IMG/VR virus record: IMGVR_UViG_2636415477_000006
Coordinates: 1-18,348 of that record
Reading direction: 5' to 3' (one strand)
Origin: a virus
Taxonomy: Duplodnaviria > Heunggongvirae > Uroviricota > Caudoviricetes
Length of the DNA: 18,348 bases
A program made the position numbers and the translations under genes. Below are positions 1 to 18,348 of the stretch, one piece after another (positions within the stretch are counted from its first letter, which is position 1; every line of letters starts with the position of its first letter). The notes below the pieces were generated by a model. It saw only the letters and a list, made by a program, of their open reading frames with translations. It did not search any database and was not told the origin of the DNA.

Positions 1-70
1 GTGGGTCGACAGAATCCATGCCGACACGTTCAGCCAGCTTCCCTGCCAGCGTTGCGAGTGCTGTACTCAT
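1..70 (-). CDS. bet: Bet (Red-beta) single-strand annealing protein, N-terminal 23 codons only; gene continues beyond window start
   Basis: Reverse complement of 1..70 translates MSTALATLAGKLAERVGMDSVDP, which I recognise as the lambda Bet N-terminus; it sits 5 nt downstream of the gam stop in the same operon. Confidence 0.75.
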   Translation of the reverse strand, partial: MSTALATLAGKLAERVGMDSVDP

Positions 71-75
71 CCGTT

Positions 76-372
76 TTATACCTCTGAATCAATATTAATT
101 TGGTGACGGGCGATGGTTTCAGCCATGTAGCGGATGTGTTCTGCCATGCGTTCCTGAAAATCGACATCGTCATCAAATGCACGGGAAATAGCTTTTTTGC
201 TGGCCCCGTGACGTTGCAGATTATCGATGCATAGCGATTCAAACAGGTGTTGGGGCAGACCTTTTTCCAGGTCGTCTGCCAGCTCAGCTTCAGTTTCTTC
301 ACGGGCAATTTGCTGGTAGTGTCGTGCCCATGACTGCTCTTCAATGCGATCGGGGATAAGCCAGGCATTCAT
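76..372 (-). CDS. gam: Gam host-nuclease (RecBCD) inhibitor, short GamS-length form, 98 aa
   Basis: 98-aa ORF is near-colinear with the lambda GamS sequence as I remember it (…QSWARHYQQ…[13 protein letters not shown]…LQRHGASKK…[12 protein letters not shown]…); start ATG overlaps the stop of the upstream gene (ATGA); lies directly upstream of bet. Confidence 0.85.
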
Positions 373-2441
373 GATTTATCACCTCCGAAATTTTCAAGCC
401 TGTTGGCAATCATGATGGCGATATCAGGGATTGCTGGCGCTGTGGCTATACATGCGGGGTTGGCGCACAAACCATAGACGGCGGCAATCACGAGCTGTCT
501 TTTCCAGTCGAGAGTTACTGGCTCAGAATTGGCGTCATCGCCGGACGTATCACTGCCTGGCTCGTTCTGAACAACGGTTTCGCCCTCCTGAGCGGCATCA
601 ACAGAGTTTTCCTGAATGATCTTCTCCTCAGTTTGTGCTGAGTCTTCTCCATCAGCGGCGTCATTTTCTCCAAAAGTTTCTGTGTAAGTGCTATCGCCCA
701 TTACCGCACTACAGTCAGGGCAGTTACCCCCGCCAGTCTGACCACAGACGCGGCAGTTTTTTTCCAGCTCCGGTTGCGCTACTGGCCCTGGCTGTTGCTC
801 TTCTGACCCGTTTTGTTGCGTATCCGGGCTGTTTTGTCCCGCTTCTGGGGCAATTTGTTCCACTTTGGACTGATTCTGGTCCTCAGTGTCGCGAGTCTGG
901 ATCCCCTTCACCCACTTCGGATCAGCAGGGTTACTGATGCCTTCAACGAATTCTCCACGCGAGGCAGCCAGTAATTTGTCGGCATCGACTGGATTTTTTG
1001 GGGGGATGTTTTCCCTGGCTTTATTGAGTTCCTCCCTCAGTTCCTGGTATTTCGTTTCTACAGATGAGACATTTTCCAGTGATTGCGTGTCCTCATTATG
1101 TTTAACTGGAATTTCTTCCACTGATTCAGGCGCTGCCTGTTCATTAGCCATTGTGTCCGATGCTTGTTGCTTTTCTTCATCGCCATGTTTTCCTTCTGCT
1201 GTTCCGCGCTGCGGCATCGGTGCTGATGAGCGACCGCAGGCAATTTCCACGATTTCCGGATCCGGGTTAGCGTGATCGGTTTCGGTCAACACTTTGTTGA
1301 GATATTCAGTCACGCGTGCCGGGATGGCCTCAATGCCGATTGGTGCTTCTTTCACGGAAGCCACCACAATGGCGCGGGAATAATCCAGCCCACCGGGCAT
1401 GGCGATAAATTTGTCGCGAAAAACAGAAAAGGGCGGCTTATTCTCTGACACGATTTCTTCAACGCGTTTTGCGTGTGCTGGGTGCAGGTTATAAATATCC
1501 ACATCCATTGAACGGGCCAGAACGCCGGTGGCTACATCTCGTGCGAGTGATGTCTTATCATGTTTGAATCCTTCACCACGATCGGTAAGATTTCCGCCGC
1601 CAGCGTTAGCACCGGAAGGCGTACGGGTAATGCCTGAAACATAATTTCCGTTCTGCCATTCTTTTGTCAGCAGGCCCTGATCAAGGTAGTCAGTTTTCAT
1701 CCAGGTGGAAATGAACTTGTCGAATTCAGCCGGGCTGATGCGATGATTTGCAGAGTGGGGGAATGCTTTCCCTACAGATTCAGCCAGGCGACTAAGGTGA
1801 TAGTTCGTCAGTTTATCCAGTTCATGATGTGCGGCGCGCACAGCAGTAAGCAGGCTCTGAAGGTAACTGTCCTCTGTGTCCATCTCCATACGGATCACGT
1901 TATTGCGTTGTTCTGGTGTGGCGTGATGCCGGTATTTTCCATCTTCATCTTTGCTGAATAAGAAGAGGTGAAGGAAGCGATGAGTAAGGCTCAGAGTGGC
2001 GACGGGAATTTCACACTCAGAACAGTCATCGTCGCTGTCCGGGGATTCGCTTTTCTCCACATCATCCGGAATAGTTCCGTCCAGGTTATCGTTGTCATCG
2101 CCAGCAGTTGTGGCATCTTCACCGTTGATGTTGTCATCGAAGGGGATAGCCATCATGGTGATGCCATCGTTACCGCCTTTTTCATAGCGGTTGCAGAATT
2201 CAGTATCAAACACGCCTTCCGGTGGAAGGTCATTCACGACGGGGAAATTTACGCGAACGGGTTTTTTGAAATCATCCTCGTCGTAGCCTGCATCGTCCAT
2301 GGCTGCAATGCAGCGGGAAACTGCGACAGAAAGTTTTCTGGCCTCGGTCCAGAAAAAACCGCCTTTGATGCCAAGGCGTTTTCTGACTTTATCGTTTTTT
2401 GCTTCGCAGTGTAGTGCAAAAGTCTGTTTATCAGCGCTCAT
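369..2441 (-). CDS. Large acidic 690-aa protein, possibly related to the non-nuclease N-terminal region of RecE (exonuclease VIII); Cys4 zinc-ribbon-like motif (CRVCG…CPDC) near C-terminus; no recognisable nuclease motifs
   Basis: Long ORF with SD-like AGAGG 10 nt upstream of the ATG at 2441; Asp/Glu-rich low-complexity stretches; a central [16 protein letters not shown]…[13 protein letters not shown]…NLHPAHAKR segment that I associate with RecE; translationally coupled to gam. Confidence 0.5.
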
Positions 2442-2517
2442 TGTATTTAAACCTCTGGCTGGATTAGAATTAGCGGCCCTTTGTCTGATTTCTCCGAATA
2501 CGGTGACGCAGGGAGAA

Positions 2518-2550
2518 ATCCGGTAGCCTGCGCTGCCGGATTTTTATTTC
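2518..2550. terminator. Hairpin with T-run on plus strand and U-rich tail on minus strand; likely terminator after the 128-aa moron gene
   Basis: ATCCGG…CCGGAT outer stem with inner GC-rich pairing, followed by TTTTTATTT on plus strand; on minus strand it lies immediately after the stop at 2549. Confidence 0.4.
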
Positions 2551-2935
2551 AGTGGAAGGTTGCCTGGTTTGCTGTTTTGTGAGTTGTTTTTCCCTTTTCG
2601 TGCTGGCATTCAGGGCAGTCGCACTCGGAATTTTCTCTTGCAAACTCAAGAGCCTGCGCCAGTGTATGGATTTGTTGTACTCCAATGTTGCTTCTGACGA
2701 CTTCACGTGCAGCATGAATATATGGGCTTGGTGTTTTGCCATTTAACCCACATAAAACAAAACGACTGTCCTTATATTCGTTATTTCCAACTTCTGTAAG
2801 CACTGAAAAAGAAAATACAAAGTCGATTTTGTATTCTTTGCATATTTTACTGATGCGTTCTGCAATTTCTTTGAGTTCATTTATTGCATCAGGACTGGTT
2901 TCGGAAAATATTTCATTTTGCGCAAGTTCTTTCAT
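2549..2935 (-). CDS. Hypothetical 128-aa protein with C-terminal Cys cluster (ECDCPECQHEKGK); AT-rich moron-like gene
   Basis: ORF in a locally AT-rich segment (about 2750..2950); weak SD (GGAAAAA) upstream of the ATG; followed by hairpin at 2518..2550. Confidence 0.5.
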   Translation of the reverse strand: MKELAQNEIFSETSPDAINELKEIAERISKICKEYKIDFVFSFSVLTEVGNNEYKDSRFVLCGLNGKTPSPYIHAAREVVRSNIGVQQIHTLAQALEFARENSECDCPECQHEKGKTTHKTANQATFH

Positions 2936-3018
2936 TTTGATTTTTCCGTGATTGATAATTAATGCGGTTTTATTTCGGCTTGTCTGTTACAGATATGGAA
3001 GGTGTATTTTATTACTCG

Positions 3019-3240
3019 TCACAACGACGCTGCTTTTACGGGTAAGCCATCGCGCCCGATGAAAACTTTAATCATGCAGTCGGTAATGCATGTTTTTGTT
3101 GTGAAGTTACGAATATAGAGTTTTCTCTTTTCAATATTGTTTGCTGAAGCGATATATGTCCGACCTTCATGAAGAACATAATCGCCAGGCGTCACGCACT
3201 GACGTGGTATTTCATCAGTTCCGAAGTGATGAGCAATCAT
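3019..3240 (-). CDS. kilR: KilR-like small killing protein (Rac prophage FtsZ inhibitor family), 73 aa
   Basis: Start at the internal ATG at 3240 has a GGAGA SD 6 nt upstream; the product [35 protein letters not shown]…[13 protein letters not shown] matches my memory of Rac KilR in sequence and length. Confidence 0.6.
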
Positions 3241-3696
3241 AATTATCTCCATTTTCACAAATGAACTTTGTTGATGCGGTGCCTGGTGCCTCCAGGTGAC
3301 GTTAACCAGTTAACAACTAACGCCGGGTCAGGGGACGATGACTTTCCGTGACATCCTGTCGGTTTAACTGTTCCGCGTGCGCATAGCCGCATTCACCGCA
3401 TCACAAAATTCACTTTAAAAAGGGCGGACATCAGCAATCGGCAAACCGATATCCGCCAAGGGTTACACACAGCAATGTTGTTATTCACAACCGGAAGCGC
3501 ACGGTCGAAGAAATCTAACGACAATCCTTCTATGGGAAAGAGTCTTCGCCTCGCGCTTTCGTGTAGTACCCTGGCTTTCAGGGTAATGTCTGTTCAGTAA
3601 ACTGAGAGTGCAGGAACTCACCCGTGTCCGGCGCACGATCTCCACCTCACCCGTGGAGAACTCCTCAACTACAAACCCCGTAAGGAGAGTGAATTT

Positions 3697-3906
3697 ATGA
3701 CACAAGAAGAAAAAGTGATGTTTCTGATGCGGCTGGCTGTCGATACTTACAACACACAATTTACGGAGAAAGATATACCTCAAAAGGCAGTTCCTGCCGC
3801 GGTAGATAAGGGCGGTGCTATTGCCGTATTTTACGATGCATTTGAATCATTTTTTAATGAAAAACTCGACGCTGTTAGCGACTTCGGAACATCGAGTAAT
3901 AAATAA
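3697..3906 (+). CDS. Hypothetical 69-aa protein, plus strand, antisense to the leftward operon
   Basis: Strong SD AAGGAGAG 6-7 nt upstream of the ATG; acidic helical-looking product; 3' end overlaps the convergent ORF 3875..4234 by 32 nt. Confidence 0.45.
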   Translation: MTQEEKVMFLMRLAVDTYNTQFTEKDIPQKAVPAAVDKGGAIAVFYDAFESFFNEKLDAVSDFGTSSNK

Positions 3907-4234
3907 CGTTCATTACGGTTCTTAAACAACAATCAGTGGGCTTGATGTTGTTCTTTTCAAGCTCACTTGCCATCACTTCCATTATTCTTGCACTTACACG
4001 AATTATTTGGTGGCTGTAAGCGACGCAACTGTCGCTGATATTGCTGTTTATTTCTATTACTTCATTTTCACTGGCGGCGCTAAATTTGGATATGCCGTTT
4101 CCATTGTCCTGTTTCAGTGCTGTTTCCGCTATCCGGATGCGTTCCTGCGTTGCGGAATTTGGGCTAAGTCGATAAACCTGTCTGGCATCTTCCAGAAGCA
4201 GGGCGATAATGTGCTTCAGTTCTGTTTCATTCAT
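3875..4234 (-). CDS. Hypothetical protein, about 119 aa (start chosen at MNETELK)
   Basis: ORF with GGAG 7 nt upstream of the ATG at 4234; no recognisable motifs. Confidence 0.4.
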   Translation of the reverse strand: MNETELKHIIALLLEDARQVYRLSPNSATQERIRIAETALKQDNGNGISKFSAASENEVIEINSNISDSCVAYSHQIIRVSARIMEVMASELEKNNIKPTDCCLRTVMNVIYYSMFRSR

Positions 4235-4371
4235 AGTTAACTCCGGTAGTTGCAATTTATTAATATCAGGCGGTCAGCTCTTTAAGCTTCTGAACTGCTT
4301 TATTCATTTCATCCATACAGTCGATGAATTCGTCCAGTTTAAGCTGCATTTTTCCGGCGGCCTGAAGAATT

Positions 4372-4656
4372 TCAAGTTTTAAGGGCGCAAGTTTTTTGTT
4401 GTAATCGACGCAGGTTATTAACTCGCGGCCAGTAATATTTTGGCTTGGCACGAGATCCGGGTCTTGAACCTACACAAACTATATAGCTCTCTTCTTTCCT
4501 CGGAAGGCCAGGTGCATCTAGCAGACGGCCTAGTTCGAATTTTTTTACGTTGACACCAGGAGGAATCACCTCGACGATAAACCCGATTTTTACCTTCGTT
4601 ACACCGTTTGATGAGCTTGACCATTTAACTTCATCGTTCAATTTGAACTTCATCAT
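4372..4656 (-). CDS. Hypothetical 94-aa protein; possible frameshifted gene continuing in another frame to 4266
   Basis: GAGG SD 5 nt upstream of ATGATG at 4656; ORF ends just after an A6 run (minus strand, about 4387..4392), where the overlapping 4266..4451 frame continues with a GTG-initiated ORF lacking an SD. Confidence 0.45.
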   Translation of the reverse strand: MMKFKLNDEVKWSSSSNGVTKVKIGFIVEVIPPGVNVKKFELGRLLDAPGLPRKEESYIVCVGSRPGSRAKPKYYWPRVNNLRRLQQKTCALKT

Positions 4657-4661
4657 TAACC

Positions 4662-4967
4662 TCAATCGTAATAAGCCGGAATTGATTTTCCGCGTTGTTT
4701 CTGGCGGCCTGAGCAAGTCACACCCATTTCACTGCGTGGTTTGCGGTAGTAAATACGGTTCTGTTTACTCTCGACTTCTTCTGCCTTCTTGCAGCGAAGG
4801 CTTCCGAGTGATACTGCTTTGTCTGCTCCGACGCAACCAGAGATCTTTAGCGCAATCTTCCGTGTCAGTCTTTCACTACTGCGTCGCTCTGCAATAAGTT
4901 CTTCCCTGCGAGCTTTATAGCGGCTTTTTGCCGTACCTTTGGATTCTTTCCAGATTATGGTTACCAT
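4662..4967 (-). CDS. N: N-like transcription antiterminator (arginine-rich motif near N-terminus), 101 aa
   Basis: AAGGAGA SD 5 nt upstream of the ATG at 4967; N-terminal GTAKSRYKARREELIAERR is an arginine-rich motif resembling P22/lambda N family; first gene downstream of the pL/nutL candidate. Confidence 0.6.
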   Translation of the reverse strand: MVTIIWKESKGTAKSRYKARREELIAERRSSERLTRKIALKISGCVGADKAVSLGSLRCKKAEEVESKQNRIYYRKPRSEMGVTCSGRQKQRGKSIPAYYD

Positions 4968-5078
4968 GATGGTCTCCTTTAAGTGGCTTTGGTGTATGAC
5001 GCGTCGAGGTGTTTTTCTTCTCGATCGCGGCCTTGCAACTGAAATTCGCGTCATCCCCAAAACCACTTAGATTTTGGT

Positions 5079-5118
5079 CTCAACGGTTAGGTTGAGAGTC
5101 CATCAATGTTAAAGAGCC
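5079..5118 (-). promoter_or_regulatory. nutL candidate: boxA (GGCTCTTTAACA) followed 8 nt later by a boxB hairpin (CUCAAC-CUAACC-GUUGAG)
   Basis: Minus-strand reading of 5107..5118 is a near-consensus boxA; inverted repeat at 5079..5096 forms a 6-bp stem with 6-nt loop; lies between the pL candidate and the N-like gene. Confidence 0.5.
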
Positions 5119-5164
5119 GGCCAATCTGTTCCGTTTGGCTTCCAGCGTCCTGCTGTTGAATTGA

Positions 5165-5239
5165 AGATAACCTAAGTTATCTGGTTGTTCAATAACTATA
5201 TTTATCATTTTATGAAAAACGTTATAAATAACTGATAAC
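5165..5239 (-). promoter_or_regulatory. pL/OL candidate: minus-strand promoter TTGAAC-17-TATCTT overlapping operator ATAACctaaGTTAT (5167..5180), with further ATAAC/GTTAT half-sites at 5221..5239
   Basis: -35 (reverse complement of 5187..5192) and -10 (reverse complement of 5165..5170) with 17-bp spacer; same ATAAC-N4-GTTAT dyad as in the cI-cro intergenic region. Confidence 0.45.
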
Positions 5240-5300
5240 AAAAATATTTTATTTTTTGTGGTATCCGCGTGATATTTTCAAGGGGGAAAGGCTGATTGTT

Positions 5301-5522
5301 ATGGGTGATTGCATGTTAATCGAAGGGGAATTTGGTGTGTTGCACCAGCGGGTAGTCGAAATTCTAGGGGTGTCGTTGCTTGAGGTTATTGCTACTGGGG
5401 AAGCTATTTCAGCAGATGCTATTGCGGGAATGATCCGAGTGCTTCACCATGATGAATTGGATGATCTCGCTGTGAAGTTAGCTATAGATGTGTTACTTCA
5501 GGATATGCGACTGTGTAATTAA
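5301..5522 (+). CDS. Hypothetical 73-aa protein on plus strand between OL and cI, convergent with cI
   Basis: ATG at 5301 preceded by AGGGGGAAAGG; only ORF of note on either strand across 5256..5522; AT-rich putative promoter overlapping operator half-sites upstream. The ORF track extends it to a TTG at 5256. Confidence 0.45.
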   Translation: MGDCMLIEGEFGVLHQRVVEILGVSLLEVIATGEAISADAIAGMIRVLHHDELDDLAVKLAIDVLLQDMRLCN

Positions 5523-5523
5523 G

Positions 5524-5552
5524 TAAATAAAACCCGGCACTGGAGCCGGGGG
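5524..5552 (-). terminator. Intrinsic terminator downstream of cI (shared bidirectionally with the convergent plus-strand gene)
   Basis: CCCGGC-actgga-GCCGGG hairpin; on minus strand it is followed by UUUUAUUU; on plus strand by a weaker T tail. Confidence 0.55.
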
Positions 5553-5674
5553 ATTTAGAAATGGCATTTTATGAATTGGCTACTTGGCGAATGGTTTACC
5601 ATCGGTGGTATTGAGCACAATAAAAGGCCGTTCTTCGTGAGTGTTCTTATAGCAAAAGTTCAGTTGGAGTCTGA

Positions 5675-6382
5675 TTACCAGCTATGTGATGACCAGAACA
5701 CTCGCCCTATGATTCTTACGTTTTTGTAGAATTCTTCTCTGTTCATTACTTCATCAGGATACTCTTCGCGGTTTATCGATCTGATAATTACCGATGTTGG
5801 CGTGGCTATGAGCGTTTTTACCCTTAACAAATCAGCTTGGCAAATTGCATATGTTTTACCATCCCTGATGCTCGTATCTTGCGTGTTTACCCCCACCACA
5901 TCACCATCATGGAGTGTTGGCTCCATGCTTTGCCCAACAACCCTGACCAACTTTGCCGCTTTTTCTGGAACTCCCATTTTTTTCAGGTAATAGCGCCTAA
6001 AAACTAGAGAGAATTCTGCGGACTCCTCCAATGCACAACTTCCTCCGCCAGCTGAAAGTGAAATATTTAGAAGGGGGAGCGCAACAAATTCGTCATTATC
6101 ATTTTGATGATCATCCCAGGCGATAGCTTTTAAAGATGATTCCCGAGCATTAGATGGCTCTTCTGCGCTCTGTGGTCTCATTGACCCTATACCAGAGCTT
6201 AGCCATTCAGGGCGAACTCTTAACGCGTTGGCTAATTCGACCATTTTACGTGATCCGGTTGTTTTACCAGATGACATCTTTTGTATGGCTGGTTGTGATA
6301 CCCCCACCATGTCTGCAAGTTGTGCTTGTGACAACCCGGCTGAACTCATGGCGGCATTTAGTCTTTCTGCGAATGTTTTCAT
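5675..6382 (-). CDS. cI: CI-type prophage repressor: N-terminal XRE-family HTH plus C-terminal S24 (LexA-like) autopeptidase domain, 235 aa
   Basis: N-terminal …LSQAQLADMVGVSQPAIQKM… HTH; Ala-Gly-type cleavage region (LSAGGG); GQSMEPT serine motif; divergent from cro across an operator-rich intergenic region. Confidence 0.9.
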   Translation of the reverse strand: MKTFAERLNAAMSSAGLSQAQLADMVGVSQPAIQKMSSGKTTGSRKMVELANALRVRPEWLSSGIGSMRPQSAEEPSNARESSLKAIAWDDHQNDNDEFVALPLLNISLSAGGGSCALEESAEFSLVFRRYYLKKMGVPEKAAKLVRVVGQSMEPTLHDGDVVGVNTQDTSIRDGKTYAICQADLLRVKTLIATPTSVIIRSINREEYPDEVMNREEFYKNVRIIGRVFWSSHSW

Positions 6383-6492
6383 ACCTGTAATCTATAACCA
6401 CGGTTATCAAAAGTAAAACAACAATTGTTATTGCCCTGGTGTATAACTCATGTTATTTTTGGTTATGCTTTATTTGCTGTAGAGGTATGCTC
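6383..6492. promoter_or_regulatory. OR/pRM/pR candidate region: three dyad operators (ATAACcacgGTTAT 6394..6407; AACAATTGTT-centred site about 6417..6431; ATAACtcatGTTAT 6444..6457)
   Basis: Repeated ATAAC/GTTAT half-sites spaced about 24-26 bp centre to centre; plausible minus-strand pRM TTGTTT-18-TTATAG ending just before the leaderless-like cI ATG; the plus-strand pR is not pinned down. Confidence 0.5.
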
Positions 6493-6717
6493 ATGAATTT
6501 AGTGATTCAGCGAGCCTTGAATATTGTTGGCAGTCAAAAACGACTTGCAGCTGATTGCGGCGTATCACAGCCCGCTGTTCATAAATGGTTGCGAGGCGGA
6601 AAAGTTTCTCCTGAAAAAGTTTTCGCTATCGTTAATGCCACCAATGGTCAGGTTAAGGCTTACGAAATTCGCCCGGACTTACCGCACCTGTTTCCTCATC
6701 CGAACCAGGCTGAATAA
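6493..6717 (+). CDS. cro: Cro-like HTH regulator, 74 aa
   Basis: GAGG SD 7 nt upstream of the ATG at 6493; product has a …LAADCGVSQPAVHKW… HTH; divergent from cI. Confidence 0.8.
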   Translation: MNLVIQRALNIVGSQKRLAADCGVSQPAVHKWLRGGKVSPEKVFAIVNATNGQVKAYEIRPDLPHLFPHPNQAE

Positions 6718-6724
6718 GTAACAC

Positions 6725-6765
6725 CGCTCTTTAACATTGCTGGTCGTTCACCTCTAACAGGGTGA
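6725..6765 (+). promoter_or_regulatory. nutR candidate: boxA CGCTCTTTAACA (6725..6736) plus boxB-like hairpin UCACC-ucuaacag-GGUGA (6748..6765)
   Basis: Exact boxA consensus 8 nt after the cro stop; hairpin loop shares CUAAC with the nutL boxB loop. Confidence 0.5.
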
Positions 6766-6833
6766 GCAAACATCAGTGGCAAACCCATTGGGGATTGCCG
6801 CTTAACCCCATATCAATATAGGAAAATTAACAA

Positions 6834-7130
6834 ATGTCACAAACAAGTTACAGCAAACTGTCACAGCGCGATATCGATCGCGCTGAAACGGATTTACTTA
6901 TCAACCTGTCAGCTCTGACGCAAAGGGGACTGGCGAAGATGATTGGCTGCCATGAATCGAAGGTCAGTCGTACCGACTGGCGATACATCGCGGCGATTTT
7001 ATGCGCGTTTCAGATGGCATCTGATATCAGTCCGATCAGCCGGGCTTTCCAGCATGCCATTAACGTTCATGCAAATAAAAAACGTCCGGTTGGGGCCGGA
7101 CGTTCTGAGCAAATCCTGATGAATATCTGA
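6834..7130 (+). CDS. cII: CII-like transcriptional activator, 98 aa
   Basis: AGGA SD; C-terminal …NKKRPVGAGRSEQILMNI resembles the lambda CII C-terminus (…NKKRPAATERSEQIQMEF) from memory; position immediately after cro/nutR. Confidence 0.8.
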   Translation: MSQTSYSKLSQRDIDRAETDLLINLSALTQRGLAKMIGCHESKVSRTDWRYIAAILCAFQMASDISPISRAFQHAINVHANKKRPVGAGRSEQILMNI

Positions 7131-7193
7131 TATTCAGGCAGGGCATGGAGCAATACACGGGAATAATTCTGCCACATCTGGAAGAATTTCGCC

Positions 7194-7350
7194 AGCAACA
7201 ACACCAACCGCAGCAGCCTGAAGCCGATTGGGTTAACCCGGAGATACCGGGACCGTCTGTGAAGATGTGCAGTCACACCAATGTGCAGTCACACCAACCG
7301 CAGCAGCCTGAAGCCGATTGGGTTAACCCGGGAGATACCGGGACCGTCTG
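7194..7350. repeat. Two direct copies of a ~60-bp dyad-rich element (7194..7259 and 7284..7350) separated by a perfect 16-bp tandem duplication (ATGTGCAGTCACACCA x2, 7265..7296)
   Basis: Direct sequence comparison: GCAACAAC(A/G)CCAACCGCAGCAGCCTGAAGCCGATTGGGTTAACCCGG(G)AGATACCGGGACCGTCTG; contains the palindrome GGGTTAACCC and CCCGG/CCGGG inverted arms. Confidence 0.85.
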
Positions 7351-7383
7351 CGGTATGGAGTAAATCTTGTATGCGAGGGGACT

Positions 7384-8460
7384 ATGCGTAATTACGCAAC
7401 AATTTCACCTCAGTTCTGGTTAGGCGAAACAGGGAGAAAACTAAGGAAGTCTGGTCCGGAATGTATGGTAGTGGCGTTGTATATGATGACCTCGCCTCAT
7501 TCCAATATGCTGGGCCTTTATTACCTGCCTGTTTTGTACATTGCTCACGAAACCGGACTTGATCCTGAAGGGGCTTCTAAGGGGCTTCAAATGGCTTGCG
7601 AGGCTGGTTTTTGCAGCTATGACCATGATTCTGAGGTTGTATGGGTGCATGAAATGGCAGCATGGCAGGTTGGTGAATCGCTGAAACCTGGCGATAACCG
7701 TTGTGCTGGGGTAAGAAATGAATATTCCGCGTTGCTGGAAAATCCTTTTTTATCATCCTTTTATGATAGATATAAGGATGATTTCCACCTGGATGTCAGA
7801 CGTGAATCATGTCGGAAAATTGAAGCCCCTTCAGAGCCCCTTTCAAGCCAAGAACAGGAACAAGAACAGGAAAGGGATAAAACCCTTCTGGTCCATGGCG
7901 AAAAAATCGCCACGGACCCGCAGGGGGATTTTTGTCCTGTTCTGACTGAACGTCCAGGACCAGCTGGCACGACACCGGAAGCAGATTCCGGGCGTTGTGT
8001 GCAGCAGGTGCTGATCGTCGAACCGGAGCAACAACGCCAACCGCAGCAGCCTGAAGCCGATTCCGCGATGAGCGGGAAGCCGATTGGGTTAACCCGGGCG
8101 ATGCCGGGACCGTCTGCGGGACGAGTTGATTATCCTGACGTGTTCGAACGGGTCTGGCGTGAATATCCGCATCGGGCAGGGTCAAACCCGAAGAAATCCG
8201 CGTTCAATGCCTGGAGGGCCAGATTACGCGAAGGGGTGTCACCGGATGTCGTGCTGGATGGCGTGAGGCGTTACGCAAGATACCTGGAGGCTACCGGGAA
8301 AGCGGGAACTGAATTTGTTCAGCAGGCATCGACGTTTTTTGGCCCGAACAGGAATTTCGAAAATCCGTGGTCGCTGCCGAAGGCTGGCGCAGTCAGCCTG
8401 CGTTGCGTGAATCACATTTCTGAACCGGACACCGAAATTCCGCCGGGTTTCAGGGGGTAA
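7384..8460 (+). CDS. Putative phage replication initiation protein (O-like/primosomal type), 358 aa, containing a third copy of the upstream repeat
   Basis: Precedes a DnaC-like loader with a 6-nt gap; central acidic SQEQEQEQE linker; position equivalent to lambda O; family assignment by context only. Confidence 0.7.
   Translation: MRNYATISPQFWLGETGRKLRKSGPECMVVALYMMTSPHSNMLGLYYLPVLYIAHETGLDPEGASKGLQMACEAGFCSYDHDSEVVWVHEMAAWQVGESLKPGDNRCAGVRNEYSALLENPFLSSFYDRYKDDFHLDVRRESCRKIEAPSEPLSSQEQEQEQERDKTLLVHGEKIATDPQGDFCPVLTERPGPAGTTPEADSGRCVQQVLIVEPEQQRQPQQPEADSAMSGKPIGLTRAMPGPSAGRVDYPDVFERVWREYPHRAGSNPKKSAFNAWRARLREGVSPDVVLDGVRRYARYLEATGKAGTEFVQQASTFFGPNRNFENPWSLPKAGAVSLRCVNHISEPDTEIPPGFRG
8027..8118. 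repeat. Third copy of the ~60-bp element, inside the replication gene, carrying a 23-bp internal insertion
   Basis: GAGCAACAACGCCAACCGCAGCAGCCTGAAGCCGATT … GGGTTAACCCGGGCGATGCCGGGACCGTCTGCGG matches copies at 7194..7350. Confidence 0.8.
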
Positions 8461-8466
8461 TCAGCC

Positions 8467-9207
8467 ATGAAAAACATTTCGACAGGAGGGATTCTTGAAC
8501 GGGTGCGCCGTCTGGCACCACCGCACGTGGCAGCACCGTTCCGGACGACCGACGAATGGCGGGAATGGCAACTGGCTGAGGGCCGTAAGCGCAGCGAGGA
8601 AATTAACCGCCTGAATCATCAGGCGCGGGTTGAAAAAATCCTGAACCGTTCGGGCATCCAGCCGCTTCACAGGAAGTGCTCATTCGGGAACTACCGGGTG
8701 CAGAACGACGGTCAGCGCCATGCTCTGAGTCAGGCAAAATCCATCGCGGCAGAGCTGCATACCGGCTGCACGAATTTCGTGTTCAGCGGTAAACCTGGCA
8801 CCGGGAAAAATCACCTTGCAGCAGCGATTGGCAACTGGCTAATGGCGAAGGGGAGAAGCGTGATTATCGTCACCGTGTCCGATGTCATGAGTGTGTTGCA
8901 TGACGGCTACGACAACGGCAAGTCCGGGGAAAAATTTTTACAGGAGCTTTGTGGAGTTGACCTTCTGGTCCTTGACGAAATTGGCATCCAGCGTGAGACG
9001 AAAAACGAGCAGGTGGTACTGCACCAGATTGTTGACCGCCGGACGGCATCACTGCGCAGTGTCGGGATGCTGACAAACCTGAATCATGCCGCAATGAGCA
9101 CGCTTCTTGGTGAGAGGATTATGGACCGGATGACCATGAACGGTGGTCGTTGGGTGAATTTTAACTGGGAGAGCTGGCGGTCAAACGTTGGACGTCAGGG
9201 TATGTGA
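8467..9207 (+). CDS. DnaC/IstB-like AAA+ helicase loader (phage replication protein), 246 aa
   Basis: Walker A GKPGTGKNHLA and Walker B LLVLDEIG; follows the initiator gene. Confidence 0.85.
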   Translation: MKNISTGGILERVRRLAPPHVAAPFRTTDEWREWQLAEGRKRSEEINRLNHQARVEKILNRSGIQPLHRKCSFGNYRVQNDGQRHALSQAKSIAAELHTGCTNFVFSGKPGTGKNHLAAAIGNWLMAKGRSVIIVTVSDVMSVLHDGYDNGKSGEKFLQELCGVDLLVLDEIGIQRETKNEQVVLHQIVDRRTASLRSVGMLTNLNHAAMSTLLGERIMDRMTMNGGRWVNFNWESWRSNVGRQGM

Positions 9208-9232
9208 GAATTTTTGACGAGGTAAATTTTCG

Positions 9233-10003
9233 ATGGAAACCGTATTGCATGCACTGAAAGCGATGGGAAAAGCCAATTCTGTTGAACTGGCGGCGCGGCT
9301 TGATATCAGCCGTGAAGAAGTTCTCAACGAACTGTGGGAACTCAAAAAAAATGGCGTTGTTGATAAAACGGGTCACACCTGGTTTCTGGCTGTCGAAGGT
9401 GAATCCCAGGTAACCGAAGAGCGGCCAGTAAAATCTGAAACACAGGATATGCTGACCGAAGAGGTCGCTCCAAAAGTTAGCGCTGACATGATGATTGAGT
9501 TTATCTCTCAGGAGGGGGCTAAAACCTGTGAAGAAATAGCGGGTAAGTTCGGAGTTACCACTCGCAAGGTTGCTTCCACGCTGGCGGTGGTAACCGCAAC
9601 GGGGCGGCTGGCACGCGTTAATCAGAACGGTAAATTTCGTTACTGCATGCCGGGGGGTAATTTACCAGCAGATCCGAAAACCGCGCCGGTAACGGAAAAT
9701 GATGGTAAGGCCTTTCCTCAGCCAGCAGGTGCTGCGTTACCAGTCCGGGAAGCCGCAACACAGGAAGAAATTAAAACAGAAACTGTGGCGGACATTGTGC
9801 AGTCGTTGCCATCGTTTACCGAAACGCAAGCAGATGAGCTGATTTTTCCGTCCCTGCGCAGGGCAAACCTGGCGCTGCGCAGGGCGAAAAGTGATGTTCA
9901 GAAGTGGGAGCGAGTCTGCGCCGCGCTGCGGGAGCTGAATAAACACCGGGATATTTTCAGTTCGATTGCTGATATTCCGGTTCATTCACCGACAACAAAG
10001 TGA
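9233..10003 (+). CDS. Hypothetical 256-aa protein with N-terminal winged-helix-like domains
   Basis: GAGG about 10 nt upstream of the ATG; N-terminal …ANSVELAARLDISREEVLNELWELKKNGVV… and a second …GAKTCEEIAGKFGVTTRKVASTLAV… HTH-like segment. Confidence 0.55.
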   Translation: METVLHALKAMGKANSVELAARLDISREEVLNELWELKKNGVVDKTGHTWFLAVEGESQVTEERPVKSETQDMLTEEVAPKVSADMMIEFISQEGAKTCEEIAGKFGVTTRKVASTLAVVTATGRLARVNQNGKFRYCMPGGNLPADPKTAPVTENDGKAFPQPAGAALPVREAATQEEIKTETVADIVQSLPSFTETQADELIFPSLRRANLALRRAKSDVQKWERVCAALRELNKHRDIFSSIADIPVHSPTTK

Positions 10004-10018
10004 TCTCCGGAGGTGCTT

Positions 10019-10450
10019 ATGACAAGAGCATTTACACCAGAAGAGCGGGAAAAAATTAAGGGGCTGATCGTGGAATTCGTACGCCTTAACGGACGAGGCA
10101 CGATTCGGCAGTTATCGGATGAAATTGGTGTCAGTCATGCGTCTGTCGGTCGTTTATGCATGGAGCTGGCCGCCAGTGGTGATGTTTACAATTCCGGTTA
10201 CGGAGTATTCCCGTCTGAACAGGCTCGTAAGGACTGGCAAAATGCCCGCAAAAAACTCTCAAGGGCAAAGTCGAAGAAACCGGTTGTCGTTGATCCAGAC
10301 CTTATCCGGGCATTACCAGATGGGGAAATACGGCGCTACGACAGACGCTACAACACAATTTGTCGCGAGTGCCGTAACAGCGAAACGATGCAGCGTGTGC
10401 TGGCATTCTGGCGAGGGAGTGCAGAGGGATTGATGTTCTCCCCGTCGTGA
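10019..10450 (+). CDS. Hypothetical HTH protein, about 143 aa
   Basis: GGAGGTG SD upstream of the ATG at 10019; HTH-like …GTIRQLSDEIGVSHASVGRL…; basic C-terminal half. Confidence 0.5.
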   Translation: MTRAFTPEEREKIKGLIVEFVRLNGRGTIRQLSDEIGVSHASVGRLCMELAASGDVYNSGYGVFPSEQARKDWQNARKKLSRAKSKKPVVVDPDLIRALPDGEIRRYDRRYNTICRECRNSETMQRVLAFWRGSAEGLMFSPS

Positions 10451-10482
10451 ATGACGGGGGCTTACGTGTTCAGAAAAGTGAT

Positions 10483-11157
10483 TCATATAGAGGCTGAATC
10501 TGATCTTTTTTGTTCACGTCTGGCTTCCACCATTGCAGGCAGAGTGAAGGCGTAGACTAAAAACATTTCGGTAAAACTCAGGATCTGGCTTGCCTCAATT
10601 GGTGTGAAAACTTCATCTGTATGAACTGCTTTATTGGCATCAATTCGTACAATATGAGCCCATTCCTTCATCTGTTCAGTGATCAGGCCTTTTTTGTAAA
10701 TCATCTGAATACGTTGCGACAGCGATTCTTTTCCTGCTTCATCGCCGAGCAGTTTTTTCGTGGAGATATCGAGGACTCTGCGACAAAGAATAACCACTGT
10801 GTCGTACCGCCTCCTCTGTAAATCCTCTTTTGCCTCAACAAAAGTACGGTCTGCAACCGGGGGCGTATATTCTGGTGCGGTAATTTTTTTGACCACAGGA
10901 TAGATCTTGCGGAAACGGTACTGGCTATTTCCTGAAATCAGAATATCGAGGTCTTTTTTCTGGCTTTCCGCCATGGGACCGTGATAGTGGTCTGATGGGA
11001 TTTCAACAATAGCAACACCTCCTCGATGACAACTTCTGCATACAAAAGCGACGTTAAAAAAAGGTGTTTTTTCAATTTGTTTTTCGGCAAATGCCTCAAT
11101 AACAGCTCGCTCTTTTAAACAGTGCGGGCATGTGATATCAAAGGAGACTAAACCCAT
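10483..11157 (-). CDS. Zinc-ribbon (CPHC…CRSC) protein with C-terminal alpha-helical domain bearing an R-x3-N-x3-H motif (HEPN/DUF4145-like); candidate abortive-infection/defence effector, 224 aa
   Basis: Start at MGLVSFD has GAGGAA SD 5 nt upstream; N-terminal CxxC-x21-CxxC; C-terminal …EWAHIVRIDANKAVHTDE…; start codon overlaps the divergent plus-strand gene within CCATGG. Confidence 0.55.
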   Translation of the reverse strand: MGLVSFDITCPHCLKERAVIEAFAEKQIEKTPFFNVAFVCRSCHRGGVAIVEIPSDHYHGPMAESQKKDLDILISGNSQYRFRKIYPVVKKITAPEYTPPVADRTFVEAKEDLQRRRYDTVVILCRRVLDISTKKLLGDEAGKESLSQRIQMIYKKGLITEQMKEWAHIVRIDANKAVHTDEVFTPIEASQILSFTEMFLVYAFTLPAMVEARREQKRSDSASI

Positions 11158-11401
11158 GGATATTCCTCGCGAAATTAAAGAAATTAACGAAATCATTGAG
11201 GTTACTGATCGCCCCGAGTTTACCCTCATGCGTCGTTATGAAACAGGAACCGACGAACAAAAATACATCATGGTTGCAGCATTGGCTGTGATGGCGATAG
11301 AAAGGGAGCGAAGGGAAAAGGACGTAATGGTTATTCCTGAGAGAAATGATTCACCGGATTTGAGATGGCAGGAGCCGGAGTGGGATGTGGTAATCCGGTG
11401 A
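11156..11401 (+). CDS. Hypothetical acidic 81-aa protein, divergent from and start-overlapping the zinc-ribbon/HEPN-like gene
   Basis: AAGGAGA SD 7 nt upstream of the ATG at 11156; charged helical product. Confidence 0.4.
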   Translation: MDIPREIKEINEIIEVTDRPEFTLMRRYETGTDEQKYIMVAALAVMAIERERREKDVMVIPERNDSPDLRWQEPEWDVVIR

Positions 11402-11455
11402 TTGATATTTCTCTGGGGTAAAGCGCCGCCAGAATGACGGCGCGGTAGTGGAGAG

Positions 11456-11764
11456 TTAAACGAAGCGGATCTGGAGTTTTTTCCCTGTAGCACGGGCGAA
11501 TTTTTTCAGTGTGGCAAATGATGGGCCGCTTGTACCTGATGCAAGATTGCTTTCCATTCTGGTTATCGCAGTCGCTTTTGTTCCCATACGTTCAGCAACT
11601 TCAGCCTGGGTTAAGCCAGCTTCTTTTCGTGCTGCCAGCATTTCATCAAGTAGTGCGAATTCATCGGCGATGGCGTCGTATTCTGCTTTTACTGCGGGGT
11701 TAGACAACATTTTTTCTACCATTTCATCGTGTGTCATGGTAGGTGGGGTACGTTTACCAGTCAT
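11456..11764 (-). CDS. higA: HigA-like antitoxin (XRE-family HTH), 102 aa
   Basis: C-terminal HTH …LTQAEVAERMGTKATAITRME…; start overlaps the end of the upstream toxin gene by 11 nt; toxin-first order typical of hig modules. Confidence 0.7.
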   Translation of the reverse strand: MTGKRTPPTMTHDEMVEKMLSNPAVKAEYDAIADEFALLDEMLAARKEAGLTQAEVAERMGTKATAITRMESNLASGTSGPSFATLKKFARATGKKLQIRFV

Positions 11765-12095
11765 GCTTAACCTCCTTCATTCTGGTTTCAGCTTTTCTAA
11801 GCTCGGCAGGTGGAGTTTTTTGCGTTTTCTTTACAAAGCTATGCAACATAATGATTCGCTTTCCTTTTAGCGTGCAGTAAAAAACACGCCCTATGCCTTC
11901 CGAGCCCTTAAGGCGGATTTCAAACAAACCGTCGCCAAATGCCTCTGTATGCGGGGAACCAAGATTAGCTCCGTAAATACGCATTTTCTCCGTGTACCGA
12001 ATGTACCGGGCTTGTAAGGTCTCAGGAAGAGAAAGGATCTCAGCTTCAACCTCGTCACTGTAGTATTCGATAATGTAGTTTATGAGAGTAAACAT
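11754..12095 (-). CDS. higB: HigB/Gp49-like toxin of the RelE/ParE superfamily, about 113 aa
   Basis: Product …FGDGLFEIRLKGSEGIGRVFYCTLKGKRIIMLHSFVKKTQKTP… fits the Gp49/HigB-type pattern; paired with an HTH antitoxin; start set at MFTLINY, downstream of a TTGTCG-17-TATATA minus-strand promoter. Confidence 0.7.
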   Translation of the reverse strand: MFTLINYIIEYYSDEVEAEILSLPETLQARYIRYTEKMRIYGANLGSPHTEAFGDGLFEIRLKGSEGIGRVFYCTLKGKRIIMLHSFVKKTQKTPPAELRKAETRMKEVKHDW

Positions 12096-12109
12096 AACAA
12101 ATTTGTTAT
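12094..12109. promoter_or_regulatory. Perfect 16-bp palindrome ATAACAAATTTGTTAT overlapping the higB start codon and -10 region; candidate HigA operator
   Basis: Sequence is its own reverse complement; located at the higBA promoter. Confidence 0.45.
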
Positions 12110-12125
12110 ATACATTCAAGGTATG

Positions 12126-12241
12126 TTGACGACAACACATATCCGGGATTATATTCTTCGCACGCCAGCAAAATCTGGCGTCGGGATTAGGAACCCCGGA
12201 TAGAAACCGCGACAGAGACACGCCGCGAGCGTGTTTTTTAT
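12126..12241 (+). ncRNA. Candidate small RNA or terminated leader: promoter TTGACG-17-TTATAT (12126..12154), about 80-nt transcript with hairpin CGCCAGcaaaatCTGGCG and intrinsic terminator (12218..12241)
   Basis: Near-consensus -35/-10 with 17-bp spacer; two hairpins; terminator ACACGC-cgcga-GCGTGT followed by TTTTTTATT; no ORF is involved. Confidence 0.35.
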
Positions 12242-12402
12242 TGTCGTATGCACACGCACATCTGAATTATGGTGGGGCGTATAGGGGAGCTGAAAAGCTC
12301 GCCGGTTGGTTTCCCGGTAGTTCCTAACCCTGTACGTCTCGCCACCCGATGATTAGGAACCTGACGGTGGTGATAGTTTAGAAACCACTCGAGGGCGTCA
12401 TT

Positions 12403-13074
12403 ATGACAACTCAAGTTTCTGTTGAAACACTCTCCACGATTACTTACAAGCAGATCCCCGTTATCACTACCGAACTTTTGGCGCACCTTTACGGCACAGA
12501 AGCTATTCGTATTCGCCAGAATCACCACGAAAACAAAGGTCGTTTCATTGAGGAAAAACACTTCTTCAAACTTGAAGGTGAAACTTTACGTGAGTTCAAG
12601 CACAGAGTAGCTTTTAACTACTCTGTGAAAATTGCCCGTAACGTTCGCTCCCTCATCCTATGGACAGAACGCGGCGCAGCCCGTCATGCAAAAATGCTCG
12701 AAACCGATCGGGCGTGGGAAGTGTTCGAAAAACTGGAAGACTGCTATTTCAGCCAGGGAAAAACAACACAAACCGAACAGCAGTCGCAGATTCAGCCACA
12801 ATTCACAGCCGAGGAAATCATCCTCCTTTGCTACATGCAACTCTGGATGGAAAAAGCCCAGGACCTTAGCAAGCAGCTGTACCCCATAATGAAAGAGCTG
12901 AACTCCTCATACACGAACAAGCTGTATGACATTGCGTTTGAGACTATCTACATGGTGACGAAGAACAGAGACGCGCTACTAAGGGAGGTAACACGTCTCG
13001 ACATGTCAAGTTCCGTTATCCAGCGGGCCATGCCAATGCTGAAAAGCCTGCGGGCAAGACAATTTGAATTCTGA
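12403..13074 (+). CDS. ORF6N/KilA-N-type domain protein (antirepressor-like), 223 aa
   Basis: N-terminal …ITYKQIPVITTELLAHLYGTEAIRIRQNHHENKGRFIEEKHFFKL… fits the ORF6N pattern from memory; GAGGG upstream of the ATG. Confidence 0.65.
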   Translation: MTTQVSVETLSTITYKQIPVITTELLAHLYGTEAIRIRQNHHENKGRFIEEKHFFKLEGETLREFKHRVAFNYSVKIARNVRSLILWTERGAARHAKMLETDRAWEVFEKLEDCYFSQGKTTQTEQQSQIQPQFTAEEIILLCYMQLWMEKAQDLSKQLYPIMKELNSSYTNKLYDIAFETIYMVTKNRDALLREVTRLDMSSSVIQRAMPMLKSLRARQFEF

Positions 13075-13128
13075 AACTAAAGGAGCTTCGGCTCCTTTTT
13101 TGTTGGGAAAATCCAGTGAGAGGGAATA

Positions 13129-13539
13129 ATGAACCAGACTATCTTCCTCCGAAGTAAGCAGCAGCAACAATTCGCCATTAACGCCATCCTTGCAACAACT
13201 CTCGATAAAGACAAACCCGTTACGATCCGTATCACCGATTACAAGCGTAATCTCGCTCAAAATGCAAAATTTCACGCGATGGTCGCTGATATATCCCGCC
13301 AGGTTAAGTGGTGCGGCAGGTGGCTAAAACCAGAACAGTGGAAAGTTTTGTTAATCAGCGGTCATGCCGTGGCGACAAAACAGGAAGCTGATGTTTTGCC
13401 AGGTCTTGAAGGTGAATACGTCAATATCCGCGAAAGCAGTGCGCAAATGAGCGTGAAGCGTATGGCAAGCCTGATTGAGTACACAACATCCTGGGCCGTG
13501 GATCAGGGTGTCAGATTTACCGACAGGAGGTACGAATGA
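13129..13539 (+). CDS. ninB: NinB (Orf-family recombination mediator), 136 aa
   Basis: Resembles lambda NinB from memory (…[33 protein letters not shown]…); nin-region position; overlaps the next gene (ATGA). Confidence 0.8.
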
Positions 13540-13727
13540 GACGACAGCGACGAAGCATCACCGATATCGTCTGTGAAAACTGCAATTACCTTCCAACCAA
13601 ACGCTCCCGAAATAAACCCAGGCCAGTCCCCAAAGAATCTGATGTTAAAACCTTCAACTATACGGCTCACCTGTGGGATATCCGGTGGCTAAGGCGTCGA
13701 GCAAGATTTAATTGTCACTCCGGATAG
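13536..13727 (+). CDS. ninE: NinE-like protein, 63 aa
   Basis: [27 protein letters not shown]…[22 protein letters not shown] closely resembles lambda NinE from memory. Confidence 0.75.
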
Positions 13728-13747
13728 CCTACTGCATGAGGAATAAG

Positions 13748-14041
13748 ATGATGACAAACCTACGCAAAGAAGCGCGCGGCAGAGAATGCCAGGTACGGAT
13801 TTATGGCGTATGCAATGGCAACCCTGAAACTACAGTTCTGGCGCATTACCGAATGGCTGGAATTTGCGGAACGGGAACAAAGCCAGATGATCTGTTGGCT
13901 GCATGGGCCTGTAGTGACTGCCATAATGAAATCGATCGCCGTACTCGCATTCTCGACAACAACGACGCCAGACTTTACCACCTGGAAGGCGTGATCAGGA
14001 CGCTGGCGATATTGCTGAAGGAGGGGAAGATTAAGTCATGA
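13748..14041 (+). CDS. DUF1364/YbcO-like phage protein (putative nuclease), about 97 aa
   Basis: GAGGAA SD 4 nt upstream of ATGATG at 13748; Cys-rich …CQVRIYGVCNG…CSDCHNEID…; located just upstream of rusA as in DLP12-type nin regions. Confidence 0.6.
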   Translation: MMTNLRKEARGRECQVRIYGVCNGNPETTVLAHYRMAGICGTGTKPDDLLAAWACSDCHNEIDRRTRILDNNDARLYHLEGVIRTLAILLKEGKIKS

Positions 14042-14400
14042 ATGAATATGAGTTTGTGCTTCCCTGGCCGCCGACGGTGAATACCTACTGGCGAAGACGG
14101 GGAAGCCAGTACTACATCAGCGATAAAGGCCAGAAATACCGAAAAGACGTACAGCAAATCATCCGGCAACTCAGATTAGACATTTTCACTAAATCACGAC
14201 TTCGCATCACAATTATTGCTGAACCACCAGATTCCCGCCGTCGCGACCTCGATAACATCCTGAAAGGTTTACTCGACTCTCTTATCCACGCCGGATTTGC
14301 GGAAGACGACGTGCAATTCGATGACATTCGCGTAATTCGCGGCGTGAAAGTGCTTGGCGGTAGAGTGGGGATAAAAATCACCGAACTGGAGAACATATGA
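14038..14400 (+). CDS. rusA: RusA Holliday-junction resolvase, 120 aa
   Basis: MNEYEFVLPWPPTVNTYWRRRG… with conserved acidic residues (…DLDNILKGLLDSL…DDVQFDDIRV…); overlaps neighbours by 4 nt. Confidence 0.85.
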   Translation: MNEYEFVLPWPPTVNTYWRRRGSQYYISDKGQKYRKDVQQIIRQLRLDIFTKSRLRITIIAEPPDSRRRDLDNILKGLLDSLIHAGFAEDDVQFDDIRVIRGVKVLGGRVGIKITELENI

Positions 14401-14597
14401 ACGCCACAATTCAAACAATACCGGAATTGCTTATCCAGGCACGAGGCAATATGACTGAAGTTTCACGAAAACTGAACTGTAATCGTGCTACGGTCAGAAA
14501 ATATGTCGGTGATAAAGAAGGCAAACGGCACGCCGTCGTCAACGGTGTCCTTATGGTTCACCGTGGATGGGATAAGGGGAAAGCTACTGATGCGTGA
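14397..14597 (+). CDS. ninH: NinH-like protein, 66 aa
   Basis: …[52 protein letters not shown]… resembles lambda NinH from memory. Confidence 0.75.
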
Positions 14598-14970
14598 TAT
14601 TCAGCAGGTGCTTGAACGCTGGGGTGCATGGGTGGCAAATAATCATGAGGATGTGAGCTGGTCGCCCATTGCTGCCGGATTTAAGGGGCTGATCCCCGAA
14701 AAAGTAAAATCACGTCCACAGTGCTGTGATGATGACGCGATGATTATATGCGGGTGTATGGCCCGCCTTAACAGAAACAACAGTGATTTGCATGAGTTGC
14801 TGGTTGATTGCTACGTGCGGGGGATGACGTTTATGTCACTGGCGCGAAAACATGAATGCTCTGATGGGACTATCGGAAAGCGGCTGCAAAAAGCTGAAGG
14901 TGTTATTGAAGGAATGCTGATGATGCTGGATGTTCGGCTGGAGATGGACAGATATGTGCAGCGCCTGTGA
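14590..14970 (+). CDS. Q: Late-gene antiterminator Q (short Q family, phage 82/21-like size), 126 aa
   Basis: Start ATG at 14590 overlaps the ninH stop; Cys-rich …[16 protein letters not shown]…; position after ninH and before a terminator-rich region. The ORF track's longer 14485 start is rejected. Confidence 0.7.
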
Positions 14971-15104
14971 TAGCAGGCGCTTGTCGTTCACTATGTGAAG
15001 TATGTCAATTTGTGAACGTTATGCTATTTACTTTACAGGACAAGGACGTAAGAGTTATCTACCGTTTAACCGCAGAGATACAACAACAATGAACAGGGGG
15101 CAAA

Positions 15105-15698
15105 ATGGACATTGAAGATTTTCTGGAGGCGGAAGACAATGATCTGTCTCTGTGGAGTGATGATATTTTAAGCATTGACTGGTTCGTTATCCTCAAAGAG
15201 CTTTTGAAATACCAGAACAGGTTAAAGTTAAACTATTCAGAATTACTTCTGCTGGCTAATTTTGTTTCATTTCACCAGGACGTAGATTCGCAAACATTAC
15301 CATCAATATCTCTTTTTGCCACCAGAATGCGTACATCCCGGGACGCCATACAAGGAGTCCTGGTGTGTCTGGAGGAGAAAGATATGTTACAGAAGATAAG
15401 TTACGCGCAAATCGATCATGACGATGATTTGCGAAACATCTATGATATCAAGCCATTAATCCGCCGGTTAATTTGGTTATTGAAAAGTGGTTGTGATAAA
15501 AAGCATACTTGCCCCCTCTGCGGGAAAGTCGCTATATCTAATGAGGAAATTGAGAAAAAATTCGGATTCAGAATTTGTGGGAATAAGAAAAGGCCGCAAA
15601 GCTGGTGTCGTTCATGCAGAAGCCCCAAACAACGCCGACTGAATACATTGTTATGTGGTAAAAAAAGAGCTCGAAAATCCTCGCCCGAGGTGGTGTAA
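15105..15698 (+). CDS. Hypothetical 197-aa moron: N-terminal winged-helix-like region, C-terminal Cys4 zinc ribbon (CPLCG…CRSCR) and basic tail
   Basis: Low-GC ORF immediately downstream of Q; purine-rich stretch before the ATG; followed by strong terminator at 15826..15849. Confidence 0.65.
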   Translation: MDIEDFLEAEDNDLSLWSDDILSIDWFVILKELLKYQNRLKLNYSELLLLANFVSFHQDVDSQTLPSISLFATRMRTSRDAIQGVLVCLEEKDMLQKISYAQIDHDDDLRNIYDIKPLIRRLIWLLKSGCDKKHTCPLCGKVAISNEEIEKKFGFRICGNKKRPQSWCRSCRSPKQRRLNTLLCGKKRARKSSPEVV

Positions 15699-15825
15699 AG
15701 CGTCGTAGAACCCCGGTCCTCTTGTTTGATTCCATACCTGAATAAAGTGGGATGCCAAAAAAGTATTTTACGTACGTAAAAATCTGCATATCATGATAAG
15801 AGTGGTTACATTGCCACGCAGCCGA

Positions 15826-18348: not shown

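Follow-up and report, generated by a model that had tools for sequence, protein, structure and literature searches.

The 690-residue protein encoded upstream of gam in this lambda-like E. coli prophage is a member of the RecE-N-terminal-region superfamily from which the nuclease is missing. Its gene sits in the early-left operon, where it is intact, widespread and under purifying selection. We tentatively propose, with slightly less than even confidence, that the protein serves as a non-catalytic accessory or scaffold factor in phage DNA-end handling and recombination. What the N-terminal ~600 residues of RecE do has been an open question ever since the development of RecET recombineering. The question has a practical side as well, in that direct linear-linear cloning owes its efficiency to the full-length form of RecE. 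The gene described here shows that selection maintains this region in free-standing form, and that the region is a module to which several different DNA-end enzymes are linked.

Throughout, the window is the whole stretch of DNA analysed, 18,348 nucleotides in length. The 690-codon open reading frame occupies positions 369..2441 on the minus strand (stop codon included), and its product is acidic, with a pI of 4.6 and 124 aspartate and glutamate residues versus 68 lysines and arginines. In the sequence, its stop codon and the ATG of gam overlap as ATGA at 369-372, and the Shine-Dalgarno element of gam (GGAGGTGA, 379..386, minus strand) lies within the codons F-G-G-D at the end of the longer gene. 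The gam gene (76..372, minus strand) encodes 98 residues that match the Pfam Gam family from end to end (PF06064, 1-98 of 98, E=4.8e-65) and are 86% identical to Gam of 933W. Two in-frame stop codons lie directly upstream of the gam ATG, so the product can only be 98 residues long, the GamS length, with no GamL-type extension; 933W keeps GamL-like DNA at the place where the window has the 3' end of the 690-codon gene. Independently of this locus, 98 residues is the usual annotated length of Gam in lambdoid phages, 933W being an example. The next gene is bet, which starts at position 70 on the minus strand (MSTALATLAGKLAERVGMDSVDP), 5 nt downstream of gam; its first 23 codons (1..70) are of lambda type by translation, and the window edge cuts the rest. 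Full bet and exo genes follow in the 100%-identical prophage of Escherichia coli SCU-104 and in phage PhiR5_2. The 690-codon gene has gam, a bet of the lambda Red-beta type and exo downstream of it, and no recT next to it. At the DNA level, similarity to 933W-type phages stops near position 330, 42 nt (~14 codons) inside gam, and promoter and terminator scans of positions 1-3600 gave nothing informative. The first-pass annotation had already described a large acidic protein, the overlap of its stop codon with the start codon of a GamS-only gam, the replacement of the GamL extension by the 3' end of the upstream gene and a lambda-type bet behind; that description was borne out.

The stretch tested for identity, positions 300-2500, is 100% identical to the SCU-104 prophage, which adjoins ynfH/dmsD and has the gene order int, DUF4222, exo, bet, gam, 690-codon gene, 128-codon gene and Rac-type kil, onward to cI/cro. 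The same order is seen, at 98% identity, in the cultured phage PhiR5_2, whose recorded host is E. coli K-12 MG1655. Further copies are found in Shigella phages 75/02 Stx and POCJ13, in phage phiSTEC1589-Stx1c and in 82 of 5426 complete E. coli genomes. More than 100 clusters at 90% identity contain near-full-length proteins (663-700 residues, spanning 76-99% identity) with PF06630 as their only domain and the reading frame intact. The gene is thus already known, both as an identical annotated E. coli gene and from four sequenced phages that include Stx phages. RefSeq and GenBank label it 'RecE family exodeoxyribonuclease' or 'exodeoxyribonuclease VIII', a name that the evidence given here does not support. 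Nuclease-less 'RecE-2' proteins of lambdoid phages are noted, with roles unknown, in a recent survey (PMC12315714, Genome Res 2025), which does not count them as members of recombination modules. What the earlier idea called an interesting natural experiment, a free-standing form beside Gam, is therefore on record already: the gene is in RefSeq and in the four phages, and nuclease-less proteins of this kind are in PMC12315714. We found no functional study of YdfE (a relative discussed below) or of the 690-residue protein in the literature.

Kinship with RecE is significant by both profile and protein searches. Pfam PF06630 matches residues 55-197 (E=1.3e-12), and residues 1-637 align to positions 1-598 of the 877 in the NCBIfam RecE equivalog profile NF007259; the score of 740.1 bits falls below the equivalog cut-off of 1269 because the last third of the profile is missing. 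BLASTP gives 60% identity to the RecE of Rac-SA53 over residues 51-601 and 87% identity, over residues 1-611, to a 1049-residue RecE that carries both PF06630 and the PF12684 nuclease; the alignment with P0119 (P numbers are our own handles for individual proteins) ends at residue 611. The resemblance to the RecE N-terminal region, first perceived as a central block, is therefore real but is not confined to a block, extending over residues 1-611. Across residues 106-511 the DNA is near-identical to the full-length recE of strain PEC240, with a pS of 0.005 over residues 140-410, which indicates that the two gene types exchange segments. This points to one exchanging gene pool, and hence probably to a single function of the N-terminal region.

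What is missing is the catalytic part. Nuclease activity of RecE maps to the C-terminal domain alone, and in the full-length protein the N-terminal region enhances RecET linear-linear recombination (PMC11611040). The corresponding PD-(D/E)XK exonuclease domain (PF12684, roughly RecE residues 564/606-866) is absent from the 690-residue protein. Searches of Pfam and NCBIfam gave no match to any PD-(D/E)XK family even at E=10, a nuclease fold was found neither in the AlphaFold model nor by fold searches, and no solved structure matched the protein by sequence. The absence of a nuclease domain, as originally called, thus stands at the levels of sequence, model and fold. The zinc ribbon is another matter. 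It had been seen as part of what ends the protein in place of the nuclease; the CxxC-x7-CxxC pattern (Cys 563, 566, 574 and 577) is, in fact, also present in full-length RecE, and so the ribbon is a part of RecE that lies upstream of the nuclease and no substitute for it.

An AlphaFold2 model built on 97 relatives (mean pLDDT 75.9) divides the protein into folded parts separated by four disordered acidic linkers; dN/dS values are Nei-Gojobori estimates against the 75/02 Stx and P0132 alleles. The N-terminal alpha/beta domain, the RecE-type N-terminal module, spans residues 1-105 (2127..2441, minus strand, as for all features of the protein), with pLDDT 77 over residues 1-10 and 94-98 thereafter. 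It is followed by the first acidic linker, residues 106-139 (2025..2126; pLDDT 41-54), which varies among family members; the net charge of residues 101-150 is -17. The helical core, residues 140-410 (1212..2024), is modelled with pLDDT 89-98, has a dN/dS of 0.10-0.14, and is common to RecE, the YdfE-type proteins and the tail-bearing proteins; it is the most conserved region across the 97 representatives. Conservation is highest in a non-helical segment, modelled with confidence, that carries a glycine-rich motif (T274, A280, G281-283, R288). Fold searches with the alpha/beta domain and the helical core returned no known fold for either, and no conserved acidic or histidine cluster was found across the 97 representatives. 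A further helical segment, residues 457-511 (909..1073; helices 458-477 and 487-494; dN/dS 0.11-0.12), contains a motif that RecE shares with some of the YdfE-type proteins and that is conserved in both. The zinc ribbon, residues 559-592 (666..767), is seen in the sequence and weakly modelled (pLDDT 50-71), and is occupied in only ~10 of the 97 representatives. Next comes the fourth acidic linker, residues 593-641 (519..665; pLDDT 35-45; dN/dS 0.48-0.55), within which the similarity to RecE ends at about residue 611. The protein closes with a two-helix motif, residues 642-690 (372..518; helices 646-659 and 668-685; pLDDT 58-70; dN/dS 0.15-0.22). Structure prediction of the C-terminus, one of the checks suggested at the outset, thus yields two helices and no nuclease domain. 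Over the whole gene dN/dS is 0.20-0.23, while the three linkers that could be scored (residues 411-456, 512-558 and 593-641) range over 0.17-0.92, two of them lying at 0.48-0.92. Some 175 residues have pLDDT below 50.

The two-helix tail, first described as hydrophobic, is a conserved motif. The last ~45 residues of the protein (QQLxIAALQGLCANPA...) are near-invariant in the E. coli and Shigella family members, where the preceding linker varies. In divergent members the consensus is QQLTIAALQGLCANPA...(D/E)(I/L)PxMA, and the window protein fits the pattern QQLxxAAxxGxCANPA...(D/E)(I/L)PxMA; in an alignment of 22 divergent proteins, L650, A653, A654, G657, N661 and P662 are invariant. Phmmer matches to the tail occur in 25 or more representatives, and the tail forms the end of proteins in 22 divergent 50%-identity clusters across Enterobacteriaceae. 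Overall, the motif-bearing proteins are 21-31% identical to the window protein, the closer exception being P0132 at 65%. Full-length RecE lacks the motif. Products of small open reading frames, 54-91 residues long, also contain it, one of them a 79-residue protein encoded at the same map position in a prophage of Serratia. A word-based protein search with the tail found only family fragments, and blastn and tblastn against 50,697 phage records yielded nothing beyond the same gene, present in six records that represent four phages, two of them entered twice; an origin of the tail as a leftover of other phage DNA was rejected on that basis. A transmembrane anchor was likewise considered and rejected: the Kyte-Doolittle 19-residue maximum of the window protein is 1.75, at residues 650-668, but only 2 of the 22 family tails reach 1.6 and their median is 1.05. 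One further candidate, mimicry of the SSB tail by the 'DDEYMPNF' ending of P0118-type alleles, was dropped, as this ending is a 23-nt read-through into gam. The tail is thus a conserved module and a previously unremarked C-terminal motif; it is not debris from a junction, nor does it anchor the protein in a membrane.

How the N-terminal region is used elsewhere can be seen from the family as a whole. HMMER, run exhaustively against 1.84 billion cluster representatives, returned only 204 relatives. Of the relatives listed, the 84 with 450 residues or more were classified by their C-terminal ends. The two-helix tail ends 22 of the 84, a RecE-type nuclease 20, a DEDD (Pfam Rv2179c-like) 3'-5' exonuclease 14 and a further domain of ~260 residues 9; the other 19 have none of these four types. 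This range of alternative ends shows that the N-terminal region is a reusable module that is attached to DNA-end enzymes.

Genome context varies along with the C-terminus. In the E. coli and Shigella lineages (the contexts of the window, PhiR5_2, 75/02 Stx, P0132 and P0118), gam-bet-exo comes after the gene. Outside E. coli, a scan limited to one genome per species gave eight loci from Buttiauxella, Citrobacter, Lelliottia and Cedecea, with motif-bearing proteins of 473-635 residues. In seven of the eight, the motif-bearing gene is followed only by small open reading frames, an excisionase gene and an integrase gene; in the eighth (L019) the contig ends ~0.9 kb past it. No similarity to Gam, Bet, Exo or RecT was detected at any of the eight loci, the L019 sequence being limited to that ~0.9 kb downstream. 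The metagenomic or genomic contexts of P0195, P0220, P0162 and P0227 are alike, with the motif gene beside xis-int and no Gam, Bet, Exo or RecT found. Such Red-free contexts indicate that the nuclease-less architecture is old and independent of the Red genes; the window is one lambdoid mosaic that places this architecture beside them. Accordingly, the Rac/lambda junction once proposed inside the recombination operon is upheld in respect of gene order, which is mosaic when compared with Rac and lambda (Rac-type kilR and the RecE-N-like gene upstream, lambda-type gam-bet-exo downstream), but not as the source of the nuclease-less architecture, which is found beside xis-int without Red or RecT genes. 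On balance, the initial observation is confirmed and its interpretation partly supported.

Among the relatives are the YdfE-type proteins of Qin-like prophages, which share the conserved core (about residues 240-430 of the query). Many of them also share the C-terminal motif (for example P0195, P0220, P0222 and P0227), and their genes occupy the same prophage map position. Unlike these shared parts, their N-terminal ~250 residues (YdfE_N/YdfE_C) are unrelated by BLAST to the window protein, and BLAST of K-12 YdfE against the window protein gave no similarity. The K-12 ydfE gene is a pseudogene cut by IS2, and the fragment covers the N-terminal ~256 residues of an 823-residue form (P0175) that ends in a DEDD 3'-5' exonuclease. 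Since K-12 YdfE is unrelated by BLAST while the core is held in common, the YdfE-type and RecE-type N-terminal modules are alternatives placed before a shared core. The YdfE_N (PF27430) and YdfE_C (PF27432) labels on divergent members are precomputed Pfam assignments; for near-identical proteins of the window protein, precomputed Pfam lists PF06630 only. Equating the tail with Pfam YdfE_C was rejected, as P0233 has YdfE_N and YdfE_C and no tail.

These results suggest the following picture. The N-terminal region of RecE type would form an autonomous unit that, in sister lineages, is joined covalently to the 5'-3' RecE nuclease, to the DEDD 3'-5' exonuclease or to the further domain, and that in the window phage would work in trans beside Exo, Bet and Gam. 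The two-helix tail may act as a self-association or docking element, taking the place of the oligomeric nuclease domain, and the expected effect, by analogy with full-length RecE, would be to favour end-to-end (linear-linear) recombination. We regard the N-terminal region as a DNA-end unit because it is attached to two kinds of exonuclease and a further domain, because its DNA is exchanged with that of full-length recE and because it boosts end-to-end recombination in RecE. An accessory role is suggested because the protein is homologous to RecE over ~600 residues with no nuclease found, because core and tail are under purifying selection and the linkers are not, because the gene lies inside a recombination module in ATGA overlap with gam and because it is intact in so many clusters and E. 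coli genomes. In a related but rather unlikely version, the N-terminal region together with the QGLCANP motif would be an autonomous phage protein of new fold that needs no phage nuclease or annealase and acts either on DNA ends or on the recombination and repair machinery of the host. It would then represent an unrecognised functional class of lambdoid early-left proteins from which RecE, the DEDD proteins and the other fusions are derived.

Several other explanations have to be weighed against an accessory role in recombination. The main rival is that the protein is directed at the host and has nothing to do with phage recombination. It might act as a decoy for some nuclease, repair complex or defence system of the host, or inhibit it, with folded domains that would bind the target and long acidic linkers that could mimic nucleic acid. 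In the four non-E. coli genera and in the P0195, P0220, P0162 and P0227 contexts, the gene stands alone by xis-int, and gam, bet, exo and recT are all missing; this would suit such a factor, as would the strong acidity and extensive disorder of the protein and the exclusion of such proteins from recombination modules in PMC12315714. We nevertheless consider it unlikely: 34 of the 84 long representatives have the same N-terminal region joined to an exonuclease, that region enhances linear-linear recombination by RecET in full-length RecE (PMC11611040), the window phage already has a RecBCD inhibitor in Gam, and conservation is lowest in the acidic linkers (dN/dS 0.5-0.9). Another candidate is a cryptic enzyme, in which the conserved core would catalyse a new kind of reaction on DNA or nucleotides and the database name 'exonuclease' would accidentally be near the truth. 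The best-conserved stretch, non-helical and glycine-rich in a region that matches no known fold, speaks for such an enzyme, yet the lack of an acidic or histidine cluster among the 97 representatives, the lack of a match to any nuclease family or fold and the confinement of RecE nuclease activity to the C-terminal domain (PMC11611040) make this quite improbable.

Two further accounts fare worse. The gene could be a decaying remnant of recE, left behind when the nuclease domain and recT gave way to a gam-bet-exo block of lambda. The mosaic order, with Rac-type kilR upstream and lambda-type Red genes downstream, fits such an event, and so does the break in DNA similarity to 933W-type gam, which falls 42 nt into the gene at about window position 330. 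Decay is very hard to reconcile, however, with a frame that is intact in more than 100 clusters at 76-99% identity, with a dN/dS of 0.2 overall and 0.15-0.22 in the tail, with a tail motif common to proteins only 21-31% identical overall and with the same architecture where Red genes are absent. Least probable of all, to the point of being barely credible, is a protein anchored in the membrane by its hydrophobic C-terminal tail. The hydropathy maximum at residues 650-668 of the window protein invites this idea, but the family tails seldom approach that value, the first helix is only ~14 residues long, with a conserved N-P and an acidic loop after it, and the remainder of the protein is strongly acidic and soluble-like.

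For work on an accessory role in recombination, the recorded K-12 host of PhiR5_2 should make the question testable by simple genetics, and the modular picture, with alternative C-terminal ends on one N-terminal region, points to concrete constructs to test. If the autonomous-protein version is true, the free-standing form could solve the role of the RecE N-terminus. The analysis also flags a systematic mis-annotation, that of nuclease-less proteins named 'exodeoxyribonuclease VIII'.

Among the closest known systems are the 'RecE-2' proteins, whose description is the same. The 690-residue protein fits their traits in being related to RecE, in lying in a lambdoid early-left operon and in having no nuclease domain in its structure prediction; PMC12315714 makes no mention of the C-terminal motif. 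Like lambda Red, the locus has gam and bet directly downstream, with exo after them in the identical prophage. In lambda and 933W, by contrast, the genes upstream of gam are kil, cIII and ssb/ea10, with GamL-type DNA before gam, whereas in the window the 690-codon gene takes the upstream place and overlaps the gam start. With Rac RecE, the protein shares an N-terminal region that is homologous to about residue 611, core motifs and zinc ribbon included, and a place in the early-left operon after a Rac-type kilR. It differs from Rac RecE in having neither a PD-(D/E)XK domain nor a recT partner; in the place of the nuclease is the 45-residue two-helix motif, after which gam-bet-exo follow.

In E. 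coli K-12, ydfE (b1577; positions 6079-6999 of locus L015) is an N-terminal fragment truncated by IS2. Its full-length counterpart is an 823-aa protein of Qin-like prophages (P0175, with which the fragment shares 98.8% identity over 256 aa), and the C-terminal end of this protein is a DEDD 3'-5' exonuclease. In another set of relatives of the 690-aa protein (P0233, P0138, P0200, P0210 and P0270), the core shared by RecE-N proteins and YdfE is joined to a beta-rich and helical domain of ~260 aa, which has a sub-threshold match to Pfam Rad52_Rad22 (E=0.0024); these proteins may be annealase fusions. The gene for P0270 (5001-7361 of locus L025) is followed by a Sipho_Gp157 gene. One further representative, P0135 (703 aa), keeps the RecE N region until just past the zinc ribbon's first CxxC and then continues into sequence that by eye resembles the RecT type; judged from its sequence, it would be a putative in-frame RecE-RecT fusion without the nuclease.

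The conserved two-helix tail at the C-terminus of the 690-aa protein may be an independent mini-domain. A 79-aa protein of Serratia quinivorans (5001-5240 of locus L030) carries this motif alone, at the same prophage map position, and 'AAFLAALQGLCANPAY' is also present in a seemingly unrelated 91-aa protein (P0286). The C-terminal end is altered (…ENFGVTDDEYMPNF) in P0118-type alleles, found in some E. coli, where the large ORF extends 23 nt into gam (7033-7055 of locus L028); thus, the 4-nt overlap with gam is not fixed. In the P0132 context, a 2-nt gap separates the two genes.

Elsewhere in the window, the Rfam sRNA STnc100 occurs twice in tandem (16118-16309 and 16585-16794, + strand; 145 and 138 bits), upstream of a NanS-p-like DUF1737+SASA esterase ORF (16996-18117). 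A gene for a DUF4145 protein (10483-11229, - strand) runs counter to the replication genes and is a possible moron or defence gene. An isrK and a C4 antisense RNA (69 and 66 bits) are arranged back to back at 12162-12349 (+ strand), just upstream of an antirepressor-like ORF (ORF6N/P22_AR_C; 12403-13074), a layout that resembles immunity-I.

Upstream of the 690-aa gene, between it and a kil gene, is the gene for a 128-aa protein (2549-2935, - strand; PHROG 2016) with a C-terminal CxC...CxxC, which is found too in the phages PhiR5_2 and 75/02 Stx and in the P0118 context; in Rac, racC occupies about the same place. The kil gene itself (3019-3258, - strand) matches NCBIfam NF008465 (E=5.6e-46), and its product is an FtsZ inhibitor of the KilR type, as in Rac, and not of the Kil type of lambda; this emphasises how Rac-like the module's right flank is.

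Follow-up and report, generated by a model that had tools for sequence, protein, structure and literature searches.

The early-left (pL) operons of lambdoid phages include a number of small accessory proteins with which the gene described here can be compared. RacC of the Rac prophage: this 91-aa cytoplasmic protein (NCBIfam NF007306), itself uncharacterized, is encoded directly upstream of a recE-type gene and downstream of kilR or kilR-ydaE, the order in Rac-type phages being kilR-ydaE-racC-recE. Kil, Gam, cIII and Ral: these are non-essential accessory proteins of the same operon, among which Kil inhibits FtsZ and Gam inhibits RecBCD. Abc1 and Arf of phage P22: these assist Erf. They are encoded by small early-left genes beside recombination genes and their molecular function is unknown (PMC12315714). 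The YnfU-family proteins and YdaE: these small, Cys-rich, zinc-binding proteins come from lambdoid prophages of E. coli, and the gene of the latter is a neighbor of ours in some relatives.

The gene we report here, ORF128, comes from a lambda-like prophage of E. coli; the window, by which we mean the whole stretch of DNA analyzed, is 18,348 nt long (Table 1). RacC is the closest of the above systems, and the two are positional analogs without homology; as models of function, Kil, Gam, cIII and Ral and the P22 proteins Abc1 and Arf come nearest. Their genes take the same position in the same operon and orientation, share the flanking spacers and the hairpin preceding recE, and both code for small cytoplasmic proteins. 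RacC, however, has no Cys cluster, and it pairs with nuclease-bearing RecE as well as with RecE-2-like genes, whereas ORF128 pairs with one RecE-2 lineage only. BLASTP of ORF128 against RacC and YdaE gave either no alignment, as for RacC, or one with E = 5.7, and hhalign against RacC, YdaE and DUF1482 gave probabilities of 0.1-0.2% (0.2% for RacC). A diverged ydaE-racC fusion, considered as a possible origin of ORF128, was rejected on these comparisons and on the co-occurrence of ydaE and ORF128 in six loci. Kil, Gam, cIII and Ral resemble ORF128 in operon, size class and non-essential accessory status, and kilR and gam flank it within about 2.5 kb; this analogy is by context only, there being no sequence relationship. 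Homology of Abc1 or Arf to ORF128 appears in no library, and ORF128 borders the Rec module without being embedded in it. YdaE, a member of a different family (NF041288), is not similar to ORF128. The YnfU zinc-binding family (NF038384) matches the tail of ORF128 weakly (13.3 bits with the window protein, 18.2 bits with P0018; E = 0.0014-0.046), over the C-terminal 26-31 residues only and below the 36-bit family cut-off; proteins of the YnfU and YdaE kinds lack the 100-residue domain of ORF128.

Table 1. Features of the window, with positions counted from its first letter
Feature	Position	Strand	Remarks
gam	76..372	-	overlaps the stop codon of RecE-2
RecE-2	369..2441	-	690-aa RecE-family protein; downstream neighbor of ORF128
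Hairpin	2516..2543	stronger on +	abuts the ORF128 stop codon; conserved in relatives
T-run	2544..2549	+	antisense to ORF128
ORF128	2549..2935	-	128 aa, ATG start; 14.5 kDa, pI 5.7; PHROG 2016, without family of known function
Spacer	2936..3018	-	83 nt, AT-rich; from kilR stop to ORF128 start
GGAA	2944..2947		weak, Shine-Dalgarno-like; 8 nt before the ORF128 ATG
kilR	3019..3240	-	Rac-type Kil, PHROG 294, NF008465; upstream neighbor of ORF128
69-aa ORF	3697..3906	+	WP_000189938.1, hypothetical
126-aa ORF	3875..4255	-	
cI-like repressor	5675..6382		leftward of it: N-like gene, kilR, ORF128, RecE-2, gam
IsrK	12162..12239	+	Hfq-binding sRNA, 69 bits
C4 antisense RNA	12265..12349	+	66 bits
STnc100, first copy	16118..16309	+	sRNA family, 145 bits
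STnc100, second copy	16585..16794	+	sRNA family, 138 bits

ORF128 is very probably a real accessory gene of the pL operon. The initial annotation had placed a 128-aa ORF between kilR and a RecE-like gene, as is indeed the case, and the N-like gene, kilR, RecE-2 and gam all lie on its strand, as does bet, which in relatives follows gam together with exo and int. The N-like gene of the window is about 90% identical in DNA to N of mEpX1 and weakly matches N_peptide. Within this minus-strand operon there is also a plus-strand ORF of 69 aa, listed in matching genomes as the hypothetical protein WP_000189938.1, whose end overlaps convergently with that of a minus-strand ORF of 126 aa; no Pfam family matches either of them.

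As for composition, the AT-rich island described at the outset holds for the 5' two-thirds of ORF128 (35.5% GC) and for the upstream spacer (32.5%) but not for the 3' third of the gene, which has 47% GC. Positions 2549-3018 as a whole have 38.3% GC versus 47.7% in the window, placing them in the lowest 1.3% of 470-bp windows, and the GC3 of ORF128 is 0.33. The nucleotide composition of this stretch differs from that of its surroundings, i.e. it is foreign.

Among the sequences we gathered there are 29 intact full-length alleles of 128-130 aa, and both the start codon and the region of the ribosome-binding site show conservation. When the window allele was codon-aligned with four diverged ones from public assemblies, dN/dS came to 0.19-0.27 for the deep pairs, at dS of 0.8-1.0, and to about 0.5-0.6 for closer pairs. 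These values clearly point to purifying selection and conservation as a coding sequence, the property whose absence was to have told against the gene. Could ORF128 nevertheless be a spurious or decaying reading frame without function? Its hypothetical annotation, its homologs in a single lineage and the failure of AF2 to fold it would be in line with this; it is scarcely credible, given a dN/dS well below 1 at saturating dS, the many intact alleles, the retained start codon and ribosome-binding-site region, and a core (residues 36-84) in which 26 of the 49 columns are invariant across the 29 alleles. Among 38 viral contigs the only degraded copy is that of IMG/VR contig L135 (3501-3740), a truncated version with residues 49-128 only and with no kilR detected upstream.

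By its distribution ORF128 is confined to the lambdoid prophages of E. coli and Shigella, a narrow lineage. Of 5,426 complete E. coli genomes 81 contain it, in each case chromosomally and in one genome as two copies; the carriers include the O104:H4 outbreak lineage. Six phage records, representing four phages, contain it: PhiR5_2, phiSTEC1589-Stx1c, Shigella phage 75/02 Stx and POCJ13. For PhiR5_2, GenBank entry PV340546, the recorded host is MG1655. When 5.8 billion proteins were searched by word index, 26 ORF128 clusters came up with identity down to 59%, and all those with a named source are from E. coli. No relative was found in 185,579 GTDB species-representative genomes. An exhaustive profile search of 1.84 billion representatives recovered only the family itself and P0027, a 412-aa tandem-repeat protein matching in four weak stretches, which we judged to be spurious.

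The family is already catalogued but unstudied. PHROG 2016, of unknown function, matches ORF128 with E = 2.2e-78 (residues 1-128, over all 128 positions of the profile), and RefSeq lists the protein as WP_016238038.1, a hypothetical protein; we found no literature on ORF128, PHROG 2016 or this accession. Pfam, NCBIfam and PADLOC gave nothing above threshold. The initial annotation, which could name no family, was right in this respect, PHROG 2016 being the only family given by the profile libraries, and homology to housekeeping or phage structural genes, against which it had set its reading, did not appear. Below threshold, DUF1281_C (PF18406), the ferredoxin-like domain of Api92-like proteins, aligns with residues 26-64 at 14.8 bits (E = 0.028; gathering threshold 22.8 bits); similar weak matches are seen in 8 of 16 alleles, with a best E of 0.0042, and constitute a lead only. 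In a profile search of the PDB the designed WD40-like protein Ika8 (E = 0.0055) was set aside as a repeat-driven artefact without any individually significant domain. Structure prediction, which the initial annotation had proposed as a check, was run twice with AF2 and yielded no usable model (pLDDT 47.7 with the window allele as query and 54.0 with a 130-aa allele). The models are all-helical with low confidence, and a Foldseek comparison of the better one with BFVD and the PDB gave best E-values of about 1-3, which are meaningless.

The initial annotation regarded ORF128 as a self-contained moron. A moron, in the sense of Hendrix and colleagues, is an autonomous transcription unit between two genes with its own promoter and terminator. 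ORF128 resembles one in its distinct composition and in that its flanking genes are adjacent in some relatives (L015, L066, L070 and L086, see below); a promoter and a coding-strand terminator of its own were not found. No sigma-70-like promoter was detected on either strand between positions 2300 and 3500 (0 versus 2.0 expected by chance) in a consensus-only scan, which weak or non-sigma-70 promoters could escape, and the conserved spacer blocks upstream of ORF128 form no -35/-10 boxes. The hairpin with a T-run at which the gene was said to end does exist beside its stop codon, but the T-run is antisense, and hence this is not a canonical terminator for ORF128. Read on the ORF128 strand, the stem (-15.6 kcal/mol) is interrupted by a C.A mismatch, and the letters after it are UUUCUCCC, without a U-tract; on the plus strand the 13-bp stem is free of mismatches (centroid -20.3 kcal/mol), with TTTTTATTT coming next. 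A terminator scan called it on neither strand. In Rac, the racC-recE spacer forms a corresponding hairpin at this position (about 3440-3490 of L002), with a different sequence and the same orientation bias; hence, the hairpin belongs to the backbone upstream of recE and not to the insert. On account of both the strand orientation and this commonality with Rac, an intrinsic terminator of ORF128's own was rejected. Taken with its T-run, the element at 2516-2549 looks like a plus-strand intrinsic terminator antisense to the pL operon; we found neither a plus-strand gene nor an Rfam RNA for it to terminate.

Rfam searches identified no RNA family in or near the ORF128 locus. Elsewhere in the window two copies of the STnc100 sRNA family lie about 470 bp apart, upstream of a gene for a SASA-family esterase, and the sRNA IsrK is adjacent to a C4 antisense RNA; this latter pair adjoins a RelE/ParE toxin-antitoxin pair annotated in the matching genome (L136, 11769-12408).

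A true moron, transcribed in the lysogen from its own promoter and benefiting the host by superinfection exclusion, defense or virulence, would account for the AT-rich foreign composition, the absence from close relatives, the carriage by pathogenic lineages including O104:H4 and Stx phages, and the hairpin beside the stop codon. We consider this improbable: beyond the promoter and hairpin results above, the gene has the orientation of the pL operon, backbone spacer sequence reaches as far as its ribosome-binding site in relatives with ydaE, inspection of the product showed neither a signal peptide nor a transmembrane segment, and PADLOC-DB gave 0 families even at E <= 1. As that library holds defense systems and not anti-defense proteins, the last result does not test the idea of an anti-defense role. 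The self-containment claimed for the gene was accordingly abandoned.

What, then, is the nature of the position that ORF128 occupies? The synteny comparison suggested with the initial annotation bore out its expectation, in that otherwise syntenic relatives have this slot empty or differently filled. Beyond the Rac-type order given above, the following arrangements are seen: the Qin-like prophages, with dicB-DUF1482-exonuclease; the loci L048-L056, with racC in the slot upstream of RecE-2-like genes (56-60% identity) that are followed by gam; and L015, L066, L070 and L086, in which the slot is empty and kil adjoins a gene for an exonuclease with the RecE N-domain. In the 38 IMG/VR contigs ORF128 is preceded by kilR in 31 and by kilR-ydaE in six, the remaining one having the truncated copy. 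In L026, L032 and L124-L129 (IMG/VR), where ydaE lies between kilR and ORF128, the latter starts with GTG.

DNA alignment allows the ends of the exchanged segment to be located. Its right end lies just 3' of the kilR stop codon (~3005), where Rac-type homology stops, and its left end at the pre-recE hairpin. L125, which has kept ydaE, also has the Rac-type ydaE-racC spacer, extending as far as the ORF128 ribosome-binding site. By these segment ends and the L125 spacer, ORF128 is a coding-sequence-for-coding-sequence alternative to racC: it has taken the place of that gene and uses the signals of the backbone. The presence of ydaE beside ORF128 in some relatives shows that exchange at the ydaE position is independent of that at the racC/ORF128 position.

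Within the predicted protein the core is polar and strongly conserved, with the motifs FSFS.LTE, YKDSR and SPYIHAA, and the N- and C-terminal helices are more variable. The C-terminus features a CxCxxC motif, followed by a K/T-rich tail with the conserved end KT(A/T)N..(F/L)H-COOH, in which the terminal His is invariant. Sequence inspection revealed neither a signal peptide nor a transmembrane segment, and ORF128 is predicted to be a soluble protein. The ECDCPEC motif reported earlier is present as E104-C105-D-C107-P-E-C110; of the cluster that it was taken to represent, C107 and C110 are invariant in the 29 alleles, but C105 is F, Y or G in some. H74 and H128 are likewise invariant, C32 is found in 28 of 29, and every allele has either C62 or C66 but never both, an alternation that between the two haplotypes is effectively one evolutionary event. 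These conserved Cys and His residues hint at a structural metal site, for which they would suffice, such as a zinc site of the Cys4 or Cys3His kind.

A catalytic alternative is suggested by D38 and K55, which are invariant and, by our own motif reading with no tool match, have a 14-residue spacing suited to a minimal PD-(D/E)xK-like nuclease (D38 ... E53-x-K55). Such an enzyme could supply the activity that its neighbor RecE-2, having lost its nuclease domain, lacks. This is very improbable: E53 is Q in the 130-aa alleles, searches of Pfam, NCBIfam and PHROGs gave no nuclease family even at E < 1, the AF2 models, of low confidence, are all-helical, and a gene for lambda Exo lies just downstream in relatives, so that no nuclease is missing. 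An ADP-ribosyltransferase R-S-E motif was likewise rejected upon our own inspection, the motif order being wrong and the protein too small.

The strict coupling with RecE-2 calls for closer consideration. ORF128 is directly upstream of RecE-2 in 55 of 55 loci, comprising 38 IMG/VR contigs, 11 assemblies and six phage records, and the length of RecE-2 across these loci is 682-700 aa. It is followed by gam wherever the contig reaches, and in the assemblies and the annotated genome also by bet and exo. The RecE-2 of the window matches positions 1-598 only of the 877-position exonuclease VIII model; hence, it lacks the nuclease domain. Cys clusters occur in this protein as well, DDCSEC at about residue 150 and another at about residue 575. 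It corresponds to the 'RecE-2' of Zheng et al. (2025; PMC12315714), who noted its roles as unknown.

This unbroken linkage would also fit a function in the Rec module, i.e. ORF128 as an accessory subunit or regulator working with the nuclease-less RecE-2, much as Abc1 and Arf of P22 do with Erf, and not against the host. In the same vein, 17 of 18 loci with the RecE-2 subtype of the window and an available upstream region carry ORF128; racC, the alternative occupant of the slot, is likewise always joined to recE or recE-2-like genes; and the spacer with the conserved hairpin and the recE ribosome-binding site is common to both. However, in IMG/VR contig L023 (244-3072) a RecE-2 with 97% identity to that of the window has dicB and DUF1482 upstream and neither ORF128 nor kilR, which argues against an obligate partnership. 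In that contig the gene for the cell-division inhibitor and the next small gene appear to have been swapped as a pair. Further, kil directly adjoins other genes for RecE-N-domain exonucleases in the empty-slot loci, a young gene in a narrow lineage is expected to show tight linkage anyway, and ORF128 evolves faster than RecE-2. We therefore regard a role in the Rec module as rather unlikely.

Instead, we tentatively place a host-directed role of ORF128 first, as a possible though by no means assured reading: a small protein that may act by binding, in host takeover or anti-defense. This ranking follows from the evolutionary pattern, which fits an arms-race accessory protein: ORF128 has the highest dN of the block (~0.2, versus 0.03-0.12 for kilR, RecE-2 and gam, with kilR and gam at 0.03 and RecE-2 at about 0.1), its alleles are visibly mosaic, the occupants of its slot alternate and its composition is foreign. 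Only position and evolutionary pattern enter into the argument for such a role. The simplest reading of its expression is read-through from pL, as no promoter or terminator of its own was detected and it is co-oriented with the N-like gene, kilR, RecE-2 and gam. ORF128 would then be transcribed by N-antiterminated read-through early in lytic growth, like kil and gam. The product would be a small soluble cytoplasmic protein with a fold probably stapled by a metal site, the candidate ligands being C32, C62 or C66, C107, C110 and possibly H74 or H128. It would act by binding another protein and not by catalysis, most likely in host takeover or counter-defense, by analogy with Kil (FtsZ), Gam (RecBCD), cIII and Ral. 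A bolder extension is doubtful: that with ORF128 a new fold or family begins, of metal-stapled early phage proteins with a specific cellular target, be it a host immune or repair factor (which would make it a new anti-defense protein) or RecE-2, whose function it would help to define, and that the racC slot is a general hotspot at which lambdoid phages swap such effectors.

In sum, ORF128 looks like a small exchangeable accessory gene of the lambdoid early-left operon, i.e. ordinary swappable cargo, and as things stand it counts among the hypothetical accessory genes already listed in catalogs. Should the host-directed reading be true, the position upstream of recE-type genes would be a compact exchange slot for small effectors, filled by racC, ORF128, DUF1482 or nothing, and ORF128 would be a candidate effector in clinically relevant prophages, among them those of O104:H4 and the Stx1 phages of E. 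coli and Shigella. That it is so strictly linked to RecE-2 may also offer a handle on the role of the nuclease-less RecE, a question left open in the 2025 survey (PMC12315714).

Follow-up and report, generated by a model that had tools for sequence, protein, structure and literature searches.

Genetic organization of the locus

The window, which means here the whole stretch of 18,348 nucleotides that was analysed, represents the early region of a lambdoid Stx-type prophage, and its segment 5000-5750 shares 99.2-99.3% identity with the Escherichia phages PA28 and 06-3462 as well as with a set of Stx1a-converting phages. The first gene of the leftward pL operon is an N-like antiterminator gene (4662..4967, minus strand, from the ORF list), whose product gives a weak match to Pfam N_peptide (E 8e-4) and is annotated as antitermination protein N in PA28 and 06-3462. 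The cI-type repressor gene is located at 5675..6382 on the minus strand; its product harbors the Pfam domains HTH_3 and Peptidase_S24 and is annotated as a CI-like repressor in NC_041935. It is followed on the plus strand by cro (6484-6717) and cII (6834-7130). Between the N-like gene with OL/pL on one side and the 3' end of cI on the other, a small plus-strand ORF is found that is convergent with cI. The initial annotation had placed a small gene opposite to cI in exactly this interval, and the ORF coordinates, the conservation and the purifying selection described below all bear it out. The GC skew is positive across 5200-5700, a region flanked by two minus-strand genes.

The small gene and its start codon

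The frame is open from 5256 to 5522 on the plus strand and contains in-frame ATG codons at 5301 and 5313, which would give rise to proteins of 73 and 69 aa, respectively. Both forms have entered the databases, since OP797663 annotates 5301-5522 (73 aa) and RefSeq/PGAP annotates 5313-5522 (69 aa, WP_024166114.1). The N-termini of homologues with 30-66% identity align with the Met at 5313 (MLIEGEF versus MAIEESF and MKSEEEFF), and because the homologues begin at this second ATG, the alignment points to ATG 5313, not 5301, as the start. The gene is thus given as 5313..5522 on the plus strand, with the upstream ATG at 5301 as the alternative start of a 73-aa form, and its product as a 69-aa acidic protein predicted to form three helices (PHROG 3946; WP_024166114.1). 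The 73-aa ORF first proposed for this place is retained in its frame, while its start at 5301 gives way to 5313, which is favoured by RefSeq and by the family alignment. Some gene callers place the start still earlier, at TTG 5256 (88 aa; entry P0002 is an example). This start was rejected, since the conserved promoter element lies downstream of it and the homologues have no counterpart to it.

Conservation together with purifying selection makes the small ORF more than a chance open frame. Comparison of the window gene with five diverged homologues gave pN values of 0.27-0.41 and pS values of 0.77-0.88, the synonymous sites being saturated, and dN/dS ranged from 0.07 to 0.51 in less saturated pairs. 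The length of the ORF is kept at 65-70 aa, and Shine-Dalgarno-like sequences are present in the relatives shown. From these sequence comparisons it is almost certain that the small ORF is a real protein gene under purifying selection. The contrary explanation holds that the ORF is fortuitous and not translated, and that the conserved element is a non-coding or antisense transcript or the A/T-rich upstream part of pL. Such an explanation could draw on the distance of about 88-101 bp by which a conserved T-tract precedes the inferred pL start, a position comparable with that of the IHF/UP-like element of lambda, and on the existence of at least one allele frameshifted at a G-run (complete genome 2014C-3338) in addition to the truncated or frameshifted entries P0004-P0007. 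It is nevertheless highly improbable, because amino acids are conserved while synonymous sites are saturated, and because the length is conserved and Shine-Dalgarno-like sequences are present in the relatives shown. Moreover, Rfam contains no RNA family that matches the ORF locus, and the frameshift carrier is the sole complete genome in the list without the annotated ORF, the five other alleles checked being translated intact.

Two intact alleles, reading ILGVSLL and ILGGALL, occur in E. coli. They differ at 5367-5373, where GGGGTGTCG is replaced by GGGGGGGCG (Val-Ser to Gly-Ala), which generates a G7 homopolymer in the PA28-type alleles. The frameshift of genome 2014C-3338 lies at this G7 run, and the entries P0004-P0007 map to the same place, so that the run could be a site of slippage-prone inactivation.

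Operators and the candidate leftward promoter

The operators were searched with the pattern ATAAC-N4-GTTAT, up to 2 mismatches being allowed. At 5167..5180, OL1 (ATAACCTAAGTTAT) is a perfect palindrome with 0 mismatches and has the same motif as the three OR sites within 6394-6456, and OL2 (ATAACTATATTTAT, 1 mismatch) is located at 5192..5205. Together with OR3 (6394-6407), OR2 (6418-6431) and OR1 (6443-6456), these are the only matches with 0-1 mismatch in the window. A tentative OL3 (ATGAAAAACGTTAT, 2 mismatches) at 5212..5225 lies 20 bp from OL2, a distance that fits an operator; matches with at most 2 mismatches number 15 against a chance expectation of 7.0 +/- 2.7, and the level of the tentative OL3 is reached by chance elsewhere in the window. 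The pL candidate occupies 5163..5192 on the minus strand, with a -35 of TTGAAC (reverse complement of 5187-5192), a -10 of TATCTT (reverse complement of 5163-5168) and a spacer of 18 nt. As in lambda, it overlaps with OL1 and borders on OL2, an arrangement read directly from the sequence; the element is absent from the list of the consensus promoter scan, and its assignment as pL is one that we infer.

Operator half-sites had also been reported upstream of the small gene. OL1 and OL2 prove to be real, but the stretch GTTATaaATAACtgATAAC (5221-5239) on which the additional half-sites were based consists of the right half of the tentative OL3 and two partnerless ATAAC pentamers. Position 5230 within these pentamers is G in 21 of 24 near-identical loci, so the extra half-sites are not conserved.

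The same 24 near-identical loci, which represent 14 haplotypes, have 15 of the 20 variable sites of 5150-5680 within the 91-bp operator/pL stretch 5150-5240, including 5188/5189 within the -35 of pL and 5166-5184 inside or next to OL1. Hardly any variation is seen among these loci in the ORF or at the 3' end of cI. At two positions the window departs from most of these relatives, carrying T rather than G at 5189 (unlike 22-23 of them) and A rather than G at 5230 (unlike 21). The variability of the operator/pL stretch could result from selection on operator or promoter strength, or from recombination.

A candidate promoter outside the operators

The ORF list contains no co-directional gene upstream of the small ORF, which hence needs a promoter of its own. 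The candidate is an extended -10, TGaTATTTT, at 5270..5278 on the plus strand, deduced from its conserved position. Of 15 diverse loci, 12 have a TGnnAnnnT motif 36-43 nt before the start codon and the other 3 lack it; the hexamers vary (GATACT, CATACT, TATGCT, TAGGCT, GATAAT, TAAGCT and, in the window, TATTTT), whereas TG, A2 and T6 are constant. A T-rich tract, ATTTTATTTTTTGT, occupies the -35/upstream position at 5244..5257 on the plus strand and has counterparts in related loci, as a ATTTATTTTT-like tract is present upstream in all 12 loci with the extended -10 and mostly ends 11-13 nt before the TG. A strict sigma-70 scan for -35 and -10 returned no plus-strand promoter at the ORF, and a consensus -35 is lacking. 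On this comparative evidence, the ORF is probably transcribed from an extended -10 promoter of its own at 5270-5278; the putative plus-strand start of transcription would then lie near 5285.

The last candidate operator is 5212-5225, and the extended -10 begins about 45 bp to its right, which places the core promoter clear of the operators. Judged by eye, the distance between the last operator and the promoter apparently also differs between two loci (5225 to 5270 in the window and about 5926 to 5961 in the related locus L003). Occlusion of the ORF promoter by the repressor is, as far as the positions of these elements tell, not supported. The geometry of the locus had been taken in the initial annotation to suggest repressor-controlled divergent transcription. 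That suggestion is at odds with the sole promoter element conserved in the family, about 45 bp beyond the last operator, and also with the occurrence of the same protein beside three different Klebsiella repressors, which shows no tie to one immunity specificity. Indirect effects on the ORF promoter, exerted via OL-OR looping or via pL-driven supercoiling, could still exist.

The T-tract at 5244-5257 is about 88-101 bp upstream of the inferred pL start, which we take to be approximately the place of the IHF/UP-like element that stimulates pL in lambda, and the tract might serve both divergent promoters. Two other candidates for the transcription of the ORF were discarded. A sigmaS-type -10 (TGC-G/C-ATACT, with C at -13) can be read in Salmonella-type loci, but the element of the window, TGATATTTT, is without the -13 C. 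STnc6030 or another transcript of BTP1 was considered as the RNA of the ORF; STnc6030, however, runs antisense to the tailspike region, and BTP1 is missing from the tblastn matches, so its transcriptome offers no evidence for the ORF.

The terminator between the small gene and cI

An intrinsic terminator of the cI operon lies at 5523..5550 on the minus strand, composed of a hairpin at 5533-5550 and a T-run at 5523-5532; the terminator scan reported it on the minus strand only. The folding energy of the hairpin is -13.4 to -14.2 kcal/mol, with z of about -3.1 to -3.6. Its U-run is present solely on the minus (cI) strand (UUUUAUUUAC, 5523-5532), and the plus-strand tail reads GGAUUUAG. Since both the U-run and the scan score are confined to the minus strand, the hairpin is assigned to the cI transcript. 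It is a terminator of the cI operon that abuts the stop codon of the ORF and is at best weakly bidirectional. Of the bidirectional terminator that the small gene was once thought to share with cI, the hairpin itself is thus upheld, as a good terminator for the cI strand only.

Downstream of the ORF, the AAAACCCGGC...GCCGGG hairpin recurs in the related loci L004, L027, L033, L042 (as a variant), L044 and L029 (cut by IS1), and in L003 a later hairpin is found about 90 nt downstream of the stop codon, with T-runs flanking it on both strands. In L029 (2700-3470; Klebsiella phage ST974-OXA48phi18.2), IS1 is inserted exactly in the post-ORF hairpin and separates the homologue from a degraded cI region.

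Distribution and synteny of the family

The protein matches the profile of PHROG 3946 with E 2.6e-30 (residues 2-66 on positions 2-67 of 67), and three other members match it with E values of 1e-25 to 9e-41. A single-sequence search recovered ten close clusters only, two of which (66% identity) belong to other lambdoid phages, and tblastn detected a homologue in 56 of 50,697 phage records, among them Salmonella P22-like phages (ST104, epsilon34, g341c, MG40), Klebsiella prophages and Stx1a phages. Profile searches extended the family to 26 representatives at the 50% identity level and 618 clusters at 90% identity, from Enterobacterales of the genera Klebsiella, Salmonella, Escherichia, Citrobacter, Enterobacter, Serratia, Yokenella, Trabulsiella and others. 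A degenerate-pattern scan of genome contigs returned no relative, and scans of viral and metagenome sequences returned near-identical copies only.

The gene occupies a constant slot in all 17 diverse loci compared, which span Escherichia, Salmonella, Klebsiella, Citrobacter, Serratia, Yokenella and others. These loci are arranged as N or other leftward early genes (minus), operators, the gene (plus), zero to two cargo genes (minus), cI (minus), cro (plus) and cII (plus). The concern that the ORF might not be conserved in related immunity regions is thereby removed. In complete E. coli genomes, the gene is present in 50 of 5,426, which are exactly those with this cI type, and a sister immunity region (cI 79% identical; 113 genomes) is without the gene and has same-strand ORFs following cI. 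In Klebsiella, an identical protein (P0042) adjoins three different repressors, and the gene is thus not tied to one immunity specificity. The operator sequences of L004 and epsilon34 are common to both, and their gene variants share only about 55% of residues. The N proteins across the loci come from different families, namely N_peptide, N36 and Phage_N_antitermin. This pattern of presence is that of an accessory gene with a moron-like distribution, and the G+C content of the ORF (about 0.43-0.46) is similar to that of its flanks.

Cargo genes on the cI strand are located between the small gene and cI in several loci (L004, L043, L045-L047, L027). They are often of a defence type, and encode P63C proteins, a protein with KilA-N and BstA_C, and a 307-aa hypothetical protein (MG40). 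The small gene therefore often neighbours BstA-like abortive-infection loci, and it is present without cargo in the window, L033 and L042.

The family has already been catalogued as hypothetical proteins (RefSeq WP_024166114.1 and WP_024174011.1; PHROGs), and no feature is annotated at the position of the gene in PA28, epsilon34 and ST104. In the epsilon34 paper, genes 44 and 45 alone are discussed in the cI-to-pL interval. The searchable literature contains no paper on the family, its accessions or its PHROG identifier, and as far as that literature goes, the fixed slot, the conserved extended -10 and the YmgB-like predicted fold are new descriptions.

Predicted fold and comparison with YmgB/AriR

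The AlphaFold2 prediction, based on an alignment of 30 sequences, is a three-helix bundle with helices at residues 4-28, 34-44 and 52-62 (pLDDT 84.2, pTM 0.72); the means of the five models were 84, 64, 63, 60 and 58, so that the best alone is confident. An independent model of a Salmonella member (90 sequences) gave the same architecture with a pLDDT of 83.7. The protein appears as a soluble acidic helical bundle with amphipathic helices, whose longest uncharged hydrophobic stretch comprises about 7 residues, and no transmembrane stretch is present.

In a Foldseek search against the PDB, the top match was E. coli YmgB/AriR (2oxl_A; probability 0.90, TM 0.60/0.65, E 0.62), a regulator of stress and biofilm formation and the small connector protein of the ycgZ-ymgABC operon (2OXL; PF10798), and the predicted phage model has the three-helix fold of 2OXL. 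Three-helix bundles are a common fold. Alignment of the family with a YmgB-family alignment by hhalign covered helices 1-2, including a shared VLGxAV motif, over 35-38 columns (P 0.016-0.042), and the score was reached by 1 of 100 column-shuffled nulls. The phage family resembles YmgB in its acidity as well (pI 4.2-4.4 versus 4.6). On the strength of the models, the fold is with good confidence YmgB-like, and remote homology to YmgB is plausible, though not established. Pfam PF10798 does not include the protein, as the YmgB HMM matched neither the window protein nor nine relatives even at E up to 10, and gave 90 bits for authentic YmgB.

Other resources contributed little. Pfam, NCBIfam and PADLOC yielded nothing meaningful for the window protein and its relatives, and a sequence search of the PDB with the family profile produced matches at chance level only. 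One distant member gave a sub-threshold match to DUF2767 (E 0.032; 14.7 bits, the cut-off being 20.7), and one UniRef cluster bears the name 'DUF2767 domain-containing'; no paper mentioning DUF2767 was found in the searchable literature. Homology and structure prediction, which had been recommended as a check, have thus placed the protein in the PHROG 3946 family with a YmgB-like predicted fold and outside any Pfam, NCBIfam or PADLOC family.

YmgB forms a dimer and uses helix 3 to bind SpoT, for which the surface residue Arg74 is required; it brings about SpoT-dependent accumulation of ppGpp, and it activates the Rcs phosphorelay independently of SpoT binding (PMC10704370). In the phage family, helix 3 has the consensus DLAVELAIDVL with no conserved Arg or Lys, the equivalence to the position of Arg74 being deduced. 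With no conserved basic residue in helix 3, the targets of YmgB cannot simply be transferred to the phage protein. What may be transferred by analogy is the mode of action, that is, regulation by a small protein that binds another, and not the identity of the target. The two proteins differ further in size, the phage protein having 69 aa and lacking the N-terminal ~25 residues of YmgB (88 aa), and in genetic setting, as the phage gene lies in an immunity region whereas ymgB belongs to a chromosomal operon controlled by BluR.

Proposed role of the small protein and alternatives

Taken together, the locus may be read as a moron-like cassette that consists of its own extended -10 at 5270-5278 with the T-tract before it, the 69-codon gene at 5313-5522 and, adjoining the stop codon, the hairpin of the cI terminator. 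The gene would encode a soluble acidic (pI ~4.4) three-helix protein of YmgB-like fold that binds and modulates a regulatory protein of the host, or possibly of the phage, and it would probably be neither DNA-binding nor membrane-acting. Because the promoter lies outside the operators, transcription would be expected both in the lysogen and immediately on infection, independent of cI occupancy. A cassette of this kind, encoding a small YmgB-like protein-binding modulator that is probably expressed in the lysogen, is the reading that we prefer, tentatively and at something short of even chances. Its functional part, the action as a protein-binding modulator, leans on the analogy with YmgB and is possible but doubtful. 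The 'regulator' mentioned among the early suggestions for this gene is compatible with the predicted fold. An extension of the same analogy, in which a phage-borne YmgB/AriR connector situated beside pL and independent of cI would bind a host stress-signalling protein (SpoT or an Rcs component), is decidedly unlikely.

Alternatively, the invariable place beside pL could point to a function in the phage switch itself, with the protein modulating lysis-lysogeny through cI stability, RecA-mediated cleavage, N or pL activity, so that the OL/pL position reflects its role; 434 Hex is an example of a protein that acts on RecA-mediated repressor cleavage. The constancy of the slot in 17/17 loci and the 1:1 linkage with this cI type in E. 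coli (50 genomes each) speak in favour of it, and divergence from pL would permit coupling by supercoiling or OL-OR looping. A specific contact with an immunity-specific partner is improbable given that an identical protein accompanies three different repressors and that the N families differ across loci; with the promoter element outside the operators and a sister immunity region that works without the gene, a switch modulator is on balance unlikely. An exclusion factor, as the initial annotation proposed, would be a superinfection-exclusion or abortive-infection protein made by the prophage and filling the slot of lambda rexAB. The cI-pL interval is indeed a known site of defence cargo, and related loci carry BstA-type (KilA-N + BstA_C) and P63C genes in it, but PADLOC gave no match for four family members, and a 69-aa soluble acidic helical bundle without a long hydrophobic stretch or a transmembrane segment does not share the character of SieA, SieB or RexB. 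The strand is also opposite to that of the cI-operon cargo, and the gene is present with or without such cargo, none being found in the window, L033 and L042, which leaves this function improbable. Similarly small is the chance that this is an immediate-early protein for host takeover or anti-defence, produced on entry of the DNA from a promoter that is not repressed; it would then be a small acidic protein inhibiting a nuclease or a defence system of the host. Many anti-restriction and anti-defence proteins are small and acidic, as is this one (pI 4.2-4.4), and the candidate promoter is independent of the cI operators; on the other hand, there is no similarity to a known anti-defence family, the best structural match is a cellular regulator, and the gene lies outside the early operons, where anti-defence genes are usually sited.

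The preferred reading, a moron-like cassette, can be compared with several known systems. Phage morons, a concept developed from HK97 and HK022, are independent promoter-gene-terminator units between phage operons (PMC3594210). The present locus resembles them as a single small gene with its own promoter-like element between two operons, with presence/absence polymorphism and independence of the immunity type. It differs from them in keeping one position in all the genera, which is uncommon among morons, in a G+C content that does not stand out from the flanks, and in that the terminator after the gene mainly serves the opposite (cI) strand. The same cI-to-OL/pL interval is occupied by rexA/rexB in lambda, BstA in BTP1, Hex in 434 and Nun in HK022, and it is as a rule expressed from the prophage, as is the case for cI-bstA of BTP1 (PMC7067206). 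Those genes have the orientation of cI and share its transcripts from PRM/PRE, whereas the small gene is on the opposite strand with its own candidate promoter; it coexists with cI-strand cargo in several loci and has no sequence or fold similarity to rexAB, BstA, Hex or Nun.

If the connector reading were true, the prophage would reset the ppGpp, envelope-stress, acid-resistance or biofilm physiology of the host, and in Stx phages a feedback on induction and toxin release would be possible. A YmgB-like connector expressed in the lysogen would offer prophages, including Stx1a-converting ones, a new route to alter stress responses, acid resistance and biofilm formation of the host, and prophage stability may change too, since ppGpp and envelope stress influence lambdoid development. 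The gene is widespread and lies in a heavily studied immunity region, yet it is unannotated in epsilon34, ST104 and PA28. Even if it is an ordinary accessory gene, its annotation is corrected in start codon and strand, a candidate promoter is identified, and the hairpin is recognized as the terminator of the cI operon.

Other features of the window

Several further elements were observed in the window. A gene for a DUF4145 protein at 10483-11229 (minus strand) is oriented against the rightward early/nin genes, and this orientation of its own suggests another accessory insertion, possibly defence-related. Rfam matches at gathering level were obtained for isrK (12162-12239) and C4 antisense RNA (12265-12349), which are located directly upstream of an antirepressor-type ORF with ORF6N and P22_AR_C (12403-13074), so that 12162-13074 resembles an antirepressor module under RNA control, carried by the prophage that also has the cI switch. 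The sRNA family STnc100 is represented by two copies, at 16118-16309 and 16585-16794 (145 and 138 bits), and both lie upstream of an ORF (16996-18117) with DUF1737 and SASA, a NanS-p-like esterase.

Follow-up and report, generated by a model that had tools for sequence, protein, structure and literature searches.

What role does a dyad-rich piece of about 60 bp play when it stands three times around a phage replication initiator gene, twice in front of the gene and once inside it? The window, as we call the whole stretch of 18,348 nucleotides that was analyzed, represents a lambdoid, Stx-phage-like prophage in which cII is followed by a 72-aa open reading frame (ORF), a 358-aa initiator and a DnaC-like loader. 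A sequence-only reading of this DNA had proposed that the repeats are origin iterons, a duplication of part of the initiator gene (rep), or a miniature mobile element. Based on comparisons with related prophages, we consider it probable that the upstream repeats are an ordinary segmental duplication which behaves as a variable-number repeat and which is most likely without a separate function.

The repeats and their setting

The module is bounded on the left by cII (6834..7130, plus strand; Pfam Phage_CII, E 6.5e-26). Its 3' end is overlapped on the minus strand by an intrinsic terminator hairpin (7079..7106) with an 11-pair stem and a subsequent T-run, which is placed as in lambda oop. This hairpin is the only convincing match of our promoter and terminator scan; in Rfam, it obtained solely a sub-threshold match to AgvB (E 0.53). 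The initiator, or replisome organiser, extends from 7384 to 8460 on the plus strand and is followed by the gene of the helicase loader (8467..9207, plus strand; Pfam IstB_IS21 and Bac_DnaA, PHROG 50).

The initiator is assigned to PHROG 1701, "DnaD-like helicase loader" (E 3e-150), and its C-terminal half matches PHROG 3729 and PHROG 270, both described as "replication initiation protein". According to the pLDDT profile of the AlphaFold model, the protein is composed of an N-terminal domain (aa 1-143), a linker (aa 144-247) and a C-terminal domain (aa 248-336). The N-terminal domain has no match in Pfam and no detectable sequence relation to lambda O. A Foldseek comparison of the fold with the PDB revealed weak winged-helix matches (MarR/CAP-like), none of them at E <= 0.001, and a PDB search with the sequence yielded a weak match to the C-terminal tail of DnaT alone. 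The linker of about 100 residues, in which pLDDT stays under 50 and secondary structure is lacking, is a predicted disordered region. Its DNA (7813..8124, plus strand) holds a variable run of GAACAG hexamers, repeated PEAD(S) units and one copy of the repeat; indels are found here among relatives, and a compensated frameshift (-1/+1) across the element relative to L015 is tolerated.

Repeat search and MAFFT alignment recovered the three copies exactly where they had been placed before, all on the plus strand: copy A at 7194..7259, copy B at 7284..7350 and copy C at 8027..8118, with about 60 invariant alignment columns. Copies A and B are short forms, A being 1 nt shorter (CCCGGA-GATACC versus CCCGGGAGATACC in B); copy C is the long form and encodes residues ~215-245 of the linker. 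Each copy possesses one 10-bp palindrome and one 5+5 dyad. The palindrome, GGGTTAACCC, occurs exactly three times in the 18.3-kb window, each time inside a copy; its expected count is 0.02, and three occurrences were reached in none of 200 shuffles. The perfect 16-bp tandem duplication is likewise present, with two units of ATGTGCAGTCACACCA at 7265..7296 (plus strand; TRF and repeat search) forming the junction of two array units. The 72-aa ORF (7145..7363, plus strand) holds copies A and B and contains the peptide QPQQPEAD twice; the initiator contains it once, at aa ~219-226. Past this peptide, the same DNA is read in differing frames in the three copies, also in agreement with the earlier description. 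However, what had been described as a 23-bp insertion in copy C is actually a deletion in A and B, because the orthologous linkers of distant relatives hold both GAAGCCGATT repeats. These 10-bp direct repeats lie at 8053-8062 and 8076-8085 of copy C (8053..8085 as a whole, plus strand) and coincide with the end-points of the indel; deletion between them results in the short form.

Ancestry and variation of the repeats

Full-length initiators with 68-71% identity to that of the window (L015-L022, L024, L132) contain a homologous linker including both GAAGCCGAT repeats, and the same holds true for a full-length initiator with only 53% identity (L023). In all of these, the DNA upstream has no similarity to the respective initiator gene; hence, no upstream copy is present. 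Rac-type genes annotated as "phage replisome organizer" are about 82% identical in the linker and C-terminal DNA, from window position ~7979 onward, while their N-terminus is unrelated to that of the window initiator; an upstream copy is again absent. The search that includes these Rac-type matches had hits in a total of 2,815 out of 5,426 E. coli genomes, only 75 of them with matches covering most of the query. Judged from these sequence comparisons, copy C represents the ancestral state, and the upstream copies are specific to one lineage.

The upstream copies bear derived characters of the resident allele, namely GGGTTAACCC rather than GGGTAGTCCC and an extra A in CCGGGACCGTC; long-form upstream copies also share the loss of 1 nt in CCGCGA-TGAGC. 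Because they carry these characters, the upstream copies are young. The palindrome itself is absent from the orthologous linkers of relatives with 53-71% identity, which have GGGTAGTCCC in its place. A history more complex than simple duplication in place is hinted at by the left edge of copy B (GCAGTCACACCAAC), which matches the linker allele of the Rac/L015 type better than the resident one (3/2000 shuffles). The 16-bp spacer is a better match to the L015-type allele (3/2000 shuffles); the idea that it is a homologue of the resident sequence just 5' of copy C was dropped, since that match is not significant (400/2000 shuffles).

Among relatives with 97-99% identity, the array is variable; the locus is carried by ~81 E. 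coli genomes. The spacers between cII and rep comprise 12 distinct sequences in 8 length classes (148, 149, 169, 223, 239, 262, 329 and 396 bp). One upstream copy is present in L005, L008 and L010, and two are found in the window and most other genomes; L133 has three short copies, L007 three long ones, and L137 a mixture of long and short forms. L008 differs from the window by one copy fewer, yet its flanks are identical (0/280 and 0/420 differences). The coexistence of relatives with one, two and three copies in otherwise near-identical flanks favours a recent duplication, and the single-copy relatives, together with the distant initiators that lack any upstream copy, support the earlier candidate of a duplicated part of the rep gene. 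The number of 16-bp units is also variable, with one in L135, two in the window and apparently five in the array behind the 88-aa product P0002, the last figure being read from the protein, which is 16 residues longer. In L006, an upstream short copy has crossed over with copy C within GGGTTAACCCGGG, and the N-terminus of the initiator is lost; the deletion, of ~860 bp, corresponds to a crossover with copy A. Where single copies differ by point variants, these lie in the arms of the dyads.

The copies do not evolve strictly in concert. Such a process was suggested by L007, where GATGCC is found in all four copies; it fails in L011, L091, L101, L117 and L119, whose internal copy has GATGCC and whose upstream copies do not. 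Within the cII-linked lineage, an intact initiator is always accompanied by at least one upstream copy. This is weak evidence for a need of one copy, because unequal crossover cannot drop below one and the lineage is young (97-99% identity).

The candidate origin and the small open reading frame

If the repeats were origin iterons, they would be expected to be about 10-22 bp long and in regular helical phase inside a compact origin. The copies, by comparison, are 60-90 bp long and irregularly spaced (90 and 766 bp), and no AT-rich unwinding element adjoins any of them (GC 0.55-0.67). The iteron candidate is further opposed by the absence of the palindrome from orthologous linkers and by the fact that the linker is common to initiators with an unrelated DNA-binding domain. 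A better set is provided by AAGGGGCTT, a motif that does not occur in the 60-bp element. There are two clusters: cluster 1 (7566..7589, plus strand) contains AAGGGGCTT twice with 11-bp spacing, and cluster 2 (7822..7845, minus strand) contains AAGGGGCTT and AAGGGGCTC with the same spacing, inverted with respect to cluster 1 and in direct orientation in some relatives. The two pairs are about 255 bp apart and flank the only AT-rich trough found in the GC profile (7730..7789, GC 0.33), a candidate unwinding region. Their spacing agrees with the helical phasing expected of iterons, and 68 distant homologues keep the two-cluster layout, including those with an inverted second cluster. Most likely, the real binding sites of the initiator are these candidate AAGGGGCTT repeats inside its gene.

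The earlier argument that conservation follows the DNA, and that this points to a DNA-level function, does not carry, because near-identity between recent paralogues is uninformative about selection. A structured RNA or cruciform was considered and rejected: folding of the RNA of 7131-7400 is unremarkable (z -0.93), as is folding of the DNA of the single copies (z -1.66, -0.02 and +0.66), and Rfam has no match in the array at its gathering or E-value thresholds, with none at E <= 1 in 7145-7383. A simple consensus scan predicted neither sigma-70-type promoters nor intrinsic terminators in the upstream array. The sole match touching a repeat is terminator-like (8111-8123) and overlaps the last 8 nt of copy C.

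The 72-aa ORF is catalogued as PHROG 2751, a family of unknown function. Its start and first 28 residues are common to all variants, which are 41, 42, 46, 51, 58, 62, 72, 76, 88 or 102 aa long and differ in their C-terminal frames; in L007, a stop codon inside the first copy truncates the frame. The ORF ends 20 nt before the ATG of rep and overlaps this ATG when only a single 16-bp unit is present. All five DNA substitutions in its unique 5' part are nonsynonymous; these, like the few point variants in the dyads, are to be read as a total of only 4-5 events in a young lineage. A homology search returned 10 clusters, all of them length or frame variants of the same ORF, with E. coli as the source in all seven named cases. 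No homologues were found outside this E. coli/Shigella prophage lineage, nor any match in Pfam and NCBIfam, and a blastn search of 7050-7200 in distant mode retrieved the same six phage records only. We also considered that the unique N-terminus of the ORF (MEQYTGIILPHLEEF) might stem from an older initiator; the homology search gave no longer protein that shares it. With a length and frame that vary, a restricted distribution and nonsynonymous substitutions, the ORF shows no conservation as a coding sequence, and it is probably not a real gene, but an accidental, unstable frame across the array.

Formation of the array and its parallels

According to the model that we prefer, copy C is an ordinary part of the initiator gene, coding for some 30 residues of a long, disordered and indel-tolerant linker that joins the N-terminal, presumed origin-binding domain to the C-terminal domain. 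In an ancestor of the cII-linked prophage lineage, a linker piece of ~90-115 bp would have been copied into the spacer between cII and rep; the route may have been illegitimate or homologous recombination during module shuffling. Later, the fragment would have acted as a small variable-number tandem repeat (VNTR), with slippage or unequal crossover between direct repeats altering how many 90/113-bp array units (1 to 3) and 16-bp junction units (1, 2, apparently 5) there are, and whether the 23-bp segment framed by the GAAGCCGATT repeats is present. Exchange between upstream copies and copy C would also take place: in one lineage, a crossover has deleted the N-terminal domain along with the presumed origin, and in another, gene conversion is possible. 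The palindromes would be by-products of the coding sequence of this allele.

The features known from segmental duplications and VNTRs are found here, i.e. a paralogous fragment beside its parent gene, parent orthologues without extra copies, copy-number polymorphism among near-identical genomes, indels bounded by short direct repeats (the 10-bp GAAGCCGATT and the 16-bp unit), and deletion by recombination between copies. What is different is that the parent is the linker of a phage replication initiator and that the origin-binding domain and the presumed origin lie between the repeats, whose recombination would disable replication.

The duplication could have had a more specific origin, which is no alternative to it and likewise implies no present-day function, although we regard it as rather unlikely: a cassette of rep leader, N-terminal origin-binding domain, iterons and linker would have been exchanged by a single crossover with the resident linker, leaving the repeats as a scar, possibly a reusable handle, and the array would then have grown by slippage. 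What lies between the repeats is indeed exactly the leader, the N-terminal domain and the iterons of AAGGGGCTT; recombination of the repeats excises this cassette in L006, and copy B has a left edge that is similar to another linker allele. Furthermore, the linker is a demonstrated mosaic joint, because the Rac-type organisers combine this linker and C-terminal module with an unrelated N-terminal domain. However, a displaced older gene lacks support, given that MEQYTGIILPHLEEF is found in no longer initiator, and the derived characters of the resident allele in the upstream copies fit a purely local duplication equally well. If such an exchange took place, insertion and excision of cassettes at a common linker would allow lambdoid prophages to swap their origin specificity, and the array in front of the gene would mark the left-hand joint of this event. 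We consider it improbable that the copies are cis-acting sites regulating origin firing or rep expression, be it as auxiliary binding sites of the initiator or a host factor, as plasmid-style control iterons or as handcuffing sites. Their position around the origin region and within the pR-type transcript just 5' of rep would suit such a role, as would the palindrome and dyad in each copy and the constant presence of at least one upstream copy in the lineage. On the other hand, the element lacks AAGGGGCTT and an AT-rich neighbour, the palindrome is missing in orthologous linkers, the linker is shared with initiators whose DNA-binding domain is unrelated, and relatives with 68-71% identity manage without upstream copies; moreover, copy number, spacing and form vary freely, and variants strike the dyads.

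A genuine small protein as the product of the ORF (42-102 aa), or a frame-changing contingency switch, seems very improbable to us. In these cases, the product might mimic the QPQQPEAD motif of the initiator, and the 16-bp units might alter translational coupling to rep. The shared start and 28 residues, the close approach to the rep ATG or overlap with it, and the PHROG entry speak for this possibility, but neither the C-terminal sequence nor the length is conserved, the frame is interrupted in L007, the five substitutions in the unique part are without exception nonsynonymous, and homologues are confined to the lineage, with no Pfam or NCBIfam entry. The constancy of the 5' part may have another explanation, as it probably overlaps an oop-type promoter region. 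Three insertions of a MITE- or REP-like miniature mobile element are hardly credible. What recalls such elements is the presence of short dyads and, at the ends of copies B and C, of a weak inverted match of 6 bp (CCGCAG...CTGCGG) that is disrupted in copy A; yet in a scan of IMG/VR for exact 16-mers, the element is confined to the cII-rep spacer and the rep linker, and the flanks of other matches are unrelated. An equivalent exact 16-mer scan of GTDB with one genome per species (185,579 genomes) gave 104 loci with single, unrelated matches, set against our own estimate of a few hundred expected by chance. Apart from such chance matches, both scans return the element from this locus alone. Besides, copy C is orthologous coding sequence in relatives, and reading by eye, we noticed no target-site duplications at the ends of the copies.

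The preferred model, a duplication of linker DNA, can be set beside three known systems; literature searches on lambdoid iterons, linkers and mosaics yielded no description of this repeat locus. In phage lambda, ori consists of four 19-bp iterons for the O protein and an AT-rich region inside the O gene. The order of cII, initiator and loader is the same here, the likely origin also lies inside the initiator gene at the boundary of N-terminal domain and linker, and both initiators have their DNA-binding domain at the N-terminus, joined by a flexible linker to a C-terminal domain. In contrast to lambda, it is not the 60-bp element that forms the iteron-like set here, but AAGGGGCTT in two 11-bp-spaced pairs on either side of an AT-rich region, and the N-terminal domain (PHROG 1701) is one without detectable relation to O. 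At mosaic joints of lambdoid phages, N-terminal origin-specificity domains are exchanged on a common C-terminal domain. The ~82% identity to Rac-type organisers with another N-terminal domain corresponds to this pattern, and the repeat corresponds to the joint region; unusual for such joints, a tandem array made of a piece of the joint additionally precedes the gene here. The control iterons of plasmids and of the P1 type (incA/incC, handcuffing) flank the rep gene, much as the repeats lie on either side of the initiator's 5' half. They are degenerate sites of ~19-22 bp, however, whereas the repeats have a length of ~60-90 bp, hardly differ from each other and bear no relation to the presumed binding motif; they are also dispensable in relatives and under no apparent constraint in number.

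The main value of these results lies in correct annotation: the 72-aa "hypothetical protein" of PHROG 2751 probably arises as an artefact from a repeat array, and the repeats should not be labelled as an origin. For Stx-type prophages that are otherwise nearly identical, the locus provides a hypervariable marker, and it is a recombination substrate which may knock out prophage replication, with one natural deletion seen. A more useful by-product is the conserved two-cluster layout of AAGGGGCTT in the widespread and poorly characterised initiators of PHROG 1701, which offers a testable prediction of the origin for many enterobacterial and Acinetobacter prophages.

The repeat and its parent sequence

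The repeat is real and its explanation is ordinary: a fragment of the DNA coding for the linker of the phage initiator was probably duplicated into the spacer between cII and the initiator gene. There it now behaves as a short tandem array that is unstable and undergoes recombination with the parent copy as well. As the sequence-only reading had described, two dyad-rich copies of ~60 bp lie upstream of the gene (A, 7194-7259; B, 7284-7350) and one inside it (C, 8027-8118), together with a perfect 16-bp tandem (7265-7296). Copies A and B differ by 1 nt. The window contains three copies of the palindrome GGGTTAACCC, against an expected 0.02, and QPQQPEAD appears twice in the translated 72-aa ORF of the spacer and once in the initiator.

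The window represents a Stx-phage-type lambdoid prophage, and its positions 7100-8200 share 97.5-99% identity with Escherichia phage PhiR5_2, phiSTEC1589-Stx1c and the Shigella phages POCJ13 and 75/02 Stx. Around the repeats the genes run in the order of a cI-like repressor (5675-6382, minus strand), a cro-like gene (6439-6717), cII (6834-7130; Pfam Phage_CII), the 72-aa ORF (7145-7363), a 358-aa protein (7384-8460), a DnaC/IstB-like ATPase (8467-9207) and a DUF1627 protein. A Pfam search of the 358-aa protein returned no match; PHROG 1701 ('DnaD-like helicase loader') covers its full length (E 3e-150), its C-terminal half matches PHROGs labelled replication initiation proteins, and depositors have named it replication protein O, primosomal protein I or DNA-binding protein. 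Gene position and PHROG matches thus identify it as a phage initiator or replisome organiser. Its C-terminal tail (aa 334-358; window 8440-8460; ~25 residues, NHISEPDTEIPPGFRG plus those preceding it) weakly resembles that of DnaT (PDB 2ru8, 6aep and 9zbt, E 0.008-0.03; NCBIfam NF002770, E 0.009), which may explain the old name 'primosomal protein I'.

In an AlphaFold model based on 33 homologues, the N-terminal domain (aa 1-143) and the C-terminal domain (aa 248-336) are predicted with confidence; the 104-residue segment between them, which includes copy C (aa ~215-245), has pLDDT < 50 and no secondary structure. By nucleotide alignment, copy C is orthologous to the linker (CACCAACTGCAGCAGCCTGAAGCCGATTCCGCCATTCAGCGGGAAGCCGATCGGGTAGTCCCGGAAAGCACCGGG-CAGTCTGTGGGACGAGTGGAT) of full-length relatives at 68-71% identity (L015-L022, L024, and L132 in E. 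coli FEA3) and at 53% (the Klebsiella-type L023), whose upstream DNA is of unrelated sequence and does not resemble their own initiator genes. Rac-type 'phage replisome organizer' genes possess the same linker and C-terminal module (~82% identical DNA from window ~7979 onward) fused to an unrelated N-terminal domain, with no upstream copy; the search containing them matched 2,815 of 5,426 E. coli genomes in all, of which only 75 had matches over most of the query. This orthology shows that copy C is ordinary coding sequence belonging to a shared linker module. The novelty is the upstream copies, and of the origins proposed earlier for the repeat, duplication of part of the initiator gene is the one that agrees with these data.

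Because the relatives' linkers carry both GAAGCCGAT repeats, the 23-bp segment that separates the long form (C) from the short form (A and B) is ancestral. The length difference noted earlier therefore stands, but not its reading as an insertion in C: copies A and B lost the segment by deletion between 10-bp direct repeats. Compared with the L015 and Rac-type alleles, the window allele has one -1 and one +1 indel (~8063-8110), and ~13 linker codons are frame-shifted (QREADRVVPESTG vs SGKPIGLTRAMPG); the presence of this allele in viable phages illustrates the low constraint on the linker sequence. A GAACAG/GAACAA hexamer run (7849-7872), encoding (EQ)n in the linker, differs in unit number among close relatives and is a second slippage-prone tract in the gene. 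Initiator lengths of 358-366 aa were seen.

Variation of the upstream array

The cII-spacer-initiator arrangement is present in 81 of 5,426 complete E. coli genomes, six phage records and about 35 IMG/VR contigs. The check proposed earlier, whether copy number varies among related prophages, gives a positive answer: the fetched loci include 12 distinct spacers in 8 length classes. Two short copies are found in the window and most other loci, one in L005, L008, L010, L112 and L113, and three in L133 and L134; L007 has three long copies with a period of 113 bp, L137 a long copy followed by a short one, L138 a single long copy with a 3-nt deletion, and L135 two copies with only one 16-bp unit. 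Five 16-bp units would account for a further variant, known at the protein level (P0002), whose product of 88 aa exceeds the 72-aa ORF by 16 residues. Since L008 has one copy fewer than the window between identical flanks (0/280 and 0/420 differences), the array changes are very recent.

In two genomes (E. coli SW071611, L006 2063-2474; SW07163), a crossover that joined an upstream short copy to copy C has removed the N-terminal domain of the initiator, leaving only a C-terminal part that NCBI labels a pseudogene; the result is a replication-defective prophage remnant. There is no general co-variation of upstream and internal copies, and several loci have GATGCC/GGGAGATGCC internally and standard copies upstream. 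Over the 23-bp segment, the long copy A of L137 matches copy C exactly, as would be expected either from occasional conversion or from retention.

The 16-bp unit and left edge of copy B (7260-7296; GCAGTCACACCAAC) are closer to the L015/Rac-type linker allele (GCAATCACACCAAC, L015 ~3159-3178) than to the resident allele, a match reached in 3 of 2000 shuffles, and the array may therefore derive from more than one linker allele. The resemblance of this edge to another allele is also compatible with the first upstream copy being the scar of a cassette exchange, as are the position of the repeats, which lie precisely on either side of the leader, origin-binding domain and iterons, and the nature of the linker, a proven mosaic joint.

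Candidate replication origin, and tests for a function of the repeat

Like lambda, whose ori lies inside O, this prophage has candidate initiator binding sites inside its initiator gene. The window contains three exact copies of AAGGGGCTT, all within this gene, and a fourth copy with one mismatch lies alongside. They form two clusters with copies 11 bp apart, one on the plus strand (7566-7589; copies at 7568 and 7579) and one on the minus strand (7822-7845; copies at 7823 and 7834), and the GC minimum of the region (0.33 at 7730-7789) falls between them. Across 68 distinct IMG/VR homologues of the N-terminal domain, down to ~50% identity and including Acinetobacter-phage proteins, the core AGGGGCT recurs at the same two locations (+160-220 and +400-500 relative to the start codon), with 11-bp spacing in 123 of 126 cases and only 14 matches elsewhere. 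The orientation of the second cluster varies, with 14 sequences having it direct and 35 inverted; it encodes EGA(S/F)KGL in the relatives L015 and L023, and EAPSEPL in the inverted DNA of the window. That the motif is kept while orientation and translation change is strong comparative evidence of selection at the DNA level, independent of the encoded peptide, and is the signature expected of initiator binding sites. The true origin is likely to be the two AAGGGGCTT pairs flanking the AT-rich trough.

None of these features is seen in the 60-bp element. Its earlier interpretation as origin iterons finds no counterpart here, as no AT-rich element adjoins it and the palindrome GGGTTAACCC is not conserved in the orthologous linkers, which have GGGTAGTCCC instead. 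A miniature mobile element, also proposed, is contradicted by its confinement to this locus: neither IMG/VR nor one genome for each of 185,579 species contains it in another context. RNA and DNA folding of the element is not unusual, and it has no Rfam match. The few independent point variants of the upstream copies all lie within dyad arms (7330 G>A in L002; 7236 A>T in L126, breaking the palindrome; a cluster of 4 changed positions in L097; copy 1 of L007), so the dyads show no sign of protection. Promoter- and terminator-like sites are absent from the upstream array, and a single terminator-like site extends into the last 8 nt of copy C.

The 72-aa ORF and other elements

Conservation of the 72-aa ORF as coding sequence is not borne out. 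Its length and C-terminus differ with every array variant (42-102 aa; in L007 41 aa, with the stop inside the first copy), only the first ~28 residues are constant, and a homology search found no homologue outside this lineage. Five DNA substitutions were seen in its unique 5' part, each of them nonsynonymous; four distinguish the window from L007 and one is found in L122. A residual cis-regulatory or small-protein role is unlikely; the comparative data do not call for one. A strong intrinsic terminator hairpin on the minus strand (7079-7106), antisense to the 3' end of cII, occupies the position of lambda oop RNA; in Rfam it has only a sub-threshold match to AgvB (E 0.53). Given this position, the constant 5' part of the ORF, just downstream on the plus strand, may hold an oop-type promoter.

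Elsewhere in the window, Rfam predicts on the plus strand, at gathering level, two copies of the sRNA STnc100 (16118-16309 and 16585-16794), the Hfq-binding RNA isrK (12162-12239) and a C4 antisense RNA (12265-12349), elements of the kind seen in regulatory regions of lambdoid and P1-like prophages.

Follow-up and report, generated by a model that had tools for sequence, protein, structure and literature searches.

The window, i.e. the whole stretch of DNA that was analysed (18,348 nucleotides), carries a locus of a lambdoid prophage in which a large and a small gene are read divergently from overlapping start codons. The genes and features are the following:

10483..11157, minus strand: RAZR-like gene (large gene), 224 aa, ATG at 11157..11155
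10993..11157, minus strand: zinc-ribbon domain, residues ~1-55 (conserved Cys4, model, profile matches)
11128-11130 and 11119-11121, minus strand: codons of the zinc-ribbon cysteines C10 and C13
11038-11040 and 11029-11031, minus strand: codons of the zinc-ribbon cysteines C40 and C43
10492..10860, minus strand: HEPN (DUF4145) helical domain, residues ~100-222 (Pfam, predicted fold)
10621..10647, minus strand: predicted catalytic motif R171-I-D-A-N175-K-A-V-H179 (R-x3-N-x3-H; conservation, RAZR alignment)
11156..11401, plus strand: small partner gene (phrog_8371 family), 81 aa (ORF list and homologues)
11155..11158, no strand: palindromic CATG common to both divergent starts (read from the sequence)
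11141..11146, plus strand: Shine-Dalgarno AAGGAG of the small gene (read from the sequence)
11163..11168, complement, minus strand: Shine-Dalgarno GAGGAA of the large gene (read from the sequence)
11423..11443, minus strand: stable hairpin between the small gene and higA (fold and conservation)
10440..10459, no strand: hairpin between the convergent DUF977 and RAZR-like genes (fold)
11456..12083, minus strand: higBA-type toxin-antitoxin pair, context outside the system (Pfam and annotations)
11456-11764, minus strand: HigA-like HTH antitoxin gene (Pfam HTH_3, 3.6e-11)
11754-~12083, minus strand: Gp49/HigB-like toxin gene (Pfam Gp49, 1.3e-26)

Both open reading frames were found where the original prediction had placed them (10483..11157 on the minus strand and 11156..11401 on the plus strand), and the adjoining HigA-like HTH and Gp49/HigB-like genes, both on the minus strand, agree with the higBA pair that it had named as neighbour. 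The two ATG codons lie within CCATGG at 11154-11159 and have two bases, 11156-11157, in common. The motif AAGGAG stands 9 nt ahead of the plus-strand ATG, inside codons 4-6 (V-S-F) of the large gene, and GAGGAA stands 5 nt ahead of the minus-strand ATG, inside codons 3-5 (I-P-R) of the small gene; the proposed overlap of two bases, with each Shine-Dalgarno motif within the early codons of the other gene, is thus read directly in the sequence. The start giving 224 aa was validated over the upstream ATG at 11229, since M1 is invariant in the alignment of 27 homologues.

A consensus promoter scan of the window detected none near the gene pair, and a position weight matrix scan of 39 lineages gave scores no better than those of shuffled sequence and found no promoter for the small gene inside the large one. 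It had been argued that the promoters must lie within each other's coding sequence; this need not hold, as the small gene has the sense of the phage early-right operon and therefore needs no promoter of its own. Because no promoter was identified for either gene, an antisense or transcriptional-interference coupling between them is put forward only as plausible.

The large protein consists of an N-terminal Cys4 zinc ribbon, a linker and a C-terminal DUF4145/HEPN domain, a predicted RNase. Pfam DUF4145 was matched at residues 118-197 (E 3.9e-9), and an all-alpha HEPN fold was predicted for the C-terminal domain by the model and by structure comparison. In the model, the beta strands of the zinc ribbon comprise residues 4-6, 20-27, 33-40 and 46-52; its profile matches, to zinc ribbons of the RPB9/TFIIS type and to RAZR residues 14-54, were weak. 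Residues C10, C13, C40, C43, R171, D173, N175 and H179 were invariant among 27 sequences (down to 37% identity), and invariant or at least 90% conserved among 114 sequences (down to about 25% identity); in the larger alignment C10, C13 and C43 were invariant, and C40, R171 and H179 were each at least 90% conserved. The proposed combination of a zinc ribbon with a HEPN/DUF4145 domain is thus borne out by the Pfam match, the Cys4 set and the predicted fold; the R, N and H residues, whose conservation had been named beforehand as a refuting test together with the HEPN fold, are kept across both alignments. Canonical HEPN catalytic sites show the spacing Rx4-6H, and the R-x7-H of the window protein (RIDANKAVH) is outside this range. 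The large protein would probably act as an RNase through R171 and H179.

The top PDB sequence match of the large protein was a chain of RAZR, 9y9c_OA (E 4.7e-7). In its 2026 description, RAZR (ring-activated zinc-finger RNase; PD-T7-4) of E. coli is a lone protein acting as sensor of ring-shaped phage assemblies (Zhang et al., Nature 2026; PDB 9y9c; PMC13017515). It is inert and non-toxic until triggered by a phage protein; it then forms a 24-mer ring around ring-shaped phage proteins and cleaves single-stranded RNA non-specifically, with abortive infection as the outcome, and R146 and H154 are its proven catalytic pair; alanine mutants in R146...N150...H154 lose defence (PMC13017515). Both proteins have about 220 aa and begin with a Cys4 zinc ribbon (CPHC...CxxC), which a Pro-rich linker joins to the DUF4145/HEPN domain at the C terminus. 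In the alignment, the zinc-ribbon and HEPN stretches were collinear; R171, N175 and H179 aligned residue for residue with RAZR R146, N150 and H154, with the same R-x7-H spacing as the validated pair, and the zinc finger varies more than any other part in either family (for RAZR, PMC13017515). On the other hand, identity over the HEPN domain was only ~23%, zinc-finger similarity was marginal (7.9 bits), and the comparison with a RAZR-type protein by hhalign (probability 96%) covered the HEPN region only. The PADLOC model for PD-T7-4 (PDLC04109) matched the large protein alone with E 0.0022 over residues 85-183 (45% coverage), and matched 63/114 family members, with a best E of 1.8e-11. According to these comparisons, the large protein is related to RAZR/PD-T7-4 by remote homology and not by orthology, and the locus belongs to a large sister clade missed by the defence-finder models. 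As the homology is weak by itself and the zinc fingers are only marginally similar, the trigger may differ greatly from that of RAZR. DS-38, a validated zinc-finger and HEPN system of DefensePredictor, was also considered and is a different protein (WP_001313577.1, 366 aa); the window protein, WP_032144013.1, was not found in those tables of the DefensePredictor paper that were searched.

The small protein matched phrog_8371, a family to which no function is assigned (E 6.8e-56), and the same family was matched by members from Yersinia (1.6e-13) and Paraburkholderia (0.0016) and by a consensus-type member (1.9e-9). Its conserved core comprises residues 1-57 (11156-11326); the acidic tail is specific to E. 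coli. AF2 predicted three helices (3-16, 20-30 and 33-57; pLDDT >90), with a hydrophobic helix 3 and no HTH-like features, in a fold for which no relatives are known; profile and structure comparison detected neither a nucleotidyltransferase domain nor a known antitoxin fold. Alignments contained an invariant I10 and an RPE..L motif, and conservation with invariant residues extended down to 20-48% identity. The codon-position entropy (0.93/0.74/1.38 bits) has a coding pattern, and the frame was open for at least 54 codons in 38/40 lineages. Among the E. coli copies, pN/pS was 0.36, a weakly informative value on 21 sites. In PhiR12_3 and L012, the 3' end was frameshifted. From its pattern of conservation, the small ORF is judged to be protein-coding.

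The pair was surveyed at 108 loci; 67 distinct homologues of the large gene had readable upstream sequence. A homologous opposite-strand small ORF was present in 40 of these 67 lineages, which are phylogenetically non-independent, and absent in 27; in L056 and L057 a truncated small ORF stood beside an intact large gene. Pairs span Enterobacterales and Betaproteobacteria. The exact 2-nt overlap of the start codons (C-ATG-G) occurred in 39 of the 40 lineages bearing the small ORF and is not a chance feature of the window; given that such an overlap is mutationally frozen once formed, its conservation proves that both genes are maintained and not that the overlap itself is selected. Small-ORF conservation had also been set as a refuting test, and the ORF was retained with the large gene well beyond E. 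coli in the same overlapping geometry, as expected of a two-gene unit. An SD-like motif for the small gene, at the position of AAGGAG, was found in 22/39 pair lineages versus 1/27 solo lineages, and one ahead of the ATG of the large gene in 37/39 pair lineages. Identity of the small protein tracked that of the distal HEPN domain (rho 0.78) better than that of the adjacent zinc finger (rho 0.43).

In searches from the small protein, a DUF4145 gene adjoined the small gene at every non-E. coli locus examined, with the same start overlap, and a scan with the small-protein motif gave 13/13 contigs with a DUF4145 gene. Altogether, 42 distinct pairs of the two genes were found. A neighbour-joining tree placed the pair state in deep branches (Paraburkholderia, Zoogloeaceae, Photorhabdus) and in most Enterobacterales, with one large clade of small-gene loss. 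The cassette occupies the replication/nin region, the lysis/terminase region or a position beside DNA polymerase A in various prophages. The small gene without the large one was detected in one E. coli phage lineage only, with a rebuilt GTG start; this orphan is present in phiSTEC1589 and two chromosomes. Among E. coli phages, homology breaks off precisely at the ATG common to both genes; where the defence gene has been exchanged or replaced, the small ORF remains with the backbone.

A word-based protein search recovered the small ORF in E. coli alone, with identities of at least 78%, and three distant DUF4145 homologues were without a small-ORF neighbour. A reading of the small ORF as a mere passenger of the phage backbone was considered on these observations, on the orphan copies and on the weakly informative pN/pS, and was reversed after translation of the opposite strand in Yersinia and Paraburkholderia and the survey of 108 loci.

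The two genes are deeply co-inherited in a fixed geometry and follow an orientation rule. Flanking phage genes were co-oriented with the small gene in 38/40 downstream and 32/40 upstream flanks, and in the window the small gene has the cro-cII-O-DnaC-...-NinB sense while the large gene runs against the phage operon. Solo large genes obey the rule as well (21-24/27); for this reason the co-orientation of the small gene is a corollary of the divergence and not independent evidence.

The large gene had been proposed to encode a toxic effector held in check by its partner. A conserved partner is there, as proposed, but the relative RAZR is not constitutively toxic and the partner is missing in 27/67 lineages, which does not suit the toxic half of the proposal. 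A classical toxin-antitoxin pair, with an intrinsically toxic HEPN protein and a labile antitoxin that the lysogen would produce all the time until infection stops its synthesis and so releases the toxin, is considered unlikely. The genes are divergent and neither co-transcribed nor strictly co-occurring, as members of a type II system would be. The partner is dispensable, given the intact large genes without it, those beside the truncated ORFs of L056 and L057 and the RAZR loci that lack it, and this argues against such a pair, as do the lack of toxicity of RAZR without a phage trigger (PMC13017515), the negative search for a small-gene promoter inside the large gene and the small protein in which no nucleotidyltransferase domain or known antitoxin fold was found. 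Slightly more doubtful is a positive role for the small protein as a co-sensor, adaptor or transcriptional regulator needed by the RNase. The solo lineages and RAZR manage without it (for RAZR, PMC13017515), the lack of HTH-like features and the hydrophobic helix 3 do not favour it, and the orientation fits synthesis in the lytic phase and not in the lysogen; that the small gene outlived replacement of the defence gene, its start codon rebuilt, is hard to expect of an accessory subunit.

The small gene might instead be an unrelated phage gene that came to overlap the defence gene once and has been carried along since the overlap is hard to undo. The E. coli breakpoints at the shared ATG, where the small ORF remains with the backbone, the frozen state of the overlap and the lineages that dropped the small gene yet kept the defence gene would all agree with this. 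It is nevertheless judged improbable, since the two genes travel together between unrelated positions, unrelated prophages and different bacterial orders, since every small gene found outside the single E. coli lineage was accompanied by the defence gene, and since its Shine-Dalgarno motif inside that gene is maintained in pair lineages and almost never present in solo ones. A single-gene RAZR-like system, with the small ORF as a non-coding artefact of the promoter or 5' leader region, deserves hardly any credence. The E. coli-only result of the word-based search, the weak pN/pS and the two frameshifted 3' ends point in that direction, but the coding signature, with protein conservation down to 20-48% identity, the entropy pattern, the frames of at least 54 codons and the confident three-helix prediction, leads to its rejection.

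The preferred reading, to which about even weight is given, is that of a mobile two-gene prophage cassette composed of a RAZR-like defence gene and a putative cognate self-immunity inhibitor. In the mechanism that we infer, from the RNase activity and its trigger to inhibition by the small protein and coupling through antisense transcription, the zinc ribbon of the large protein would probably recognise a protein of an infecting phage, and the DUF4145/HEPN domain (R171, H179) would then probably cleave RNA and abort the infection. The large gene is antisense to the operons of its phage, an orientation shared with morons expressed in lysogeny. On prophage induction, early-right transcription would run antisense through the large gene and would also yield the small protein, which would inhibit the RNase, so that the phage's own assemblies (e.g. 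portal, recombinase) would not trigger the defence. A phage keeping the small gene alone could evade lysogens with the defence. Such self-immunity is not universally required, because 27/67 lineages, many of them prophage-borne, and the true RAZR loci are without the small gene. In a broader form, held more tentatively and at somewhat less than even weight, the cassette would be widespread among temperate phages of Proteobacteria, its partner a new three-helix inhibitor switched on by lytic transcription, and free copies of the latter a counter-defence.

The window clade differs from RAZR, a single-gene system, in its conserved divergent partner gene (40/67 lineages), and no divergent overlapping small ORF was present at the true RAZR-type loci L124-L126. 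Tha/Ith of the S. aureus prophages 80alpha and phiNM2 is a comparable arrangement (Rostol et al., Nat Microbiol 2024; PMC11087260): the HEPN RNase Tha is activated by tail proteins of phages, and its inhibitor Ith (~66 aa), a small protein encoded in antisense, prevents autoimmunity on induction and helps phages to evade Tha-positive hosts. Both cases combine a prophage-borne HEPN defence (in the window, a predicted RNase) with a small overlapping gene on the opposite strand, and the induction and evasion roles of Ith match the orientation logic and the orphan small genes of the window locus. The systems are not homologous; in hhalign, the small protein and Ith-1 reached a probability of 0.1%, and the large protein and Tha-1 one of 3.6%. 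Furthermore, tha and ith run towards each other and overlap by 64 nt at their 3' ends (L127), whereas the window genes are divergent with a 2-nt start-codon overlap, and Tha is located in the cI operon, whereas cassettes of the window type are inserted in antisense at differing sites within lytic operons. For Ith, inhibition is proven; for the small protein of the window we infer it.

HepS, of the Gifsy-1 prophage (Sargen et al., Nature 2026; PMC13043305), has no zinc ribbon, and self-targeting is avoided there through a non-triggering tail-tip variant, with no partner gene (PMC13043305). Prophage defences with a self-immunity element also include BstA/aba (Owen et al. 2021; PMC8585504) and TerI/anti-TerI (Azulay et al. 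2025; bioRxiv 10.1101/2025.02.27.640495). In both, a cognate element encoded within the defence locus or next to it confers self-immunity and leaves the prophage capable of lytic replication. The aba element is a stretch of DNA within bstA, and the target of TerI is terminase; proteins and mechanisms are unrelated to those of the window pair, and HEPN domains and overlapping start codons are absent from both systems. Phage T4 Dmd (~60 aa) directly inhibits the HEPN toxins RnlA and LsoA (LsoA-Dmd structure 5hy3) and may serve as a model for what orphan small-gene copies might do, but it is encoded by the attacking phage and not beside the RNase gene, and no sequence or fold relationship was detected between it and the small protein.

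The cassette bears on the question of how a prophage could carry a RAZR-type sensor without being killed by its own portal. If the broader form of the reading is correct, any phage acquiring the cassette would obtain a defence that cannot backfire, a Gram-negative and non-homologous counterpart of Tha/Ith, and the RAZR class would have its first family of natural inhibitors. As an off-switch, the small protein would be a natural tool for studying RAZR-type activation, would imply that the self-immunity logic of Tha/Ith evolved independently in Proteobacteria, and would explain the free movement of the cassettes between phages. In that case, the orphans carried by some Stx-type phages become candidates for anti-defence genes in the competition among Shiga-toxin phages.

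The borders of the region are marked by hairpins. At the left edge of the cassette stands that of 10440..10459 (-14.5 to -16.5 kcal/mol, z -2.3 to -2.75), which extends across the stop codon of DUF977; homology with PhiR12_3, in which the cassette has another context, begins at 10462. For a further phage, PhiR5_2, no paper was found in the literature. The hairpin at 11423..11443, on the minus strand, has a 9-bp stem (-19.1 kcal/mol, z -4.8) followed by UUUACCCC and is probably a weak terminator of the higBA transcript. Related phages carry other toxin-antitoxin pairs in the higBA slot, and this hairpin, which marks the right edge of the conserved block, is kept in every E. coli variant, whatever pair comes next.

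The window matched Escherichia phage PhiR5_2 (PV340546.1) at 100% identity and the Shigella Stx phages 75/02 and POCJ13 at 98%. Its features are the following:

Lambdoid early-right operon, + strand: cro, cII, O, DnaC-like, DUF1627, DUF977 ('LygF/Ren-like'), then antirepressor, NinB, RusA, NinH
10440-10459: hairpin spanning the stop codon of DUF977, where this gene and the DUF4145 gene converge
10483-11157, - strand: 224-aa DUF4145 gene (large gene), one of two blocks reading against the early-right operon
11156-11401, + strand: 81-aa ORF (small gene), between the two minus-strand blocks
11423-11443, - strand: hairpin just 3' of the higA stop (9-bp stem, -19.1 kcal/mol, z -4.8, weak U tract)
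11456-~12083, - strand: higBA-type pair, the second block reading against the operon

The hairpin at 11423-11443 was kept in all E. coli variants irrespective of the adjoining toxin–antitoxin (TA) pair; it is a mosaic boundary separating higA from the cassette of large and small gene, and probably the higBA terminator. Similar stem-loops bracket the cassette, since both hairpins share the string GAATGACGG. On the right-hand side of the small gene, window 11456-12221 is an accessory-gene hotspot, in which four different minus-strand TA pairs were observed among related phages (L003, L005, L012, L014): Gp49/HigB+HTH, HigB-like+HigA, RelE/ParE+HTH, and TumE+HVO_A0114. The large gene is labelled 'DNA binding protein' in RefSeq/PHROG. 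In the PhiR5_2 deposit the small gene was begun at an internal Met, giving 57 aa (PV340546.1 15377-15550, window ~11228-11401); the 81-aa form is backed by RefSeq and PGAP records and by homologues.

The arrangement described in the original prediction was confirmed in the sequence: both ORFs, CCATGG at 11154-11159 with a 2-nt overlap of the two ATGs, and two Shine-Dalgarno motifs, each embedded in the first codons of the other gene. The 224-aa start is right, as M1 is invariant among homologues. With the start regions overlapping in this way, complementarity of the two mRNAs over both ribosome-binding sites is a geometric necessity, while coupling at the RNA level is itself putative. No promoter for either gene was located by a consensus scan of the window or by a PWM scan over 39 lineages.

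The large protein matched DUF4145 in Pfam (E 3.9e-9), a family assigned to the HEPN superfamily by Anantharaman et al., who already listed zinc-ribbon fusions (PMC3710099). The AlphaFold2 model (pLDDT 87.5) showed a beta ribbon followed by a helical domain, and the proposed HEPN/DUF4145 assignment was not refuted. Residues C10, C13, C40, C43, R171, D173, N175, and H179 were invariant across 27 full-length homologues, the most distant of which was 37% identical. When 1.8 billion representatives were searched by profile, 3,366 relatives were returned, the best 150 of them nearly all of ~205-235 aa and matching end to end; in 114 of the relatives the cysteines, R171, N175, and H179 were invariant or at least 90% conserved. 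The R/N/H residues singled out in the original prediction are therefore kept in both sets.

The closest characterized protein is RAZR (formerly PD-T7-4), a Cys4 zinc ribbon fused to a DUF4145/HEPN RNase, which forms a 24-mer around ring-shaped phage proteins, cuts ssRNA, and aborts infection; mutations R146A and H154A abolish defence, and the zinc finger determines specificity (PMC13017515). The best match of the family profile among PDB sequences was RAZR chain 9y9c_OA (E 4.7e-7), with the zinc-ribbon and linker+HEPN segments collinear and R171/H179 falling on RAZR R146/H154. Using hhalign, the large protein aligned with a RAZR-type protein from IMG/VR at 96% probability, over the HEPN region only and with 23% identity. 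The PADLOC PD-T7-4 model matched half the length of the large protein at E 0.0022, and 63 of the 114 relatives with E values up to 0.01. By these scores the large protein is a remote, unannotated relative of RAZR and not an orthologue. Identity with DefensePredictor DS-38 was rejected, that being a different protein.

The allele of L005/L006 (E. coli, P0002), compared over window 10600-11150, encodes a protein 71% identical to the large protein. Divergence is restricted to the part coding for zinc finger and linker, flanks and small gene being 96-100% identical, and this intragenic mosaic fits a specificity set by the zinc finger. In the E. coli S1-CAM-02-A chromosome (H85, H34) the DUF4145 gene matched at three separate places (55% in one piece) beside an intact small gene, which suggests disruption, e.g., by insertion.

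The small ORF was first read as a backbone gene. A word-based search found its homologues in E. coli only; phiSTEC1589-Stx1c and two chromosomes carried it without the DUF4145 gene, with the homology break exactly at the ATG; and the Pantoea, Enterobacter, and Citrobacter homologues of the large gene were lone antisense genes. This reading was dropped after the Yersinia and Paraburkholderia loci, in which a C again precedes the DUF4145 ATG, and ORFs of 60-73 aa start from the ATG on the opposite strand and are clearly homologous to the small ORF of the window (…DRPEF.LMQRYE…DQK…ALIGKLIE.DR…). In small-gene-only phages (L004 3175-3675; L012, L014) a 166-aa + strand protein (phrog_25397) and a spacer of ~300 nt stand in place of the defence gene, and the orphan small ORF now starts at a newly acquired GTG and differs in five N-terminal codons.

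A survey of 108 loci, drawn from GTDB genomes, IMG/VR, and earlier look-ups, contained 67 distinct large proteins whose upstream sequence was long enough to be read; a homologous small ORF accompanied 40 of them, so that the small ORF is conserved and the two-gene idea intact; the ATGs overlap by exactly two bases in 39 of these 40 lineages. Twenty-one aligned small proteins were 20-48% identical to that of the window, with I10, R19, P20, E21, and L24 invariant. Their profile retrieved 63 clusters, all 'hypothetical' and none with a Pfam domain, from Yersinia, Klebsiella (277 contigs), Morganella, Photorhabdus, Xenorhabdus, Citrobacter, Enterobacter, Kluyvera, Paraburkholderia, and Zoogloeaceae. 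Contexts from three clusters all showed a divergent DUF4145 gene with the 2-nt overlap, at different sites (lysis/terminase; replication/nin; Enc34/DNA polymerase A). Among the 39 loci retrieved from IMG/VR with the small protein of the window, 31 had the large gene, the eight orphans being all of one E. coli type, and a DNA scan for PEFTLMQRYE gave 13 contigs, all 13 with the large gene. In a NJ tree the pair state was seen on deep branches and through most of the Enterobacterales clade; the small ORF was lost in a single large 212-aa clade and in a few isolated tips. The RAZR-type outgroup lacks the small ORF, whereas the clade of the large gene carries it in many lineages. Judged from these comparisons, the cassette is a widespread mobile element, spread over many genera and several prophage positions, rather than a peculiarity of this locus. 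In two IMG/VR contigs (L056, L057) small ORFs of 32 and 39 codons, truncated or degenerate, lie beside intact 218-aa defence genes, and may be natural partner losses or sequencing errors. In the P2-like Escherichia phage Cartapus (L129, 162-860), the interval from cos to the portal gene, known as the P2 defence hotspot, encodes a DUF4145 protein of 26% identity.

The two-gene defence or toxin system originally predicted thus survives on the three points by which it was to be judged, namely HEPN fold, R/N/H residues, and small ORF. Its framing as a standing toxin does not hold: the effector is to be placed among the trigger-activated RNases of the RAZR class, and for the partner a lytic-phase self-immunity inhibitor is likelier than a classical antitoxin; role, trigger, and RNA-level coupling are what we infer here. 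Flanking phage genes are antisense to the large gene and sense with the small gene in 38/40 downstream and 32/40 upstream flanks of pair loci (solo large genes are also antisense to them), and from this orientation the small gene is inevitably transcribed by the lytic operon of the phage. The lytic-operon transcript would carry the small gene and run antisense to the defence gene. Small-protein identity correlated with the distal HEPN domain at rho 0.78, versus 0.43 with the adjacent zinc finger, which is compatible with a small protein-HEPN interaction, although fast zinc-finger evolution would explain it equally.

The closest functional precedent is Tha/Ith of S. aureus prophages, in which tail proteins trigger a HEPN RNase and a small antisense-encoded protein inhibits it, the inhibition preventing autoimmunity on induction and aiding phage evasion of Tha-positive hosts (PMC11087260). 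The two systems are not homologous, and their geometry differs, tha and ith converging and overlapping at their 3' ends, whereas the present pair is divergent with overlapping start codons. Prophage self-immunity is also exemplified by BstA/aba and TerI/anti-TerI, while HepS solves self-targeting with a non-triggering tail variant instead of a partner gene. In Klebsiella prophages L116 and L119 (277/286-570) an Acb2/Tad1 hairpin-domain gene (PF24729, a sponge family acting against CBASS and Thoeris) was observed ~1.3 kb from the cassette, and defence and counter-defence genes therefore lie close together.

Follow-up and report, generated by a model that had tools for sequence, protein, structure and literature searches.

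An IsrK and C4 regulatory RNA cassette upstream of a predicted antirepressor gene in an E. coli prophage

A gap of approximately 250 nt lies upstream of an ORF6N gene in the analysed window, a stretch of 18,348 nucleotides of phage DNA. Which RNAs are encoded in this gap, and how might they control the gene behind it? An earlier note had described a promoter, a terminated hairpin transcript and a motif repeated in both orientations, and had suggested an attenuation or antisense switch acting on the antirepressor-like gene. The region was found to be an E. coli prophage copy of a known regulatory RNA cassette composed of IsrK and C4. The element is real, and its kind is not new: the arrangement has already been described for phages P1/P7 and for the Gifsy-1 prophage of Salmonella Typhimurium, the isrK–orf45/STnc1160–anrP locus of which was studied experimentally (Hershko-Shalev et al. 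2016; PMC4825925). The gap holds two RNA genes and four target sites in the layout promoter - IsrK (a1 b1) - C4 - a2 b2 - antirepressor gene. Family membership, RNA structure with covariation, the three-way co-variation of the sites and the site geometry were computed in the present analysis. We consider it probable that the region forms a self-contained antirepressor control cassette of the immI type in a lambdoid E. coli prophage, including the regulation proposed below. Such a cassette would decide whether the prophage antirepressor is made and, hence, whether the prophage wakes. The following features were assigned.

12126..12155, plus strand: predicted sigma-70 promoter, -35 TTGACG (12126..12131), 18-nt spacer, -10 TATATT (12150..12155); based on 10/12 consensus matches, conservation and Gifsy-1 homology
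12162..12239, plus strand: IsrK-type small RNA (a1b1 leader), about 78 nt; based on Rfam RF01394 and fold
12162..12181, plus strand: IsrK hairpin 1, CGCCAG (12163..12168) pairing with CTGGCG (12175..12180)
12182..12198, plus strand: IsrK hairpin 2, its loop holding site a1
12187..12194, plus strand: site a1, TTAGGAAC, loop of IsrK hairpin 2; complement of a′; mean probability unpaired 0.87
12203..12209, plus strand: site b1, GAAACCG, in the single-stranded IsrK linker; forms 7 pairs, including one G·U, with the b′ loop; duplex -7.4 kcal/mol
12218..12239, plus strand: IsrK intrinsic terminator, stem ACACGC/GCGTGT (12218..12223 with 12229..12234), loop CGCGA, T5 (12235..12239)
12271..12346, plus strand: C4-type antisense RNA gene, 76 nt, equivalent of Gifsy-1 STnc1160; based on RF01695, fold and covariation
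12307..12313, plus strand: recognition element b′, TGGTTTC, loop of C4 hairpin P3; probability unpaired 0.99
12320..12327, plus strand: recognition element a′, GTTCCTAA, in the single-stranded C4 linker; probability unpaired 0.97
12340..12372, plus strand: predicted alternative hairpin CGCCACC/GGTGGTG that would hold a2 in its loop, rivalling the lower end of the C4 closing stem as long as the transcript is unprocessed
12353..12360, plus strand: target site a2, TTAGGAAC, 6 nt past the inferred C4 3′ end; duplex with a′ -9.8 kcal/mol
12381..12387, plus strand: target site b2, GAAACCA; duplex with b′ -8.1 kcal/mol
12403..13074, plus strand: gene for an antirepressor-like protein of 223 aa (672 nt) with Pfam domains ORF6N and P22AR_C
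13079..13104, plus strand: intrinsic terminator closing the cassette, AAAGGAGC-TTCG-GCTCCTTT followed by a T run; from the terminator scan

Promoter, IsrK and antirepressor gene

The TTGACG element of the promoter proposed earlier is present and conserved, while the -10 box, previously placed as TTATAT behind 17 nt, is better taken as TATATT behind an 18-nt spacer. A lone promoter-like match of this quality is no better than chance (3 found versus 4.1 expected in 3.5 kb). For comparison, a set of relatives comprising 28 distinct sequences was aligned using MAFFT. TTGACR-N18-TATATT was present in every relative whose aligned slice covers the -35 box, the -10 box was invariant in all 28, and the DNA immediately 5' of the -35 box varied among them. 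The predicted promoter is the homologue of PisrK of Gifsy-1 and of P1c4 (P51b) of phage P1; the Gifsy-1 promoter, with the same sequence layout, was mapped and its activity shown experimentally (PMC4825925). Inspection of the promoter by eye revealed no convincing LexA box, and the palindrome at 12094..12109 is part of the divergent toxin-antitoxin genes.

The stretch behind the promoter, interpreted before as an sRNA or terminated leader, is IsrK: RF01394 (isrK) matched 12162..12239 with 69.2 bits at a threshold of 50 (model 1-77). Using homology with the Gifsy-1 numbering, A12162 was assigned as 5' end. The hairpin CGCCAG…CTGGCG and the terminator expected for an RNA of roughly 80 nt were both found in place, yielding about 78 nt, and the 79-nt stretch 12162..12240 folds at -27.3 kcal/mol (z = -2.9). 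RF03163 (c4-a1b1) scored 44.2 bits at 12149..12202, a stretch also covered by the isrK match, and remained narrowly under its threshold of 46.7, which was passed by three relatives (L048, L058 and L016). The core hairpin of the IsrK terminator amounts to -7.1 kcal/mol, and partial read-through is expected because the stem is short. The plus-strand terminator scan did not list it, since on folding the stem extends into the T run. Hairpin and T run together with the 8 nt behind them (ACACGCCGCGAGCGTGTTTTTTATTGTCGT) are identical in Gifsy-1; the relatives carry differing hairpin sequences, always followed by a T run. Judged by its sequence, the candidate IsrK possesses its own promoter and a Rho-independent terminator and is followed by a C4-type RNA and an antirepressor gene. 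For Gifsy-1 IsrK, read-through into anrP was measured, and a long read-through isoform, activation of antirepressor translation in trans by the short IsrK and Hfq binding were reported (PMC4825925).

The gene at 12403..13074 (here called ant) encodes a predicted antirepressor, presumably regulated by the cassette. Its product is 60% identical to AnrP of Gifsy-1 over residues 1-146, and AnrP induces Gifsy-1 (PMC4825925). The IsrK/C4 module was detected in 736 of 5426 complete E. coli genomes, about one in seven, and in 270 phage records; many Shiga-toxin phages carry it. The same E. coli genomes hold a second copy of the module (2 places per record). No module copy had an RNA gene annotation in the RefSeq record examined.

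C4 RNA and co-variation of the pairing sites

The C4 RNA gene (12271..12346), to which the GTTCCTAA copy belongs, had not been recognized in the earlier note. RF01695 (C4) matched 12265..12349 over the full model (1-87) with 66.0 bits at a threshold of 45, P1 itself yielding 68.8 bits. The ends of the RNA were inferred from the annotated 77-nt C4 of P1 (GGTGGGGCG...GCCACC); the flanks AATTAT|GG and GCCACC are invariant in the 28 relatives and match the annotated P1 ends. Within these ends the closing stem comprises 16 pairs, to which the Rfam structure adds T12270–A12344 as the 17th, and it encloses two hairpins and a 9-nt single-stranded linker. The RNA folds at -43.3 kcal/mol (z = -6.06), with the minimum-energy fold, identical to the Rfam structure, accounting for 82% of the ensemble. 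Among the 28 relatives 98.8% of 1196 cells were paired and 10 pairs had changed on both sides, compared to 33-42% paired cells in slid controls; helices 4 and 5 were 100% paired with 5 pairs each changed on both sides. C4 is probably a discrete, trans-acting RNA which is processed out of a precursor, and the identity of its end sequence to that of P1 points to RNase P as the probable nuclease for the 5' end. The alternative hairpin at 12340..12372 was 100% paired in the 28 sequences, one pair having changed on both sides.

Between C4 and ant no icd-type ORF was found. The sole ORF overlaps C4 and is unconserved: it starts with the AUG at 12269..12271 at the C4 5' end and terminates after 27 codons, leaving 50 nt to the ant ATG. 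Its length in the 28 relatives varies between 14 and 36 codons, the frame shifts, and in none of them does it extend to the ant start. A small protein gene at 12269..12352, comparable to orf45 of Gifsy-1, was considered and rejected because length and frame vary and the substitutions are compensatory for the RNA stems.

All three copies of the repeated motif were located as described before. TTAGGAAC occurs exactly 3 times in the window (12187, 12353 and, as its complement GTTCCTAA, 12320), all within 174 nt, versus 0.36 occurrences expected by chance; 3 were reached in 2 of 200 shuffles. The predicted mutually exclusive pairings exist as well, a1:a′ excluding a2:a′ since only one a′ is available to both a1 and a2. 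A second motif set not contained in the earlier note, GAAACC(G/A), is complementary to TGGTTTC at 12307..12313, with its downstream copy beside the ribosome-binding site. Site b1 ends 8 nt 5' of the IsrK terminator stem. Site b2 lies 3 nt upstream of the Shine-Dalgarno sequence GAGGG (12391..12395), which it adjoins without overlap, and 15 nt upstream of the ATG; in the relatives b2 always ends 9-16 nt before the ATG, often overlapping the Shine-Dalgarno sequence. Each single duplex is weak (7-8 bp, -7 to -10 kcal/mol). Loop-loop contacts of this type are pseudoknot-like and for this reason invisible to whole-transcript folding, and cofolding was left unused on the same grounds.

With the register set by the conserved flanks (28 sequences), pairing was found in 201 of 202 cells for a1:a′ and in all 203 for a2:a′. 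Four positions showed Watson-Crick changes on both sides, and none of 2000 shuffles reached these pairing values. Column-based pair counts were dropped for the b sites, since MAFFT places loop and target indels in different registers, and register-free duplex energies of cognate versus non-cognate combinations were compared instead. Throughout the 28 relatives a change in one copy of a site is accompanied by changes in the other two. Counted were 7 a-alleles and 5 b-alleles, which form 12 combinations, and further alleles are added by Gifsy-1 and P1; another address carried by a module is TTAGCAC/TCGAAAC. Ranked by duplex energy, the cognate targets on both sides of C4 came first for 12 of 12 C4 types, the cognate mean being -17.3 kcal/mol versus -11.1 kcal/mol (downstream) and -12.3 kcal/mol (upstream) for non-cognate targets. 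A catalogue of co-varying address alleles was obtained as a by-product.

Proposed regulation and alternative explanations

The following course of regulation is proposed. The single promoter at 12126..12155 would start transcription at approximately 12162, and the weak terminator at 12218..12239 would stop most transcripts, giving the roughly 78-nt IsrK which displays a1 and b1. Some transcripts would read through into C4 and the antirepressor gene. From this precursor C4 (12271..12346) would probably be excised, at its 5′ end by RNase P as in P1, exposing b′ in a hairpin loop and a′ in the linker, both short and unpaired. Pairing of a′ and b′ with their partners a2 and b2 in the antirepressor mRNA leader would then prevent antirepressor formation during lysogeny; as b2 lies 3 nt from the Shine-Dalgarno sequence, the two-site complex would keep ribosomes off ant. 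IsrK, which offers the same two sites, would compete for C4, either free or as a segment of the long transcript, and once IsrK is abundant the leader would be freed, the antirepressor made and the prophage repressor inactivated. Acting as an address, the a and b sequences would restrict the control of a given cassette to its cognate C4. Thus, C4 most likely blocks antirepressor translation, with the short IsrK as a decoy relieving the block. We infer both the decoy role of IsrK and, for the E. coli version, that C4 directly covers the ribosome-binding site of ant. The Gifsy-1 experiments are the source for promoter activity, a1:a′ pairing, read-through and activation by IsrK, those with P1/P7 for repression by C4 and RNase P processing.

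The genetics of Gifsy-1 bear on this proposal in both directions. When the Gifsy-1 sequence was numbered, its compensatory pairs G28–C162 and G31–C159 mapped exactly onto a1:a′. Repression was not fully recovered in the double mutants, which gave 224 and 327 units versus 4 in the wild type (PMC4825925); such a shortfall is to be expected if pairing of a′ with a2 is required as well. Basal translation of AnrP rose when the cis-located a1 was mutated, explained by the authors with a structural switch in cis combined with translation of the leader ORF (PMC4825925). A simple decoy model does not predict this effect, which counts against such a model. Furthermore, constitutive STnc1160/orf45 did not lower IsrK toxicity in Gifsy-1, which counts against C4 as the repressor (PMC4825925).

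A first alternative is the model published for Gifsy-1, according to which the read-through transcript is inactive in cis through pairing of the IsrK middle with C4/orf45, the short IsrK opens it in trans, translation of the leader ORF is coupled to that of the antirepressor, and C4 is only a processing product. It is supported by direct genetic and gel-shift evidence from Gifsy-1, where the locus is homologous (PMC4825925). The present locus shares the AUG (12269..12271), and the alternative hairpin at 12340..12372 demonstrates that competing folds exist. In Gifsy-1, however, the leader ORF stop overlaps the anrP start as AUGA (PMC4825925), whereas the ORF described above ends short of the ant start, and therefore the coupling step cannot work as in Gifsy-1. 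Sequence change in the C4/leader ORF stretch follows the RNA pairing, being compensatory, and not the reading frame, and the model leaves unexplained that a2/b2 co-vary with C4 as tightly as a1/b1. Altogether, we regard it as unlikely for the present locus. About equally unlikely appears a main action of C4 on transcription, either by binding nascent a1/b1 near the IsrK terminator, as known from the P4 CI RNA, or by blocking translation and thereby exposing the mRNA to Rho, as for icd–ant of P1. Rho-dependent polarity, reportedly described by Biere et al. 1992, is the accepted P1 mechanism and was counted in favour of this explanation, as was the short distance of b1 to the terminator stem (8 nt). 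The Gifsy-1 authors themselves raised the P4 analogy, and in their system IsrK raised a transcriptional fusion 8-fold as well as a translational fusion, but the translational effect was far larger (139-fold versus 8-fold; PMC4825925). Moreover, the position of b2 beside the Shine-Dalgarno sequence in every allele argues for a translational target, and no leader gene precedes ant here through which polarity could act.

Of the two switches suggested originally, the antisense one holds in outline; attenuation does not. For a purely cis-acting attenuator, in which alternative hairpins formed by the motifs around the terminator decide on read-through into the antirepressor gene, speak the terminator between promoter and gene and the mutual complementarity of the motifs. 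However, the only complement of TTAGGAAC lies approximately 85 nt downstream of the terminator and is made after the termination decision, so that it cannot determine the termination of its own transcript in cis. It also belongs to an RNA domain that folds separately and shows covariation of its own, the predicted folds contained no antiterminator hairpin pairing with the terminator stem, and no Rfam cis-regulatory family matched at the locus. Such an attenuator is very unlikely. Chance resemblance or a decayed, functionless remnant, suggested by a promoter match that by itself is no better than chance, has practically no probability left: two Rfam matches exceed their thresholds, the motif is found three times instead of the 0.36 times expected, the module is spread over E. 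coli genomes and phage records as given above, and the three-way covariation over 12 haplotypes refutes it.

Returning to C4 as translational repressor and IsrK as decoy, one extension is put forward tentatively, as we hold it for possible but somewhat doubtful. The a and b sequences may constitute a combinatorial address code which insulates or links the antirepressor switches of co-resident prophages, with IsrK as an allele-specific C4 sponge and C4 blocking the ribosome-binding site directly without a leader ORF. If this were true, a prophage could sense the activation of another prophage sharing its address, and the E. coli circuit without leader ORF would be simpler than either published model. 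Occasional mismatched modules were observed (L047 and L003); under an address code these would be recombinants caught switching their address. The lacking conservation of the Gifsy-1 leader ORF bears on the question which of the two published mechanisms is general.

Comparison with known systems

The Gifsy-1 module is 79.8% identical over all 292 nt of the cassette. Shared are the promoter layout, the IsrK hairpins, the C4-type RNA next to them, the places of the a and b sites, b2 beside the Shine-Dalgarno sequence and the ORF6N antirepressor downstream. The addresses differ, with a = TTGGCGT and b = ATCACCG in Gifsy-1 versus a = TTAGGAAC and b = GAAACC here. The leader ORF of Gifsy-1 comprises 45 codons and overlaps the anrP start with its stop, in contrast to the unconserved 27 codons ending 50 nt short here. 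The C-terminal half of the antirepressor is unlike that of AnrP and carries P22AR_C. While the Gifsy-1 cassette directly follows the Q antiterminator gene, the present one is located upstream of the late region, between a toxin-antitoxin pair on one side and ninB on the other.

Two further systems show similar arrangements. ORF6N homologues lacking IsrK/C4 have sRNA-Xcc1 (RF02221) at the corresponding place, roughly 40 nt upstream. Its Rfam family and its sequence are different ones, and the Rfam search gave no match to it in the window. In L028 it follows the same logic of promoter, terminated leader, structured RNA and two short sequences, complementary to the RNA, which are repeated up- and downstream. 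The structural analogue named by the Gifsy-1 authors is the CI RNA of phage P4 with seqA/seqC, a processed small RNA that pairs with target copies up- and downstream in one transcript and, by their summary, causes premature transcription termination of the replication genes (PMC4825925).

The second close system is the immI operon of P1/P7 (c4, icd, ant1/ant2; Citron & Schuster 1990; RF01695, RF03163). The P1 record annotates promoter, a1, b1, C4, a2 and b2 in the same order, with an a1b1 leader that ends in a hairpin and T run and is followed by the antirepressor, and both leaders open with the same kind of hairpin. Its C4 shares the fold, the 5′ sequence (AATTAT|GGTGGGGCG) and the 3′ end (GCCACC) and likewise holds a′ in the linker and b′ in a hairpin loop; the sites also measure 7-8 nt, a2 closely follows the 3′ end of C4, only a few nt away, b2 is situated at the ribosome-binding site, and the alternative hairpin has its equivalent in CCTGC..GCAGG. 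Outside C4 little sequence identity was found. P1 differs in possessing a second, C1-controlled promoter with operator and an ant1 of 1044 nt compared to the 672 nt of the gene here, and it is a plasmid prophage, whereas the present one is an integrated lambdoid prophage. Finally, b2 of P1 covers the Shine-Dalgarno sequence of icd, a small gene translationally coupled to ant, while in the present cassette, without icd, b2 adjoins the Shine-Dalgarno sequence of the antirepressor gene itself.

Two RNA genes in front of the antirepressor-like gene

The whole window was scanned with Rfam at the curated thresholds, and a second scan was run with a relaxed threshold. All elements that an earlier note had named in front of the ORF6N gene were found in place. 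The hairpin transcript, which it had taken for an sRNA or a terminated leader, is IsrK according to the match to isrK (RF01394; 12162..12239; 69.2 bits, threshold 50), while c4-a1b1 (RF03163) was seen at 12149..12202 in the relaxed scan only, with 44.2 bits just below its threshold of 46.7. The first hairpin (CGCCAG/CTGGCG, 12163..12180) and the terminator (6-bp stem, 12218..12223 with 12229..12234, then a T run) were confirmed, the terminator core amounting to only -7.1 kcal/mol. The reported motif TTAGGAAC does occur three times in the 18,348 nt (0.36 expected), all inside 174 nt. Its complementary copy sits in a second RNA gene unseen in that note, the C4 antisense RNA (RF01695; 12265..12349; 66 bits, threshold 45). 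The predicted C4 fold was identical to the Rfam structure (-43.3 kcal/mol, 82% of the ensemble, z = -6.06 versus shuffles).

Of the proposed promoter, TTGACG (12126..12131) was retained, and TTATAT with its 17-nt spacer was replaced by the better TATATT (12150..12155, 18-nt spacer), TTGACG-N18-TATATT giving 10/12 promoter matches. As 3 promoter-like matches were found in the region versus 4.1 expected, a single match is not above chance, and the weight of the call comes from conservation among relatives. The -10 was identical in 28/28 aligned sequences, and the -35 TTGACR was present in all sequences aligned far enough upstream to include it. The DNA just 5' of the -35 belongs to several unrelated types; the left border of a mobile cassette thus lies here.

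The pairing sites were assigned by transfer from phage P1. The annotated P1 genome has the order promoter P1c4, a1, b1, 77-nt C4, a2, b2, icd, ant1/ant2. In its sequence, the partner of "b" is the loop of the second C4 hairpin, and that of "a" is the single-stranded linker which follows this hairpin.

Features of the cassette and its upstream neighbors
11456..11764, minus strand: HTH antitoxin gene, transcribed away from the cassette
11754..12095, minus strand: Gp49/HigB-type toxin gene, transcribed away from the cassette
12187..12194: a1, TTAGGAAC, loop of IsrK hairpin 2
12203..12209: b1, GAAACCG, IsrK linker
12307..12313: b′, TGGTTTC, C4 hairpin loop
12320..12327: a′, GTTCCTAA, C4 linker
12353..12360: a2, TTAGGAAC, leader 3' of C4
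12381..12387: b2, GAAACCA, 3 nt 5' of the Shine-Dalgarno sequence
12391..12395: Shine-Dalgarno sequence GAGGG; ATG of the antirepressor-like gene at 12403

The two IsrK sites were exposed (probability unpaired 0.87 and 0.89), as were a′ and b′ in C4 (0.97 and 0.99). In the unprocessed transcript, an alternative hairpin (CGCCACC/GGTGGTG, 12340..12372, plus strand) would compete with the base of the closing stem of C4, with a2 in the hairpin loop. It was 100% paired in the 28 aligned sequences, and P1 has an equivalent.

Co-evolution of the pairing sites

Via the ORF6N protein 80 viral contigs were fetched, which yielded 43 distinct upstream regions, 34 of them with the cassette. The alignment comprised 28 distinct sequences, the window included. 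The two RNA genes, their folds and the four target sites recur in it, and the three copies of each site co-evolve. Helices within the RNAs were paired in 98.8% of 1196 cells, with 10 pairs changed on both sides; with partners slid by 1-3 columns as control only 33-42% were paired.

For the a sites seven alleles were found (TTAGGAAC, TTCGAAC, TTGGAAC, TTTGCAC, TTAGCAC, TTGGCAT, TTGGCGT). Pairing was observed in 201/202 cells for a1:a′ and 203/203 for a2:a′, and four positions showed Watson-Crick changes in both partners. When C4 was shuffled among the sequences, these values were reached in 0 of 2000 cases. The b sites showed five alleles (GAAACC, TCAACC, CTACC, TCGAAAC, TACGGA), each again in all three places. 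Both sets reassort into 12 combinations, and for 12/12 C4 types the best predicted duplex was the cognate target, upstream and downstream alike (mean -17.3 kcal/mol for cognate versus -11.1 downstream and -12.3 upstream for non-cognate duplexes). This covariation excludes chance resemblance. In the relatives, 9-16 nt always separate the end of b2 from the ATG, and b2 frequently overlaps the Shine-Dalgarno sequence. Two relatives carry a foreign site 5' of the ORF6N gene (about 1228..1512 in each), L047 with a1 TTGAGAC versus a′ GTTCCTAA and L003 with b2 GAAACCA versus the b′ loop TTGGTTGAT; both probably arose by recombination between cassettes of different address type.

Prophage setting and related controllers

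The window belongs to a lambdoid E. coli prophage. Three isolates from the human gut carry the 321 nt around the cassette on their chromosomes with 100% identity. The module was found in 736/5426 complete E. coli genomes and 270 phage records, mostly of Shiga-toxin phages; a genome holds up to four copies, and each of the three identical strains two. The closest annotated genome shows the order cI, cro, cII, replication genes, toxin-antitoxin (RelE/Gp49-type toxin and HTH antitoxin, minus strand), gap, ORF6N gene, ninB, ninE, rusA, ninH, the cassette being the unannotated gap 5' of the "ORF6N domain-containing protein". Near the repressor gene an indel of ~0.9 kb separates the window (about 5000..6400) from the closest complete genome, L001 (5862..6623), and, judging by gene coordinates, the window seems to lack the KilA-N gene of the L001 annotation. 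The antitoxin probably has its operator in a perfect 16-bp palindrome (ATAACAAA/TTTGTTAT, 12094..12109); this palindrome overlaps the start of the toxin gene. The Rfam sRNA STnc100 gave two tandem matches (16118..16309 and 16585..16794, plus strand; 145 and 138 bits, threshold 47), ~470 nt apart and 5' of an esterase-like ORF starting at 16996.

Before ORF6N homologues lacking IsrK/C4, sRNA-Xcc1 (RF02221) was found in their position in the relatives L014, L025-L031 and L077 (about 1370..1460). In L028 (1240..1505) a TTGACA-N18-TATATT promoter is followed by a terminated leader with CTCAAAAC and GCGATAG; the sRNA-Xcc1 RNA holds GTTTTGAG and CTATCGC, and CTCAAAA and GCGATAG recur just before the Shine-Dalgarno sequence. 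The logic is that of the IsrK/C4 cassette, and sRNA-Xcc1 therefore appears to be another family of antirepressor controllers in the C4 style. L077 carries an IsrK+C4 cassette (240..425) and an sRNA-Xcc1 cassette (1370..1453) in tandem within ~1.2 kb, L020 has an sRNA-Xcc1 copy 3' of the antirepressor gene (2290..2380), and L055 a hok/sok-type sok RNA nearby (48..222).

Proposed mechanism and comparison with Gifsy-1 and P1

In the Salmonella prophage Gifsy-1 the isrK locus is flanked by the Q antiterminator gene and by STM2616 (AnrP). The three Rfam families match there as well, and over the full 292 nt this locus shares 79.8% identity with the window cassette, with identical terminator hairpin, T run and next 8 nt; the window protein (domains ORF6N and P22AR_C) shares 60% identity with AnrP over residues 1-146. 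In Gifsy-1, the isrK promoter serves anrP through read-through into a long, translationally silent RNA, AnrP translation rises >100-fold when IsrK is supplied in trans, AnrP induces the prophage, and STnc1160 is a stable processed RNA arising 3' of IsrK (Hershko-Shalev et al., PMC4825925). The published compensatory pairs G28–C162 and G31–C159 (Gifsy-1 sequence numbered from its start) are exactly a1:a′ pairs. By analogy, promoter transcription, partial read-through, IsrK activation and a1:a′ pairing, as shown in this homologue, would apply to the window.

In P1/P7, C4 reportedly represses antirepressor synthesis and is processed by RNase P, and the window C4 may by analogy do the same. The P1/P7 points are based on the P1 annotation and on paper titles (Citron & Schuster 1990; Hartmann et al. 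1995). C4 begins (AATTAT|GGTGGGGCG) and ends (GCCACC) alike in P1 and window, and by this homology the mature C4 would span 12271..12346. A hairpin with a T run separates a1b1 from c4 in P1 too, and the isrK model gives a weak match to it (35.1 bits). The terminated leader therefore belongs to the ancestral design.

The earlier note had proposed an attenuation or antisense switch. The order of the parts, with the motif complement 3' of the terminator, excludes a purely cis attenuator. As b2 lies only 3 nt from the Shine-Dalgarno sequence, C4 bound to a2 and b2 would prevent 30S binding at the start of the antirepressor gene; IsrK, with both its sites exposed, would compete for a′ and b′ and relieve repression. 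C4 may also act on transcription (P4-like, or through Rho), in addition to the translational effect. In Gifsy-1, repression was not regained in the double mutants (224 and 327 units versus 4; PMC4825925), as expected if a′ must match a2 too. An a1 mutation in cis raised basal expression (PMC4825925), at odds with a simple decoy, so that some cis folding effect is likely in addition to competition by IsrK; the hairpin 12340..12372 could be part of it.

The Gifsy-1 leader ORF, which runs from the AUG at the 5′ end of C4 to a stop codon on the anrP start, was described as conserved in nucleotide, not in amino-acid, sequence (PMC4825925). It is not conserved in the window, where the same AUG (12269) opens a frame of 27 codons whose end lies 50 nt upstream of the ATG; in relatives it has 14-36 codons in differing frames. 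Translational coupling through this ORF therefore cannot be the general mechanism.

Elements of this kind are already known and have curated Rfam families; for E. coli O157:H7 EDL933, an annotation based on Rfam already includes C4 and two copies of isrK (PMC5331693). The copy in the window is unannotated in RefSeq. Specialists may find only two points to pursue, the set of address alleles that co-vary and the lack of conservation of the leader ORF (orf45). The cassette has no counterpart of P1 icd, and the window copy differs by its address alleles and the missing coupled leader ORF, with no new principle.
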